Shown here: positions 1 to 60,042 of the stretch, in pieces
Position numbering within the stretch: the first letter of the stretch is position 1
Layout: each line of letters opens with the position of its first letter
Virus record (IMG/VR): IMGVR_UViG_3300047463_000151
Span: 1 to 60,042 of that record
Strand: one strand, 5' to 3'
Source of the DNA: a virus
Lineage: Duplodnaviria > Caudoviricetes
DNA length: 60,042 nt
The notes under the pieces: generated by a model
The model's database searches: none
Seen by the model: the letters and a program-made list of their open reading frames with translations, nothing else
What the model was told of the DNA's origin: nothing
Translations under genes and position numbers: made by a program

Positions 1-193
1 TATCGTGTATACGTCAGAGGGCAAGGCTACGCCATAAAAATAGTTTACCGCTTGTGACCGTGTAAACGTGTCCTTGATTTACCGCGCTTTGACCTAGCGT
101 TTTGTTTTTACAAGTTCTGGTCTTGCTAGCAGCGCGTCGTCCGTGCTAGGTTCAGGGTGCGTACAGAGATGTACGTCGGGCCGGCCAGCCCGT

Positions 194-296
194 GGGGCTT
201 GTTAGCATCATCCCTCCCTCGGAGTGATTAACCCTTCGGGGGAGGCGATGCTGAAAAACCCAAAAGAAGTTGAGTTTTCCCATGCTAACGAGTTTC
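194..296 (+). promoter_or_regulatory. Structured leader with two mutually exclusive pairings upstream of the primase-like gene
   Basis: 194-208 (GGGGCTTGTTAGCAT) can pair with 282-296 (ATGCTAACGAGTTTC), 15 bp including G-U pairs. Alternatively 202-209 pairs with 247-254 and 213-218 with 240-245. A CCC-TTCG-GGG tetraloop hairpin lies at 232-241. Confidence 0.45.
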
Positions 297-300
297 AAAA

Positions 301-1773
301 ATGTCGAACCAAAACTCCATCGCAAGGTGGACGCAAAGACTTACGCCGAAAAAAGCTAAGTCTGTTTTCCAATTGTGCGCTACCATCCAACGTGATGCCG
401 TCGAAGTGCGTCACGGCTTCGTCGTATTTGAGTCCTCGATAGACTTCGTTCGTCGGGCCAAGGTCGGCGAATACAGTTGGTCTACGGCTCAGACGGTCTA
501 CGCGGATGCTATGCGCCTTATCGGTGCGGCCTCGCTGACTCTTGCGGAGGCCAGAGGCTTCGGCTTTCCTTTGCGTAATGTCGTCGAGGGCAAGCGTCGT
601 GGTGGCCTCTATGCGTTGACCCAGGCGCAGTACGAACGTGTGCTTGACGTATGCGTAGCGCAGCCCGTTAGCGTGTCGGCGCGTGGTCTGGGACCGGAGT
701 TCGTGGCGCTGCGTGTTCGTCGGGTGAAGGGTGTGAAGATTACCGCTCACTGCTCGTTCCATGCCGACCGCCACCCTAGCGTGGCTCTGACGGTTCGCGG
801 TGGCACCGCTTATGGTCAATGCTTTGCATGTGCTCAAAGTCTATTCGCGGTTCGTCGTGGTGAGGATTGGTTCGTTCGTGTTGCTGTGGGTGCGGTGAAT
901 AATCGGCGTATAAAGAGCACCAGAATTTCTGGTACAATAGCTAGAGAACACTCCGCCCCTCGTCGCCTCCCCCTCGCCGACTACAACGTAGACGACGCTT
1001 TCCGCGCCCGGCTTAGCCGGTGCTACACGAAGCTCCGTGGTGCTAACCGGGTCGAGCAAGACTTCGGTATGGAGCAATCCAAAACGCACCAAACACGGCT
1101 TCTCGACGCGCTTATGGAGTCCGACAAGCGAGCCGAACGTAGCCGGGAGTCCGCATACTACGGCCATATCCAGTGGCAAGCGTGCGGCGGTGACTACCGG
1201 CAATACTTACCTGACCGTTTCGTAGCGATGGATATGCTGTATCCGTCTGAATTTATCGACGTAGTAAAGGGCAAAAAGACGTATAAGATGCCCCGCAAAT
1301 TCCGCTCTGCCGGGGTAACGCATGCGCTTATCGACCTCGACGGGTTCACGGCAGCACCGCTGAACAACACCGGCCTAGCGGCGTTGAAAGACCAATTCGT
1401 AGCCTTGGGTAAAGCGCAAGGATGGTCGGGTGAAGTCGCGCTGGTTCGTACTTCGCTTCATGGGATCCATGTGGTATTCGGCCTCGACCGGATGAAGAAG
1501 CCGCAATGGTATGGTGCGCCGGGCGTGCGGGATGCGCTCGTAGAATTGGGCGCTCGATGCCTCGACCTAGTGCGCTCGGTTGGCTTTGAGGGCGGGATGC
1601 ACGATAAGCAAACGCTAGTGGCCGGTCGGCACGTTCGCCGTCCAGGCGCACGCATCGACAAGCGAGGCGAAATCTACGTTAGCCGGTTGGCGTTCGCGGC
1701 CTACGGCGATGTGTCAATTGAACCGCGTAAGCGTAAAGTGGCTCGTAAGGTGTTGGCGACGGTCTGTAACTGA
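301..1773 (+). CDS. Putative primase/replication protein: CHC2-type zinc finger plus AEP (prim-pol)-like catalytic domain
   Basis: 490 aa. CSFHADRHPS...CFAC matches the zf-CHC2 pattern. ALIDLDG (DxD) and RTSLHGIHVVF (sxxGxH) resemble AEP motifs I and II. Confidence 0.6.
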   Translation: MSNQNSIARWTQRLTPKKAKSVFQLCATIQRDAVEVRHGFVVFESSIDFVRRAKVGEYSWSTAQTVYADAMRLIGAASLTLAEARGFGFPLRNVVEGKRRGGLYALTQAQYERVLDVCVAQPVSVSARGLGPEFVALRVRRVKGVKITAHCSFHADRHPSVALTVRGGTAYGQCFACAQSLFAVRRGEDWFVRVAVGAVNNRRIKSTRISGTIAREHSAPRRLPLADYNVDDAFRARLSRCYTKLRGANRVEQDFGMEQSKTHQTRLLDALMESDKRAERSRESAYYGHIQWQACGGDYRQYLPDRFVAMDMLYPSEFIDVVKGKKTYKMPRKFRSAGVTHALIDLDGFTAAPLNNTGLAALKDQFVALGKAQGWSGEVALVRTSLHGIHVVFGLDRMKKPQWYGAPGVRDALVELGARCLDLVRSVGFEGGMHDKQTLVAGRHVRRPGARIDKRGEIYVSRLAFAAYGDVSIEPRKRKVARKVLATVCN

Positions 1774-1807
1774 GGCGGCTAGTGCTGGTCGAACAGTAGT
1801 AGACGAT

Positions 1808-2179
1808 ATGAAGAATATGGAGAGTCCAATGATGGTCTATCTCGATGATAGCGAGGAGCAGGATGCGGCGATGAGCGCGTATTTGCGTCGTGCAAATGGA
1901 CTATATAACCACGCGCCTCGCAACTTTGAGGGGTGCGGTAAAGGGTCGCTGGCCGAACCGCCAGAAGTGAAAGAGGGTTGCGTCCTAGTCTACGGCGGCG
2001 GCGCTTGGCAAGACAGTGAATCCAAGTGGGCGCTCGAGCGCGTGAAAAGCAAATTGATGTTCCATACTTGGAACGAAGACTACTTTTACTACGAATCAGT
2101 CGAGGGTCGAGTAAAAGTCAACCGGCACAATTTCCGAGTCGATTGGGATCTCGTCGTGCCGGAAGCCGAAAAGCCATAA
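1808..2179 (+). CDS. Hypothetical protein
   Basis: Open frame in the + gene string; start is 1808 or 1830 (GGAG upstream of 1830). Confidence 0.6.
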   Translation: MKNMESPMMVYLDDSEEQDAAMSAYLRRANGLYNHAPRNFEGCGKGSLAEPPEVKEGCVLVYGGGAWQDSESKWALERVKSKLMFHTWNEDYFYYESVEGRVKVNRHNFRVDWDLVVPEAEKP

Positions 2180-2191
2180 GGCGAGGTGCGT

Positions 2192-2995
2192 ATGTCGAAA
2201 CAGCCGAAGCCTGACTACAACACCAAACGACAGTTACTCCCCGAAGAAATCGAGCCTATCCTACAAGAGTGGTGGGATAAACTACACTCCTACGAATGGC
2301 TTTACGCGAACATGCCATGCACGCCAGCCGTTACCAAGCGGATTCTGCGTGGTGAGTTCTACGCCGAAGTCAAAAAGCCGTGGGTAGGCAAAAGCGGGTA
2401 TCGAAAGCGCATACCGCTGGAAACGCGCATCGAGGCTAAGCGCCTGTACTACGAGTGCGGGTGGACCTCTACGCAACTCGCGGAGAAGTTCGGCGGCGAT
2501 GCGAAACTTTGGGCTATCGCAGTGGTCACGCATCCGTTGCCGAAGCCCAGGGACCAGTGGAAGAAGAAGCCGGTCCAGGAGTTCACGGCGCTGACCGATG
2601 AGCAAGTAATAGCAGGCATCGCGCTTTACTACGATACGATGTGCAAAATCAGCGTTATCGCGGAAATGTGGGATTGTACCTATCACCAAGCGCGGGGAGT
2701 GCTGGAGGGCAAGTATTACCCACACTTGGAACGGCCCCGCGATATGCAGGTTCCGTGGGGTCAGCCGCACCCGCGTCAATTCCGCGAAGACAAAGGACCA
2801 GCGGTGAAGCAGGCGCTCCGCGACTATGTGAAGAACGACTGGTCGGTAGGTCAACTCGCACGGGCGTTAGGCACACGGCACTTCGTCGCGGAGGGCATCA
2901 TCAAGGGCACCAAATTCAAGCGCGTTCAGCGGCCTCGTAGTTTGCAAATGCTCATCGAAGAAAAACAACTGTTCGGCGACGATTGGGACGAGTAG
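2192..2995 (+). CDS. Tandem HTH-repeat protein (phage paralogue family)
   Basis: Repeated units such as YECGWTSTQLAEKFG and LRDYVKNDWSVGQLARALGTRHFVAEGIIKG..RP; GAGG RBS before ATG 2192. Confidence 0.7.
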   Translation: MSKQPKPDYNTKRQLLPEEIEPILQEWWDKLHSYEWLYANMPCTPAVTKRILRGEFYAEVKKPWVGKSGYRKRIPLETRIEAKRLYYECGWTSTQLAEKFGGDAKLWAIAVVTHPLPKPRDQWKKKPVQEFTALTDEQVIAGIALYYDTMCKISVIAEMWDCTYHQARGVLEGKYYPHLERPRDMQVPWGQPHPRQFREDKGPAVKQALRDYVKNDWSVGQLARALGTRHFVAEGIIKGTKFKRVQRPRSLQMLIEEKQLFGDDWDE

Positions 2996-3019
2996 TGGCG
3001 ACTAAGGGACGGAGGTCCC

Positions 3020-3364
3020 ATGAAGCGGGTCACGTTCAAGTTCAAGCGCGAAATCGAAATCTCGGCGTTTGTGCCGGATGACTTTGAAGAAGCAGAGGCT
3101 AAGGAAATTGCGGACTCGATGGTTCGCACCAACTTCAAAGATTACAACGTCGCGGACTACCAGGTGTCGTTCTCGGCGCAGTTTGTTCGGGTGACAGCGG
3201 AAGATAGGGCGACTTCGTGGCACCGCGTTCACGGCGTAGACTACGAAAGCATCGTCAAAAATGACTCGCCGCTGCAAACTAATCTCGTCCTCGATGATTG
3301 GGGCACTGGCCTAGTCAACGCTTGCGGCGCTCGCTGGTGGCGCTTGGAAGACGATAATGGATAA
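3020..3364 (+). CDS. Hypothetical protein
   Basis: 114 aa, GGAGGT RBS. Confidence 0.7.
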   Translation: MKRVTFKFKREIEISAFVPDDFEEAEAKEIADSMVRTNFKDYNVADYQVSFSAQFVRVTAEDRATSWHRVHGVDYESIVKNDSPLQTNLVLDDWGTGLVNACGARWWRLEDDNG

Positions 3365-3560
3365 GAAAGAGACGAACGGTCTGCTGGAAGTGATGCAGTA
3401 CCAGGCGAATCTGATTGTCCAGATGGCCGCGTTGCTGCGTGAAGGCGCGGACATCAACGGCGAAGGTTGGGAGCGGTTGAAACAAATCCACGCGGACGCT
3501 GAAGCGTTGGAAGCCAACATCGAGGCCGCGTGGTTCGGTAATGGTGTCGCGTGCGACTGA
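3357..3560 (+). CDS. Hypothetical protein
   Basis: 67 aa, overlaps both neighbours in operon style. Confidence 0.6.
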   Translation: MDKKETNGLLEVMQYQANLIVQMAALLREGADINGEGWERLKQIHADAEALEANIEAAWFGNGVACD

Positions 3561-3946
3561 CCGTGACCCTCGACCTTTACGACGAGGATGTAGCCGAGAT
3601 TACGTTGACGCAGGTGCGCTCGTTGCTGCGTGCGTACAACCCCGGCGCGGCCTCAGAATGGCCTGCTATACAGCGGCAGGGCGTACAGGGCATGGCGTGT
3701 ATACCCCGTGACTTGCAAGACGCCTACGAGGCGCTGAGCGCGTGTATCGACGCGGTAGGCGCAGCCACAGCGATGGATGTGGCGCAACGGCTACGGGTGA
3801 CGCGAGCGCAGGCTCAGACTCAGATTTTGCGGGCGCTGCTGGCAATGCGTATGGCGCGTATTCCTTTGGACGTTGAAGGCAGTTGGTCGCATGATATGCA
3901 GACGGTTCTATACCGGAGGGTCAGTGGCGCATCGTCAGCAGTTTGA
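3551..3946 (+). CDS. Hypothetical protein, possible HTH
   Basis: 131 aa; the segment TAMDVAQRLRVTRAQAQTQI is HTH-like. Confidence 0.5.
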   Translation: MRLTVTLDLYDEDVAEITLTQVRSLLRAYNPGAASEWPAIQRQGVQGMACIPRDLQDAYEALSACIDAVGAATAMDVAQRLRVTRAQAQTQILRALLAMRMARIPLDVEGSWSHDMQTVLYRRVSGASSAV

Positions 3947-4460
3947 ATTTGTGGCGACGGTCAAAGCAAAGTACCCTCAGAACTTTGCGCTCTGTCGCGT
4001 GCTGGAAGTGGGAAGCCTCGACATCAATGGTTCGGTACGCTCGCTGTTCCAAGGGTGCCAGTACATCGGCCTCGACGTAGGCCAAGGTCGCGGTGTAGAC
4101 ATTGTGTGTTCGGGGCACGAATATGATGCGCCTGACCATAGCTACGAAACCGTTATAAGTTGCGAATGTTTCGAGCATAATCCGCATTGGATTGAGACAT
4201 TCGCGAATATGCACCGCCTAACCCGCAAGGGTGGGTTAGTAGTTATGACCTGTGCAACGACGGGCAGACCAGAGCACGGAACGACGCGGACGACGCCGAA
4301 GGATTCGCCGCTGACGGTAGCCTTGCAGTGGGACTACTACCAGAACCTCACCGAGCAAGACTTCGTTGAGCGGTTCGGCCTCGACCGCATGTTTTCTGAA
4401 TGGTCATTCAGTGTAAATCCTCGCAGTTGCGACCTGTACTTTTATGGGGTCAGGCGGTAA
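3924..4460 (+). CDS. Class I SAM-dependent methyltransferase (not a DNA methyltransferase type)
   Basis: VLEVGSLDING, YIGLD..G.GVD and ISCECFEH motifs; GGAGGG RBS before GTG 3924. Confidence 0.8.
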   Translation: MAHRQQFEFVATVKAKYPQNFALCRVLEVGSLDINGSVRSLFQGCQYIGLDVGQGRGVDIVCSGHEYDAPDHSYETVISCECFEHNPHWIETFANMHRLTRKGGLVVMTCATTGRPEHGTTRTTPKDSPLTVALQWDYYQNLTEQDFVERFGLDRMFSEWSFSVNPRSCDLYFYGVRR

Positions 4461-4900
4461 TGCCAGAGCGTAACTTTTGGCGTCAGTGGGCAACGGAACC
4501 TCCTCCGCGTGATGCTCGATGGGGAATCGGCGGTGGATTCTTGCAAGACGGGATCGAGTGGAAGTTTTACCACTTGGAAAGTCGCGTGTGTGATGATGGT
4601 GCGTTGGTATGGACGCATACCGAGCAGCACGGTGACTCTACTTGCACGGTTCAGGGCGAGTACAACGTATGGAAATATGCGGGCGACCCTATGCCGACGC
4701 CGGATGAGCAGCGAAACGGGGTGGTGATATGGGAGTGGAACAGTTCGCCTGGTAGGTTGCGGTCGCTATGTAAGACGAAGGGCCAGTTTATTTGCTTGCT
4801 TCCAGTAGATGTTTATTTGCCTTGGGTTGTACTCAAGACAAATGGAGCAGAGGCAATTGTTTTGGAAGACGGTCGTACCTTGTGCGTGCTGACCGAGTAG
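4460..4900 (+). CDS. Hypothetical protein
   Basis: Start coupled to the upstream stop (TAATG); Trp-rich, 146 aa. Confidence 0.6.
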   Translation: MPERNFWRQWATEPPPRDARWGIGGGFLQDGIEWKFYHLESRVCDDGALVWTHTEQHGDSTCTVQGEYNVWKYAGDPMPTPDEQRNGVVIWEWNSSPGRLRSLCKTKGQFICLLPVDVYLPWVVLKTNGAEAIVLEDGRTLCVLTE

Positions 4901-4915
4901 TGATATGGTGCGCCC

Positions 4916-5152
4916 ATGCCGCCATATACCTGCCCGTTGATTGACCATATCCAGACCCAATTCGCTGACCGGCCTGTGTCGTTGCCGCCGATAGCGTTTC
5001 AAGGCGTCATCCTCGATGACCTTCACTCGATGCTCGAGGCGCTCCGAGTAGCGAACGCTGACCTACGGATTGGGTGTGAACTTGCGTTGGATCTTCAGCG
5101 CGAGAACGACGAACTACGCGACGAGGTAGCGAGGTTGCGTCGGTCGCTATGA
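4916..5152 (+). CDS. Hypothetical protein with C-terminal coiled coil
   Basis: 78 aa; last + gene before the strand switch. Confidence 0.6.
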   Translation: MPPYTCPLIDHIQTQFADRPVSLPPIAFQGVILDDLHSMLEALRVANADLRIGCELALDLQRENDELRDEVARLRRSL

Positions 5153-5443
5153 CTTCATTTCGCGTTCAGCGGCCTTGCGTGCGTGCTCGAGTCCACGGAG
5201 CGCGGCTTCTTGAATCGACCGCTCTTTGAGCGTGATGTCGGGTGCGTTCGCTGCCAGGCGTGCCGCGATGATAGCGTCGGTGAGCCCGTGTAGTACGACT
5301 TCGTGTTCAGTCCGGTGCCATACGAGTTCGTCGCCGTAACGTAGGCGGAACAGCGCGAGTAGAGCGTCGGTAGCGCCGTCGCGGTTTGTGTGGCGTAGGA
5401 AGTTGACGGCGAAGGGCGCGAGTTTGACGGCGTAAGTTTGCAT
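5147..5443 (-). CDS. Hypothetical protein
   Basis: 98 aa; ATG abuts copy 1 of the 56-bp element. Confidence 0.55.
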   Translation of the reverse strand: MQTYAVKLAPFAVNFLRHTNRDGATDALLALFRLRYGDELVWHRTEHEVVLHGLTDAIIAARLAANAPDITLKERSIQEAALRGLEHARKAAEREMKS

Positions 5444-5499
5444 AGGGGTAGGTCTGGAATTTGGGTTTGGAAACTAAATCGTAGGTAAAAAGCCGATTT
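5444..5499. repeat. 56-bp dispersed element, copy 1
   Basis: AGGGGTAGGTCTGGAATTTG...AAATCG(5476)-N12-CGATTT(5494). Confidence 0.85.
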
Positions 5500-5537
5500 C
5501 GTTTCGTAGACTATCAGCTAAGTGATGACGCTAAGGG

Positions 5538-5786
5538 TTAGACCGGCCATGAAATCGGGAGCGAAGTAGCGTTAGAGGCGTGGTCGGCAATGTCCATGAC
5601 GACCTCGATGGCCCAATTATTTGCCTTGAAGTCGGCGAGGGCTTCTTCGTCGGTGGCGTAGTTGTAGCCTTTGGCTCTACCGGCGCTGCGTTGATGCTCG
5701 ATGGCTTCGTGGAGTGTAGCGATTTGGTACAACGGAGTGCATGTACCGCTCTGCGGGTCGAGCCAGCGGACGTAGCGTTGAAGCAT
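5538..5786 (-). CDS. Hypothetical protein
   Basis: MLQRYVRW..., preceded by a GAGG RBS. Confidence 0.6.
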   Translation of the reverse strand: MLQRYVRWLDPQSGTCTPLYQIATLHEAIEHQRSAGRAKGYNYATDEEALADFKANNWAIEVVMDIADHASNATSLPISWPV

Positions 5787-5898
5787 GGGTGGTCCTCGCG
5801 TGCAAAGGATCGTCGCGTGGCGGTTATAGCGCGGTTCGTGCGGATTGTGTGGCAGGCGCACGGATTGTATGCAGAAAACCCCCTCGCTGTGACGCTAA

Positions 5899-5954
5899 GG
5901 GGGTCGGTTTGGATTTTGGTATGGGAATCTAAATCGTGGCTGAAAAGCCGGTTT
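5899..5954. repeat. 56-bp dispersed element, copy 2
   Basis: GGGGGTCGGTTTGGATTTTG...AAATCG(5931)-N12-CGGTTT(5949). Confidence 0.85.
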
Positions 5955-5973
5955 TGTTTCTATGGCGTCTAGG

Positions 5974-6555
5974 CTACGGGCGACCGGCTTCTAAGTAGGT
6001 TCGGCCTTTTACGATGTCGTTAGCGGCAGACTTCCCTACGCCCAAGTGCTGTGCGAGTAGCCGAGTGGACCAACCGTACTCTTGGCGTAATTCCAGCGCA
6101 GCCTCGACCTGCTGCACGGTGAGCTTGCGGTGTGGATAGTGGTCAGCCCGTTCGGGCCACGGGTACGCAAAGCCCGGTGGGCGTTCTACGTTACGCCAAG
6201 CGCGACCGCTGAGCACCAGCAGGGCCGTGGAGCGACACACACCAGCCAACCGCGAAAACGCTGCGGTTCCCATACGTTTTGCGACGTAAGCGCAAAGGAG
6301 GTCATAGCGTCGTTGCTGACGCTCTTTGGGGCTGAGTCCTTTCCAGGGGACAACGCGGCGAGGTTGACCCTTTGTGCCGTGCCAAGGGTAAGCAAAACCC
6401 CCTGGTCGCGGAACGTGCGGGTAGGACAAACCTTTGAGTAAGCACTTGGCCGCAGCGTTGCCTAACTTGAACCGCCTAGCGAACTGCTGCAAGGTCATAC
6501 GCTCCTCGACGTATTCGGTGAGCATGTCGGATACTTGCGCGTCGGTGAAGCGCAC
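5974..6555 (-). CDS. Tandem HTH-repeat protein (paralogue family)
   Basis: Two units of L..YV..RM....F.R.......A...L.G......RP.GFAYPW plus a third HTH; AAAGGAGG RBS before GTG 6555. Confidence 0.75.
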   Translation of the reverse strand: MRFTDAQVSDMLTEYVEERMTLQQFARRFKLGNAAAKCLLKGLSYPHVPRPGGFAYPWHGTKGQPRRVVPWKGLSPKERQQRRYDLLCAYVAKRMGTAAFSRLAGVCRSTALLVLSGRAWRNVERPPGFAYPWPERADHYPHRKLTVQQVEAALELRQEYGWSTRLLAQHLGVGKSAANDIVKGRTYLEAGRP

Positions 6556-6567
6556 GGTGCCTCCTTT

Positions 6568-6623
6568 GGGGGTGGGTATGGAAATAGGCATAGGAAAGCA
6601 AATCGTACCTATTTGGCCGATTT
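6568..6623. repeat. 56-bp dispersed element, copy 3
   Basis: GGGGGTGGGTATGGAAATAG...AAATCG(6600)-N12-CGATTT(6618). Confidence 0.8.
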
Positions 6624-6645
6624 GCCATTGAATAAATCAGGCGGG

Positions 6646-7038
6646 TTACGCTGCTGACCTAGTGTTGAAAAGCCGCCTAGCCTCAGCGATGCCGCCCAAG
6701 CGTTGGATCATCTGGTAAATATCGGGCGCGTGGCCCCAGTCGTAAATTCCGCCCGTGGCTTCTATCAAAAATGAAACCCATCGGCGGTTCCACTCGTCTT
6801 GTTTGGCGCGTGCTGCTAACCGTGCAGCTTCGGCCTTTTCGTCGTCGGCGCGTTTCGCGTTAGCGCGGACCTCGGCGCTGGTAACCTTGAGCATTTTGGC
6901 GGCACAGCTTGTGCCGAAGTAGCGCGTCTCATTCTCGTCCAGGTCGGTTACGGCTATCGTCTTCTTCAGGTCTGAGCGCCCGCAGCAGTCGCACGCGGTC
7001 ACCTCGTCGGTCGTACCTTCGTATTGGTAGCGTAGCAT
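6646..7038 (-). CDS. Hypothetical zinc-binding protein
   Basis: CDCCGRSDLKKT...YFGTSCA; GGAGG RBS before ATG 7038. Confidence 0.7.
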   Translation of the reverse strand: MLRYQYEGTTDEVTACDCCGRSDLKKTIAVTDLDENETRYFGTSCAAKMLKVTSAEVRANAKRADDEKAEAARLAARAKQDEWNRRWVSFLIEATGGIYDWGHAPDIYQMIQRLGGIAEARRLFNTRSAA

Positions 7039-7051
7039 CGAGCCTCCGATA

Positions 7052-7108
7052 AGGGGCCGGGTTGGAAATTGGGGAGGGTAAGGCAAATCGTAGGGGATTT
7101 GCCGATTC
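7052..7108. repeat. 56-bp dispersed element, copy 4
   Basis: AGGGGCCGGGTTGGAAATTG...AAATCG(7085)-N12-CGATTC(7103). Confidence 0.8.
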
Positions 7109-7109
7109 G

Positions 7110-7316
7110 TTATCCGACAAGCAGTGAATCCAGACGGTCTAGCGCCAGCCTTACTAGGGCGTCAGTATGCTCGTCTTTACCAATTTCGTGGCTGAGCGCC
7201 TCGTCGCGAAGCTTGGTCCAAACATATACTTTGTGTTCGCGGCGGAATCCGCGACATGTGCCAGTAGTGTAGCGTTCGATAGAAACGAGCAGGTCAAGAA
7301 CTTCATCGGTGTCCAT
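7110..7316 (-). CDS. Hypothetical protein
   Basis: 68 aa, GGAG RBS. Confidence 0.6.
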   Translation of the reverse strand: MDTDEVLDLLVSIERYTTGTCRGFRREHKVYVWTKLRDEALSHEIGKDEHTDALVRLALDRLDSLLVG

Positions 7317-7349
7317 GGTAGGCTCCAGTGGTGGTTAGAGGGCGGCGAG

Positions 7350-7658
7350 CTAGGCCGCGAGCAGCGCAGCGAGTTCGTGGTGGTAGTCAACGCTGACATT
7401 GCCTCCCCACCGGATGTGCATCGTCCCAGTGATTGGATTCCCGCCAATTTCGCCGATTACCTGAACATTCGGCCAGTAGCCTTCGACTAAAACGTATTCG
7501 CCGTCGTAGTCGCTGACTGACGTTACGACGAAACTTGGTACTGTGTCCGCGATTTTTGTGAGTCCGAGGGCTTCTTCCACGCCCCATTCGCTAGGGTGCG
7601 CCATGGCCTCGGAACAGACGGCGCGGAGTTCATCAGTGAGTAGGATTTGGGTGGACAT
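7350..7658 (-). CDS. Hypothetical protein
   Basis: MSTQILL..., AGGAG RBS. Confidence 0.65.
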   Translation of the reverse strand: MSTQILLTDELRAVCSEAMAHPSEWGVEEALGLTKIADTVPSFVVTSVSDYDGEYVLVEGYWPNVQVIGEIGGNPITGTMHIRWGGNVSVDYHHELAALLAA

Positions 7659-7697
7659 GGTGGGCTCCTGTGGGTGGCTAGTGTAGGTCACGAAGGT

Positions 7698-7877
7698 TCA
7701 GCCGTATGGACGGACTGACCACCAGTTTTCCTTTTTGACTTCCGCGCTGCACGACTCACATTTGAGAGCCGACCACGCGAAATGGTAAACGGTCTGCAAT
7801 GCAGCGCATTCAGGGCAACGTACTAGCGTTCCGTCTCGGCGTGCGCGTGTATAGCGAGTGACGGGTGCGATGGTCAT
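7698..7877 (-). CDS. Small zinc-ribbon protein
   Basis: CPEC...CESC; AAAGGGAGA RBS. Confidence 0.65.
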   Translation of the reverse strand: MTIAPVTRYTRARRDGTLVRCPECAALQTVYHFAWSALKCESCSAEVKKENWWSVRPYG

Positions 7878-7881
7878 GGTT

Positions 7882-7941
7882 TCTCCCTTTGTTGAAGTCG
7901 GCCACATACTTAGCCCTAGTGGGGCTGCGGATGGGGTCGGC
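7882..7941. repeat. Duplicated intergenic leader, copy A
   Basis: TCTCCCTTTGTT..CCACATACTTAGCCCtagtgGGGCTGCGGATGGGGTCGGC, similar to 8185-8247; contains an AGCCC/GGGCT hairpin. Confidence 0.75.
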
Positions 7942-8180
7942 TATTCCTCATCGTTGCTATCGGTGCGGGCATGATTTGTGGTGCAATTGTCGGGACACTC
8001 GTCAGAGTGTTCACACATACATGCGTTCATGCAGGTTCCGTTGTCGCACAGAAGGCATACCGGCCCCAACTGGTAGGAGGGGTCATCTTCTTGTACGCCC
8101 CTATCGTTCTGACATAGTTTACATTCGCAGGTATTTTCTGCCCGCACGCCGAAGTACCATGCTTGTTTATTGGTATACAT
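7941..8180 (-). CDS. Small Cys-rich protein
   Basis: MYTNKQAW..., several CxC/CxxC pairs; AAAGGGAGA RBS. Confidence 0.6.
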   Translation of the reverse strand: MYTNKQAWYFGVRAENTCECKLCQNDRGVQEDDPSYQLGPVCLLCDNGTCMNACMCEHSDECPDNCTTNHARTDSNDEE

Positions 8181-8184
8181 CGTG

Positions 8185-8247
8185 TCTCCCTTTGTTTTAT
8201 TGCCAGACCACATGCTTAGCCCGATTAGGGCTACGGATGGGATCGGC
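8185..8247. repeat. Duplicated intergenic leader, copy B
   Basis: TCTCCCTTTGTT..CCACATGCTTAGCCCgattaGGGCTACGGATGGGATCGGC. Confidence 0.75.
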
Positions 8248-8646
8248 CTAGGTGAATGCGATCTTTCCGCTATCTGTGAAGTAAAGGTAAGATTGGCCGA
8301 ATGCGTGCGCGATCTCACTAAGTTTATCGCCAGCCTCGCCTAATCCACGGTCCCAAAATCCAGTGCCGTGGCCGTTGCGGGTAAGCCAGAAATCGTGACC
8401 CGCCCGCGCCTCGCAGTATTGGTCAGTAAATCTAAAAATACCGTTCGTATCGACAACGTAGAGAAAATTCTTACAGTCCGATACCAAGCGAATTAGCGAA
8501 TCACGGTTGAGATCCGCCCAATCCCAATCCTTTGGAAGATCCTCAGATCCTTCCTCAGTCCATTCGACCGCTTGGATATACGCTTGCATGAAGCGTGAAC
8601 CGCTGATGATGGACCAAAGTTCACTTTTCGTCAGTCGCTTGCTCAT
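8248..8646 (-). CDS. Phage hypothetical protein
   Basis: Contains AGHDFWLTRNGHGTGFWDR, a motif I recall from phage early regions; function unknown. Confidence 0.7.
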   Translation of the reverse strand: MSKRLTKSELWSIISGSRFMQAYIQAVEWTEEGSEDLPKDWDWADLNRDSLIRLVSDCKNFLYVVDTNGIFRFTDQYCEARAGHDFWLTRNGHGTGFWDRGLGEAGDKLSEIAHAFGQSYLYFTDSGKIAFT

Positions 8647-8678
8647 TGTGGCCCCCTGTTTGTTTGCCTTACACATAT

Positions 8679-8708
8679 ACCTTATCGCCACAAACGATCA
8701 CATGTAAA
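8679..8708 (-). promoter_or_regulatory. Candidate sigma70-like promoter
   Basis: Minus strand TTTACA-N18-TAAGGT upstream of the 8646 start, in an AT-rich context. Confidence 0.4.
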
Positions 8709-8772
8709 GTGTATTTTGAAGATAGATAGAAAATAGTTGAAACGCTAGTCGCTACCTAGCGAATACGCATAT

Positions 8773-8828
8773 AGGGGCTGGTTCGGATTTTGCTATGGCA
8801 ATTTGAATCGTAGTCAAAATGCCGATTT
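8773..8828. repeat. 56-bp dispersed element, copy 5
   Basis: AGGGGCTGGTTCGGATTTTG...GAATCG(8805)-N12-CGATTT(8823). Confidence 0.85.
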
Positions 8829-8874
8829 GAATTAGCGTATCGTTGTCGAGTGGCGTAATCGGCGACCAGGTATA

Positions 8875-8931
8875 AGGGGCCGGTTTGGAATTTTGAATTC
8901 GGAATTGAAATCGTGGCGGATTTCCCGATTC
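8875..8931. repeat. 56-bp dispersed element, copy 6
   Basis: AGGGGCCGGTTTGGAATTTTG...AAATCG(8908)-N12-CGATTC(8926). Confidence 0.85.
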
Positions 8932-9080
8932 AATTTTGCGATAGCCGGGAAAGTTCCGGCGGTGGAACGTGGCCGGGTCGTAGCGCGTGGCCTTAGCCGG
9001 TGGCGGGACTTGCGCCGTAGCTGGTAGGGGCGCTCGACGAGGTAGTGCGTAGCCCGTGGTCGCGGCCCTCGTCGCGTAGG

Positions 9081-9440
9081 CTAGGGGATATGCGGGACTA
9101 GCAGATACGCGGGTTCCCGGCCTACGGTGTCGCGGTATGCGTAGGTAGCGGCAAATACGACGTTTGCGGGTGCTTTGCGGCCTTCGAGGATATGGTATAG
9201 CGCGGCGGCTATGCGCTCGTCGGCGTGGGCGTGGGAAGCGTACCAGCTTGCTAGGCTAGGGTGGAGCGTAGTCCAACGGCGGGACCAAGCGCGGAGCGTA
9301 GCTACGTCGTGCGAGGTTGCGGTATCGTTGCCCTGCCATGCGTGGGCTAGGGCTTCTATGCGGGCGGATACGGTAGGCCACTGTGCAAGGGCGCTAAGCG
9401 GTGCCAACTCTAAGGCGAGAAACGCGGGTAGTGCGTGCAT
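9081..9440 (-). CDS. Possible hypothetical protein
   Basis: 119 aa Ala-rich frame in a compositionally odd region; no clear RBS. Confidence 0.4.
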   Translation of the reverse strand: MHALPAFLALELAPLSALAQWPTVSARIEALAHAWQGNDTATSHDVATLRAWSRRWTTLHPSLASWYASHAHADERIAAALYHILEGRKAPANVVFAATYAYRDTVGREPAYLLVPHIP

Positions 9441-10236
9441 GGGGGCTAGGTGGTGCGGGTGGTGGTAGTGGTATGTATCCCGCTCGGTGCGTAGGCGGTT
9501 GCGGCGATAGCGTGGCCGTAGAGCTAGGGCGGGACGTAGCCGGTAGCGCGTGGCGACGGCGCTAGGTGGTGAGACTTGGCGGGATTTGTGGCGACTGCCA
9601 GCTAAGCGGAGTCAGGGCGAATCGTCCAGGCGAGCTAGACCGTGGCCCGTGGCGAGGGGCGACGAGGCTTGACGACGGCCAGCCGGTCAATTTTTGATAT
9701 TTTGCCATGTGGCAAATCTTCCCATCGCCGCTCCGATTTCCGTTTCGGGGCGGTTTCCCTAGGGGTCAACGGTCGAAACTTCCGTTTCGCTGGAAACGCG
9801 GAAAGGCGCTGCAAACCTACGCAATACGCAGGCGCGCAAAACGTAGGTCTGACCAGTTGAATGGTTATCGGTGGAAAGTATAGGATGGTTCGTTGTTTAC
9901 CTCCGATGCTTGCTATGGCGTCAAATCGGGCCGTTATGGGGCGATAGGGTATCGAGGCTATCGTTGGTCGCCCGTTGTCGCGGCGCGGCTATACGGGGCG
10001 AATGCGAAGCCGGGAAGGGGAAGCGTAGCCGTGCGGGTGCGGTGCCCCGTAGCGTGCAACCGAGAACGCAGGTTCGCCCACTACGGGTGAAACCGCCGGG
10101 TGTCGGCAACGCGGCACGGGTAGCCGTAGATTCAAACGCGGCGCGGCTATGGGCGGAGCCCGCTCGGAAGGCGGCGGGCGCTACGCGATAGCGCGATGGC
10201 AACGCAAAAAGCCGGACCACCGCTAGGGAAGCCCGG

Positions 10237-10269
10237 AAAAAAGGAAACCGGCGGGCATGGTGCCGCCGG
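10237..10269 (-). terminator. Rho-independent terminator after the amidotransferase
   Basis: CCGGCGG/CCGCCGG stem (10248-10269) followed on the minus strand by TTTCCTTTTTT. Confidence 0.55.
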
Positions 10270-10294
10270 GGTAGCGATAAATTCGTGGAGTTAG

Positions 10295-11383
10295 CTATAT
10301 TTTCATGCGAGACGATACGGCGGTGCCGAATACGGACGCATCCGCATAGCCGTAGTCGTCAAAATAGTCAGCATCGAACGACGAATCATCCCAATTTGCA
10401 TAATCGATAGCGTCTACAACGTCGAAAAACAATTCCTCGCTAAATTCGTCGTTTTCGTTGTATAGAGGATCGTTTTCGTCCAACGGATTGAAATCGTCAT
10501 CCCATACACGGCGAGCACTATTGCGGGATACCCCGTGGCGAACGGCGATACCCTCGGCAATTTTGCGATCCTCGCTATTTTCAATCTCGTCTGTATCGCC
10601 GTCAATTTCGCGAAACGATGCAATGGAAACAGCCTTTTTCGTCGCGTAATTTTTGCCGCCGATATACTCATCGAACGCCGAGAAACCATCGCGCCATGTA
10701 CGGGTGCCGGTTTTCGTGAACGTGAACACATCGCGCCGCGTTAGCGTGATTTTATCGTGCGTAATTTCGTAAATGTGACCCTCATCCATTGCGAATTGGG
10801 ATACCGCGTCAACCCCGGCTGCATGTAGCGCGTCGGCAACCGCCGATAACGTGGATGCGAAAACGATACCGAGATTTGTCCGCACCGCCGCGAATTCGCC
10901 GCCGTTGAATCGTCCAATTTGGATTTTTCCGGGGTTATTGTCATCATGCCATACAACGGTGCCATAACCGTCAAAATCCGAGAATGAATCGCCGATACTT
11001 AGGGCGTGGATTAAATGCATCGAATCGACCGCGAATCGGTGCCCGCGTAGCTTGTCAAGGGTGCCCGAATTGTAAATTACCCCGTTATGTGCGCCGATAA
11101 TCGACCCAAATGTGAACGGGTGCGCGTTGTCGCGGGAAATTGCCCCTTGCGTAGCGTACCGCGTATGGCCGAATCCGTAGCGGGAACGCGCCATATCTAG
11201 CAACGAAACCGCCGTAATTGGCCCTACGTCGCGCTGTACGGTGCCGCCGTGGAACGTGCCCCACGATTGATTGCCGCGTGAGTTCATGCGGTGGGCTAAC
11301 ACCGTCAAAATGACGGAACGTCGCGCTAGATCATCGTTCGATGGTTTCGTTTTTGTCCAGTATGCTCCGAATAGTCCGCACAT
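10295..11383 (-). CDS. Class II (Ntn) glutamine amidotransferase with acidic C-terminal tail
   Basis: N-terminal MCGLFG (Cys1 nucleophile), SRG..SWG, GHTRYAT, NAHPF, AHNG and DS motifs; AAAGGGG RBS before ATG 11383. Confidence 0.9.
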   Translation of the reverse strand: MCGLFGAYWTKTKPSNDDLARRSVILTVLAHRMNSRGNQSWGTFHGGTVQRDVGPITAVSLLDMARSRYGFGHTRYATQGAISRDNAHPFTFGSIIGAHNGVIYNSGTLDKLRGHRFAVDSMHLIHALSIGDSFSDFDGYGTVVWHDDNNPGKIQIGRFNGGEFAAVRTNLGIVFASTLSAVADALHAAGVDAVSQFAMDEGHIYEITHDKITLTRRDVFTFTKTGTRTWRDGFSAFDEYIGGKNYATKKAVSIASFREIDGDTDEIENSEDRKIAEGIAVRHGVSRNSARRVWDDDFNPLDENDPLYNENDEFSEELFFDVVDAIDYANWDDSSFDADYFDDYGYADASVFGTAVSSRMKI

Positions 11384-11474
11384 GGTATCCCCCTTTGCCT
11401 CTACGTTATCTTCAAAATATACAAATCGATGCGATAGAAAGGGGCACAAAGGGTGCCCCGTTATAGGCTACGGA

Positions 11475-12869
11475 CTAGGCGAATTTCTCTTTCCGGCGGG
11501 TGAAGTATTGCCGGGAATCCTCGGTAGGGAGAATCCGCATGAGCGCGGCCCACGGCGTCATATCGCGCAATGCCTTTACATCTTCCACGTTATATTTTTT
11601 CGCAGTGTCGAGGATAGCGGTGCAAAGGACCGCCCAATTCGTGATCTTATCGGCGTCCACTGTGCCGGAATGACAACGGAATTCAACGGTTCCATGTTCG
11701 AATGCAGCCTGCAGATTCAGCCCGTAGTAGCGGGAGCCACCGGGTGAATTGCCATATTCGTTTTTTGCATCCTTGAATCTCATGGTATCGATTCGCGATT
11801 TCCGTACATAGGGCAACCCCTTAATCTCGGCCTTGACCTCTCGGATACGCTCGCGTTCCCAATCCTTCCGGCTTGCATATTCGTACTCGCCGCCCACGCG
11901 GTCGCGGGTCTGACGGATAGCCGCCACGAGCATTTGCCGCATATCCGCACCCGTCATTTTACGGGGCTGCCCCGCGTATTCGTTGATCACATAATCGTAA
12001 CGCTGACAATAGGTATTTGATCGGCGCGAATTGGGTAGCGTAGAGTAAACGGCCGATTCAACGTGCGCCCAAATCCAAAGTAAGCGGGCCCACGACGGAT
12101 AATTGAAATCGCGAGCGTCAACGTGCAGGTGCAGACCGCAACGGTTATCGACCTTTGCCGGGTTAGATTCCGCCGCCATATCGCGACAAATCGCGGTAAT
12201 TTGCTTGACGAATGTATCGCCGATTGCGGGTGCGGTATTCAATTCGCATCCGTTCGACACTGAACCGTCAGGTACGACGCTAACGTGCCATTCGTCGAGT
12301 GTTTCATTTGCGCACGATCCACCGCTCGCGATTTCAATCTCGGCGGCGATATAGCGGCGCGAGGGCAGGAACGCGGTGGGTTTACCCGGCCAAAATTTGA
12401 TAGGGTGCTTCCGCATATAGGGTAAGGACGAATCGCTGCAATCGCACCGCTCGGTGCATGTATCGCAATCGCTACAAAAAGGCTCATCCTCGCTATGGTA
12501 TTCGTTACACGTTTCGCAATACCGGCAATCGTGGTGCTCGGTACAGTTATCGCACTGGTCGCATACGCTGAACCAATCGTAATTGTGCCGGGTTTCGCAC
12601 CGTTCGCACCAGAAACAACGGTCGCATGAATCAACGCATCGCGTCATGGATCGTCGGTGTCCACCGTTGCAACCCTCGCAAATTGGCGCGTCATCCTCAT
12701 GGTGAGGCTCATTGCACGATCCACAGTGATATGTATCGTCGCAATAATCCCCTTCCGAATCTACCTCTACATCACACCCGTTAATTCCGCATGTAGGCGC
12801 AGGCTCCGGTTCAACGGGTGTCGCGGTTTCCGTTATGGTGGTTTCGTCGGTAATCGTGTTGGTTTCCAT
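11475..12869 (-). CDS. Putative amidoligase (COOH-NH2 ligase, Amidoligase_2-like) with N-terminal Cys-rich repeats
   Basis: AEIEI, DGSV..GCELNT, CGLHLHV, RYYGLNL and TVEFRCHSGT motifs; the first ~145 aa carry many CxxC pairs. Confidence 0.85.
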   Translation of the reverse strand: METNTITDETTITETATPVEPEPAPTCGINGCDVEVDSEGDYCDDTYHCGSCNEPHHEDDAPICEGCNGGHRRSMTRCVDSCDRCFWCERCETRHNYDWFSVCDQCDNCTEHHDCRYCETCNEYHSEDEPFCSDCDTCTERCDCSDSSLPYMRKHPIKFWPGKPTAFLPSRRYIAAEIEIASGGSCANETLDEWHVSVVPDGSVSNGCELNTAPAIGDTFVKQITAICRDMAAESNPAKVDNRCGLHLHVDARDFNYPSWARLLWIWAHVESAVYSTLPNSRRSNTYCQRYDYVINEYAGQPRKMTGADMRQMLVAAIRQTRDRVGGEYEYASRKDWERERIREVKAEIKGLPYVRKSRIDTMRFKDAKNEYGNSPGGSRYYGLNLQAAFEHGTVEFRCHSGTVDADKITNWAVLCTAILDTAKKYNVEDVKALRDMTPWAALMRILPTEDSRQYFTRRKEKFA

Positions 12870-13150
12870 GGTTTCCCCTTTTTATCTACGGTGTACGGTG
12901 TGAATTTAGCAACCGCCGAAAAGGCGGTGGATAGAATGGGCGTCAATCGTCAAGCTAAGGTACGGCCACATAGCGGGCGGGATTCGGGCGGCGCATACGG
13001 CGCAAATATGGACTAGCGTTTTCATCGTTCCCCCTGTCAGTTAGAAAAAATGGCCCATGAAAGGATATAAATCGCGTAAAACAATGGGATGCAAAAGGTC
13101 AATCCGATAGCATCCTGTACCTGTTCACGTAGTCCGTACATTTGTCCCCC

Positions 13151-13363
13151 TTATCGGTTAGCGTTGTTTTCGCGGATAGCACCAACGATGCCAACGACGG
13201 CGATAACGGCCAGCGTCGAGATAAAAGCGGCGAATCCATAGTGAAAAATATCCAAACCGCTTGCGCCGTGCTCCATAGCGTACTTCACACCGTATACAGC
13301 GGCGCAATTTGCGGCGATGAAAGCCGGAACAGCGACGATAGGACGATCTAGTTTAGCGTTCAT
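13151..13363 (-). CDS. Small membrane protein
   Basis: 70 aa with two hydrophobic stretches; AACAAGGGA leader like other genes in this block. Confidence 0.55.
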   Translation of the reverse strand: MNAKLDRPIVAVPAFIAANCAAVYGVKYAMEHGASGLDIFHYGFAAFISTLAVIAVVGIVGAIRENNANR

Positions 13364-14270
13364 TTGGTTCCCCTTGTTTGTCTCGCCTTACAGATAACCT
13401 ATCGACACGGGGCGTACACTCTTTGAGTAAATAATTTGGAACACGATAACATTTTTTATCGCGAATTGCGGTCGCGGATAGTGTCGCCTGGACGTTGTAT
13501 ATGGAAAGGTGGTGTCCGCGAAAATGAAACGGGCTTGTTTTGGGGTTGTTTTGGGAAGGTGGAAGCGTATTGCGTAGGTTCAAAGGACGTTATCGCTAGG
13601 TGATAAAAGTGGAGTTTTGAAGCTGTATATCCGTTTATTCGGATGGATGGATGGAAGTGTTGGGGGTAATCTGGGAGGGTGGGTGGTGGATACTGTTCGT
13701 TCGCCGCCGATTATACAAGTACTGACAGCTTGCACAACAAGAACGGTCCCACCGCGCCCAAAATTCGCCCCGCTTTCCGTTTTGAAAATCCCACCACCGA
13801 ACCACGCTAACGCTTAGCCTCCGATGGTTACTAGCCTCGCTCCACGCTTATCGTCGCGTCAAGCTGCGACTAACCGTAGGCGCTCGGAAGGCATACGTAT
13901 ATATATGGAGCGCATTTTATAGCCGTTCGCGTATATAGCGCGTTGACGCTACGCTTTACCATTCGGCGCTAACCGCCCGAACCGTCACGGCGGGAACCCT
14001 CTAAGACGACGACGGCCTACGCTCGCCGCTCGCTAGCCGCTCGTCGAGCTTGTCAACGCGGACAATCGGCTGAAAGCATAGGTCTAACCTGGTTCGATAA
14101 AGTATTTCATTTATTTTGTGGTCGCACGTTGACGCGTTCACGTTTCGAGTATACGTTGAAGGTGAACCCAACGGAGACAAGCAAAGGCACGCGACCCGAC
14201 CCCTAACGATCATTACCGGGGGTGTATTTCGGTTTTCGCGACCAGGGGAGGGGGTCTTTCGGACCCTTTG

Positions 14271-14382
14271 CCGTTCGATAGATTCCAAATCTACAGCGAA
14301 CCCGCCTGCTCAGTCCGCCTCATCAGTCCGTTTCGCGCACAAGATATGCCTTCCCCGTTCGATACATTCCAAATCTACAGCG
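14271..14382. repeat. 28-bp direct repeat (14271-14298 and 14355-14382)
   Basis: CCGTTCGATA(G/C)ATTCCAAATCTACAGCG, 27/28 identical, 84-bp period. Confidence 0.85.
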
Positions 14383-14957
14383 CCCCATCCAGCCAAGTCT
14401 CAAATCGAGTCCGCTAGTCCCAGGCATACGGTTCATTCACCGCATTTGGCCTTTACGCCCTCGTTTACAATCCGCCTGGGACAACGCAGGTCCACGTTTA
14501 CCAGCGCCGCAATACGCCCCAATTTATGTATTTATTTCCTAATTTACCGAAGCAAGCGTCAACGGTTGGCTACGGTTGAATTCGATGTGTCCCACTCGTT
14601 CTACTCGGAGTCCACTAAATTAAGGGCGAAATTAACGCGAAACGCTTAAGGGCCATTTCGCGTCTTTCCCGGCGATGCTCCTACACTAAAAAGCGTCAAC
14701 ACGGTCGAATTTGTAGCATTTTGCAAAAACCTACTTCCTAAGCCTATTTCTATTTTTACAATTGCAAGTATCATGCCAGCGATATGTATAAGGTACAACG
14801 CTAACTATACGCGACACACACCCTAATTTGCGTGTTTTGCGACGACTAGTGTTACACGCGGCTAGTGCATACCGGGGGCATAGTTCACCAACCCTAAAAA
14901 AGTACGGTTGAAAAACGCGCCCTCGATTTTTTAATTTACCTTGGTCTGGAGGCCCCT

Positions 14958-15152
14958 TTGTTCATCCGGCTCAGCGTCCTCGACGCGGACTCGTACAACA
15001 CGACCCCGGCAGCGGTAAGTGCGGACGAGGTGTCGTACATACGGCGCTACCCAACGCACACGCTGGTCTTGTTGAAGTGCGGCGTGGAATGGGAAGTGAC
15101 GGAAACGGTGGATGAAATCGTCGCGCAATTGCGCTCGGCGGTGGTGTCGTGA
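14958..15152 (+). CDS. Hypothetical protein
   Basis: 64 aa, GGAGG RBS; first gene of the long + block. Confidence 0.6.
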   Translation: MFIRLSVLDADSYNTTPAAVSADEVSYIRRYPTHTLVLLKCGVEWEVTETVDEIVAQLRSAVVS

Positions 15153-15424
15153 TGACCCGCTATTTCCTCCACGGCGACTGCCGCCAGACCGACGACTATT
15201 ATTGCCAACGCTGCGACCTATTTGGACCGGCTTCGCACTTCGATACCTGTACGCTCGGCACCGTAGTCAAGCGCGGCGTGCGCTACCGCGAAACTCACGA
15301 ATGGCGGTTTGTTACCTATCGGCGTCGTGCGGTATCGGCGCATAAAGCGTTTGATGACGCGGGAAATTTGTTTCGTACCGGCGACGTAAAGACGCAAAAG
15401 CTACCGCGACTGGAACGCGCTTGA
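15149..15424 (+). CDS. Hypothetical protein
   Basis: 91 aa with Cys/His; overlap-coupled at both ends. Confidence 0.6.
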   Translation: MMTRYFLHGDCRQTDDYYCQRCDLFGPASHFDTCTLGTVVKRGVRYRETHEWRFVTYRRRAVSAHKAFDDAGNLFRTGDVKTQKLPRLERA

Positions 15425-16422
15425 CCGCCTATTACAACGAAATCGACCCAAAGGCCGCTGCATGGCTACGGGCGCTTATCGACCGTGGCCTCATCGCACC
15501 CGGCGATGTCGATACCAGGAGCATTGCCGATGTCCAACCAGTTGACCTTGTGGGGTACGACCAATGCCACTTCTTCGCCGGTATCGGTGGATGGTCCTAC
15601 GCGCTGCGACTTGCCGGATGGCCCGACGATAAGCCTGTGTGGACCGGAAGTTGCCCATGCCAGCCGTTTTCAACCGCTGGAAAGCAACGCGGAACCGACG
15701 ACGAGCGGCACCTGTGGCCCGAATTCGCCCGCCTTATCCGCGACTGCCGACCTACAATCTGCTTTGGAGAACAGGTTGCGTCAGCGGCTGGAAGGGATTG
15801 GCTCTCCGCTGTACGCCTTGACTTGGAAAGCATGGGATATGAAGTCGGGTGTGCCGATTTGTGCGCTGCGGGCGTCGGCGCTCCGCACATCCGGCAACGA
15901 CTCTGGTGGGGGGGGTATACCGGATGGGCGACCCCAAGCTCGCGAGATTGGAAGGATTCGCCAGGCATGGCGCTTAGCGCGACAAATCCAGATGGAAGCC
16001 AACGCAATCGACTCGATCAACTGCCCCGGCAGGCCGGTCTTGTTGATGGGCTACCCGACACCGAACGCCCACGACCCCCGGCTAGGCTACCAACGCCGAC
16101 GCGGCGATACGAAGGGCACGCAAAAATCGCTGGAAACGGAAGTGATCGACGCGCTGGATTATCAGAGGGGCAATCCGATGATGAATCAAAATACGAAGGG
16201 AATCTATCGTCTAACGAAGCATGGACAGACGCCGACTATCTCTATGGAAGAGACGGTATCTGGAGGCCAGTTGGACCCGCATCATTCCCGCTGGCTCATG
16301 GGATACCCGCCAGAGTGGTGCGACTGCGCGGTTACGGCAACGCCATCGTTCCGCAAGTCGGCGCAGCGTTCATAGAATCTTTCATGGAGGCTGCGACGGT
16401 CCTGCACACGCCAGGCGAATAG
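15421..16422 (+). CDS. DNA (cytosine-5) methyltransferase, alpha-type polypeptide
   Basis: Motif [36 protein letters not shown] and X YGNAIVPQ; motif IX is not evident in this frame. Confidence 0.9.
15485..16375 (+). CDS. Nested +1-frame polypeptide, probable C5-methyltransferase beta subunit (true start uncertain)
   Basis: 296 open codons wholly inside the methyltransferase gene, ending in [18 protein letters not shown] (motif IX-like); same arrangement as M.EcoHK31I. Confidence 0.65.
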
Positions 16423-16618
16423 CAGTCAGGAGGCCATATGAAACCATCCGACGTTATCCGCGCCGTCTACGACGTAGCGACCACCATCGACGGCGGTGTT
16501 GACTTTCAAGCCGCATGGGCGGGCCTCGTTGTAGCCATTGTGCTGCACACTGCGCCAGCCGACGCTTAGCATGAGCTACGGCTACACCCTTTCTCCATTC
16601 AACACGCAGGGGTCGAAA

Positions 16619-16948
16619 GTGTCAGGTGGAAGTTATCAATACGCCTATTCGCGTATCCAAATGCTTGGCGATGAAATCGAACTTCGCAATCGCGATATTG
16701 ATTTCACGCCCTACGCCGATGCTCACGTTTGGGACCGCGACAACAAGCGTCAAATCACCGGCGACGAAGCCGCTGCTATCATCGCGTCCGTACCCAAAGA
16801 GCGCGAGTGGTTCATCGGCTTGCTCAACGTCGTCGCCAAGGCCGCGCACGACATCGAGTGGGTCGATTCAGGCGACTACGGCATCGGCGATGAAGTAGCC
16901 GCTATCCGCGAGTGCCGCGCTTATTTGGCAACGGGGCCTAAGCCATGA
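16619..16948 (+). CDS. Hypothetical protein
   Basis: Probable GTG start giving MSGGSYQYAY.... Confidence 0.6.
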   Translation: MSGGSYQYAYSRIQMLGDEIELRNRDIDFTPYADAHVWDRDNKRQITGDEAAAIIASVPKEREWFIGLLNVVAKAAHDIEWVDSGDYGIGDEVAAIRECRAYLATGPKP

Positions 16949-17136
16949 GCAAACACAAACAGCGCCGTCGTGTGAGTGAAGCACAGCTCGCCGAAGCCTA
17001 CCAACTCGCCAAAGACCAGGGATGGACCGTGACGAAGTTCGCCCGTCACCTTGGCTTGTCGATAAGCGGCGGGTGGTATTTATATCACGGATTTATTTAT
17101 AAAGACGTTGCTAGGCCGAATTTGGAGGCGCAATGA
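16945..17136 (+). CDS. Single-unit HTH protein (paralogue family)
   Basis: WTVTKFARHLGLSISGGWYLYHG..YKDVARP. Confidence 0.65.
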   Translation: MSKHKQRRRVSEAQLAEAYQLAKDQGWTVTKFARHLGLSISGGWYLYHGFIYKDVARPNLEAQ

Positions 17137-17324
17137 CCGACTACGAACGCGGCAAACAAGACGCGCTCTCCGCTTTCATCACATGGGCGCAAGCGATGGC
17201 CGACGCCACGAAAGAGCAGGCTCGCGTATGGCAGAATGAACAACTCCGCGAACGCGCCAATATTTATCAATCTTGCGCCGACGCAGCCCGCCTTCTAGTG
17301 GCTAGTGAGCCGTCAGGAGACTGA
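17133..17324 (+). CDS. Hypothetical protein
   Basis: 63 aa, GGAGG RBS, ATGA overlap. Confidence 0.6.
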   Translation: MTDYERGKQDALSAFITWAQAMADATKEQARVWQNEQLRERANIYQSCADAARLLVASEPSGD

Positions 17325-17326
17325 CG

Positions 17327-18094
17327 ATGGATGAAATGACGGTTCGTGAAGCCCTAGAAGCGGCTCTGAAATCTGGTTCAATCGACAAAAAAGCCATTCT
17401 ATGCGCTCATATCAAGCATAGATCGAAAGAGTATGTGCTGGTCGAGAACTACACGCCTATTCAGGCTAAGAAGTTCTGGGCCTCGTTGGAATTCGTACCG
17501 GAGTTCAGCGAACTATCCGGCAACGTGTGGCTCACGCACAATCGCTGGCTGCACCATACATGGGACAGCGACGGCCTAGAGCATTGGGAACTCCACGAAC
17601 CGCCCGTTGTACCCGATGTATGCAGACCCGAAGATACCGACGTATCCGATGCGAAGTGGCGTTCTGACGCGCTCGCCGAATACGTCAAGCACAGGATGAC
17701 CCCCAAGCAATTTGCCGCTCATGTAGGGGTGACGCGAACGCAGGCGTACAACATTCTACGCGGTCAATCGTGGCGCGACATCGGGCGTCCCGATGGGTTC
17801 AAATTTCCGTGGAAATCACAAAAAACGAACCGGCAACTGTGCGCCGAACGCACCGAAATCTACCGTGAAGGCGTGCGTCTGTGGGCTGAGAACGGCTGGA
17901 CGTTCCGTCAACTGGCTGAGCACATGGGCGTACCGGCCTATACGGCGTGGACCGCTGTGCAGCGCGAATATAAGGCCGTTGGTAAAGCCGAGGTCGATGC
18001 CGTGGTGCGCTGGCTGCGTGTGGTTGCAACAAACGAACCGCAAGCCGAGGTCTTCGCAGACCTTATCGAGCGCGGTGAGTACAAAGATGCCTAA
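17327..18094 (+). CDS. Protein with C-terminal HTH repeats (paralogue family)
   Basis: LAEYVKHRMTPKQFAAHVGVTRTQAYNILRGQSWRDIGRPDGFKFPW and WTFRQLAEHMGV. Confidence 0.75.
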   Translation: MDEMTVREALEAALKSGSIDKKAILCAHIKHRSKEYVLVENYTPIQAKKFWASLEFVPEFSELSGNVWLTHNRWLHHTWDSDGLEHWELHEPPVVPDVCRPEDTDVSDAKWRSDALAEYVKHRMTPKQFAAHVGVTRTQAYNILRGQSWRDIGRPDGFKFPWKSQKTNRQLCAERTEIYREGVRLWAENGWTFRQLAEHMGVPAYTAWTAVQREYKAVGKAEVDAVVRWLRVVATNEPQAEVFADLIERGEYKDA

Positions 18095-18455
18095 GTTCCT
18101 CGACCATGATTTCGTGCGTTCGTGCTTGGAGGACTACGTTAAAGAGCGTATGTCTCCCTACGAACTCGCAGAACACATGGGCGTAAGCACCGATTCAGCG
18201 TATGAATTGCTATGGGGCCGAACCTGGAAGAAGGTTCCACGCCCCGAAGGCTTCCAATACCCGTGGCCCGAACGGCAAGAATTTATGGTCAAACAGAACT
18301 TTAAGAAGCGCCTGCCACGCTATCGTGCGGGCATCAAGCGTTATGAAACCGAAGGGTGGACGTTGCACCAACTCGCCGACCACCTTGGCATCGCCAAAGG
18401 TAACGCTTGGGAACTTGTCGCCCGTGTGCGTGCGCTAGATAAGGTGAAGCCATGA
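18087..18455 (+). CDS. HTH-repeat protein (paralogue family)
   Basis: LEDYVKERMSPYELAEHMGVSTDSAYELLWGRTWKKVPRPEGFQYPWP; start at ATG 18087. Confidence 0.75.
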   Translation: MPKFLDHDFVRSCLEDYVKERMSPYELAEHMGVSTDSAYELLWGRTWKKVPRPEGFQYPWPERQEFMVKQNFKKRLPRYRAGIKRYETEGWTLHQLADHLGIAKGNAWELVARVRALDKVKP

Positions 18456-18796
18456 ATGACGATAATGACCGGGGTTGGCGAGCGGAATGCCTACAAGACT
18501 ATGTAGACAAACGTATGACGCCCAAAGATTTCGCTGAGCACATCGGCGTCAGCCTGACGACCGCTCACCGTATTTTGAGTGGTCGAGGCTGGCAAGACAT
18601 ACCGCGTCCCGATGGGTTTGAGCATCCGTGGCCGAAGCAGGACCGGCGCGCTGATTTGATCGAGCAGCACCCGTTGTATCGGAAGGGACTACAACTGTTC
18701 AAAGACCTGCGCTGGACGCATCATCAACTTGGTCTGTATTTAGGCGTATCTGCTGATGCCGCATACCGCGCTACGTTGCGCGAGGGCATCGAATGA
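18452..18796 (+). CDS. HTH-repeat protein (paralogue family)
   Basis: LQDYVDKRMTPKDFAEHIGVSLTTAHRILSGRGWQDIPRPDGFEHPWP. Confidence 0.75.
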   Translation: MNDDNDRGWRAECLQDYVDKRMTPKDFAEHIGVSLTTAHRILSGRGWQDIPRPDGFEHPWPKQDRRADLIEQHPLYRKGLQLFKDLRWTHHQLGLYLGVSADAAYRATLREGIE

Positions 18797-18943
18797 GCCG
18801 CTATACAACGGGGCGCGTGGCGCTGCGCGGTATCGGCTTGCCGACGACCTACGATCCGGCGCTGACGCTAGTGCTGACGGGCGATATAGTAGTAGATTTG
18901 GCATCTATCGAAGAATACAAGCGTGCGACGAAGGAGAAAGACC

Positions 18944-19297
18944 GTGGGTGAGTTCCAAATGCTGCGCGGTTTTGAGTTCAAGCCTGGGATGCTGGTCAAG
19001 GACCGACAGACCGGGTTCCTTTGGCGTGTGCCCGACGACTACGGCTGGACGGCGACGTATTGGCAGCGCCCGGTGGTAGAAGACGCGGCTACGGGTGGCA
19101 TTCTGTTGACCTTGCTTGGCCCTAGCGCGAACGTCGAAGCACCTTGGCGAAAGGATGGTCGCTGGCACGCGCAAGTGGCCCTAGCAGACCGCAACGTGCG
19201 TCTAAGCGGTGGCACATTGGGCGAAGCCTGCGCTGCGGTTGCTGAGGCCATAGGATACTGGCCTGGTGGAGCGACGACGGCTGCTAACCCCGGCTAG
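18944..19297 (+). CDS. Hypothetical protein
   Basis: AAGGAG RBS before GTG 18944. Confidence 0.6.
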   Translation: MGEFQMLRGFEFKPGMLVKDRQTGFLWRVPDDYGWTATYWQRPVVEDAATGGILLTLLGPSANVEAPWRKDGRWHAQVALADRNVRLSGGTLGEACAAVAEAIGYWPGGATTAANPG

Positions 19298-19315
19298 TAG
19301 AAGTCGGAGGGCACG

Positions 19316-19567
19316 ATGGGAGACATCGTAGACGAAGTGAAACGCCGCCGATTGGAGTGGCTGACACGAATGCCGCCTCAGTTGACGAACGGTGAGATGC
19401 GCGTCCTACGCGAAATGGGCGGCGACTTTACCATTCCGCAGTGGGCGCGAAGAATGAATGTGACGATGCTGGAAATCGAGCGTGCTTTGGCGTGGCTTGA
19501 TGTAGAAGCACAAACCTTGGCCGATAGGTCGGCAGCGCGTAGTACACGCGAATGGGCGGAAGAATGA
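19316..19567 (+). CDS. Hypothetical protein, possible HTH
   Basis: 83 aa, GGAGG RBS, FTIPQWARRMNVT. Confidence 0.6.
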   Translation: MGDIVDEVKRRRLEWLTRMPPQLTNGEMRVLREMGGDFTIPQWARRMNVTMLEIERALAWLDVEAQTLADRSAARSTREWAEE

Positions 19568-19800
19568 CGGAAGAACAGGACCGTAGTAACGAAATCACCC
19601 GTGCGTTGGTCGCTACCCTGACCGCGTATGACTCGACTATCAGCTTGCAGGAAGTCCTCGACGGCGTGCGTGACCTTGTGGCTTCGCTGCTTATCAGCGA
19701 GCGCGTGGAGGCTGAGAGCTTCTTCAAGGCCGTGCGTATCCGTATCCCCGAAGTGCGACGTATCGCTCAACTCCACGGAATCGAAAAAGAGGAGAACTAG
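19564..19800 (+). CDS. Hypothetical protein
   Basis: ATGA-coupled start. Confidence 0.6.
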   Translation: MTEEQDRSNEITRALVATLTAYDSTISLQEVLDGVRDLVASLLISERVEAESFFKAVRIRIPEVRRIAQLHGIEKEEN

Positions 19801-19802
19801 GC

Positions 19803-20066
19803 ATGATTGCGACCCTTTGTATCCGTACCGCTCGCCGCGTTTACAACGGTTCCAGCAAGATAGAATCATACAGCGATGAAGACCTCGCCGAAGCGTTTAC
19901 GACCGCTTACAACAGCGACCCGAACATTTGGAAATGGAAGGTCAGCCACGACGATAGCGAACTTCCCGTAATCGTGCGCGGTATGCACGGCGACATTGAC
20001 TATGACCGCTCCAACGCGGTTTCTAACAAAATGCTGCTTGCGTTGTCGCGAGTAGCTGTAGCGTGA
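19803..20066 (+). CDS. Hypothetical protein
   Basis: 87 aa, GAGGAG RBS. Confidence 0.6.
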   Translation: MIATLCIRTARRVYNGSSKIESYSDEDLAEAFTTAYNSDPNIWKWKVSHDDSELPVIVRGMHGDIDYDRSNAVSNKMLLALSRVAVA

Positions 20067-20070
20067 GACA

Positions 20071-20349
20071 ATGAAAAACGTACTGAAATACGAAGAAGTT
20101 GAAGAACTCGTTAGCGAACTTCCGATTCATCGCAAGGCAAGGTTGCTGAGCCACGACGCGGCTTTGCGCTATGCGGCGCGGAATGCTGGCAACGGTGACG
20201 CTATCGAAGCGCAAACGAGGGCAACTATTGTCGCGTATCTGCGCGAAACCGCTGGCGATGGAACGACTGTACGAGCGAAGCACGCGCTGAAACTTGCAGA
20301 CGCTATTGAGCGCGGCGACGATAAGGTACAAGAAGCCAACGCCGCTTAG
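20071..20349 (+). CDS. Hypothetical protein
   Basis: 92 aa; its C-terminal LADAIERG resembles FADLIERG at the end of the 17327 protein. Confidence 0.6.
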   Translation: MKNVLKYEEVEELVSELPIHRKARLLSHDAALRYAARNAGNGDAIEAQTRATIVAYLRETAGDGTTVRAKHALKLADAIERGDDKVQEANAA

Positions 20350-20360
20350 TGAGGTGCTCC

Positions 20361-20528
20361 ATGATGTCTGCGATCAACGAACCGATGCCACGCATGGAGC
20401 CTATCAAGCGAACGACAACGGCCCCGGTGCGCTCTGTGGGGTTAGTCCCGCCGAGTACATCGGAGGCCGTCAAAATTATATTGTCCGCTGAGGTTCAGTG
20501 GATGAAAAGTAAAGGTATAATCCGATGA
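20361..20528 (+). CDS. Small hypothetical protein (below the ORF-track cutoff)
   Basis: GAGGT RBS, 55 codons, TGA overlapping the thyX ATG. Confidence 0.5.
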   Translation: MMSAINEPMPRMEPIKRTTTAPVRSVGLVPPSTSEAVKIILSAEVQWMKSKGIIR

Positions 20529-21187
20529 GTTGTGCGATAGACGCGGTGTATGCACGACAAGAGCGGCTGAATCACTGTGAACTGATTGGCTACTACGGTG
20601 ACGACGAGACACACGCGCTTTCAGCGTGGACCAGTACATCACGCGACCTCACACCGGATAAGCGCGAACGCATCCCGGCATTGTTGAAGATGCTCGCCGA
20701 GAACGGGCACCACACGCCGTTTGAAAAGTCGGCGCTTCACTTCTTAGTGACGGTCGATACCGCTACGCATATTCACCTATTGAAGCACCGTATTGGCGTT
20801 TCGATCAATGGCGAGTCGGCGCGTTACAAGGAATTGAAGGGCAACAAGGGCTATGTGCCCGAAGATTGGCCGGATGGTGAGCGGCTGGAACTGCTCGCGT
20901 TCTTGGAAGACGCCTGGCAACGCTACCATGCTTGCATCGAACGTCTAGAAGCGCAGGGCGTATCTCGCAAGCGAGCGAAAGAGTCTGCGCGGTTCTACTT
21001 GCCCTATGCGAATCAAATTGTGATGGACGTACAGTTCAATTGGCGTTCATTCCATCATTTCTTGGCGCTACGAAAGAAGCCAGAGGCGCAAGTTGAGGTT
21101 CGCGACATAGCCGCAACGATGCTTGCGCTAGTGCGCGAATTACCAAATCGTCCTTTTGAACATACGATTGCTGCGTTTGGGTATTGA
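20525..21187 (+). CDS. thyX: Flavin-dependent thymidylate synthase
   Basis: GHHTPFE, KHRIGVSINGESARY (ThyX motif), KESARFYLP, NWRSF.HF..LR and AQVEVR. Confidence 0.92.
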   Translation: MSCAIDAVYARQERLNHCELIGYYGDDETHALSAWTSTSRDLTPDKRERIPALLKMLAENGHHTPFEKSALHFLVTVDTATHIHLLKHRIGVSINGESARYKELKGNKGYVPEDWPDGERLELLAFLEDAWQRYHACIERLEAQGVSRKRAKESARFYLPYANQIVMDVQFNWRSFHHFLALRKKPEAQVEVRDIAATMLALVRELPNRPFEHTIAAFGY

Positions 21188-21188
21188 T

Positions 21189-24100
21189 ATGGAAGACATG
21201 CCGTTATTTGCGTCGGTAAAGACTGAGGCGCGTCCGTATACTTTGCTTCATGGCGATTGCTTGGAGGTTCTGAAAACGCTCCCCGATGCGAGTGTAGATG
21301 CGGTTGTCTGTGATCCGCCGTATCTACTTGCCGACACCAGCAAGAGCAATCTCAACTGCCTGTCGCGGATTCTTGCGGAAGTCCAGTTCCCAAAGGACAA
21401 GGGTTGTAATGTTCAATCTGGACAGCAGGGCGACCTTAGCTGCCCAACGATCCAGAGTTCTAATTTGAGCGGGCTTGAGTCCCGTTTCGGGGTAGACGCG
21501 GGGATCTGCGTGCCAAAAAGTGCCATTGACCTCCAAAACACGTCCGTCATCCAGCAAGAAATCTACGCATGCACCGAAGCGTCCTGTGATGGGATCGCGC
21601 ACGCCGACTTGCCGTTGAAAGCCGATTCCAATTTCGCTGAGGATGGCAGCGACTTTATTCTCCAGTCCGCTCACGGCGGGGATACGACCTTCTGCGATGG
21701 CGCGTGTAGTTGTTTCACGGAGCCGTGCTTTGGTCACATCTCTGTGCTTGTCCGTTCCATTCGCTCGACGCATGGCCCAAGTGCGTTGGGCGGCCATAGG
21801 GTTGGGAGGGGCGATTCTTTTGTAGGGCTTAGTGACGACGCGATGTGTCATACCCTTCCTCCTCCCTGCGTAGTGGCAGACGCGGGAACAGTAGATACCT
21901 TCGTGCTTCGACTTGATTTGCGCGGGGGAACGGGTGAACTCCGCGCCGCAATTGGAGCAGACGCACAAAATCCTATTTTCGAGTTGTATCCCTGTCAATT
22001 TCCCACCACACGAACGCGAACAGGTCTTTCCTGCACCGTGCCGCTCAAGACGTACAGGATCAACCAAGTACATAACGAAGCAAATCGGACATTCACGCTC
22101 TATCTTCCTAGCCATGTAACAGACCTCCTCTCAGGCATAACCCGAGGGGGTTTTATGGGCAAGAAATGGGACGGACAAGAGACGCCCCAAGCGAGTTACC
22201 GTTTTCATCGCATGTGGGCTACCGAAGCCCTCCGCGTCCTCAAGCCGGGCGGTCACTTGCTCGCATTCGGGGGAACGCGAACTTACCATCGCCTCGCATC
22301 CGCTGTAGAGGACGCGGGATTTGAGATTAGAGACTCTGTGATTTGGTGCTATGGCTGTTTGTCCGAGGATAGTGAGGCATTGACGAAACGCGGGTGGGTT
22401 AAAGGGCCAGAACTCAGGCACGACGACGAGGTGCTTCAATGGGATGCGCCCAGCGACACGTTCTCGTGGGTCGTTCCTACGAACATCACGCTCGCGCCGT
22501 ATTCGGGTTCGATGATGCGGTTGCTCAACCGGAACACGGATCAATTGTTGACACCGAACCACCGCGTTTACGCGCGCGTGCGAAAGCATAGTCGGAACGA
22601 GTACGATGCGACCTATACGGTGTACGACGCCGAGACGTTAGCCAATCGTTCACAGGCTTGGCATGTCACGCTACCTTGCGCGTCCACTCTGGATGAAGGT
22701 CGCGAAATCGACCCCGAGTACGCCTACATTGTGGGCTGGTGGCTGACCGACGCATGGCCGCACGCTGACGGGAAAGCGTGCATGTTTTCGCAGTCAAAGC
22801 CCGAAACTTTGGAGAAATTACGGGCTGCCTTAGCCCCCCACGGTCCTTCGGAGTACGTCAGACCGGGCAGAAAGCCGACTCATGCCGAAGAACACACGTT
22901 CTATTTGACCGGCCCGTTGGCAAATCGACTGCGGACGGAGTTCCCAGATCGTCGTTTGTCGTGGGACGTTCTCAGTTGGAGTGCCGAAGCGCGGAGGTCA
23001 CTCTACCAAGGGCTTATGGACGGTGACGGTTCACAACCCGAAATCCAACACGCCCACACGTTCTGGACGAAAGACGCAGAGCGCCGTGACGTTTTTCTCG
23101 CGCTCGCGACGACCCTCGGCTACCGCAGTTGTATCGGGGCGACTAAGGACTGTGTTTACGTCAACACCAACACGGCAACAACAGAAGTACAGGGCAAACA
23201 TCGGACAGATTCGCTTGCGTATGAAGGCATGGTCTGGTGTGTGACCGTGCCTTCGGGTGCGTTTCTGGCCCGCCGCGCCGGTAAGCCGTTCATCACCGGG
23301 AATAGTGGATTCCCGAAAAGCCTAGATATATCCAAGGCTATCGACAAACGCGGTGGCGTCATACCGTGGCAGAAGGAATTTGCGAAACACTTGAAGGCGA
23401 CAAGGCCGAAAACGCTCAGTGTGCAGTTTATCAACGACCATGTATCTAACGGTACAAAATCTAACTTCTGGGGCCATTTTATCGACACAACTTCTCAGCC
23501 GTTACTACCTACGGTCGAACAGTACCGTAAATTGCGCGAAATCCTCCCCATCGATCCGTCATGGGATGCACATTTCTTGGTTTCGGCAGACCGCGAAGTA
23601 GTAGGCTATAAGACAGCGGGAATCGCAAACCCGGACGAAGGCAAGCGACACACAATAGGCGCAAGTCAAAGTGTTACGGTCGAAATTACCGCTCCATCTA
23701 CTGACGCCGCCCGACAATGGGAAGGATGGGGAACTGCGCTTAAGCCAGCACACGAGCCAATTGTGGTTGCCCGAAAGCCGTTGGTCGGAACCGTCGCCGC
23801 GAACGTGTTGAAGCATGGAACGGGCGGGTTGAACATTGACGGATGCCGCGTATCGTGGTCAAGCGTTGGCGATCTTGAGCGCGCTAAAATCAATGGCACC
23901 AGTTATGACAAAGCAAGGGCGCGCAATGCTTTAAATAAAAGCGCGTCAATCGGAACAGAAAGCAGAGGTCCATCGGACACCTACGATCCCGCTGAAGGCC
24001 GTTGGCCCGCAAACCTCATGCTCTCGCACTCTGAGTGTTGTGTGCGCGTGGACTCGGATGAGGACACAGACCTGTACGCTTGCGTGCCGGGTTGCCCGAT

Positions 24101-24560
24101 TCGGGCGATGGACGCGCAGAGCGGCCCGTCCGGTGGTTGTGCTCCCGCATCCGGTCCTACGCTTGGTAAGATGGGGAAGCACGGTATCTATGGTAAAGCC
24201 AAGGGTGAGAACATGGAGAGCGTCGCCTTTCATGGAAAGGTTGACGGAGCTTCGCGTTTCTTCATGCGCTTTGACCCCTACGACGCGCCCTTTATCTATG
24301 CGGCGAAGTCCAGTACAAAAGATAGAAGCGCAGGCTTAGAAGAACGCAATTCCCATCCTACGGTCAAGAGCCAACCCTTGATGAAATACTTATGCCGCCT
24401 TGTGACTCCGCCCGGTGGTGTCGTCCTCGACCCGTTCATGGGTTCAGGCTCAACCGGCGTTGCTGCGATTAGCGAAGGCTTCCGCTTTATCGGTATCGAG
24501 CGCGAAGCAGAGTATTTCGACATCGCGAGCAAGCGACTTGCACACGCTGCGAGGGCTTAG
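21189..24560 (+). CDS. Beta-class N6-adenine/N4-cytosine DNA methyltransferase with two insertions
   Basis: GDCLEVL, DPPY, GFMGKKWD, RVLKPGG, SGFPKS, GWGTALKPAHEP, HPTVK and C-terminal VLDPFMGSGSTG. Confidence 0.9.
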   Translation: MEDMPLFASVKTEARPYTLLHGDCLEVLKTLPDASVDAVVCDPPYLLADTSKSNLNCLSRILAEVQFPKDKGCNVQSGQQGDLSCPTIQSSNLSGLESRFGVDAGICVPKSAIDLQNTSVIQQEIYACTEASCDGIAHADLPLKADSNFAEDGSDFILQSAHGGDTTFCDGACSCFTEPCFGHISVLVRSIRSTHGPSALGGHRVGRGDSFVGLSDDAMCHTLPPPCVVADAGTVDTFVLRLDLRGGTGELRAAIGADAQNPIFELYPCQFPTTRTRTGLSCTVPLKTYRINQVHNEANRTFTLYLPSHVTDLLSGITRGGFMGKKWDGQETPQASYRFHRMWATEALRVLKPGGHLLAFGGTRTYHRLASAVEDAGFEIRDSVIWCYGCLSEDSEALTKRGWVKGPELRHDDEVLQWDAPSDTFSWVVPTNITLAPYSGSMMRLLNRNTDQLLTPNHRVYARVRKHSRNEYDATYTVYDAETLANRSQAWHVTLPCASTLDEGREIDPEYAYIVGWWLTDAWPHADGKACMFSQSKPETLEKLRAALAPHGPSEYVRPGRKPTHAEEHTFYLTGPLANRLRTEFPDRRLSWDVLSWSAEARRSLYQGLMDGDGSQPEIQHAHTFWTKDAERRDVFLALATTLGYRSCIGATKDCVYVNTNTATTEVQGKHRTDSLAYEGMVWCVTVPSGAFLARRAGKPFITGNSGFPKSLDISKAIDKRGGVIPWQKEFAKHLKATRPKTLSVQFINDHVSNGTKSNFWGHFIDTTSQPLLPTVEQYRKLREILPIDPSWDAHFLVSADREVVGYKTAGIANPDEGKRHTIGASQSVTVEITAPSTDAARQWEGWGTALKPAHEPIVVARKPLVGTVAANVLKHGTGGLNIDGCRVSWSSVGDLERAKINGTSYDKARARNALNKSASIGTESRGPSDTYDPAEGRWPANLMLSHSECCVRVDSDEDTDLYACVPGCPIRAMDAQSGPSGGCAPASGPTLGKMGKHGIYGKAKGENMESVAFHGKVDGASRFFMRFDPYDAPFIYAAKSSTKDRSAGLEERNSHPTVKSQPLMKYLCRLVTPPGGVVLDPFMGSGSTGVAAISEGFRFIGIEREAEYFDIASKRLAHAARA
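21324..22115 (-). CDS. Vsr/DUF559-like (EDxHD-type) endonuclease with zinc ribbons, antisense inside the methyltransferase
   Basis: CPIC..CSRSC and CSNC..CSRVC zinc motifs; SGLE..VDF..VLEVNGTFWHADP..VLWE nuclease core; GAGGAGGT RBS just upstream of the ATG. Confidence 0.85.
   Translation of the reverse strand: MARKIERECPICFVMYLVDPVRLERHGAGKTCSRSCGGKLTGIQLENRILCVCSNCGAEFTRSPAQIKSKHEGIYCSRVCHYAGRRKGMTHRVVTKPYKRIAPPNPMAAQRTWAMRRANGTDKHRDVTKARLRETTTRAIAEGRIPAVSGLENKVAAILSEIGIGFQRQVGVRDPITGRFGACVDFLLDDGRVLEVNGTFWHADPRVYPETGLKPAQIRTLDRWAAKVALLSRLNITTLVLWELDFRKNPRQAVEIALAGVGK
21324..22133 (-). mobile_element. 810-bp in-frame insertion (endonuclease gene plus RBS) between Tyr and Gly of DPPY|G
   Basis: Removing 21324-22133 restores DPPY-GITRGGFMGKKWD, which fits the family consensus. 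Confidence 0.75.
22356..23303 (+). mobile_element. Intein with LAGLIDADG-type endonuclease domain (316 aa)
   Basis: IWCYG|CLSEDSEALTKRGW, block B TPNHRV, IVGWWLTDA and QGLMDGDG, ending VWCVTVPSGAFLARRAGKPFITGN|S. Removal restores WCYGSGFPKS. Confidence 0.92.
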
Positions 24561-24771
24561 ATAGCGATTCTGACACGATGCTAGCGAGCGCCGTGGTAAC
24601 ACACGACATGTACCCTTTGGAGGGCGTGTGTCCCGGCGCTGCGAACTCGACTCCGACGACGTAGCCAGTCTGGACGACACGGATTTCCGAAGCGTGCCGT
24701 ACACAGAGGGCTGCGTCGTAGAAGCAGGCTCCCGATTTCGACTGCTAAACCCGTTGAAAGACGAGGATACC

Positions 24772-25299
24772 ATGCCTGCACCGGACGAAATGGCGCACGA
24801 AGCGCCGATGCCTGAGCACCAAGATTCTGCCCCTGCTGAACCGATGGAACACGCGGCAGGTGCGGCGGAAATGCGAGAGCATATCGAAGTGCCCGCAGGG
24901 CCATCGACAGCGGACTTGTCGGGCCTGAAAGATATGGCCGGTGATAATCCGATGGTCATGGTGGCATTGGCTGGTATCGCTGTTCTCGGTGGTTCTGCTG
25001 GTTGGAAGCATTGGAACAAGCTTTCAGAGCAGAAGCACGAAGAGAAAATGAAAGTGCTGGAAATGCAGGCGAACGCTCAGGGTATGAACGGCGCTCAGCC
25101 GCCTCCGTGCCAGGCGGTAACGCTCAAGACCGAGGCCGAAATCAAGGCCCTGCAAGCACTGGTCGCCGAACAGGGCGAACGTATGGCGAAGATGGAAAAA
25201 CGTACACTGGCGCTTTCGGCTTCGGATTTTGATCCCGAAGAACTCGAAAGTTGGCGGGTAAAAGTAGATAAAAAGCTCAAATCTATTACCGCACGCTAG
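24772..25299 (+). CDS. Membrane protein with coiled coil (holin/spanin candidate)
   Basis: One hydrophobic helix (MVMVALAGIAVLGG) followed by a coiled coil; directly upstream of the endolysin; GAGG RBS. Confidence 0.55.
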   Translation: MPAPDEMAHEAPMPEHQDSAPAEPMEHAAGAAEMREHIEVPAGPSTADLSGLKDMAGDNPMVMVALAGIAVLGGSAGWKHWNKLSEQKHEEKMKVLEMQANAQGMNGAQPPPCQAVTLKTEAEIKALQALVAEQGERMAKMEKRTLALSASDFDPEELESWRVKVDKKLKSITAR

Positions 25300-25307
25300 A
25301 GGTACAC

Positions 25308-25778
25308 ATGCCTACCGCTCTTGATTTCAAACTTTCCCCTCACTTTACTTGGGGCGAAATGACCCGCACGGGTCAGTCGGCCTTGCAGGACAAGAACCGT
25401 GCTGAAGCCGAACAGTTCAAACCGGCCATCACCGCCCTCTGCCAGACCCTGATGGAACCAGTCAGAATGAAGTTTGGCCCGTTGAGAATTAACAGTTGCT
25501 TCAGGGGGCCAGCCGTTAATTCTGCAATTGGGGGGAGCAAGACCAGTCAACACATGATCGGAGAAGCCTGCGATTTCGTTCCTATGGACGACAAAATCGC
25601 GTTGATGACCATTGTTGATTGGGTCCGTAAGGAAAGCGGATTGAAGTGGGGCCAGCTTATCAACGAGCATCCCGGCAACAGCAAGTGGATTCACCTCTCG
25701 TTGGGCGCTCCGTGGCGTGCCGCGAACAACATGCAAGTGCTGGATTTCGACGGGAAATCCTACACGCCCATCAAGTAA
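25308..25778 (+). CDS. Endolysin, peptidase M15 family
   Basis: LSPHFT..EM, INSCFR...VN.AIGG..TSQH..GEACD and WIHLS zinc-peptidase motifs. Confidence 0.88.
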   Translation: MPTALDFKLSPHFTWGEMTRTGQSALQDKNRAEAEQFKPAITALCQTLMEPVRMKFGPLRINSCFRGPAVNSAIGGSKTSQHMIGEACDFVPMDDKIALMTIVDWVRKESGLKWGQLINEHPGNSKWIHLSLGAPWRAANNMQVLDFDGKSYTPIK

Positions 25779-26834
25779 ATGCCTTGGCCTGTGCTAGACC
25801 TCTCCCCGCCGCCGACAGGTAGCGGGTGGGTTTACCAGTCTGCGCCGCAAGTCGCGCCGTGGTCCATCTACGGTGCGTCGGCGTACAGCACGAACACGCT
25901 GCGCTACAACGGCGACGTAATCGTGCCGCACTTGCTTACCTCGACCTTTGGCGTGTCTGCGCTGCGGGGTAACGCGATGCTCAGACTGGACGCACAGGCC
26001 GGTACGGCATGGCAAGGTATCAGCGGTTTATACAATCCACGCCTCACCGTAGGCTTTCAGAAGCAGGGACTTGTGGCGCGAGCATCCGTCACGGTCCCGC
26101 TAACAACCGCTGATGCTCTTTTGGGCGCGCCGGGAATGACGGCTGACCTTAGCGCCTCCTACGGTACAGAAGCCTACCGAGCGACCTACGGCGTGGTCTA
26201 TCGGGCCAATCCGTCTGAGTGGTGGCAAGCATCGGCTTATGGCGTAGCCGGTGTCCGCTATAAGGGTGTCGGCGTCGAGGTCCGATACGAACGTCAACTA
26301 AACGCGGTCGCGCATGGTGAAGCAATAGCGTCCTACAAGTGGCGCAAAGGCTGTTATACGGTGCTTCCGTTCGCGTCGGCAGGCTTTACCTTCTCGCCTG
26401 GTAGTCCGCTCTATCGAGCCGGTTTCACGCTGGAACGATCGTGTACGGATAAACAGTCGCAACCCGTCTACGTCGTTATCAAGTCACCGTCTGCGTTGGA
26501 GCAGGTCATCGAACTTCGCGGCCCTCATCGTTGGCTTAACGCAGAACCGATTTTCCAAGCGCAGCCAAGTGAAGTCTATAAGACCCCGAAAGAAAGCATT
26601 GGTGGGTTTCTCAGCGCGAATCCCAATGTCATTGTGCTAGTTCGGACAAACCTTCCGCAAGCGCAATACGACCGTGTAATCGGCGTTCTAATCGCAAAAG
26701 GACTGCCGATGAATCAAGTAGAGCGGACGGAGTTTATGCCATACGTCGCTGACGAGACGTACTATGTGGACTTCATCGTGATCAAGGGCAACAAAGAGGC
26801 TAGTCATGCGCCCGTGGATGTGGTGCCCCGATGA
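25779..26834 (+). CDS. Beta-strand-rich protein with degenerate OmpA-like C-terminus
   Basis: Alternating amphipathic strands ending GFTFSPGSPLYRAGFTL; C-terminal IGGFLSANPNVIVLV...VIGVLIAKGLPMNQV...VDFIVI. Confidence 0.45.
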   Translation: MPWPVLDLSPPPTGSGWVYQSAPQVAPWSIYGASAYSTNTLRYNGDVIVPHLLTSTFGVSALRGNAMLRLDAQAGTAWQGISGLYNPRLTVGFQKQGLVARASVTVPLTTADALLGAPGMTADLSASYGTEAYRATYGVVYRANPSEWWQASAYGVAGVRYKGVGVEVRYERQLNAVAHGEAIASYKWRKGCYTVLPFASAGFTFSPGSPLYRAGFTLERSCTDKQSQPVYVVIKSPSALEQVIELRGPHRWLNAEPIFQAQPSEVYKTPKESIGGFLSANPNVIVLVRTNLPQAQYDRVIGVLIAKGLPMNQVERTEFMPYVADETYYVDFIVIKGNKEASHAPVDVVPR

Positions 26835-27108
26835 AAAATGCTGGTTGAGAACAGCGAATAATCATGCCATCGTGGCTCGGATACGGCCTCCACAAGAAGA
26901 TAGAAGTAAGGCAAACGCGACGGTATACCTGCATGACCGCGCTCTCGGCATGAACGCGGGTAGCGTCCAAGAGTGCGCGGATTGGTGCGACCAGCAACTT
27001 GTAAGCATCGCTTACAGGTTGGACTTGGAGAACGACCGCATGACGCGCAAGGTGATGTACGAAGGCCTTTCGTGGGTATGGTTGCGGGTGAATAGCAATC
27101 GGCGTTAG
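26806..27108 (+). CDS. Hypothetical protein
   Basis: 100 aa, GAGG RBS. Confidence 0.55.
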   Translation: MRPWMWCPDEKCWLRTANNHAIVARIRPPQEDRSKANATVYLHDRALGMNAGSVQECADWCDQQLVSIAYRLDLENDRMTRKVMYEGLSWVWLRVNSNRR

Positions 27109-27125
27109 TGTCCCGTTAGAGGTAC

Positions 27126-27449
27126 ATGATGCCCTACACCATACGAGACTTCGGCGAGCACCGCGTCGTGATGAACCCCAAGCCGTTGACGCCGCAAGCT
27201 GGTAACACGCTGCTGTCGACGGTAACCGTGGCTGGTCCTGACGAAGATGGCGACCGCCGCGTTTACTTCCCGGCCAAAATGCTTCGTCGGCTGTTGGAAA
27301 TCGCGGAATCTAGTCCCACGCAACAAGCGCGACTCGACCGTGCCGGTGTTCGTATTGAACGCTGGAAAGACGCGAACGGTGCGGCCTTTGAGGTATGGCA
27401 CCTGACGGGCGTTGACCCGCGACCCGAACGGTTCCTGGGGATGCTGTGA
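27126..27449 (+). CDS. Hypothetical protein
   Basis: 107 aa, GAGGT RBS, GTGA-coupled to the terminase. Confidence 0.65.
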   Translation: MMPYTIRDFGEHRVVMNPKPLTPQAGNTLLSTVTVAGPDEDGDRRVYFPAKMLRRLLEIAESSPTQQARLDRAGVRIERWKDANGAAFEVWHLTGVDPRPERFLGML

Positions 27450-29167
27450 TTGAAAACTATCGCGGCCTGCTCGGCTCATTGGTCAAAGACCATCCCGTGC
27501 TTGAAATCGCCGTCGTTCACCACAAGAACCTGCGTGGTGAGCCGATTTCGTTTCAAGACATGCCGTACTTGGTCGAACTCTATACCGACGCGGCGAAACT
27601 CGAGGATTGGGTCATTCGCAAGTGCGTTCAGACCGGATTTTCCGAGTGGGGTATCCAGTTCGCACTACAACGTGCCGGATGGTCGAACCGCATCGTGGCG
27701 TATGTGCTTCCAACGTACAATACCCGTGGCCGCTTCGTTCAGCAGCGTATCAATCCATTGTTGCAAGGCGTTCCGGCTTACCGAGAGCGACAGTCCAGTA
27801 GCAATAAAGCGTTCGCCCATGTGGCCGTGAATGGCGTCGGTAAGAAGAATACCGACAATCTCAGCCTCAAAAAGTTCAACGGTGGCGGTTCGATTCTGTT
27901 TCTGGGGTCCAATACGGACAGCGATTTTGTTGAGTTTTCTTGCGACTTGCTAGTGATTGACGAGTACGACGAGTGCGACGGCGGTAATCTCGCTAAGGCT
28001 CGCGACCGTTTGCGTGCATCGCCGTATGCTCAGATGCTGCGCGTTGGTAACCCAACGCTGCCCCGTGTAGGGATTTCGCGTCTTTACGACGAGTCCGATG
28101 GTCGGCGGTGGTTTCACCAGTGCCAGCGATGTGGCTATCGGCAACCGCTCGATTGGTTTCTGAACGTGGTTCAACGCGCCGACGATGGCAGTTGGATTCC
28201 TCGCGATACGCAAAGATATAAATTCCATAAGGTCGGGACTGAGAAGGTTACGCGGCTGAACGACATTCGGCCCGTTTGCGTGCGGTGTCACCAGCCTTGG
28301 GATCGCGTAGCAGACGGTTCGCTATGGGTGCCAGAACGGCCCGAATACAAGACGACCCGTGGCTATACCTGCTCGCGTATGGACGTTCTCTACGAACCGC
28401 TGGTCGGGCTTTACCGCGAATGGAACAAGGTACAGGGCGACCCCGAAGCCCTCGGCACGTTCCATTGCTCCGTGCTCGGTGTGCCGTATGAGTTTGAAGG
28501 CGCGAAGCTCTCGTCAGGCGACTTGGAACTGTGTTGTACGGGCGACCCGGTGGATTGGGCAGGTGGCGAGCAATACCGCAATATGACGGTCGTTGCCGGG
28601 GTAGACGTTGGCTCCGTGCTGCATGTGACTATCGACGTAATCACGAAGGTTACGGATGAAGGTGAGCCATACCGAAGTGCTCGTTTGGTCTGCACCTGTC
28701 GCACGTTTGAAGAAGTGGGCGACATTTTGCGCCGCTACTTCGTGTCGGTGTGCGTCATCGACTCGATGCCTGAAATCCATAAGGCGCAGGAACTCCGTGA
28801 CGAGTTCTTGGAAAGCGGGGAGTGCTCGATATGGCTCTGCCGGTTCACGAATGCGCCGCGAGCAGGTCAAGCGAAGTACGGCATGAAACTCGATTACGCA
28901 TCGCAGACGGCAAACGTAGACCGTACCGCACTGATGGACGTTGCCTACCAAGACATTCGACAAGGCCGACGCGAGTTCCCCGAAGACGCCTGGTCTGTGC
29001 TTGGATGGTCTGAGCAGATGCGGGCTCCGGTTCGCGTGCTGGACGAAGAAAAAAGCCGCATTGTTTGGGTCGAAGGCAACGCAGCGGACCACTATCGGCT
29101 GTCCGATACCTACGCTCGGCTTGCGTATGACCTCTGCCAAATCGGTGGCAGTTACGTTAGCGTGTGA
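27446..29167 (+). CDS. terL: Terminase large subunit, lambda gpA-like
   Basis: Q.MPYL, KCVQTGFSE (gpA-type Walker A), LLVIDEYD (Walker B), GNPT, CxxC pairs, VAGVDVG nuclease motif and DHY; upstream of the portal. Confidence 0.88.
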   Translation: MIENYRGLLGSLVKDHPVLEIAVVHHKNLRGEPISFQDMPYLVELYTDAAKLEDWVIRKCVQTGFSEWGIQFALQRAGWSNRIVAYVLPTYNTRGRFVQQRINPLLQGVPAYRERQSSSNKAFAHVAVNGVGKKNTDNLSLKKFNGGGSILFLGSNTDSDFVEFSCDLLVIDEYDECDGGNLAKARDRLRASPYAQMLRVGNPTLPRVGISRLYDESDGRRWFHQCQRCGYRQPLDWFLNVVQRADDGSWIPRDTQRYKFHKVGTEKVTRLNDIRPVCVRCHQPWDRVADGSLWVPERPEYKTTRGYTCSRMDVLYEPLVGLYREWNKVQGDPEALGTFHCSVLGVPYEFEGAKLSSGDLELCCTGDPVDWAGGEQYRNMTVVAGVDVGSVLHVTIDVITKVTDEGEPYRSARLVCTCRTFEEVGDILRRYFVSVCVIDSMPEIHKAQELRDEFLESGECSIWLCRFTNAPRAGQAKYGMKLDYASQTANVDRTALMDVAYQDIRQGRREFPEDAWSVLGWSEQMRAPVRVLDEEKSRIVWVEGNAADHYRLSDTYARLAYDLCQIGGSYVSV

Positions 29168-29208
29168 CGAAACGGCTCCGTGAGGGCGACTAAGGCGTAG
29201 GAGGTCAA

Positions 29209-29721
29209 ATGGCAGACCCGGCTGAGGCGCTACACCATGCCTATGGGCTCGTTCTGAATCTAAGCGGCCACGACCAAAGGATTCTGCTCCGAGCCGTGAT
29301 TGCGTTCCACTACGCCGCATTTGTGCCGCAAATCACGCAGCGCGTAACGAAGTGCAACGTGCGTGACCGGACGCAGGCGGTCATTGAGTGGCTAAAAACC
29401 TACGACGACGACCGCGACAATTTGGAGCCTCACGCAGCGAACTATGAATGGGTGCTGCAACAAGTGATGCGCTTGCCTCCAAACCAACAGCGCATGGTGC
29501 TTCGCAAAATAGGCGACCGCGCTTGGGAAGAATACGGCGGAAAGGTCGGTGAGAAACGAGCGTGCGATGCGTTTGCTACGCTGATGGCCTCGCTGATGAC
29601 GATGGAGGTGGAGCACCTCGCGAACTGTTCCGGCTGGCTATGTACCGGCGTCACTTACGATTCAAAAAGGAAGGCAAAAGATGAAGTCCGTGCTCGACTT
29701 GGCAAAGGAGGGATGCGGTGA
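29209..29721 (+). CDS. Hypothetical protein
   Basis: 170 aa, AGGAGGT RBS. Confidence 0.7.
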   Translation: MADPAEALHHAYGLVLNLSGHDQRILLRAVIAFHYAAFVPQITQRVTKCNVRDRTQAVIEWLKTYDDDRDNLEPHAANYEWVLQQVMRLPPNQQRMVLRKIGDRAWEEYGGKVGEKRACDAFATLMASLMTMEVEHLANCSGWLCTGVTYDSKRKAKDEVRARLGKGGMR

Positions 29722-29899
29722 GTGTGGGGAAATTGTGCAAGATGCGGCGGCTCTTTACCCTGCCGCTATCAGCTATGCGCTCGCTGCCGACCGTACTCTT
29801 TGGACTAAGCCTCGCGTCGTGTTGCTTTGTCGCCAGTGTGCGGCAAAAAACATCGTGACGGATAAGGGCGAGGCCGAAGGTGGCTATTACTCCGAATAG
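29681..29899 (+). CDS. Small zinc-binding protein
   Basis: CGEC...CRQC. Confidence 0.55.
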   Translation: MKSVLDLAKEGCGECGEIVQDAAALYPAAISYALAADRTLWTKPRVVLLCRQCAAKNIVTDKGEAEGGYYSE

Positions 29900-29912
29900 C
29901 CGCTAGTATCGG

Positions 29913-32672
29913 ATGGGAGGCTTCATGCGCGTTATTGGTTCCGTCACGCCTGCTGTGACGATTCGCAAAGAAGAGCCGCGAGTCGGCGGGTGGTTGGCGG
30001 TTCGTCAGCCAGGCGGTGAAGAGCGCGCACGCTACGGAAAGCAGGTCGTAGCGAACCTCTTTGGTGGTTCGTCAGGCGCGATGGCCTACGCACAGCGAAG
30101 CCAGCGTCTTTTGACCGCCGAACAGCTTTGGCAAGTGTATCAGCGTACCGCTGACGTTCGTGCCGCAGTCGATGGTGTCGCTCGTCGTGTTTCGACTTGG
30201 GATTGGATTGTAGAACCGACCGACGCATTCTCACATGACCCCGTAGCACAGCAAATGTGTGAGGACTACACGCGATTTCTTGCCGTTCCGAATGAAGACG
30301 GGGAAACATGGCAAGAGGTCATTCATAAGATCGCGCTTGATCAACTTATCTATGATGTCGGTGTGATTGAGCACGTTTTTGATACGGTGATTGTCGACGG
30401 CGAGCCGAAGCCGGGCACGAACCTGAAAGAACTGACGGCTCTGCGCGGCGCTAACGTACACAAGATCCTCGATAATCATGGGAAGCTACTGCGTTACGTC
30501 CAAGACCAGTTCATCAACACTGGATTTGGGCTGACCGCCGACTACGATAGCGCAACGGCGACCTTCTTTGAGCCGCGTCAGATTTCGTTCTTCCCGTTGA
30601 CGCCGAATACGACGACGCCCGAAGCGGTGCCGTTGATCGAGGCTATCGTCAACGAGGTCATCACGATTCTGAACTCCGCTGAACACGCGATGCTGGCGTT
30701 TGACTCGGACGAACTTCCGCCCGGTATCGTGTTCTTGGCGGGTATTGCGGGTAAGGCCGCTGAGGCTGCTAAGGCTGACCTTCAGAATATGCGCGGCAAA
30801 GACCATAAGGTTCGCGTCATGACCAGCGCGGACCCGCAAGCCAGCGGTGCTAAGTGGGTGGAGTTCCGTCGTTCGCAAAAGGACGTTGACTTTGTGAACG
30901 TGGTCAAGGAAATCCGCCGCACGATTTGGCGCGTATTTGGCGTATTGCCGGTTGAAATGGGTGCGACCGAGAACGTGCCGAAGGCGGTTGGACAGGTCCA
31001 ACTCGACGTATCGGCCTCGCATTTGATTGGTCCGATGTTGGAGCACATCGAAAACAAGGTTAATGCGCGTATTTTGCCATTGCTCGCAGGCGACCCGCTA
31101 CGTGCGCGTATGGTGCGCTTCCGCTTCGACCGTGAAGCCAAACTGACGCCAGCAGAAGAACAGGACCGTAGCCAAGCGATTGGCGCTCTCGTTGATCGTG
31201 GCATCATCACCCGCAACGAAGCTCGCCGACGTATGGGCGAGTCTCCGGTGCTTGGCGGCGACGTAGTGACGCTGACGACGGGCCAAGGCGTTCTGTTACT
31301 GACGGACATCGTGGGCCTTACCGGGCCATTGAGTCCCGGTGGAGGCGATGGCGGTGCTCCACCGCAGCCCATCACGCCTCAGAATCTCTACCCAGATACG
31401 GCTGAGATGGCTGTGGGGGATACAGACCCCACAAATTTTCCCAAGCGGGGCGATGACCGAAAGGTTTCGCTCCGCAATAGCGACTATGGCGTGTTTGACC
31501 CTGACTTTGCCGAAGACCTCCGTACCAACTGGCCGGAAATCTGGAAGCGCGGTGGCAACATTCTTGGCAATACGCAGTATCGACGGCTGAAACCCGTTGT
31601 AGAGCGTGGCGGTGCCGTGGAAACGACGACCGAAGAACAAGCGGTGCGCTTACGAGAAGCATGGTCAGCTCGTCACTTTGGCGACCATCGTTTGCCGGGT
31701 GTTGTCGCGCTTATCAAGTGGTTCACGGTTGGCGAAATCGGCGAACTGGAAATGAAGGCGGTTATCCGTGCTGAAAAGCAACGGCTGCAAAAGCGTTCCG
31801 TGGAGCGTGCGTTGCCGTCTGCGTGGCGTGGCGATGGTCCATTCGCCGATGTGCGGACGCTGGACCTGGAAGAACTTTCTGACCTCGTAGACGCCTACCA
31901 AGACGAAGTAGACGGACTTTGGGAAGAAACGACTGCTGCAGTGGCGGCTATCTTCTTGGCCTATTGGACTCGCGGCGGGATTACCCCCGATGCGGCTACT
32001 CAAGCGCAACAACGCATCGCCGCTGAATTGGCGAAGTTGGAAGATAAGTGGTCGCTCGTTACGCAGTCCTACTACCGTGAAGCCGCTGCCGTAGGCGGTG
32101 ATGCGGCGATGGCGTGGACGGGTGGCTCGCAAGATGCCAACATTGACGGTGCGGCGGAACTCTACCACCAGCAAGCAATGTCGTGGCTCCGTAGTCCAGG
32201 CGGTCTAATGATGGACGTTGAGTCCCGCATCCTCGAAACGCTGTCTAGCCTGACGCGCAGTAGCGACGTACCGTTGTCGGGCTTTGATACCGAAGATAGC
32301 GCGGCGCTGGCTACGACTGCGGTTGTAGCAGCACTAGCAGCTAATGCTTTCCGCGTTCACAATTACAGCGGCAAGCTGGTCCTCGTTGCGAATGAGGCCG
32401 CTAACCGCGTCGTCGGTGCGAATCCGAGCATCGTAGATGGCGAAAATGGCGCAGTAGCCGGTGAGTGGTTCGTCCAGTGGGTGGCGGTTGCTGATGATCG
32501 AACTTGCCCCGACTGCATGGAACAGCACGGTTTACCGGCGCGTCCAGTTTCCGAGCTTGTGACATATCCCGGTGGAGATACGCGCTGTGGTGCGCGTTGC
32601 CGCTGCGTCCTCGTTTATTGGACGAAAGACGAAGTAGACGCTGGAATGGCTGCGGATTTTCAAATCGAATAG
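29913..32672 (+). CDS. Portal protein fused to an extra domain and a MuF/SPP1 gp7-like minor head domain
   Basis: HK97-type portal signatures (IWRVFGVLPVEMG, GIITRNEARRRMG); C-terminal WVAVADDRTCPDC...CRC MuF motif. Confidence 0.88.
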   Translation: MGGFMRVIGSVTPAVTIRKEEPRVGGWLAVRQPGGEERARYGKQVVANLFGGSSGAMAYAQRSQRLLTAEQLWQVYQRTADVRAAVDGVARRVSTWDWIVEPTDAFSHDPVAQQMCEDYTRFLAVPNEDGETWQEVIHKIALDQLIYDVGVIEHVFDTVIVDGEPKPGTNLKELTALRGANVHKILDNHGKLLRYVQDQFINTGFGLTADYDSATATFFEPRQISFFPLTPNTTTPEAVPLIEAIVNEVITILNSAEHAMLAFDSDELPPGIVFLAGIAGKAAEAAKADLQNMRGKDHKVRVMTSADPQASGAKWVEFRRSQKDVDFVNVVKEIRRTIWRVFGVLPVEMGATENVPKAVGQVQLDVSASHLIGPMLEHIENKVNARILPLLAGDPLRARMVRFRFDREAKLTPAEEQDRSQAIGALVDRGIITRNEARRRMGESPVLGGDVVTLTTGQGVLLLTDIVGLTGPLSPGGGDGGAPPQPITPQNLYPDTAEMAVGDTDPTNFPKRGDDRKVSLRNSDYGVFDPDFAEDLRTNWPEIWKRGGNILGNTQYRRLKPVVERGGAVETTTEEQAVRLREAWSARHFGDHRLPGVVALIKWFTVGEIGELEMKAVIRAEKQRLQKRSVERALPSAWRGDGPFADVRTLDLEELSDLVDAYQDEVDGLWEETTAAVAAIFLAYWTRGGITPDAATQAQQRIAAELAKLEDKWSLVTQSYYREAAAVGGDAAMAWTGGSQDANIDGAAELYHQQAMSWLRSPGGLMMDVESRILETLSSLTRSSDVPLSGFDTEDSAALATTAVVAALAANAFRVHNYSGKLVLVANEAANRVVGANPSIVDGENGAVAGEWFVQWVAVADDRTCPDCMEQHGLPARPVSELVTYPGGDTRCGARCRCVLVYWTKDEVDAGMAADFQIE

Positions 32673-32764
32673 TGCCGTAGCCATTTGACGAATACCCTTG
32701 TATAGCGGTAGCCTAAGGAAGATTGTGCAGTGACACGCTGCGCCTATCGTACTAAGGGTTGCCC

Positions 32765-34633
32765 ATGACGACGGAAAACTTCAAATTCTTGAACGACCTC
32801 GATGTGGCAAAGCCTGACGAGGTTCTGGAAAACGGTAGCAAGGTCTATACAGTCCGCTGCCGTCACCCGTTCTCTGGTTTGGACTTCATTCAGACGCGCC
32901 GCATGGAAACCCCGGCCAAGGCTGAGCGGGTCATCATCGACAGCGGCGAAGGCGAAAAACTCGACCCGTCTGCGACCAAGAATCCGAACCGCGATGAAGT
33001 GGATTTGGAGAACCCGGTCCTTTTTGGTACGTCGTCCTCGACCAGCGTTGACTTCTACGGCACCGAAATGTCGAAGGATGCGCTGGAACAGATGGCGCAG
33101 CAAATGTCCCGTGAAGGCGGTATTCCGTACCTTCCACGCCATAATAACGGCATGAACGGTGCTGTGGAGTGGGACGAAGTGATGGGCCGCACGGTGGGCG
33201 CGAAGGTCGTTCGCGTCGATGGCGTCAAGTCTGCTTTCAATGCCTCCGAGGACCAGTATGTGCTTCAGACCGAAGTGCTGCTGTTCAAGGACGACCCCTA
33301 CGCGCAAAAAATGATTCGCGCCTTGGGTCGCGGCGACAAGATTGGTCAGTCCATCGGTGGCTGGTTCACCCAGTTGCAGTTCGTTCAGAACAGCGACAAA
33401 GAAATTGAGAGGGTTATCGTGCGCGGCATTGAACTCGATCATTTGGCGGCGACCCGTGCGCCTGCGAATCCTGACTCTAACGATCTCGCGATGCTGCGGG
33501 CTGCGGCTCGTAGCGTGCTTTCGCAGTTGCCGAAACCGCAATCCGAACGCGCTATTACGGATTATGCGGACTTCCCGCTTGCTCCTGAGAATACGCCGTG
33601 GTCTTGGGTTGCGGCTGACCAAGATGCGGTTCTCGGCCCGAACATGGATTGGGAACGATACAAGCGCGTCCATGCGTACTACGATCCGCAGCAAGCAGAC
33701 TTGAAGCAAGGCTACAAGTTGCCGTTTGCTAAGGTTATCGATGGTCGAATTCATGCAGTTTGGCGTGGCGTGGCGGCGGTCATGGGTATCCTGTTGGGGG
33801 CTCGTGGTGGGGTGGACATCAGCGATGCCGACCGTCGCCGCGCCTACGACCTTATGGTTCGTTACTACGAGCGTTTTGGGAAAACGCCACCGGAGTTCCG
33901 TACTCGCACTGAGCCGGAAATCCGTCACATTCTCGCTATCGAAGACCACCCTGACCACTATTGGGTCAAGTTCGCGAAGATGGCGGAAGGCGAGCAGCAA
34001 GACCCGATGATGGACAGCCCCGCTGCTGATGAGCAGGCGGCGAACGACCCGGCTGAAGATATGGCCGAAGGCGAGGTCGAAGCGCAGCCTAAGATTGAAG
34101 TTTCCGTTGAAGTTTACAGCGTAGGGGCAGATGCCCCGGTTGTTGAGAACTCCCGCAATTTCGCGGGTGATACCCAAGTGGAGCGCAAGATGTCTGACAT
34201 CAACATCGATGCCCTCGCCGCCCTTCTCGATAGCAAACTGGCTCCGCTTGCCGAGCGTGTCGCCCAGCTTGAAGTCGCGAAGGCTCCGAAGGCTGAATCC
34301 GTTGAGGACCGTCTCGCTGCTGCGGAGGCTCGCGCCGCCGCTGCGGAAGGCAAACTCAATACCATCCTTACCTCGTCTCACCGCGTTGGTCGTTCGATGC
34401 CGGGTCAGGTCGGTGGCGGCTTGCAGGCTGCTCACGGTCTGAAGGGCGTTGTCGAGGCGAACCGTGCGAAGAACTCGCTGGTTGCGACCGTCGCCGAACA
34501 CATGGTCGATGGCCTCAACAAGCGCGGCGAGCACATCCCCGCTGACCTTCCGATGCAGCTTGGCAACCTTTTGGAAGCCGCTGTTGCCGAAGGGTTGATT
34601 ACCACCCCCGAAACCCGCTCTGCGTGGTCGTGA
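32765..34633 (+). CDS. Prohead protease/scaffold fusion
   Basis: SSTSVD..G, H and GQSIGG protease motifs and PANPD; middle YKLPFAKVIDG..AVWRGV domain; acidic and coiled-coil C-terminus; lies between portal and capsid. Confidence 0.85.
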   Translation: MTTENFKFLNDLDVAKPDEVLENGSKVYTVRCRHPFSGLDFIQTRRMETPAKAERVIIDSGEGEKLDPSATKNPNRDEVDLENPVLFGTSSSTSVDFYGTEMSKDALEQMAQQMSREGGIPYLPRHNNGMNGAVEWDEVMGRTVGAKVVRVDGVKSAFNASEDQYVLQTEVLLFKDDPYAQKMIRALGRGDKIGQSIGGWFTQLQFVQNSDKEIERVIVRGIELDHLAATRAPANPDSNDLAMLRAAARSVLSQLPKPQSERAITDYADFPLAPENTPWSWVAADQDAVLGPNMDWERYKRVHAYYDPQQADLKQGYKLPFAKVIDGRIHAVWRGVAAVMGILLGARGGVDISDADRRRAYDLMVRYYERFGKTPPEFRTRTEPEIRHILAIEDHPDHYWVKFAKMAEGEQQDPMMDSPAADEQAANDPAEDMAEGEVEAQPKIEVSVEVYSVGADAPVVENSRNFAGDTQVERKMSDINIDALAALLDSKLAPLAERVAQLEVAKAPKAESVEDRLAAAEARAAAAEGKLNTILTSSHRVGRSMPGQVGGGLQAAHGLKGVVEANRAKNSLVATVAEHMVDGLNKRGEHIPADLPMQLGNLLEAAVAEGLITTPETRSAWS

Positions 34634-34640
34634 GGCAACA

Positions 34641-35624
34641 ATGAAAAGCGAATTCCAATGGGCGTCGTTTGACCCCTCTCGCCGTGAAGCGTTTGAGCGT
34701 GCCATCACCGTTTCCGGTGCGGGCAACGTGCTTCTCCAGACCTTCATCAACAAAACCGTTCAGCAAATCTCGAACCGCGAAGAAGGCGTCTACTCGACCC
34801 TCGCTCGTCGTCCGGGTCAGGGCAACGGTGCCTATATCAATCAGCGTTCTGAGCCGGGCACGCTCGCTCAGTGGGTGAATGATACGGACTCGATCAGTGA
34901 GTTCACCGGCGCTTACGCTCAGAAGTCCTTCCTGTACCGCACGCTCGCGACCAAGGGTCGTGTGACGCGCTACATGCAGGCTCAGGGCCGTAGCTACGGC
35001 GACATCCTCGCTGGCGAAATGGCGGCTAAGGCCGCTGACTTCGCTGCCGCGATGGAATCCGCCCTCGTTATCGGCAACAACGCGGCGACCCCGAAGCAGT
35101 TTGATGGCCTCATCACGCTCGCCCAGGAAACCTCGTCGCAAATCATCCTTCAGACGACCGCTGCCGGTGGTGATGCGTTCACCCTCGAAAAGTTGGATGA
35201 AGCGATTGACGCGGTGAAGGGTTCGGGCTCCCGCTCGGACATCCTTATCTTCGCGTCCCGCAAGGGTCGTCGCTTGATCAATGCGGCTCTCCAGAGCCAG
35301 CAGATGTTCAACGACATGACGGAAATCGCGGCGGGCTTCCGAGTTCGCACCTACGACGGTATCCCGTTGGTCACGACCACCGGAATGCCCGACACCCTGA
35401 CCTTCAACGGGTCTAAGGTGTCTGCGTTCTCGGGCGCTGCGACCACCGCCATCTGCGTCGTCAATACCCGCGACATCTACATCGAAGAACTGACCCCGCT
35501 GACGGTTATGCCGCTTGCGAAGTCGTCCTCGCAGTACGATGAATTCGATATGTTTGCGGACGCGGTGCTTGTCGCTGCGAACCCGCTTGCCATGTCGGTG
35601 CTCGTCGGTATCGACGCGGCCTGA
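34641..35624 (+). CDS. Major capsid protein
   Basis: 327 aa, position after the protease, ALVIGN....FDGL and YDGIPLV, biased codon use, followed by a terminator. Confidence 0.88.
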   Translation: MKSEFQWASFDPSRREAFERAITVSGAGNVLLQTFINKTVQQISNREEGVYSTLARRPGQGNGAYINQRSEPGTLAQWVNDTDSISEFTGAYAQKSFLYRTLATKGRVTRYMQAQGRSYGDILAGEMAAKAADFAAAMESALVIGNNAATPKQFDGLITLAQETSSQIILQTTAAGGDAFTLEKLDEAIDAVKGSGSRSDILIFASRKGRRLINAALQSQQMFNDMTEIAAGFRVRTYDGIPLVTTTGMPDTLTFNGSKVSAFSGAATTAICVVNTRDIYIEELTPLTVMPLAKSSSQYDEFDMFADAVLVAANPLAMSVLVGIDAA

Positions 35625-35654
35625 TAGGCTGCTGGCGCACCCAAGCAAGTGCGG

Positions 35655-35684
35655 AGGCTCGGTGGTTATCCCACCGGGCCTTTT
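35655..35684 (+). terminator. Rho-independent terminator
   Basis: AGGCTCGGTGG-ttatc-CCACCGGGCCT followed by T residues. Confidence 0.8.
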
Positions 35685-35729
35685 GCATATTTGGGGCCTT
35701 TGTGGTTATTGTAGCGGTGGAGGTACGAG

Positions 35730-36200
35730 ATGCCCGTGGTTACGCCTGTCCAGATTCCGAATCCGCAAACGTGGAGCCGTGCGCTTCGTCGCTACGACCG
35801 CGACCCGCGCCATCCGTATCTGTACTCTGGCTATGACTGCGCGGTAAAAGCGAAGCCCGTTGAAATCGAAGGCACGCTCGCGCCGACACTATTCTTTCCA
35901 CTTGGCAAAGAAGAATCCGCTAAACGTGCAGCGAAGCTCGGATGGATTGATGAAACCGACCGCGTGCGTGCCGAAGGGTTCAAGTTCGTTCACCTCCAAG
36001 GGACTGCGTTGGTGGACTTTTTGGAAACGCTCGGGTGGAATGAAATCCGCAAGCTCGGGAAGGCCCTCGGCGTCGTCGGGACACATGAACGCGGTGCGCT
36101 GACGGCCCTCGTCGTTGACTTGGTTGACAAGCGCGGTGGTATCCGTGCAATAGACTGTTTGCACACCGAAGCCTTGGCTGCTGAGGCCGTCGCTCCGTAA
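35730..36200 (+). CDS. Hypothetical protein
   Basis: 156 aa, GGAGGT RBS. Confidence 0.7.
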   Translation: MPVVTPVQIPNPQTWSRALRRYDRDPRHPYLYSGYDCAVKAKPVEIEGTLAPTLFFPLGKEESAKRAAKLGWIDETDRVRAEGFKFVHLQGTALVDFLETLGWNEIRKLGKALGVVGTHERGALTALVVDLVDKRGGIRAIDCLHTEALAAEAVAP

Positions 36201-36211
36201 CTGAGGTCCGT

Positions 36212-36826
36212 ATGCCGTTCGCTGAACTCGCTGTGTTGAAGACCATGATGCGGATTCCGTCGTCCGATACGACACGGGATAGCGAACTGCAATTGTACGT
36301 TGATTATGCAAATAGCTATATCTATGACTGTTTCGGCGGTATTTCGGATAGCGTCGTTACGTCCTATACCGACGTTATCAGCGTGGATGATTCACAGCAG
36401 AACTCGCTATGGCTTCGTCGCTATCCGCTGGTATCGGTGACGAGTCTGACTCAAAATGGAAACGTGCTGGACCCGTCGCAATACAGTTACACCGACCTCG
36501 GTTGTATCCGAATGGTGGATGGACTGACGTATTTCCCATTTGGGACGGCGACGGTCAGCGTAACCTACACGGCGGGATTCGCGGTAGGCAATCCCGCGTT
36601 GGGCGAACTGCGCTTGGCAGCGGTTACGCTCGCGGCCTATGCAGCAAACATCGCGGCGAGGTCAGGTATTTCGTCCGAAAAGATTGGTCAGTACAGCTAC
36701 GACATTGGCGCTGCGATGGGTGGCCTCGGTAATACCGCCGCTGGCGGATTCGGTATGCCGCCAATTGTTGAGCGCGTTTTGGCTAAATGGGACCGTCAAT
36801 TCATGGTATTCCCGAATACACACTGA
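36212..36826 (+). CDS. Head-tail adaptor (gp6/gp15-like)
   Basis: LRRYPLVSVTSL, VTYTAGF and SEKIGQYSY. Confidence 0.8.
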   Translation: MPFAELAVLKTMMRIPSSDTTRDSELQLYVDYANSYIYDCFGGISDSVVTSYTDVISVDDSQQNSLWLRRYPLVSVTSLTQNGNVLDPSQYSYTDLGCIRMVDGLTYFPFGTATVSVTYTAGFAVGNPALGELRLAAVTLAAYAANIAARSGISSEKIGQYSYDIGAAMGGLGNTAAGGFGMPPIVERVLAKWDRQFMVFPNTH

Positions 36827-36833
36827 GGTAGAT

Positions 36834-37112
36834 ATGCGCTTAGTTCGCCCCTATGTTCGTGGTGAGAAACTGTTTGTAGCGACTCCGACTGAGCGCGTGG
36901 TTTGCTCGGTCGAGGGCAATCTGCTCGTAGCCAACGCCAACACCCGTAACGCGCAACTGTTGCTTCAAAAGATCCACGGCTTCGTGGTTGATGAAGTAGT
37001 CGAGGCCCCTCCGGTTATCGCCGAAGAGCCGAAGCCAAAGAAGCCTGCGAAGAAAAAGGCTGACTTGTCAAAAGTTATGGCTGACGTTGCTGCTGCGACG
37101 AGTGAAGAATAA
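36834..37112 (+). CDS. Hypothetical protein
   Basis: GAGGT RBS; Pro/Lys-rich tail. Confidence 0.65.
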   Translation: MRLVRPYVRGEKLFVATPTERVVCSVEGNLLVANANTRNAQLLLQKIHGFVVDEVVEAPPVIAEEPKPKKPAKKKADLSKVMADVAAATSEE

Positions 37113-37642
37113 TGCGCGTCGGAATCGTTGGTTCGCTGACCGATAGCCGCTGCACGCTGTTTCACTACCATGATTTCTTGTTGACGCGGGACGCTGAAGC
37201 GCCTGCGCGGTGGGGTCGCCCTCGGGTAGTGTCGCTGGCTATTCCAGGTATCTTTCGTCGTGATGGCTTGTGCATCGTTCATGGGCCTACACTGGAAAGC
37301 GTAGCGCACCTGTTGAACGCGGATACGACTCCTGACCCGACAGTAGCCATTGTACTCGCGCAGGAGCCCCTTAAAGACGCTGCTGCGTCAGCGGTAGCCT
37401 ATGCCTACCCCGGCCAGACCGTGCGCCTAATAGCGGTCAAGGACGGCGTTGTTTACGAGGCGGGCGACGGGATGATTATCGACCGCAGCAAAGAGCCAAA
37501 ACGCGACGACTACGAAGGCCCGCCTGTAAAGCGTTTGGATCTTCCGCTGGTGGCGGTAAAGCCAAAGAAGAAGGCTGAACCAGCGCCTATCGAAGCGCCT
37601 CCAGAACTCGCGCCACCAGTTGAAGAGAATCCGTCAAGCTAA
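37112..37642 (+). CDS. Hypothetical protein
   Basis: 176 aa, TAATG-coupled. Confidence 0.65.
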   Translation: MRVGIVGSLTDSRCTLFHYHDFLLTRDAEAPARWGRPRVVSLAIPGIFRRDGLCIVHGPTLESVAHLLNADTTPDPTVAIVLAQEPLKDAAASAVAYAYPGQTVRLIAVKDGVVYEAGDGMIIDRSKEPKRDDYEGPPVKRLDLPLVAVKPKKKAEPAPIEAPPELAPPVEENPSS

Positions 37643-37832
37643 GGTCGCCGTCGTCGGTGCGGACCTCGATGTAGCTATCCATGTACGATGCGACGATTTC
37701 ACCGCTTGCGTAGTAGCGGTTGTTGTTGACGACGACCCAGAACGCATCTTCTACGTCGCCCTTGGTCAGCGAGCGTCCGCATAGGTCCGAAAGAGCGTCT
37801 ACCGCCGACGTAAGGTGAATGAGTGCCCGCAT
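37587..37832 (-). CDS. Small opposite-strand hypothetical protein
   Basis: MRALIHL..., 81 aa, GGAGG RBS; fills the gap between two + genes. Confidence 0.5.
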   Translation of the reverse strand: MRALIHLTSAVDALSDLCGRSLTKGDVEDAFWVVVNNNRYYASGEIVASYMDSYIEVRTDDGDLSLTDSLQLVARVLEALR

Positions 37833-37918
37833 GATGCCTCCGCTCTTTGTATAGCCGTGCGCTGGTAAATGCGTCGTGGTATGGTGCCGCCAGATGCCCG
37901 CAGAGGCACGGAGGTAGC

Positions 37919-40435
37919 ATGTATGAGCTTGGCATTGTGCTGGTAGGCACAGACGCGAATGACCTTGGAACCGCTTTTTACCAAGTTCTGAACTCAAAGC
38001 TACCTTCGTTTGCAGTGATGTACGTTCCGGCGGGTTTCGCCGACGAAGCGTGGATGTTCTCGACGCTGACGCAGCAAGCGCCGCATCCGGCACGGTGGAG
38101 CTGCTACGAGCGCAAGGCAAACGATACGCAGGCGCAGTCCATCGGTCGTGCTCTGAATGAATTGCACGAAGTCTACGGGACGACCATCAAGCACTACGCG
38201 GTGATTTCTGCCGACGTTTTGACTGCTTCCGATTGGTTCGACGGTATGCGAGCGGCGCTCGACGCAAAGACCGTTCGTAACGAGGCGGGCGAATTCAAGT
38301 GTTTGCTCTATGGGCGACCGGCCTACGTTGGCCCTGTATCGGATGGTATTGCGTTGCCAGCACAGCACCTTGACCTCGACAAAGCGGACACGGACCTCGG
38401 CGTACAAGGCTACGCAGCACATCGAGCAAAACACCTACACGGCGTAGCAGGTATCGCGGATACGCTAGACCCATGTTTCGTGCTTGGTTCATCCGAAGAT
38501 ATGGTTCGTCTATCTAATCACTTGTCCGGTGAGGCTACGAGCGACCGTTACCGATGGTCGCAAGCGTGGCAAGACGACACCAAAGAAGCCCGCGCTATTG
38601 TCGCTGAGGGCGTCTATGCAGCACGAACGAAACCCAATCGTCCAGGCGCATGGACTCCCGGCGATGGTCTAGCGCGACTCGATGATGCAACGCGCTACGT
38701 CGACGCCAGAAGCCCTCAGCGTGTCGTCGCGACCATTGTGGCTACGTTGGATACGGCGCGGTCCATCGACCTCCTAAAAGCCTGTCTGGCGTCCTGCGCT
38801 GGCGTAGTTGATGGTATTGCCCTTGTGATCGACGGCGACCCTACGCAGGCCCTAGACGAAGCCATAGCGGCCAAGGTTTCGTTGCAGCCTGACGACGAGA
38901 AGATGCTCAAGGGTTGTGTCGGCGTATTGGCCGAAGCGATGAGCGCACGGGTCACGACTTGGGCGAAGCGAATTGCGCTCGCGGTGACGGGGAACAAGGA
39001 ATTCGTGTGCGAGGCCAGCGTCTACGGTGGCCCTGACGCACTAGAAGCACGCCAACGCGCCTATGATCTCGCCGACTCGCTTGGCGCACGCTGGTTGCTG
39101 TTTCTGGAAGGCGACGAAATGCTCGATACCTCGGTGTCGCGTGCGTACATTCAGCGCCTTGCGAACCATCCAGACCGTAGTGTTCTGGCCTACGACTTTG
39201 GGTTCATCACGCACTACAACTCGCCGATTCAAATCCGCGTAGATGGAGCACGCGGAACGACGATGGAGCGCGGACCCAGCGGCATCCGTATGGTTCGGAA
39301 TCTTGGCGGGAACCGCACGCAGCCCGGATTTTCAGTAAACGGTGGACTGACGATAGCGCCGCTGTTCAGCGAAGAATCGGTACGCGCTGCGAATGTGCGT
39401 ATCCGCAAGTTTGACCTAATGCGTCCACAAGACCGGCTCCACGTTAGCGAAACGGCTGAATCTGTGTCGGTTTACGCCTACCATGACCAGACGCGAATGG
39501 GGTTTCACTGTCTCGCGTATCCTCGCGAAAACCTTGATGACGTTGGCCGCTGGCTCGACTACGCCACTGGTATTTGCGACGACGCCGTGTTGGTGTGGAC
39601 AGATGAAGCAGAGCCATCACCCGAATGGAAGAGGCTTGCTGCCATATACCAGGCGCGCATTGTCCACCATCCGTTGCGCGATAACCTTGCCGCTGCACGC
39701 AACGCAGGCATCGACGCGCTCAGTGAGAACAAGTCGCTAACGTGGGCGTGGTTCGTAGACCCCGATGAATGGTTCGATAAGCCGCTACACGACGCGCAGG
39801 CGATGCGCCGTATGGCTGAATCCGTGCGTTATGGGTATCTCGTCCAAACGTGCAATTATCGCCAGAGTGGACCGCCTTCGGTGAGCGATAGCGTGCGTAT
39901 TTCGCGTCTATTGCCAACGATTCGCATGGATGGTCGCGTACACGAAGGGTTTTCAGATGCTTGGAAGCGATTGCAGGCCGCTGGCATTCACCCTCGACTC
40001 GTCTATGCGCCTTTCATGGTTCAGCATCGCGGCATGGCGTTCAGCGCCGACAGGATGCGTGAAAAGCTCGAAAAGTACGAGCATCTTTTGCGCTTGGAAC
40101 TTGCCGATAGACCAGAAAACCCCGGCGCGTGGACCTCGCTCGCTATGCACTTCATGAACGACGGGCACAAAGACCTCGCCGTAGAGTGCTTGCGTCGTGG
40201 CGTGGCTTGCGCGGGTACGAGCTATCTGCCCTACCGCGAACTCGCCTATTGGCACCTCCGCGAAGCACAGGCCCTATTAGACCAGTCCATCGACCGTTTG
40301 TCCGAAGGTCATCAGTGGTACAAAATGGCGGCTGAGTTGCAAAGAGTGCTACGCAAGCATGTAGAGCCTGCGTCTATCGTTGCACCCATTAGTGATAGGC
40401 CAGTTGCATCGTTGCCGAAGTTCCGTGATAGTTAG
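37919..40435 (+). CDS. Multi-domain family 2 glycosyltransferase with TPR-like C-terminus
   Basis: WLLFLEGDEML; LAAARNAGID..WAWFVDPDEW..GRVHE..H; TPR-like RPENPGAWTSLAMHF; GGAGGT RBS. Confidence 0.8.
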   Translation: MYELGIVLVGTDANDLGTAFYQVLNSKLPSFAVMYVPAGFADEAWMFSTLTQQAPHPARWSCYERKANDTQAQSIGRALNELHEVYGTTIKHYAVISADVLTASDWFDGMRAALDAKTVRNEAGEFKCLLYGRPAYVGPVSDGIALPAQHLDLDKADTDLGVQGYAAHRAKHLHGVAGIADTLDPCFVLGSSEDMVRLSNHLSGEATSDRYRWSQAWQDDTKEARAIVAEGVYAARTKPNRPGAWTPGDGLARLDDATRYVDARSPQRVVATIVATLDTARSIDLLKACLASCAGVVDGIALVIDGDPTQALDEAIAAKVSLQPDDEKMLKGCVGVLAEAMSARVTTWAKRIALAVTGNKEFVCEASVYGGPDALEARQRAYDLADSLGARWLLFLEGDEMLDTSVSRAYIQRLANHPDRSVLAYDFGFITHYNSPIQIRVDGARGTTMERGPSGIRMVRNLGGNRTQPGFSVNGGLTIAPLFSEESVRAANVRIRKFDLMRPQDRLHVSETAESVSVYAYHDQTRMGFHCLAYPRENLDDVGRWLDYATGICDDAVLVWTDEAEPSPEWKRLAAIYQARIVHHPLRDNLAAARNAGIDALSENKSLTWAWFVDPDEWFDKPLHDAQAMRRMAESVRYGYLVQTCNYRQSGPPSVSDSVRISRLLPTIRMDGRVHEGFSDAWKRLQAAGIHPRLVYAPFMVQHRGMAFSADRMREKLEKYEHLLRLELADRPENPGAWTSLAMHFMNDGHKDLAVECLRRGVACAGTSYLPYRELAYWHLREAQALLDQSIDRLSEGHQWYKMAAELQRVLRKHVEPASIVAPISDRPVASLPKFRDS

Positions 40436-40438
40436 TCT

Positions 40439-40942
40439 ATGCTCAAACTCCGTAAATCCAGCCTCGATAAAGCCGTCGCCACGATGAAACGTCTTGGCGA
40501 GCAAGGCCGTATCGGGGCCATCGACGGCGTACAGCGTGGCGGCAAGCATCTGGCGAAAAAGGTGCGGGACAATATGTCCTATGCAGACCATACGCTAGAA
40601 GACCTGCGACGGCTCGACCATCCCTACGCCGACAGGCATCCGGGCATCCAAATCCACAAAGGTTCAACCGCTGACCTACGCGACGGAACTGCTGCGATTC
40701 ACAAGCACACGGGAACGCTGCTTGCATCAATTGAGGACCGCCCTGTGGACGGCACGCGAGGGCATACCTACCGCATAGAGGCTAACGAAAACAAGGCTGA
40801 CTACGCCAAGCGTGTTCTCGGTGGAACGGAGATTATGCACCCTCGCAACGTGTTCCTTGAAACCGCAGAAGCGCCCGGCGTCAAAAAGGATATAGTCAAC
40901 GGCGTTACCGAGGCGATCATCGCCGCCATCGCGAAGGTCTGA
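40439..40942 (+). CDS. Neck protein, HK97 gp10-like
   Basis: TGTLLASI, YA.RV..GT.IM.PRN. Confidence 0.7.
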   Translation: MLKLRKSSLDKAVATMKRLGEQGRIGAIDGVQRGGKHLAKKVRDNMSYADHTLEDLRRLDHPYADRHPGIQIHKGSTADLRDGTAAIHKHTGTLLASIEDRPVDGTRGHTYRIEANENKADYAKRVLGGTEIMHPRNVFLETAEAPGVKKDIVNGVTEAIIAAIAKV

Positions 40943-40943
40943 A

Positions 40944-41363
40944 ATGCCTAGCCAACTCGCCGTCACCAAACAATTGCTTCGTCAAACACTGCTGAATGAC
41001 GCTACGCTGCGTGCTTTGGTGGATGGTAAAGTGTTACCCGCTCACTTGCAGAGCGCGGAAGCAGCCACGGTATTGCGCGACAAGCCCATCATCATCGTTG
41101 AAATGACGGGTGGGTTCATGCGCTATTTCACCCAACTACAAGACGTTACGTTCGATATTTGGGTTTACAGCAAGAACAGCAGCGATGAGTGCAACCAAGT
41201 CTACGACGTTGCGTTTCCGCTACTCCAACAGACGCGGCTCCATGTAGACGACATTGATATGTGCGGCCTCGCCCGTGAACTCATGCGACCCGAAGTAGGT
41301 TGGAACGAAGTCGTCCATGCACACTACGTCCGTGCGAAATGGACGATGAAAGCAACGAGTTAG
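40944..41363 (+). CDS. Tail terminator/completion protein
   Basis: LLND.TLRALVDGKV.P and FDIWVY; typical size and position. Confidence 0.7.
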   Translation: MPSQLAVTKQLLRQTLLNDATLRALVDGKVLPAHLQSAEAATVLRDKPIIIVEMTGGFMRYFTQLQDVTFDIWVYSKNSSDECNQVYDVAFPLLQQTRLHVDDIDMCGLARELMRPEVGWNEVVHAHYVRAKWTMKATS

Positions 41364-41371
41364 GAGTTACC

Positions 41372-41584
41372 GTGTTGAGTTATCCAGGCATCGCTACGTT
41401 TACTATGCATCGACCGACGCATATCCAGTGTTCGGCGTGTGGCCTAAACGTCTATGAAATGAAGCCTTATGAGGCTGTGTACCCGCGTGGAAGCGTAGGA
41501 CGCGCTATGGGGCAGACCAAAATCGTAAAAGGAGAATGTAAATGCGGGTGCGCGTACCAGTTCCCGGTCACTCAGACGGTGTAA
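41372..41584 (+). CDS. Small zinc-ribbon protein
   Basis: CSAC...CKCG; AGGAG RBS before GTG. Confidence 0.55.
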   Translation: MLSYPGIATFTMHRPTHIQCSACGLNVYEMKPYEAVYPRGSVGRAMGQTKIVKGECKCGCAYQFPVTQTV

Positions 41585-41916
41585 ACGAAAGCGCACACGT
41601 TGCGCTGACTTTGCGCCAATTGGAACAAGACATTCAGAAGCTGGCGCGGATTGTCGCTGAGCAGTCGGAGAAGCATCGCGACGAGGATCGAGCCACAGGT
41701 GCGACTACGGACGCCGTATGGCAGTGTCGCAAGTGTTCGTACTTCTTGGGATTCTATGACATTCGCTCCGAAGTGCTGCGGGTGCGCTATAAAGAGCATC
41801 TAATGTACGTTCGCGTTGGCCTTGGTGGATTTGTACAGGTCTTTTGCCGTTCGTGTGGCGAGGCGAACACGCAAGAGTTCGTCGCACAGGATGCGAATAG
41901 GGGCGAAAGACACTAG
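41542..41916 (+). CDS. Zinc-ribbon protein, Mu Com-like (start uncertain)
   Basis: WQCRKCSYFLG...VQVFCRSCGEAN. Confidence 0.55.
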   Translation: MRVRVPVPGHSDGVNESAHVALTLRQLEQDIQKLARIVAEQSEKHRDEDRATGATTDAVWQCRKCSYFLGFYDIRSEVLRVRYKEHLMYVRVGLGGFVQVFCRSCGEANTQEFVAQDANRGERH

Positions 41917-41999
41917 GCTAGTCAACGGTACTATGTTACCGTCGTTGCAAGCCGTCCGTGAGGCGCAGCGACCTACCCTTTACCGCACAGGAGTCTGTC

Positions 42000-42548
42000 G
42001 TGGCGCTTAATATTCCTTCCGTTTCCCGTGATGATATTTCCTTCGGTCCCGCCGTTATGTACCTCGGCGCGGCTGGTGCTACCCCGACCGTTGACGTTGG
42101 CGCTATCTCTGAAGACGGCGTTTCCATTGAGATCGCGACTGAGCAGCGCGACATCATGCAGGGCAATCCCCGCATCATCGAAATGTCGTTCAACCAGCAG
42201 CAGTCGGCCACGGTCAAAGTGACCAGCATCCAGTGGAACTACTCGAACCTCCAGTACGTCCTTGGCGGCGCGGTTTCGACCACGGCGACTTGGGAGAAGT
42301 TCGACTTCGGTGGTGACCCGTGCCCGTCTGAGGTTGCGATCAAGATTGTTCACCAGATGTGTTCGGGCGACACCATCAACGTCCATGTGTGGCGTGCGAT
42401 GGGCGAAGGCAACCTCTCCATCCCGTTCGGTCAGGACGAGCACAGCTTTGAATTGTCGTTCAAGGCCATGCGTGCGACGACTTCGTGGGCTGGCGCTACG
42501 CTGTCTGCGGACGCGCAGTTGCTCCAAATCTACCGTCAGCTCGCCTAA
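42000..42548 (+). CDS. Major tail (tube) protein
   Basis: ISFGPAVMY..VGAISEDGV; AGGAG RBS; precedes the chaperones and tape measure. Confidence 0.8.
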   Translation: MALNIPSVSRDDISFGPAVMYLGAAGATPTVDVGAISEDGVSIEIATEQRDIMQGNPRIIEMSFNQQQSATVKVTSIQWNYSNLQYVLGGAVSTTATWEKFDFGGDPCPSEVAIKIVHQMCSGDTINVHVWRAMGEGNLSIPFGQDEHSFELSFKAMRATTSWAGATLSADAQLLQIYRQLA

Positions 42549-42572
42549 TAGTCCTTTTCATTAGGACCACTG

Positions 42573-42604
42573 AACCCGTCGAGGTCTAGCCTTGGCGGGT
42601 TTTG
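42573..42604 (+). terminator. Rho-independent terminator
   Basis: AACCCGTCGAGG-tctag-CCTTGGCGGGTT followed by T residues. Confidence 0.75.
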
Positions 42605-42646
42605 TGTATTTGGAGTATGCTACGCGGCAGAGGCCCAGGAGGCACA

Positions 42647-43159
42647 ATGTCAGACGTAGACCAGAATGATAAACCGATGGAAGCGGCGCGTAACGCAGTC
42701 GATGCAATCCGCGACCTGTTCGCAACCATCGACCCGCCAGCGGAAATCGAAGTCGTCAACGTGTACGGCGGTTCGACTAAAATCCGCTCGTCGGTTCCGG
42801 CACGGAATCAGATTCGTGCGATGCGTGAGCTTGAAAAGCTGACGGCGCTCGCGGCTACGGAAGAAATGCAGGCGCTCGCAAAAAACGTCGGTTCTGGCAT
42901 TGGTGGTGTGGTCGGGTTTCTGGTCCGTGCAGCGATGCGTGAAGACGTACTCGACGCGCTGTGTGCTTCTTTTGCGGAAGCGCACCCGGCAGCGTTGGAA
43001 GCAGCACGCGCTGATGCGAAAGCGGCTGGCGTGAAGGGTGCGGACAAACTCGGTGTCGCTGATTTGTTCGGCGTCGAGGAGGTCGCTAGTGGCCTCGTCC
43101 CTTTTTTGTTGAGGATGCTCCAAAAGGCGGCGTCAGCACTGAGCCAGTTGTCGAAGTAA
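42647..43159 (+). CDS. Tail assembly chaperone (G)
   Basis: AGGAGG RBS; between the tail tube and tape measure genes. Confidence 0.75.
   Translation: MSDVDQNDKPMEAARNAVDAIRDLFATIDPPAEIEVVNVYGGSTKIRSSVPARNQIRAMRELEKLTALAATEEMQALAKNVGSGIGGVVGFLVRAAMREDVLDALCASFAEAHPAALEAARADAKAAGVKGADKLGVADLFGVEEVASGLVPFLLRMLQKAASALSQLSK
43099..43105 (+). other. -1 ribosomal frameshift slippery site C CCT TTT
   Basis: X XXY YYZ heptamer in the correct register; the -1 frame is open from here to the stop at 43512. Confidence 0.8.
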
Positions 43160-43512
43160 AGGCTGTCAGCGCAGACGAAATCGAAGAAACGCTCGGGACG
43201 CTTATCTCTTGTGGGTATGACCTCGAGCGTATTGTCGCGGCGTATTCGTTTGAGCAAATTGGTTTGATGGCCCGATGCGTGCTGCGTTCGCGTGCAGCGA
43301 TGCTGAATGCTGTTGTAGGCCCCGTACTGGGCGCTACGACGGGCGCGGAATGGAAAGGGCATAGTGTATCGGGTAGCGGTAAAGCGGCCCGTAAAAAGAC
43401 CAGCACGGGGCAGAACCACCGGGTTTGGCAGTCGTCGGATGCGCCTACGCCAGAGGCCAAGGACAAGGGACTGATGAATGCCTTGTCACGCGCCGGGTTC
43501 GCTATCCGGTAG
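43105..43512 (+). CDS. Tail assembly chaperone GT, frameshifted C-terminal part
   Basis: The -1 frame reads FVEDAPKGG...EQIGLMARCVLRS... and includes the track ORF 43264-43512. Confidence 0.75.
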   Translation, partial: FVEDAPKGGVSTEPVVEVKAVSADEIEETLGTLISCGYDLERIVAAYSFEQIGLMARCVLRSRAAMLNAVVGPVLGATTGAEWKGHSVSGSGKAARKKTSTGQNHRVWQSSDAPTPEAKDKGLMNALSRAGFAIR

Positions 43513-43567
43513 GTATGGGACGCAAAAAGTCAAAAACACGATACACTGGCCCTAGTATGGGGGCCTT

Positions 43568-46500
43568 ATGGCGGCTGACAAGACACTTGGCGATTTGATC
43601 TTCGATCTCGTTATCGACGACTCCAAGTTCCAGGCAACAATCGATTCTTCGATAAAGAAGATTCGCAGTCTAAACAGCGCATTCGCATCCGTAGCGCGTA
43701 ATGCAGCAAAGGCCAGTGCTGGTGGAACTGGCGGCGGTGGCGCAACAGAGCCTACTGAGCAGTCGCGTTCATCGGCTATCAAACAGCTTCTCGCTTTTGG
43801 TCGGATGGTGAAGCAAGCGCAAGCGGAAAGCGACGCAGCGGTTCGTAAAGAAGAGGCTAACGAGCAGAAACGGCGGATGCTATTCGGAAGTCGCTTAACA
43901 GCATACGGAAAGATGCTGGCCCAAGAGACGGTGAAGCGTGACGCGGCGCTTCGTAGTCAGGAGGTTGCGGAACAGAAAACACGAATGATGTTCAGTGGCC
44001 GTCTTGCATCTTACGGAAAGATGATTCAGCGCGAGGTTGCTGCGGTAGCAAAGGCAGAAGAGGCTAAGCGCAAGGAAGAGGCCAAAACCGCTGCTGCCGC
44101 TATTGCTGCATTGGCTAAACAAGAGGCGGCACGAAAGAAAGCTGATGCTGCCGCATTGAAGGCGATTAAGGATCGAACCGACGCACAGGAAAGCGTATTC
44201 AAAACGCTTGGTTCAGCCGGTACGGACGTAGCCTCTACGATCATGTCTGCGTTCAAGATTGCCACTACCGCGGTCGCAGCGGTCGGGACCGCCATTACTG
44301 TTCTCGGCGCGAAGTTTGAGCAGACCATCAACACTGTGTCGGTGCTTAGTGATGGTTCGCTGCCTGAATTGACTAAGGCCGCACGCCAATTTGGCATGGA
44401 AAGCAAGTTCTCCGCGCAAGAAGCCGCTGATGCGATGTTGAACTTCGCTCAGGCCGGTATGACTGCTGAGCAGAACATCGCGGCTACTGGCGCTGCTATC
44501 AAGCTCGCAGCGGCTTCCGGTTCCGACCTGACGCTCACGACATCGATTATGTCGGATGCGATTTCGCAGTTCAGTCTGTCTACGAACGATGCGTCGAACC
44601 TTGCGGATATTTTTACCTATGCGTTGAACGACTCTAAACTCGGAATGGAAGACCTCTCTGTGTCGATGCGCTACGCAGGCACGGTCGGCGCTGGCTTCGG
44701 TATGTCGGTTCAGGAGACAACCGCCGCGCTTATGATGTTTTCGAGCCTCGGTTTGAAGGGAAGCAAGGCTGGTACGGTATTCCGTCAGACGATGAATGCT
44801 GCTGCGAATACAACACGAGAAGCGGAGAAGGCTCTTGCTGCTTATGGATTAACACAGGCCGACATTAGCCCGCTTACTAAGAAATTCGGTGAGATCCTAA
44901 ATACAGTTGCCGATGCTGGAATTACGGTCGATGACGCACTGAAAATCTTTGGCACCACCGCAGGCGCTAACGTCGTCGCCCTCGCGAAGATGCAAAAGGA
45001 ATCAGCTGGTACGGCGAAGTCGTTTGAGTCTTTGGTAGCGGGCATGGATGCCGCAATTAGTCGTGGCGATGCGGCTATCAAAGCAACACAGATGATGGAC
45101 AACGTGGCCGGTCAGTTCACGTTGCTTATCGCACGGCTACGCGAAATTGGACTGTCGATTTACGATGCTTACTCGGGTCCACTGAAAGCCATTATCACTG
45201 AGGCTGGTGGTGTCGCATCCGACATCATTTCCGTGTTTGGATATGCCTCGACCTCGATAAGCGAGGGCGTCGGCGGCGCTCTATCCGACCTTGCCTCCTA
45301 TATCCGAGACAACCGTGCTCAGATTGTTGGGATGGTTGTAGCGTTTATTGAAGGATTCTCGCGACTGACGGCGCAGATTCTTTCATTGATGCCAACGTTT
45401 GCTGGTCTAGTTTCTATTGCGCTGGACTTCGGTAACGCAATCTTCACAGTCGGCGATGCCGTCGCGGCGCTCATTCCAGGTGTGACTAATGCGGCTGGTG
45501 TTTTTGCGACTCTATTCTTAGTTGGTGAGGCGTTAGCGTTCGTTGCTGCGATCTCAAAGATTAGTGCCGCAATCAGAGATTTGCAGAAAGCATTAGTAGG
45601 CGCTGAAATGTCTGCCGCAGCCGCTACGGGTGGCCTAACGGCTCTCGTAATGATCGGCGGTATGCTCGTCGGTTGGCTCGCTCAGTATGTGACGGCTAAC
45701 GACGAAGCCGCTGCGTCCGTAGACCGGCTCCGCGCTGCGGAAGAGCACCGCAAACTGGTCAACGACAAGGCGTATGCCGCCGAAGTAGCGCGTGTCAGTA
45801 AATTGCTGGATGCCTCTAAGGCGCAGGCGCAAGAAGCGTTGAAGAACGGAAAGACGCTGACGGATGAACAACGCCGACAAGCCGAGGCCACGCTACGGCT
45901 GACGAAAGAACAAGCGTTACTCGAAATGCAGAGCGGTCGCCTGGTTGCGATTAAGGGTCGGCTCGCTACGGTTTCCGAAGTCGCGGCGATGGCGTCTAAG
46001 GGCGAATCTGCTGCGTTGCAGACGATGTATCGTGAACAGGCAAAAGAAGAAGCAGCAGCGGCAGACCAATTAGAAAGGCTTCGTAGAGCAAAAGCAGACG
46101 CAGATAAAGGATTTAAAACAGCTGTTCGTGGTAGTTTCATACCAGGCGCACCATCGCAAGAAGATGTACGTCAAAATCTCGCGCAGACAGGTGGAGGCCA
46201 AGTACAGAGTTACGAAGAACTCACACTGGCTATCGCTGATGCTGAAAAGGCACTTGAACGGATCCAAGGCCGTGACGAGGCGTTCCGTAACGAGCTTTTC
46301 TTAGCGCAACACGCCGTCGATAAGACCACTGGCTCAATGAAGAAATTGCAGGGTCCGACGAAAGAAGCCGCTAAGGCTACGGATGAACTTGCAGCCGCAA
46401 TGCGTGGTCTTATCGCGGATGCACAGAAGCGGTACGACGAGGTTCTAAAAGCCTTTGAGGAGGCCAATACATCCGAAGGCGAGCTACAAGCAAAGCGTCT

Positions 46501-48304
46501 TGAAGAACAGATTGCAACGGATAATGCGACATACCAGGCCGCTGCAATTGCTGCCGCGAAACTGAATGATGCAAGCGTAGATTGGGAAAAACGTCGGCTT
46601 GAGTCTGAGAAGATGGTTCGTGCGGTTTACCGCAAAGGTCTGCTCGATGAATCCAAGGCGTTCTTAGAGAAGGAAGTCGCTGAGGCGAACAACGCGATTT
46701 GGGATGAGGCAGAGCGCCGCGCTGCGGGACGACAAAAAGAGATTGAGGCTATTCTTGCATTCTACCGCGAGAAATTAGCCGCAGCGGCGAATGACGCGGA
46801 TGCTACTAAGCAGCTTCTAGATGACCGTGATGCTGCACTAGACGCTGCCGGTGCAAAGTTCCGCGCAGAAGACCTAGCCGCTGAGGAGGACTACCAAGCT
46901 AGGCTCTCCGAAATTCGTAAAACTGCTGCCGAGCGTTTGGGTAATGAGGTCAACACTATTGAAGAGGCAAAACTGTCGGCCTCTGAAAAGATCCGCAAAG
47001 ACGCCAATGATAAGGTCAAAGGCATCATTGACGACGGCGTAAAGGCGTATCGTGAGGCGAATAAAGATCGCGAAGTGTCAGACCTTGAAGCATTCACCTA
47101 TGCGCTATCGCTGTTGCAACAGAACAAAGAAGCGGTCGGCGCGATCTTTGAGGATGCCGATAAGCGTGCTCGCGAGGCTGCTACGCCTTACGAGAAACTG
47201 CGAGCTACTTTCGTAAAGGTCTTCGGCGAAGGTGCTGGCAAGTCGCTAGACGACCTCAAAAAGAAACTGGAAGAGACGGGCGGCACCGCTAAGCGTATCG
47301 CTGGTATCATTGGCAAGGCATTTGGCGGCGCATTCAAAGGCATCAAAGCTGGATTCGACGCTATTATGGGTGTGGTTCAATCCATCAGTGGATTCAGCCT
47401 CAACATTCTCGGCACCATCCAACAGGCAGTCGGAGAGGCAACACAAGCCCAAGACGCCGCAATGGCCGACGCTGGCGAGCGTGCGAAGGCGGCGGGCTTC
47501 GACCCTAACGTAGCGGCTAGACGCGCTGCAAACACCATCGACGGTGGCGTAATCGCTACGCAGTTCGTGGAGGGCTTGTTTGCCAACGCGCTACGTATGA
47601 CCGAGTTCTTCTTGGCGGCTGTTGGGCCTACGCTTGCGGCGCTCGCAGCGGGTCTGCCTGACTTGTTTACGGCGGTTGCTGATGCGTTGCCGGGTATTGC
47701 TACGGCGCTCGCGCAGAACATTGGGCCTGTCATCCAGGCGATTGTAGACGGCGTTCCGAAGGTTGCTATCGCACTGATTCAGTCGCTTCCGACGATTGTT
47801 ACGGCACTAGTTCAAGCAATTTATACGGAACTAATACCGCAACTTCCAATAATTGCGTTTGAACTTATGAAGGCTATTGCGTTGGCCTTTTGGGAAATCG
47901 TAGGCGACTTGGCAAAAATGCTTTGGGATGCTTTACGAGGCCGCGGTGGAAAGGAGGATACAGGCAACGCCGCCGCCTATTCCGGCATCGACTACGTTCC
48001 GTCCACCATGCGTGCCACGCTCCACCAAGGCGAAGCCGTTATCCCCGCAGACCGCAATGCACGACGTATGCGCGGCGCTACGGCCCCGGCACCCGCAGGA
48101 GCAGACCAGAACTACGGTGGACGCAGCGGCGGCGGTAATGGCCCCGTGGAAGTGTCTGTGATCGCAGAGGGCCGCTTGTTAGAAGCCGTCCAACTAAGGG
48201 CACAGGATATGGGGCGTGCTACTGGTATGAGCAAGCGCATTCGCAAAGCAGCGGGAGTACAGGTAGGTTTCTCTCGCGGTCAGTTCAATCCGTGGTCGTA
48301 CTGA
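43568..48304 (+). CDS. Tape measure protein (TP901-like core)
   Basis: 1578 aa, Ala-rich and helical; FSAQEAADAM and GLKGSKAGT motifs; C-terminal 11-residue periodicity. Confidence 0.92.
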   Translation: MAADKTLGDLIFDLVIDDSKFQATIDSSIKKIRSLNSAFASVARNAAKASAGGTGGGGATEPTEQSRSSAIKQLLAFGRMVKQAQAESDAAVRKEEANEQKRRMLFGSRLTAYGKMLAQETVKRDAALRSQEVAEQKTRMMFSGRLASYGKMIQREVAAVAKAEEAKRKEEAKTAAAAIAALAKQEAARKKADAAALKAIKDRTDAQESVFKTLGSAGTDVASTIMSAFKIATTAVAAVGTAITVLGAKFEQTINTVSVLSDGSLPELTKAARQFGMESKFSAQEAADAMLNFAQAGMTAEQNIAATGAAIKLAAASGSDLTLTTSIMSDAISQFSLSTNDASNLADIFTYALNDSKLGMEDLSVSMRYAGTVGAGFGMSVQETTAALMMFSSLGLKGSKAGTVFRQTMNAAANTTREAEKALAAYGLTQADISPLTKKFGEILNTVADAGITVDDALKIFGTTAGANVVALAKMQKESAGTAKSFESLVAGMDAAISRGDAAIKATQMMDNVAGQFTLLIARLREIGLSIYDAYSGPLKAIITEAGGVASDIISVFGYASTSISEGVGGALSDLASYIRDNRAQIVGMVVAFIEGFSRLTAQILSLMPTFAGLVSIALDFGNAIFTVGDAVAALIPGVTNAAGVFATLFLVGEALAFVAAISKISAAIRDLQKALVGAEMSAAAATGGLTALVMIGGMLVGWLAQYVTANDEAAASVDRLRAAEEHRKLVNDKAYAAEVARVSKLLDASKAQAQEALKNGKTLTDEQRRQAEATLRLTKEQALLEMQSGRLVAIKGRLATVSEVAAMASKGESAALQTMYREQAKEEAAAADQLERLRRAKADADKGFKTAVRGSFIPGAPSQEDVRQNLAQTGGGQVQSYEELTLAIADAEKALERIQGRDEAFRNELFLAQHAVDKTTGSMKKLQGPTKEAAKATDELAAAMRGLIADAQKRYDEVLKAFEEANTSEGELQAKRLEEQIATDNATYQAAAIAAAKLNDASVDWEKRRLESEKMVRAVYRKGLLDESKAFLEKEVAEANNAIWDEAERRAAGRQKEIEAILAFYREKLAAAANDADATKQLLDDRDAALDAAGAKFRAEDLAAEEDYQARLSEIRKTAAERLGNEVNTIEEAKLSASEKIRKDANDKVKGIIDDGVKAYREANKDREVSDLEAFTYALSLLQQNKEAVGAIFEDADKRAREAATPYEKLRATFVKVFGEGAGKSLDDLKKKLEETGGTAKRIAGIIGKAFGGAFKGIKAGFDAIMGVVQSISGFSLNILGTIQQAVGEATQAQDAAMADAGERAKAAGFDPNVAARRAANTIDGGVIATQFVEGLFANALRMTEFFLAAVGPTLAALAAGLPDLFTAVADALPGIATALAQNIGPVIQAIVDGVPKVAIALIQSLPTIVTALVQAIYTELIPQLPIIAFELMKAIALAFWEIVGDLAKMLWDALRGRGGKEDTGNAAAYSGIDYVPSTMRATLHQGEAVIPADRNARRMRGATAPAPAGADQNYGGRSGGGNGPVEVSVIAEGRLLEAVQLRAQDMGRATGMSKRIRKAAGVQVGFSRGQFNPWSY

Positions 48305-48312
48305 GGTAAACG

Positions 48313-51300
48313 ATGACTTGTGCAGGCAAACCAGAGGCATATTTCGTCGTTCCTGACGGGTTTGTGCCCGAAGTTTACAGCGCGTCGTCGCAGGCTGGGG
48401 TTTATCCTGGTCTGACTACCTCAACCTCGATGGGTCGTTTGGTTCCGATGCAGTCGGGTGATTCGATTACGAGCAGCGTAGGGACGAGCTACGACTACGG
48501 GATTGTGCGTGCTGGTGGCACGAATACGGCGGAATGGGTCTGGGCGCGCACAGGAGATTCGTTCAAAGGCAAGGACGACATTCGGAATTGGTGGGGTACA
48601 CACGTTCCGTTAGCGGTTAGCCCGTGGTCCTCTAACAACAGCACGATGTTTCACGCGCCGTCGCGTCGTCTCTTCGTGTGCGGCGCATCGGGTTCAAGCA
48701 CTTCCGTTGTCTTTTACTACCGCAACGTAGACACCGACCGATACGACGTATGGACTAGCGCGTATACGGTTACGCTGCGCCAAGCGACACACGCAACGGA
48801 CATTTCCGGCATCGCGCTTGTTGCGCTTTATGATGGCACTTGCTTGATGATTGTGAGAAATGCGTCGGCTAACGACTTCGACGTTTACGCATCTACAGAT
48901 CCAACGGTGGGATCGAGTTGGAAGCTCGTTAGCCGCGATATTTTGCTTCGGTTCAATGGGACTACGATAGCGCAAGGTGTGAAGGCGCATATCAAGGTGG
49001 CGGCGTCTGGAGATTATGTTCGGTTAGTATTTGCGTTGCCTGCATCTGCGGGTTCTTGCACGCTCCGCACCTTCGTCTCGCAAGATCGTGGAGCCACTTG
49101 GGTCGAGTCGATCAGCAGTCCAGTTAGAACGGTTCCCGCAATAGCTGGAACCACAGACGACTATGCTCCGTTTGACGTAGTAGGATTGGGACAGACGGGT
49201 AGTTTCGCGATTGCTCAGTATTTCTACTCTGTTTCGCACTTTCTAACGGTAAATACAGCATTTGGAACAGATGCTTGGTCGACCGCGAGTTATGGCGCAT
49301 ATATTTGTCCACAAGCCGTTCAAACTGTAATTTTAGGTAGTAACGAATCTTTCGCCTATGTATTCGGCCTATGGTCTGATCGTGGTACATCCAATGCCGA
49401 TGGATGGGTGATGGGTCGTGCCGATGTGGCAACCTATTCTAGCGATCACACACCATGGGCTTTCACAACGGCCACTTCGATCAATGGCTATGACGGCATG
49501 GACTACCTCGCTTGCCGCGCAAAGATGGTGTGGGCAGGCAATGCTTGGTTCGTCTACAGTGCCCGCAAAGCCGAAGCTGGTGGCGCTTCCGGCCAAGACC
49601 CTTTCGGTTGGTACTTCGGCGACTGGACGCTGCGTAGTCTAGGTCAGTTTGGCCCATCGCAAAATCCAACGGCGATGACGAATACGATGTGGGATTTGGC
49701 CTGGTATTATAGCCACAATCAGCCTCAGGACGGCGCTGGAACGAGTTGGACAAGAGTACTCAGCGGTACGGGTTCTGGCTCATATACAGCGCCAGGAATA
49801 TACCTCACGCGAAATACTACCGGATATGTCTCATATAACCATCCAGAAACTACCGTTGGTACATGGTTTACAAGCGGTGGCGTATGGAAATGGTCAGTCA
49901 GACTAGATAGCGGAGGCACTGGTTCCGCTATGCACTTGGTAAATATAACCATGTGCAACGCAGCAATTACGCAAGCCTATGATGTCTACATACGGCTCAC
50001 AGCGACACAGGCTGAAATATATGATGTTGGCACATCCAGCGTATTAGCTACAATTTCTGGCCTGAATCTTGCGACTGGAAGTTCTGGGGCATTTCACGAA
50101 ATGCGCTTCGTTGCTGGCCCCGGTGGAATGTCCTGCCGTCTTGAAATCTTAGATACGGCAAGTGGTATCTGGTATACGAGTTCTACAGTAAATCTGACAT
50201 TAAACGTCGCTGTTCTTACTCCAAGAGTGCGATTTGGAATAGCTTATTTCTTCGCGACTACTGGCATCCAGTCCTCTTGGTGGAGAGATTTTTGCTGCAC
50301 GATGGATGGCACGACACTCAATCGAGCTAGTGCAAATATGGTCAACGCGGGCACCATAACGGACGCGGCTAACTTACTGTATGGTCAACCCTGCTCGCCA
50401 GCGCCGCAATACTTGGAACAAGGGCTCTACGTCTCTTGGACCGGCATGTACGGCACGGAAGGCGACGAGTGGAACGGTACGCTGGCCTACTCCTACCCAA
50501 AGGAAGCTATCCTCGTTGACTCGCCGCGTATCCCTTGGCGCACAGTCGATGCGAGCACCACTGGTAGCATCATTCTCTATATTGGCTCGTCAGTAGACCG
50601 ATTTTATCACGACGCTATCGCGCTTTTCGGCTGCAATAATCGATATGCGCTTGTGGATTACGATACCAATACAGCGTTTAGCTCACCATCGGCTACGCAG
50701 ACCGTGGACTTCACGGTTTACGGCAGCGGTACAACACCGCTCGTCGTGTCTGCGCTGACCGGCAACGCTATCGGAATCACAGGGACTACGTTCAAGTGGA
50801 CCACTGGCGAACTCGTCGGTTGCTACGTCCGTATGTTGACGGGGACCGCTGCTGGAAAGACATTCAAGATTACGCGACATCCAGCGATAAACCGCGTGCA
50901 TTTCGACGGCGAAACGACGTTGCTTTCGACACAAGGCGTAGCGGTTAGCAATACATTTTGTATCTTCTCGTCTAGCGGTGTGTTGAAGTACAGTGGCGCT
51001 GTCGGTGTAGAAACCTACATGCGAATCCGCCTTGCAGATACCGACACCGCCGAAGGCTACCACCAACTCGGCACCGTCGTAGCAGGCACATCGGTCGCCG
51101 TAGACGTTCCACTCGATTGGGCGCATACGGACGACGAGCAACCCAACGTAACGACCTATCGAACTAAGTCAGGTATCGCGTGGGCATTTGCGGAGGGTCC
51201 ATCGCAGCGCACCTATACAGGTCGCGTTGTCGGTGACGCGGAGCGATGGCGTGAAAAGTTCCGTGCGATGCTCCGTCAGATTTCCTACGAAGGCAAGCCC

Positions 51301-51459
51301 ATTGCGTTCGTGATGAACTCCGACCAATCGCCTGAAACGCTGATGCTTGGTCGCGTGAAGTCCGGTGGTGCGCTCGACAATGCCGGGTGGTATCAAGACT
51401 CGGCAGGCATCATGCGTACCGCTGGCGACCTCTCGCTGACGTTCGTTGAGGAGAAGTAA
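48313..51459 (+). CDS. Tail tip/baseplate protein with inserted beta-rich domains
   Basis: 1048 aa directly after the tape measure; Asp-box-like SQDRGATW. Confidence 0.7.
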   Translation: MTCAGKPEAYFVVPDGFVPEVYSASSQAGVYPGLTTSTSMGRLVPMQSGDSITSSVGTSYDYGIVRAGGTNTAEWVWARTGDSFKGKDDIRNWWGTHVPLAVSPWSSNNSTMFHAPSRRLFVCGASGSSTSVVFYYRNVDTDRYDVWTSAYTVTLRQATHATDISGIALVALYDGTCLMIVRNASANDFDVYASTDPTVGSSWKLVSRDILLRFNGTTIAQGVKAHIKVAASGDYVRLVFALPASAGSCTLRTFVSQDRGATWVESISSPVRTVPAIAGTTDDYAPFDVVGLGQTGSFAIAQYFYSVSHFLTVNTAFGTDAWSTASYGAYICPQAVQTVILGSNESFAYVFGLWSDRGTSNADGWVMGRADVATYSSDHTPWAFTTATSINGYDGMDYLACRAKMVWAGNAWFVYSARKAEAGGASGQDPFGWYFGDWTLRSLGQFGPSQNPTAMTNTMWDLAWYYSHNQPQDGAGTSWTRVLSGTGSGSYTAPGIYLTRNTTGYVSYNHPETTVGTWFTSGGVWKWSVRLDSGGTGSAMHLVNITMCNAAITQAYDVYIRLTATQAEIYDVGTSSVLATISGLNLATGSSGAFHEMRFVAGPGGMSCRLEILDTASGIWYTSSTVNLTLNVAVLTPRVRFGIAYFFATTGIQSSWWRDFCCTMDGTTLNRASANMVNAGTITDAANLLYGQPCSPAPQYLEQGLYVSWTGMYGTEGDEWNGTLAYSYPKEAILVDSPRIPWRTVDASTTGSIILYIGSSVDRFYHDAIALFGCNNRYALVDYDTNTAFSSPSATQTVDFTVYGSGTTPLVVSALTGNAIGITGTTFKWTTGELVGCYVRMLTGTAAGKTFKITRHPAINRVHFDGETTLLSTQGVAVSNTFCIFSSSGVLKYSGAVGVETYMRIRLADTDTAEGYHQLGTVVAGTSVAVDVPLDWAHTDDEQPNVTTYRTKSGIAWAFAEGPSQRTYTGRVVGDAERWREKFRAMLRQISYEGKPIAFVMNSDQSPETLMLGRVKSGGALDNAGWYQDSAGIMRTAGDLSLTFVEEK

Positions 51460-53270
51460 TGGCGGGTGAGGTCATCATCGCCGCTCCGTTTCGCCAGTGG
51501 GCGCTTACGGACCCCGTACAACGCACGGCGCGTGTACCTTCGTCGTCGTGGCTAACGGGGCCTAATGGCCTCACCTACGCAGACGCTATCATGGTAGTTG
51601 ACGTAGTGCTCGGCTCGCAGACTCGTGGCGCTCGGTTTCGCATTGCGTCGGAACCGCTAACGTCGGCCAACGGCACGGATGACAAGAGCGCACGCGCAGG
51701 CATTATCGAAGAACCGCCTATCGTCGCGTCGTATTCGCTAGGTGATGGTTCGTCGCAAGCCCGTTCATTCGCGTTGTCGATTCACCCGCTGTCGGGTCTT
51801 GATTTGCCGACGATGCTGGCGCAAGGGTTATTGCCAACAGGGATAGCGGAAATCTCGCTGGAATGGCGCAACCAGGACGGAACGCCTAGCGACTACATGA
51901 AGCGCGTTGTCGTGTGTCGTGGCATCGTCAATGGCATCTCGTTCGGTGGCCGCTATCCATCGCCGGCAGAAACCAGTGAAGACCGCATGTGGCGCGGGAC
52001 TGAAATCGTGGAGTTTGAGGTCATCGACCCCCGCGACGTATGCCAAACGTGGATGCCGCCCCAAGTCGTAGACAGCCAAGGCATTCGGTTCGCAAATCCG
52101 CATCCTGACGCTATCGGGCAGCGGCTACCGCTCGTCTACAATGGATTCGGAAGCATCCCGGCGCTGCGTGTGACGCGGAATGTGTCTACCGTGGTCAGCG
52201 TGACGAGCAACAACACCTTCGTATTCGCGCTCGGTCACGGATGGACGGTTGACCAAGTGAAAGTGAATGGAGTTACCCGTCTAGCCACGGATACTACCTA
52301 TCCTTGGTCGCTTTACGAAGGCATAGATGGCCTTGGTACAGCGTATTCCGCAATCCTTTTCGATACGGATTCTGGAACAGTCGACAACCAATATAATCTC
52401 GGTGGATATGTTCGATATACGACGAGCACCGTAGTTGTTTGGGAAGAGTCCGACGCTGTTCATGTTTCATGTTCACGCACCACGAACTTGCGCTCCATCG
52501 TTATGGTCGCCCAAGCAATACTCAGCGACTTCTCTGCCGTTGGTTCGCAAGGTCTGCACCCGCGTCTATTCGCCGACGCTGACGCCAAACTCGCAGGCAT
52601 GGGACTCCCCAAAGTGCTTATCAATGGGTCCGACAGTGGTAGCGCAGCGAATGCTCTGGACTTCGTGGAAACGGGCCTGCTCGCGTCGTACCCGATGGTG
52701 TCGATGGTATGGGAAGAAGGCGCGTATGGTCCGGTAGTGACCGACTTCCGCTCGATGCCCGTAGCCAAACTCGTCGCTGGTGCGGTTCCGCTTCTCGACC
52801 GCGTAAGTCTGATTACAACGTCGCAAACATCGGAAATCTTCAACCGCTTTACGCTCAAATATGCCTACGATTCCTTCGCTGACACCTACTCCAAGGTCGT
52901 TATTCGCGACCGCACGAACAGCGGCCTATGCGAGTACAGCGAAGACAACATCGGTCGGCGTGACCATGATGTAATCGAGTCGCCGTATATCCAAGACGAC
53001 GCGACCGCGAACGCAGTCATTGACTGGCTTGTAGCGCACAAATCGCTTCCGTCGTACCTCGTTGAATACGAGGCATTGCCGGTGGCGTTCTTCACCTTGC
53101 GCCGTGGCGACACCGTGCTTTTGTCCGACGATGAGTTTTCATGGACAGACCAGCGTGCGACGGTTGAGCAAATCGAATACCGACGCGGCTATTGCAAGGT
53201 CACGCTTCGCGTGTGGGTGCGCTACGTTGACCTTGGCGGTGCTGCCTATTCCGCACCCACGGGGGCATAA
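51459..53270 (+). CDS. Tail hub/baseplate protein
   Basis: 603 aa; GQRLPLVY and LRRGDTVLL..VEQIEY hub-like patterns. Confidence 0.65.
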   Translation: MAGEVIIAAPFRQWALTDPVQRTARVPSSSWLTGPNGLTYADAIMVVDVVLGSQTRGARFRIASEPLTSANGTDDKSARAGIIEEPPIVASYSLGDGSSQARSFALSIHPLSGLDLPTMLAQGLLPTGIAEISLEWRNQDGTPSDYMKRVVVCRGIVNGISFGGRYPSPAETSEDRMWRGTEIVEFEVIDPRDVCQTWMPPQVVDSQGIRFANPHPDAIGQRLPLVYNGFGSIPALRVTRNVSTVVSVTSNNTFVFALGHGWTVDQVKVNGVTRLATDTTYPWSLYEGIDGLGTAYSAILFDTDSGTVDNQYNLGGYVRYTTSTVVVWEESDAVHVSCSRTTNLRSIVMVAQAILSDFSAVGSQGLHPRLFADADAKLAGMGLPKVLINGSDSGSAANALDFVETGLLASYPMVSMVWEEGAYGPVVTDFRSMPVAKLVAGAVPLLDRVSLITTSQTSEIFNRFTLKYAYDSFADTYSKVVIRDRTNSGLCEYSEDNIGRRDHDVIESPYIQDDATANAVIDWLVAHKSLPSYLVEYEALPVAFFTLRRGDTVLLSDDEFSWTDQRATVEQIEYRRGYCKVTLRVWVRYVDLGGAAYSAPTGA

Positions 53271-54355
53271 TGTCGATTTGGCTCATGGCAGACCGCAGAG
53301 TGACCGTTTATCGGCTTTCTGACTATGTATTGGATAGCGTAGCGGCTACTACCGCTGGGCTTGCGCCTTCGCGTCAACCTGCGAAGCCTGCGTGCATTGA
53401 AGTCCGTTCTACAGGTGGAGCGGGTGGTACGGTAACCGTACAAGGCATCGTCGCGGGTTCCGCCGATAGCGAAACTCTGACCTTTGCGGGGCCGGACGTG
53501 CTGACGACACGCAAGGTGTTCCAGTCGCTCAATTCAACCATCGCGTTTGCGGTTACGGGCATGGCCGGGGCTACGCTGTCCGCGTCGGCGACAGGTTCAG
53601 ATGGTTCTGCGATCCAAACGGTAACGGGTGCCGTAGCAACCGATTGGCCGATGCGTATGGACCGTGGCTTCTCTAAGTGGCCTGGCAAATATACTCAGGG
53701 TGTCGCGCAAACCGAAGAAACACGCTTCTACATGGAATATGCGTCATGGTCGCCGCGTGAAAACGACGTATTTGTAGACGGACTGACCAGCGAACAGTTC
53801 ATGGTCATCGGCGTTCCGACGTACCACGGCGGCGGCATGTATTTACCGCACCATACGGAGGTTCGCGTCGTTCGTCGTGAAGGTTCCATTACAGGCACCG
53901 GAGGCGGTGGCGGTGGTAGTGGAGGCGGTGGTGGAGGTGGAGGCGTTCCATCGACCGCTACCTATACGACTATCGACGCCGTACAGGCGGGCGACGTACT
54001 CGCGTTTACGCAAGATGGTAAAGTGCGGCTCGCGAACAATACTTGGACGCTTTCCCCGCCACGGTATTTCGCTCGCCTCGTTGCCTACGAGTCCGCTGCC
54101 GCGAATACGCCGGTCAAGTGCTACGTCGTCGCCGGTACACAGGTCAATGTTCGGTTCGCGTCGGCTCCACCGTCGTCTGCTAACGGCAATCCCGCGTATC
54201 TATCCGCGACCAGTGGCCTCGCTACGCACGCTATTCCGTCTGCGGGTGGACAGGTCATTTGTCAGATAGGTGCGATTCTCGACGCCGATGGTAGTAAAAC
54301 CACATGCCAGGTCGTATTGTTGTTCAGCGATATGCCTGTTCAAATTCCGGTGTAA
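53270..54355 (+). CDS. Virion protein: head-closure-like domain, Gly linker, DUF2190-like C-terminal domain
   Basis: PRENDVFVD..EQFMVIGV..HHTEVRV; GTGGGGGGSGGGGGGGG linker; VQAGDVL..GNPAYLS..G. Confidence 0.55.
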   Translation: MSIWLMADRRVTVYRLSDYVLDSVAATTAGLAPSRQPAKPACIEVRSTGGAGGTVTVQGIVAGSADSETLTFAGPDVLTTRKVFQSLNSTIAFAVTGMAGATLSASATGSDGSAIQTVTGAVATDWPMRMDRGFSKWPGKYTQGVAQTEETRFYMEYASWSPRENDVFVDGLTSEQFMVIGVPTYHGGGMYLPHHTEVRVVRREGSITGTGGGGGGSGGGGGGGGVPSTATYTTIDAVQAGDVLAFTQDGKVRLANNTWTLSPPRYFARLVAYESAAANTPVKCYVVAGTQVNVRFASAPPSSANGNPAYLSATSGLATHAIPSAGGQVICQIGAILDADGSKTTCQVVLLFSDMPVQIPV

Positions 54356-54357
54356 AG

Positions 54358-54585
54358 ATGCAGCGTAACTACATCACCTCTGAAATCTCGTTCGCGGCCT
54401 ATCTGCTCGCCAACGGATGCACGATTTCTGAGGTCGTGCGAGAAGGTAGGAAAGTCCGATGGAGATTCGTGATTGACGCTGACCGCTTGTCACACCTAGA
54501 AGCCTCTTGGCCTACCTCGGTGGACGCACGTTTCTGGAACGTGTACCAGACTCTCAAGGGGCAACTCCAACTGCGAAAGGATTAG
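54358..54585 (+). CDS. Small protein, DUF5659-like
   Basis: YITSEISFAAYLLANG...VRWRF pattern. Confidence 0.55.
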   Translation: MQRNYITSEISFAAYLLANGCTISEVVREGRKVRWRFVIDADRLSHLEASWPTSVDARFWNVYQTLKGQLQLRKD

Positions 54586-54670
54586 GCCGCAGACCAAATG
54601 CCTAACCGTAGATCCTGCTGGTAGCAGATGAACCAGATTTATCCTTTACTTTGCAGCAGGAGATACTACG

Positions 54671-57604
54671 ATGCCTTCCGTTGGTTCACTTCTCAGTCTT
54701 TCGTCGCTCGGTCTTCCGCAGCGCACTAGCAGCGATGCGAATGCCACTCTGTCCGGTGACATCTCGGGCCTTGGCTCGTTGTCATCCTCGTCGCTGACCG
54801 CTTCTGGCGCGGTGACCGGTGGTTCGTTGGCCGTGTCGGGCGCTTCCGTTATCCACGCTCTGACCGCTGATGGCATTACCGCGCAGTCGCTTTCTGCTTC
54901 TGGTTCGCTTTCTGCTGGAACGACTCTTGCCGTGACTGGTGCGGCTACCCTGTCCAGCACCCTTGGTGTCACGGGTGCATCGACCCTCGGCGTGCTGAAC
55001 GCTGGTGCGTCTACCCTTGCTTCGGCGTCGGTGACGAACGCCCTTAGCGCGGGTAGCTTCTCGGTGAGTGGCGCTTCGGTTGTTCATGCGCTCACAGCGG
55101 ACGGCATCACCGCTCAGTCGCTGTCGGCTTCGGGCAATGGTAGCTTCGGTGGCACCCTCGCGGTGACGGGGCTCTCGACCCTCGCCGATGTGAACGCCGC
55201 GAACATGGACCTCAGCGGCGACCTCGATGTTACTGGTGCGGCTTCATTCAGCGGCGCGATTACTGCTGATGACATTAGCGCGGCGGATTTTTCCGCTTCG
55301 GGTAACGTCTCGGTTTCCGGCACGCTGTCGGTTGACCTTGGCTCGACACTGCACGCCGTTAGCGCGACCGATATTGACGCTTCGTCGGTGTCGGCGACTG
55401 GCGATGTTTCGTCGGACACCCTGCACGTTACCTCGCTCTCGGACCTCCACGACGTTGATATGTCGGGCGATCTCGACGTAACCGGCTCGTCGAACTTCCA
55501 AGGCGCGATGACCGCCGCTGCGATCACAGCGTCGGGTGCGGTATCGTTCTCGTCCACCTTGGGTGTTAGCGGATTGCTCTCTGCGGTCAATGCGAATTTC
55601 AGCGACGATGTGGTCATTCAAGGCGACCTCACGGTGCAGGGAACGACAATCAGCACGCAGTCTGACCTTGCATTGGCGGATCGTTTCATCGTTCAGAACT
55701 ACACGCTCACCAATCCTTCGGCTGGTTATCAGACGGCGGGTGGCGTGTACGTCGTCAAGGCTCACAGCGCTCAATACACCGTCACCTCGGTTGATGGCGC
55801 GTTGGAGCGGTTCATTGTTTCCGCTGACCCGCAAAACGACGTTGCGGTGGACGACGTTATCTCCGTGTACGGCTTGGCTCAGCCGACCAACAATGGTCTG
55901 TTCCAGGTCGCCGCTGTCGGTGCCAACTACATTCAGGTGAAGAACGGCACAGGCGCTCTCGTTGGTATCGTAGACTCGTCCAATCTCACCAGCGAAACCG
56001 CTCCGGCGAACTGCAAGCTCGCGAACGTCGAATTCAAGGTGCTCCGCGCCGACGCCAACGGGACTTCGTTCTCGCTCGGCTATGGCTACAGCGCTTCTTC
56101 GATGGTGTTTGACGAAATCACCCCGGCCAGCGCGATTACGCTGCAACAGGCGTACAACAACGGCGCGGAAATCGCGACCTCTGGCTCGGTCAACGTCCTC
56201 GTCAGCGGGACTGAGGCCCTGGAAGTTACCGCGAACGGTGGTATCCTCTCCAATAGCCTCGACCTGTCCAGCACGCTCGACGTTGGCGGTGCGGCTTCCT
56301 TCGCCAACAACATCACGCAGTCGAACGCGGCCTCCAGCATCTCGTTTGCGGCTCCGCTTTCCACCACCAATACCGCCTCGTTCGGCGGCAATACCTCGGT
56401 GGCCGGTACGCTTACGCAGACGGGTGGTGGCGATGTCCACTTCTCGGGCGATGTGACCGCACAACTCGACCTCGATGTACTCGGTGACACTGCGTTGACC
56501 GGCGCTTTGTCGGGCTCTTCGGCTACGTTCTCGGGCGCGTTGTCGTCCGGTGCGGCTACCCTGCTCAGCGCGGATGTTACCAATAACCTCGATGTGGGCG
56601 GTGACGCCGATGTGGTTGGGTCGCTCTCTTCCGGTGCGGCTACCGTCGCTTCGTTGGCGGTTAGCGCGAATGCGACCGTTACAGGCGACCTCAGCGTTAC
56701 CGGGTTGTCGCACTTCACGGGTGCGATGGATGGCTCTGTTGCTATCTTCAGCAGCTACATCGAAGCGGACTCTGCCTCCTTCGCTGGTGAAATGGCTTCG
56801 GCCTCTATCGACGTAAGCGGTAACGCCGACATCGGTGGAAGCGCGGTGGTTTTGGGCACGTTCCAGTCGGGCGCGGCGACTCTCGCTTCTGCGTCTGTGA
56901 CCAACAATGCCTCCGTTGGCGGCACGCTGTCGGTGACTGGCACAACTACGCTCTCCGATGCGCTTGGCGGTACTTCCGCTTCGTTCTCCGGTGCGCTCGA
57001 TGCTGACTCTGCCAGCTTCGATAACGCGGTCGGCGCGGCTTCTGCGTCGATCTCGGGTGAAATGGCGGCTGGTTCCGGTGTATTCTCCGACGCGGGAACG
57101 GCGCTTCAGGTTGACCACGACGCAAACATCGACGGTAACCTCGCGGTCGGCGGGAACCTGACGGTTGGCGGCGACATTGCGCTCGATGAACTCACCGTGC
57201 TTCGCATGGGCGTTACATGCACGGCAGCGGAAGCCATCGCGGCGGGCAGCATCGTTTGCCTCAGCAGCGGCACCAAGAAGGTCAGCAAGTCCCTCGCAGA
57301 CGACGCGGTTCTCCCGGCCTTCCGTCGCGCCTTTGGTGTATGCCGTGACTCGCTGTCGTCCAATGGTTCTGGCTACGTCGCCATCGCGGGCTTCGCCTCC
57401 GTGAACCTTGCGTCGTCGCAGTCGGGTACAGCCGGTGCGCCGGTTTACCTCTCGGCGGATACGGCGGGCGCTTGTACGCTTTCCGCTCCGAATGGCGCGG
57501 GTAACGCGGTTGTCCAAGTGGGCTACCTCGCGGAAGATATTAGCAGCGTCACAGCGGCGGTTGTCGCTCTCGCGCCGCAGTTCATCGCGCAAATCCCGGC
57601 CTAG
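54671..57604 (+). CDS. Long fibre protein with beta-repeat shaft and DUF2190-like C-terminal domain
   Basis: 977 aa, Ser/Gly/Ala/Thr-rich GxLxVxG repeats; duplicated SVxHALTADGITAQSLSASG; AGGAG RBS. Confidence 0.8.
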   Translation: MPSVGSLLSLSSLGLPQRTSSDANATLSGDISGLGSLSSSSLTASGAVTGGSLAVSGASVIHALTADGITAQSLSASGSLSAGTTLAVTGAATLSSTLGVTGASTLGVLNAGASTLASASVTNALSAGSFSVSGASVVHALTADGITAQSLSASGNGSFGGTLAVTGLSTLADVNAANMDLSGDLDVTGAASFSGAITADDISAADFSASGNVSVSGTLSVDLGSTLHAVSATDIDASSVSATGDVSSDTLHVTSLSDLHDVDMSGDLDVTGSSNFQGAMTAAAITASGAVSFSSTLGVSGLLSAVNANFSDDVVIQGDLTVQGTTISTQSDLALADRFIVQNYTLTNPSAGYQTAGGVYVVKAHSAQYTVTSVDGALERFIVSADPQNDVAVDDVISVYGLAQPTNNGLFQVAAVGANYIQVKNGTGALVGIVDSSNLTSETAPANCKLANVEFKVLRADANGTSFSLGYGYSASSMVFDEITPASAITLQQAYNNGAEIATSGSVNVLVSGTEALEVTANGGILSNSLDLSSTLDVGGAASFANNITQSNAASSISFAAPLSTTNTASFGGNTSVAGTLTQTGGGDVHFSGDVTAQLDLDVLGDTALTGALSGSSATFSGALSSGAATLLSADVTNNLDVGGDADVVGSLSSGAATVASLAVSANATVTGDLSVTGLSHFTGAMDGSVAIFSSYIEADSASFAGEMASASIDVSGNADIGGSAVVLGTFQSGAATLASASVTNNASVGGTLSVTGTTTLSDALGGTSASFSGALDADSASFDNAVGAASASISGEMAAGSGVFSDAGTALQVDHDANIDGNLAVGGNLTVGGDIALDELTVLRMGVTCTAAEAIAAGSIVCLSSGTKKVSKSLADDAVLPAFRRAFGVCRDSLSSNGSGYVAIAGFASVNLASSQSGTAGAPVYLSADTAGACTLSAPNGAGNAVVQVGYLAEDISSVTAAVVALAPQFIAQIPA

Positions 57605-57613
57605 TGTCGGTTT

Positions 57614-57654
57614 AGGGTGGCCCGGTTGGCTCCTTTGAGTCGCCGGGTCGCCCT
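57614..57654 (+). terminator. Long intergenic hairpin (terminator or processing site)
   Basis: AGGGTGGCCCGG...CCGGGTCGCCCT with inner GGCTC/GAGTC; no immediate U-tract. Confidence 0.5.
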
Positions 57655-57714
57655 CCCTGTACCGTTTTATTCGCGCTTTTTGTCCGCCCTTTCAACCTCC
57701 ACTGAGGTACGCAC

Positions 57715-60042
57715 ATGGCTACGCAGACCAACAACTTCATCTTGCTTGAGAAAGACCCATCGAGTCCGATTCGCGGCCAACAACGGTCGGTGGATGCGGC
57801 AGACGACCTGGTTCTGTCGCCTGCAAGCGTAGCCCTTGCGCCTACGGGTAACGTGACGCTGAACTCGACCTCGGGTTCGATTGGTATCGGTAGCTCCGCT
57901 TCGACTCAACCGATCAACATCGGTACGGCTGGTGCGCGTATCGTCACCTTGGGTCAGGGCATCGGAACCGGGCCGACCATCATTCTCAACGGCGTGACGA
58001 ACACCACGACCTTTGAAGGCTTCGGCGCTCTCGGTATCGGGTCGAACTACACGGGTGCGGAAACCATCACGCTCGGTTCGGCAGCGGGCGGTTCGCTGGG
58101 TTACTTCCGCGATATTTACATCGGTTCGACCAACTCTACATCGTCCACGAACCTGTACGCCGGTTCGGCGGGCTTGAACCTCAACGGTCAAATCAACCTT
58201 TCGGCGACCACGAACGCGCTGAACATTACGTCGTCGTCGGGCGCGATTACCATCGATGGCACGACCACCGGCACGATTTCGATGGGTACGGTCGGCACTG
58301 GCACCATCACCATCGGTAACACGACCACGGCGCGTACCATCACGATTTCCAACGGTGTCGCGGGTGCGATCAACATCGGTAACGATGCTTCGTCTACGGG
58401 CGCTATCGCGATTGCGGGTGCTTCGGCCACCGGCGCACGAACCATTACCATCGGTACGGGCGGAACCGGGGCGAAGACGGTTCAAATCGGTGAAAGCACC
58501 GTTGCGACTTCTACGGTTTCAATCCAAGCGGGTACGACGGGCATCAACATTGGAACGAATGCCGTTGCAACCCCTGTCAACATCGCGACCGCCGCGACAG
58601 CCGGAGCCGTCTCTATTGGAACTGGAAACGCAACTCAGGCGATCTATATGGGCTACACCGGATTTGGCGGTGGAGGCACAAAGACGGTCGTACTCGGATC
58701 TCAATTTCTTACATCGTCTACTGTGGTGCAGGGTGGTTCTGGTGTGACGGCAACAACTGGCGTAGCGATTGTCGCGACAGGCTGGTTGAACCTCGGCAAC
58801 GATACCGGAACCGGCCAAATCAACATCGCCGCCGCCAATGCGACGGGTGCACGCACTATCCTCATCGGCACCGGGGCCACGGGCGCTAAGACCGTTACCC
58901 TCGGTGAAGCGACGGTTGCGGGTTCCGCGACGACCATCAACGGTGGTTCGACGGGTGGTGTGACCATCGCCTCGGTTGCTCTGACGAATACGCCGGTCAA
59001 TATCGCCACTTCGACCGGCACGCAGACGGTTTCGATTGGTACGGGCGGCACGGGCGCGAAAACCCTGACCATCGGTTCGCTTGCCTCGACTTCCGCGACG
59101 ACGATTCAGACCGGCACCGGGGCAATGACCTTTACCGCCGGTGCGGCCTATACGGTCAACGCGGTCGGAAACATTACGCTTTCCACCGGGGCGAACGCTG
59201 GCACCATTTCGTTGACAAACACAAGTTCCGCGGCGATCAATATCGGTGCGGATGCGGGTACGGGGCAAATCAACATCGCAGGAACAGGATCGCGTACCGT
59301 CAATATTGCTACGTTAGGAGTTGGCTACAAAACCGTAAATATCGGTGCAAACACTGTCGCAGAGACAGCAGTATCCATTGATGCGGGTACAATCGGTGGA
59401 ATTACAATCGGCAGCGGAGGCGCAGCCACACCCATCAACATCGCCAATGCGGCAACGGCAGGCACGGTCAACATCGGCAGTGGCGCATCCGCCTCCGCGA
59501 CCCAGACCCTGAACTTCGGTACGGGCGCGGGCGTCAAAACCACAACGCTCGGCTCTACCAATACGACCTCCACGACGACCGTCAACGCGGGAACGGGCGG
59601 GCTCGTTCTAGCCAGCACCGGCGCCGGTGTCGTGTGGCTCGGCAACAACACCGCGACGGGCAACATCGAAATCGCCGGTGGTAACGCCACGGGCGCGCGA
59701 ACGGTCAACGTGGCGACCGGCGGGACCGGAGCCAAGACGCTCAACCTCGGTTCGACGGCCACGGGCTCGACCACGACCTTGAACGCGGGCGTGGCGCAGG
59801 TCGCCGTATCGGCCTCGGGGGCGGTGTTCGGCGTCGCAGGCTCGGCGGTTCTTCCGGGTTGTATCGTCATCACCAACACTGAAGGCAGCGCGGTATCCAA
59901 GGGCGATGTCCTCTGCATCAACACCGCCTCGACCTCGGGTATCGGTCAGCCGTCCGTCTACAAGGCGAACTGCAAGACCGCGGGCAAGAAGGGATTTGCC
60001 GGTATCGTGGTCGATGCCTCCATCGCCAACGCGGCCACGGGC
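57715..60042 (+). CDS. Fibre protein with (I/V)xIG repeats, truncated by the window end (absent from the ORF track)
   Basis: GAGGT RBS, ATG 57715 (MATQTNNFILL). No stop seen in the segments I translated up to 60042. Repeats such as GARTITIGTGGTGAKTV. Confidence 0.85.
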   Translation, partial: MATQTNNFILLEKDPSSPIRGQQRSVDAADDLVLSPASVALAPTGNVTLNSTSGSIGIGSSASTQPINIGTAGARIVTLGQGIGTGPTIILNGVTNTTTFEGFGALGIGSNYTGAETITLGSAAGGSLGYFRDIYIGSTNSTSSTNLYAGSAGLNLNGQINLSATTNALNITSSSGAITIDGTTTGTISMGTVGTGTITIGNTTTARTITISNGVAGAINIGNDASSTGAIAIAGASATGARTITIGTGGTGAKTVQIGESTVATSTVSIQAGTTGINIGTNAVATPVNIATAATAGAVSIGTGNATQAIYMGYTGFGGGGTKTVVLGSQFLTSSTVVQGGSGVTATTGVAIVATGWLNLGNDTGTGQINIAAANATGARTILIGTGATGAKTVTLGEATVAGSATTINGGSTGGVTIASVALTNTPVNIATSTGTQTVSIGTGGTGAKTLTIGSLASTSATTIQTGTGAMTFTAGAAYTVNAVGNITLSTGANAGTISLTNTSSAAINIGADAGTGQINIAGTGSRTVNIATLGVGYKTVNIGANTVAETAVSIDAGTIGGITIGSGGAATPINIANAATAGTVNIGSGASASATQTLNFGTGAGVKTTTLGSTNTTSTTTVNAGTGGLVLASTGAGVVWLGNNTATGNIEIAGGNATGARTVNVATGGTGAKTLNLGSTATGSTTTLNAGVAQVAVSASGAVFGVAGSAVLPGCIVITNTEGSAVSKGDVLCINTASTSGIGQPSVYKANCKTAGKKGFAGIVVDASIANAATG

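What the first reader, a model, noticed from the sequence alone, without database searches (positions are those of the whole stretch)
21324..22133. Antisense endonuclease inserted in-frame at the methyltransferase active site with no splicing element
Seen: an 810-bp insert begins right after the DPPY Tyr codon, and removing it restores DPPYGITRGGFMGKKWD. The insert is only a minus-strand 263-aa zinc-ribbon/Vsr-like nuclease gene, whose TAG abuts DPPY, plus 18 nt with a GAGGAGGT RBS. The host frame is open for all 270 codons in codon-to-codon register, so the nuclease gene uses no TTA, CTA or TCA codon although these occur elsewhere in this genome. There is no room for an intron core, no intein termini (the insert starts Leu, ends Ser, next residue Gly) and no terminal repeats. 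Established: EDxHD/Vsr-like homing endonucleases target conserved phage genes and are known from introns or split-intein fractured genes. Inference: a different homing strategy, in which the element sits antisense and is translated as a passenger loop of the host protein, or is bypassed.
Basis: partly seen in the sequence, partly recalled or inferred. Interest (0 to 1): 0.88.

Follow-up and report, generated by a model that had tools for sequence, protein, structure and literature searches.

The report
Mirror-strand homing nuclease inside phage methyltransferase
A selfish DNA-cutting enzyme gene sits backwards inside a phage DNA methyltransferase gene and avoids three codons, so the host gene can be read straight through it; this splicing-free arrangement has so far been described for only a few other phage methylases.

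Summary
A 263-aa zinc-ribbon plus Vsr-fold nuclease gene (21324-22115, minus strand) lies in codon register inside a 1134-aa N6/N4 DNA methyltransferase ORF (21156-24560), directly after DPPY.

The window alone is weak evidence, because other genes here also have long open mirror frames. Comparison settles it.
- In 71 other non-redundant loci plus the window, relatives of this nuclease sit at the same DPPY / FMGKxWD site with no antisense stop, at GC 0.38-0.69. About 118 such stops were expected in the 27 loci tested.
- Relatives outside this arrangement carry up to 14 stops.
- The nuclease frame is under purifying selection. The host frame across the insert is only kept open.
- Near-identical nucleases sit in methyltransferases that are 70-80% identical, and 78 of 79 close methyltransferase relatives are unoccupied. 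It is therefore a homing element.
- No intron or intein feature was found.

Best reading: the element keeps the host gene readable through synonymous codon choice and is translated as an unstructured loop. Translation and methylase activity are not shown.

It is a new variant of a known kind. The precedents are the ShiLan hidden-HNH insertion (2025) and inteins with antisense Vsr-like nucleases (2025 preprint). A free-standing sister clade has hop-like or split junctions at the same site.

The parts
21189..21323 (+). Methyltransferase N-terminal segment, from the first ATG after thyX to the DPPY codons (21312-21323)
   Evidence: The choice of ATG 21189 as start is my inference; the ORF listing starts the ORF at TTG 21156. 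The segment aligns with the N-termini of relatives that end in DPPY.
21324..22115 (-). Homing-type nuclease gene, 263 aa, with zinc ribbons and a Vsr-fold domain. Its stop codon TAG (21324-21326) is the mirror of the host Leu codon that follows DPPY.
   Evidence: 107 homologues. Conserved Cys pairs and an EVNGTxWHxD block. AF2 mean pLDDT 84.8. Best fold matches are Vsr 1vsr and 1cw0. The profile matches 1cw0 at E=5e-4. dN/dS is 0.13-0.4 for most pairs.
22116..22133 (-). Nuclease leader with the ribosome-binding site (mirror of GAGGAGGT at 22123-22130). It reads VTDLLS in the host frame.
22134..22151 (.). Linker that reads GITRGG in the host frame. In many relatives this position holds, on the nuclease strand, an extended -10 box (TGGTATAAT type). 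In the window it is degenerate.
   Evidence: The promoter scan found nothing here.
22152..22355 (+). Methyltransferase resumes at FMGKKWD and continues to WCYG.
22356..23303 (+). Second insertion in the same gene: a 316-aa intein-like element. It has Cys at position 1, ends in Asn, is followed by Ser, and carries a LAGLIDADG-like stretch.
   Evidence: Pfam LAGLIDADG_3 matches at E=9e-4, below the curated cut-off. Uninterrupted relatives read YGSGFPKS across this point.
23304..24560 (+). Methyltransferase C-terminal part, with HPTVK and the DPFMGSGSTG motif.
   Evidence: Pfam PF01555 matches at E=5.5e-30.

Best explanation
The insert is a mobile homing-endonuclease gene. It encodes a nuclease with zinc ribbons and a Vsr-fold domain, and it carries its own ribosome-binding site and, in relatives, its own promoter. 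Its target is the DNA that encodes the DPPY-x-L-x-FMGKxWD loop of a family of phage N6/N4 DNA methyltransferases.

The gene sits on the opposite strand, codon for codon in register with the host gene. In that register, a stop in the host frame arises only from TTA, CTA or TCA in the nuclease gene. The element never uses these codons, so ribosomes that translate the methyltransferase pass through it. The 260-290 extra residues are carried as an unstructured loop, without sequence constraint, between DPPY and FMGKxWD. In this way the element avoids knocking out its host gene without needing an intron or an intein.

What is shown:
- the nuclease gene is real;
- the insertion site is fixed;
- the element is mobile;
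- selection acts against stops in the host frame;
- intron and intein features are absent.

What is inferred:
- cleavage of the empty site;
- translation through the insert;
- activity of the methyltransferase that carries the loop.
For: Real nuclease gene:
- 107 homologues with conserved Cys pairs and an EVNGTxWHxD block.
- Vsr is the best match by profile (1cw0, E=5e-4) and by fold (1vsr and 1cw0, probability 1.0).

Fixed site:
- Of 119 loci examined there were 24 duplicates and 2 cut loci, leaving 93 non-redundant.
- 71 of these have DPPY-like codons abutting the nuclease stop codon, or FMGKxWD within 25 codons of its start, and no antisense stop (60 with both junctions, 10 with one, plus L195).

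Selection for an open host frame:
- In 27 embedded genes, 0 TTA/CTA/TCA codons were observed against a summed expectation of about 118 from the Leu and Ser codon usage of flanking ORFs (my sum of the rows).
- Single loci reach P=4e-9 (L005, GC 0.39).
- The other two antisense frames carry 1-36 stops.
- Relatives not embedded in this way carry up to 14 stops: L159 11, L176 10, L178 14, L166 6, L201 11.

Which frame is constrained:
- dN/dS is 0.13-0.4 in the nuclease frame for most pairs.
- It is mostly 0.7-1.4 in the host frame across the insert, lower in the closest pairs.

Mobility:
- L009, L011 and L013 have nucleases 98% identical (dS 0.016-0.027) inside methyltransferase C-parts that are 70-80% identical (dS 0.5-1.0).
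- For L015 and L019 the figures are 91% against 54%.
- Of 79 close methyltransferase relatives with a readable junction, 1 is occupied (the query's own contig), 74 have a 3-residue loop and 4 have natural loops of 18-29 residues.

No splicing element:
- No Rfam match and no Pfam match to the host-frame insert.
- The insert starts with Leu or Ser and is followed by Gly or Phe.
- AF2 on a host protein with its insert gives pLDDT 23-44 over the insert and about 90 and 68-96 for the flanking methyltransferase parts.

Host genes mostly whole:
- 42 of 48 evaluable host ORFs run 330 aa or more past the insert.

Weak support:
- One contig from an RNA library lies unbroken on 21232-21598, across the upstream junction.
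Against: - No tool here shows that the fusion protein is made or that it methylates DNA.
- The loop sits next to the catalytic DPPY motif, where 270 extra residues could well abolish activity.
- The window on its own is not significant: 15% of equal-length windows in its other long ORFs are equally free of the three codons.
- The embedded class was defined with 'no antisense stop' as a criterion. The fair count is therefore 71 loci plus the window with open frames, against 2 loci (L166, L178) in which a methyltransferase N-terminal segment abuts the nuclease stop codon but the mirror frame has 6 and 14 stops and no FMGKxWD follows.
- 6 of 48 evaluable host ORFs end early (L007, L155, L167, L170, L180, L190).
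- Purifying selection on the methyltransferase parts (dN/dS 0.06-0.6) largely predates the invasions, so it does not prove function after invasion.
- The window's own -10 region is degenerate, and no promoter was found upstream of its nuclease.
- The RNA contig carries no strand information, and DNA can be present in RNA libraries.
Confidence: 0.6

Rival explanations
1. Read-through matters only for the messenger, not for the protein. The open frame keeps ribosomes on the RNA, which prevents polarity or decay and so protects expression of the genes downstream. The fusion methyltransferase itself is inactive or dispensable.
For: The host-frame peptide shows no sequence constraint (dN/dS mostly 0.7-1.4) and no predicted structure. 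The insert abuts the catalytic motif. According to the discussion section of PMC11855218, the related actinophage methylase is not essential. 6 of 48 host ORFs end early.
Against: 42 of 48 evaluable host ORFs stay whole to a normal methyltransferase C-terminus with the catalytic and AdoMet motifs. A stop followed by a restart would serve polarity equally well, yet 0 stops occur in 71 loci plus the window. Where the mirror frame has decayed (L166, L178), the rest of the methyltransferase is missing too.
Confidence: 0.15
2. The insert is removed after all. This could happen by an unrecognised RNA splicing or ribosomal bypass event, or by protein splicing or proteolysis, giving a normal methyltransferase.
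For: Nothing direct supports it. The same methyltransferase carries an intein-like element elsewhere. Free-standing relatives show hop-like codon pairs at this same site.
Against: - No Rfam family matches.
- 792 of the 810 nt are nuclease ORF, which leaves no room for a ribozyme core.
- RNA splicing or bypass would not need an open frame, yet the frame is always open.
- There is no nucleophile at either junction and no Hint-domain match.
- The host frame evolves without constraint, which is incompatible with conserved splicing blocks.
- An RNA-library contig runs unbroken over the upstream junction (weak).
Confidence: 0.1
3. The nuclease is not selfish. It is a working partner of the methyltransferase, for example in a restriction-like or repair-like pair, and the nested arrangement serves co-regulation.
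For: Nearly all family members lie in or next to this one methyltransferase family. The divergent class places the two start codons -2 to 18 nt apart in 15 of 16 loci (56 nt in L172). In the only record looked at of 10 mycobacteriophages with a similar match, a distant homologue also lies inside a methylase of this family.
Against: Only 1 of 79 close methyltransferase relatives is occupied. The nuclease is far more similar between loci than its host gene is. The host gene is interrupted, not accompanied. This pattern is the one used to infer homing in PMC9957025 and PMC11855218.
Confidence: 0.07
4. The open mirror frame is a by-product of codon usage and has no function.
For: In this window the capsid gene, the tail-fibre gene and one further ORF have open mirror frames of 327-782 codons. 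P(0) for the window is only 0.016.
Against: Zero stops are seen at GC 0.38-0.48, where 6-15 were expected per gene. The total is 0 against about 118 expected in 27 genes. Relatives outside the arrangement have 6-14 stops. The open frame continues in phase into host sequence on both sides.
Confidence: 0.03

Closest known systems
ShiLan domain and Pacc40 insertion: 'hidden' HNH endonuclease insertions in actinophage DNA methylases (Arsenault, Gosselin and Gogarten 2025, PMC11855218; Gosselin et al. 2023, PMC9957025). For the first I read the abstract, sections 1, 3.6 and 4, and passages; for the second, passages only.
   Same: - It is an insertion in a phage DNA methylase at conserved residues.
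- It has no stop in the host frame and no detectable intron or intein.
- It has a disjunct distribution, and the insert is more conserved than the host gene.
- The host-frame product is predicted to be a poorly structured loop.
- Relatives of the endonuclease stand free just upstream of the methylase in other phages.
   Different: - There, the endonuclease is an HNH enzyme on the same strand in another frame, with no recognisable ribosome-binding site. Here it is a Vsr-fold enzyme on the opposite strand in codon register, with its own ribosome-binding site and, in relatives, its own promoter.
- Here the host frame is kept open by excluding three codons, and this could be tested statistically over a wide GC range.
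- The site is the loop right after DPPY.
- I could not establish where the ShiLan domain sits in the methylase. 'DPPY' does not occur in either text.
Inteins whose homing endonuclease is encoded on the antisense strand, including antisense Vsr-like ones (bioRxiv 10.1101/2025.01.02.630785, passages read; that text cites Gorbalenya 1998 and Gogarten 2002 for antisense LAGLIDADG cases)
   Same: - An antisense nuclease ORF lies inside an in-frame insertion that the ribosome must read through.
- The nuclease has a Vsr-like core at about residues 144-267 of a longer protein. Here the Vsr match covers 149-253.
- The host-frame peptide has no recognisable structure.
   Different: Those elements keep flanking intein splicing domains that excise the insert from the protein. 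Here nothing but the nuclease gene and 6-25 linker codons lies between the host residues, with no nucleophiles and no Hint match. The reported hosts there are polymerase, minor capsid, terminase and thymidylate synthase, not methylase.
Vsr-like / EDxHD homing endonucleases of 'fractured genes' and I-Bth0305I (Dassa et al. 2009, PMC2677866; Taylor et al. 2011, PMC3239194; search listings and abstract starts only)
   Same: It has a Vsr-superfamily catalytic domain, occurs in phage and metagenome sequence, and targets conserved genes.
   Different: Those genes lie in group I introns or between split-intein halves. The match to I-Bth0305I (3r3p) is marginal (E=0.03 over 61 residues). Membership of that particular family is not established.
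T4 gene 60 bypass element with the mobA endonuclease (bioRxiv 10.1101/2022.08.31.505936, search listing and abstract start; the link to mobA is recalled)
   Same: This applies only to the free-standing sister clade. There the nuclease gene lies beside its target gene, and the target site is interrupted by a short stop-containing spacer flanked by synonymous codons.
   Different: The spacers are 5-17 nt, not 50 nt. No nascent-peptide or stem-loop signal was examined. A split or relic gene is an equally good reading. This does not apply to the window's 810-nt insert.

Membership tests
Vsr-superfamily nuclease | Vsr-like catalytic fold | tested here: met
   The A1 profile matches 1cw0 at E=5e-4 and 1vsr at 1.3e-3 over residues 149-253. 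Foldseek's best hits are 1vsr and 1cw0 with probability 1.0 and TM 0.56 normalised to the target. The model has mean pLDDT 84.8.
EDxHD family (I-Bth0305I type) | The family's signature motif and a clear sequence relationship to I-Bth0305I | tested here: inconclusive
   3r3p matches only at E=0.032 over residues 155-215. The invariant block here is E195-V-N-G-T-x-W-H202-x-D204, with D185. The wording of the motif is recalled, not taken from a call.
Homing endonuclease gene (mobile element) | Present or absent at one fixed site in a conserved gene | tested here: met
   71 loci plus the window are occupied at DPPY / FMGKxWD. 78 of 79 close methyltransferase relatives are empty at that site.
Homing endonuclease gene (mobile element) | The element is more similar between genomes than its host gene (horizontal spread) | tested here: met
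   Nuclease identity against host C-part identity is 98% against 70-80%, 91% against 54%, and 85% against 59%.
Homing endonuclease gene (mobile element) | Cleaves the empty allele at or near the insertion point | not testable with these tools
   This needs an enzyme assay.
Intein | Cys, Ser or Ala at position 1; terminal Asn, Gln or Asp followed by Cys, Ser or Thr | tested here: not met
   The insert begins with Leu or Ser (the mirror of the nuclease stop codon). It is followed by Gly-Phe-Met or Phe-Met.
Intein | Hint splicing domain in the host frame | tested here: not met
   No Pfam or PHROG match to the host-frame insert. pLDDT is 23-44. Host-frame dN/dS is mostly 0.7-1.4. At most 25 codons lie outside the nuclease ORF.
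Group I or group II intron | Ribozyme core | tested here: not met
   There are 0 Rfam matches at E<=1 in 20900-22600 on both strands. 792 of the 810 nt are ORF.
ShiLan-type read-through insertion | A stop-free, unspliced insertion in a phage DNA methylase that hides an endonuclease ORF | tested here: met
   The description is in PMC11855218.
ShiLan-type read-through insertion | The endonuclease is an HNH enzyme on the same strand in another frame | tested here: not met
   Here it is a Vsr-fold enzyme on the opposite strand in codon register.
Gene-60-type translational bypass (free-standing relatives only) | A take-off codon followed by a stop, and a matching landing codon that restores the normal protein | tested here: inconclusive
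   A stop directly follows DPPY-x in 14 of 16 divergent loci. The landing codon is synonymous in 12 of 14 evaluable loci. However, the same genes break again downstream, or end early.

The most novel reading that the evidence does not exclude
A widespread lineage of homing endonucleases has done without introns and inteins altogether. By lying mirror-wise in codon register and never using TTA, CTA or TCA, it makes itself translationally transparent. A methyltransferase then remains active with 260-290 residues of essentially unselected sequence looped out next to its catalytic DPPY motif. This would be a third, splicing-free route to phenotypic silence for selfish genes. Its free-standing sister clade would protect the same target site with a stop-containing promoter spacer. 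I put the chance that ribosomes hop over that spacer at about 0.2, taken separately.
Probability: 0.45. Interest if true: 0.8.

Novelty: new variant of a known kind. Interest (0 to 1): 0.62.

Why it matters
Homing endonuclease genes are thought to persist in essential or useful genes only when an intron or an intein removes them from the RNA or the protein. The ShiLan work raised the possibility of a splicing-free alternative from a handful of actinophages.

This family offers a much larger and cleaner case:
- It comprises dozens of diverged environmental phage loci over GC 0.38-0.69.
- The cost of being readable reduces to one simple rule, namely no TTA, CTA or TCA.
- That rule can be broken experimentally without changing the nuclease protein.

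Three questions therefore become directly testable:
- whether read-through is what keeps such elements harmless;
- how much foreign sequence an active-site loop can bear;
- how mirror-strand overlapping genes are maintained.

There is also a practical point for annotation. Gene callers either split these methyltransferases or miss the nuclease. The window's own call was a 149-aa fragment (P0003).

Tried and rejected
- Intron: the Rfam scan of 20900-22600 found nothing.
- Intein: no Pfam or PHROG match to the host-frame insert, and the junction residues are wrong.
- Terminal repeats: none at the insert ends.
- Promoter for the window's nuclease: the consensus scan found only an internal site at 21998-21970. 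My strict pattern for an extended -10 matched 19 of 64 linkers. Several of those were anchored on the wrong CATRAA, so that count is rough.
- Cultured phages: tblastn with the window nuclease against 50,697 phage records gave no match at E<=1e-5. At E<=1 it gave 40 records, the best full-length one being Microcystis phage MaeS at 22% identity.
- RNA evidence: the other parts of the stretch had no cover in the RNA run X6, and none of the four runs showed a joint. That proves nothing.
- Whether the ShiLan domain sits at the DPPY site: not resolved. No accession is given in the texts read. The SassyB region that I fetched was not followed up.
- Selection on the methyltransferase after invasion: dN/dS cannot separate the time before invasion from the time after it.
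- My first motif test for complete hosts was too strict: 22, then 27, of 66 passed. I replaced it with ORF length.
- The hop reading for divergent loci was weakened when the same genes turned out to break again or end early.
- Supplementary files of the papers were not opened. They may hold the ShiLan insertion coordinates and the antisense Vsr-like sequences.
- Literature searches for an antisense, intein-less nuclease of this kind found no description beyond the two precedents named.
Full report
WHAT IS IN THE WINDOW. The window is a phage contig. It encodes a major capsid protein (34641-35624), a tail fibre (54671-57604) and a ThyX thymidylate synthase (20525-21187). Directly after thyX, a + strand ORF of 1134 aa (21156-24560) matches the N6/N4 DNA methyltransferase family PF01555 at E=5.5e-30.

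The DPPY codons lie at 21312-21323 and FMGKKWD starts at 22152. Between them, on the minus strand, lies a 263-aa ORF (21324-22115). Its TAG is the mirror of the Leu codon that follows Tyr, and its start codon is preceded by GAGGAGGT. The + frame is open throughout. The ends of the insert carry no direct or inverted repeats.

THE MINUS-STRAND ORF IS A REAL GENE.
- It has 107 homologues at E<=0.001 among 959 candidates, mostly 250-270 aa long.
- An alignment of 24 of them shows invariant Cys pairs, which suggest zinc ribbons, and an invariant block of D185 followed by E195-V-N-G-T-x-W-H-x-D.
- A profile of that alignment matches E. coli Vsr (1cw0 at E=5e-4, 1vsr at 1.3e-3). It matches the I-Bth0305I catalytic domain only marginally (3r3p, E=0.03).
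- The AlphaFold model has mean pLDDT 84.8. Its best fold matches are 1vsr and 1cw0.
- The host-frame translation of the insert matches nothing in Pfam or PHROGs.

THE WINDOW ALONE DOES NOT PROVE SELECTION. TTA, CTA and TCA make up 1.86% of codons in the other ORFs of the window. A model matched for Leu and Ser content gives P=0.016 for none in 263 codons. However, 886 of 5961 sliding 263-codon windows in the 16 other long ORFs are equally free of them. Nearly all of these come from the tail-fibre gene and from an unassigned ORF pair at 32744-34753. The 327-aa capsid gene likewise has a full-length open mirror ORF.

COMPARISON WITH OTHER LOCI. I fetched loci that encode relatives of the nuclease from three collections:
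- viral contigs: 64 loci;
- one-per-species genomes: 4 loci;
- metagenome contigs: the best 80 of 269.

In a first pass over the 39 loci with a long match, 35 had no stop in the codon-register mirror frame. That frame stayed open for 1-3 kb beyond the gene, while the other two mirror frames held 1-36 stops. This held at GC from 0.38 to 0.68.

In the open cases the mirror frame reads a methyltransferase N-terminus ending in DPPY-G/E/N(-L) right up to the nuclease stop codon. It then resumes with (G)FMGKxWD 6-25 codons after the mirror of the nuclease start codon. The stop codon itself supplies the Leu (TTA or CTA) or the Ser (TCA) of the host's DPPY-x-L-S.

A classifier run over all 119 loci found 24 duplicates and 2 cut loci, leaving 93 non-redundant. 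It gave 60 loci with both junctions and no mirror stop, 10 with one junction (because of a contig end or a motif variant), 12 'divergent' and 11 unclear. On inspection, L195 joins the embedded class, and L172, L201, L205 and L228 join the divergent class.

Because the class definition required zero stops, I looked separately at every locus that had stops.
- L166 (6 stops) and L178 (14 stops) have a methyltransferase N-terminal segment abutting the nuclease stop codon, but nothing methyltransferase-like follows on the other side.
- L159 (11 stops) and L176 (10 stops) have no methyltransferase in their flanks.
- L028 lies beside the 3' end of a methyltransferase gene.

The honest tally is therefore 71 loci plus the window with an open frame, against 2 decayed loci.

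For the 27 embedded genes tested, the expected number of TTA, CTA and TCA codons, given each locus's own codon usage, sums to about 118 (my sum of the rows). None was observed. Single AT-rich loci reach P=4e-9.

WHICH FRAME IS UNDER SELECTION. Pairwise Nei-Gojobori estimates give dN/dS of 0.13-0.4 for most pairs in the nuclease frame. For the same codons read in the host frame the value is mostly 0.7-1.4, and lower in the closest pairs. The host frame is kept free of stops but is otherwise unconstrained.

A structure prediction for a host protein with its insert (L006, 713 aa, with an alignment of 28 such proteins) agrees:
- residues 1-31 have pLDDT of about 90;
- the insert (residues 32-321) has pLDDT 23-44;
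- the methyltransferase core after it has pLDDT 68-96.

MOBILITY. Nearly identical nucleases sit in clearly diverged host genes:
- L009, L011 and L013 have nucleases 98% identical (dS 0.016-0.027), while their methyltransferase C-parts are 70-80% identical (dS 0.5-1.0);
- L015 and L019: 91% against 54%;
- L024 and L213: 85% against 59%.

I also examined the 80 viral-contig loci closest to one host's C-part, out of at least 595 relatives. Of these, 79 had a readable junction: 74 read DPPY-x-L-x-FMGKxWD, 4 have natural loops of 18-29 residues, and 1 is occupied (the query's own contig). This is the signature of a homing element. It also shows that the loop tolerates some natural length variation.

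NO SPLICING DEVICE.
- Rfam finds nothing in or around the insert.
- At most 25 codons lie outside the nuclease ORF.
- The junction residues exclude a canonical intein.
- The unconstrained host frame excludes conserved splicing blocks.
- RNA splicing or ribosomal bypass would not require an open frame.
- One contig of a metatranscriptome library covers 21232-21598 without a break, that is, 92 bases of host and 275 bases of insert. It carries no strand information, and DNA may contaminate such libraries, so this is only a weak hint that unspliced RNA exists.

ANATOMY OF THE ELEMENT. In many relatives the linker carries an extended -10 box of the TGGTATAAT type on the nuclease strand, about 15 bases from the mirror of the host's Phe-Met codons. 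It reads Ile-Ile-Pro in the host frame. A -35-like TTGCCC is the mirror of the host's Gly-Lys codons. The whole element (promoter, leader, ORF and stop) is thus written so as to be readable in the host frame. In the window this box is degenerate, and no promoter was detected.

The codon register is the one mirror frame in which stops can be avoided purely by synonymous choice, since Leu and Ser both have other codons. That explains why this register is used. This last point is my inference.

HOST GENES. Of the 66 embedded loci examined, 18 run off the contig. Of the 48 that reach a stop, 42 continue 330 aa or more past the insert to a normal methyltransferase C-terminus, and 6 end early. The window's host is complete. 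It also holds a 316-aa intein-like element at 22356-23303.

THE FREE-STANDING SISTER CLADE. In a nuclease tree of 88 rows (FastTree), 14 of 15 divergent loci form one clade with support 99, set among embedded clades. The embedded rows L010, L169, L189, L200, L217 and L227 were left out as near-copies or fragments, and L201 was still labelled 'other' in that tree.

In this clade the nuclease gene lies head to head with the methyltransferase gene. The start codons are -2 to 18 nt apart (56 nt in L172). The mirror frame holds 0-5 stops, or 11 in L201.

The methyltransferase is interrupted at the very same site.
- In 14 of 16 loci a stop codon follows DPPY-x directly.
- After a spacer of 5-17 nt that carries the same -10-type box, a codon synonymous with x is followed by the normal two residues and FMGKxWD. 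This holds in 12 of 14 evaluable loci.
- L219 has a near-cognate codon, L172 has none, and L199 is uninterrupted.

This looks like the take-off and landing pair of a short ribosomal hop, and it recalls T4 gene 60. There are, however, two objections.
- In several of these loci the methyltransferase frame ends again 146-255 aa further on, after the RKP motif. It then either restarts through an ATGA overlap with a duplicated RKP (L216, L228) or is followed by unrelated ORFs (L023, L194, L219, L018).
- The duplicated codons could also be a scar of the insertion event.

A split or relic gene is therefore at least as likely as a hop.

Relics link the two classes. L201 keeps a degenerate N-terminal segment at the nuclease's 3' end. 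L172 keeps an FM-x-x-x-WD remnant next to its 5' end.

WHAT IS KNOWN. Two recent reports from one group come close.
- PMC11855218 (abstract and sections 1, 3.6 and 4 read) describes the 'ShiLan domain'. It is a stop-free insertion in an actinophage DNA methylase with no intron or intein features and a disjunct distribution. It holds a hidden HNH gene on the same strand in another frame, and is predicted to loop out of the methylase. A second case, Pacc40, has relatives that stand free upstream of the methylase.
- bioRxiv 10.1101/2025.01.02.630785 (passages read) reports inteins whose endonuclease, LAGLIDADG or Vsr-like, is encoded on the antisense strand. In these the flanking splicing domains are intact.

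The present element combines the two: it has an antisense Vsr-fold nuclease as in the second report, and no splicing domain as in the first. My searches found no description of this combination, of the DPPY-loop target, or of the three-codon rule.

No cultured phage holds a close relative. Ten mycobacteriophages (17 records) give near-identical weak matches. In Donovan, the one record I inspected, a 28%-identical homologue lies antisense within a methylase of this same family but at another site. There the annotated gp58 is its mirror ORF and the methylase is annotated in pieces.

VERDICT. The element is a homing nuclease gene that stays readable in its host's frame. The step from 'readable' to 'a working methyltransferase with a passenger loop' is inferred, and I put it at about 0.6. 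It is a new variant of a recently described kind, documented here far more broadly than before, and it comes with a clean experimental handle.

Noticed in passing
window 22356-23303: The same methyltransferase carries a second insertion of 316 aa between WCYG and SGFPKS. It starts with Cys, ends with Asn, is followed by Ser, and has a weak LAGLIDADG_3 match (E=9e-4, below the cut-off). It is intein-like. L032 and L064 have similar inserts at the same point.
   Followed up: partly
L018, L023, L032, L064, L192, L194, L205, L206, L209, L216, L219, L226, L228 (methyltransferase junction about 130-200 nt from the nuclease start, opposite strand): Free-standing relatives lie head to head with a methyltransferase gene. 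In that gene the DPPY-x codon is followed directly by a stop and a 5-17 nt spacer. A synonymous codon then follows (12 of 14 evaluable loci) and the normal x-x-FMGKxWD. The junction resembles the take-off and landing pair of a short ribosomal hop, or else a split gene.
   Followed up: partly
L216 and L228, about 560-720 nt into the methyltransferase; also L023, L194, L219, L018: The same divergent-class methyltransferases break a second time after the conserved RKP motif. L216 and L228 restart through an ATGA stop-start overlap with RKP duplicated. In the others the methyltransferase ends there and unrelated ORFs follow (in L018, another methyltransferase with SPPY).
   Followed up: partly
L201 (beyond the nuclease stop codon) and L172 (next to the nuclease start codon): These are relics that link the two arrangements. 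L201 has a degenerate methyltransferase N-terminal segment (ending DVRF) at the nuclease's 3' end plus an intact one at its 5' end. L172 keeps an FM-x-x-x-WD remnant beside the nuclease start, ahead of a complete methyltransferase gene.
   Followed up: partly
window 34599-35648, 55244-57592, 32744-34753: Three more pairs of long mirror ORFs in codon register lie opposite the capsid gene (327 aa, mirror ORF 349 aa), the tail-fibre gene (977 aa, mirror ORF 782 aa) and an unassigned ORF pair (624 and 669 aa). The mirror ORFs have no family match. For the unassigned pair it is not clear which strand is the gene.
   Followed up: partly
L230 (Mycobacterium phage Donovan, KF841477.1, record 39062-39859, minus strand): A 265-aa homologue of the nuclease (28% identical) lies antisense inside a methylase of the same family, but near its C-terminal HPTVKP region. 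The annotated gp58 'hypothetical protein' is its codon-register mirror ORF, and the methylase is annotated in pieces (gp57, gp59, gp60). Nine more mycobacteriophages (Techage, Fishburne, Langerak, juyeon, Kari, Willsammy, KilKor, Seagreen, Malithi/Camster) gave the same kind of match but were not looked at.
   Followed up: partly
Linkers of embedded loci, e.g. L006, L007, L174, L179, L193 (about 15 nt from the mirror of the host Phe-Met codons): An extended -10 box (TGGTATAAT) for the nuclease gene is written so that it reads Ile-Ile-Pro in the host frame. The -35-like hexamer is the mirror of the host's conserved Gly-Lys codons.
   Followed up: partly
window 21337-21395 (run X2, contig record 7): A DNA contig from another sample matches only 59 bases inside the nuclease's 3' end, with 5 differences, and runs on into unlike sequence on both sides. 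This suggests that a related but different element is present in that sample.
   Followed up: no
window 21185-21191: The thyX stop codon and the first ATG of the methyltransferase are one base apart, so the two genes are probably read as one unit.
   Followed up: no
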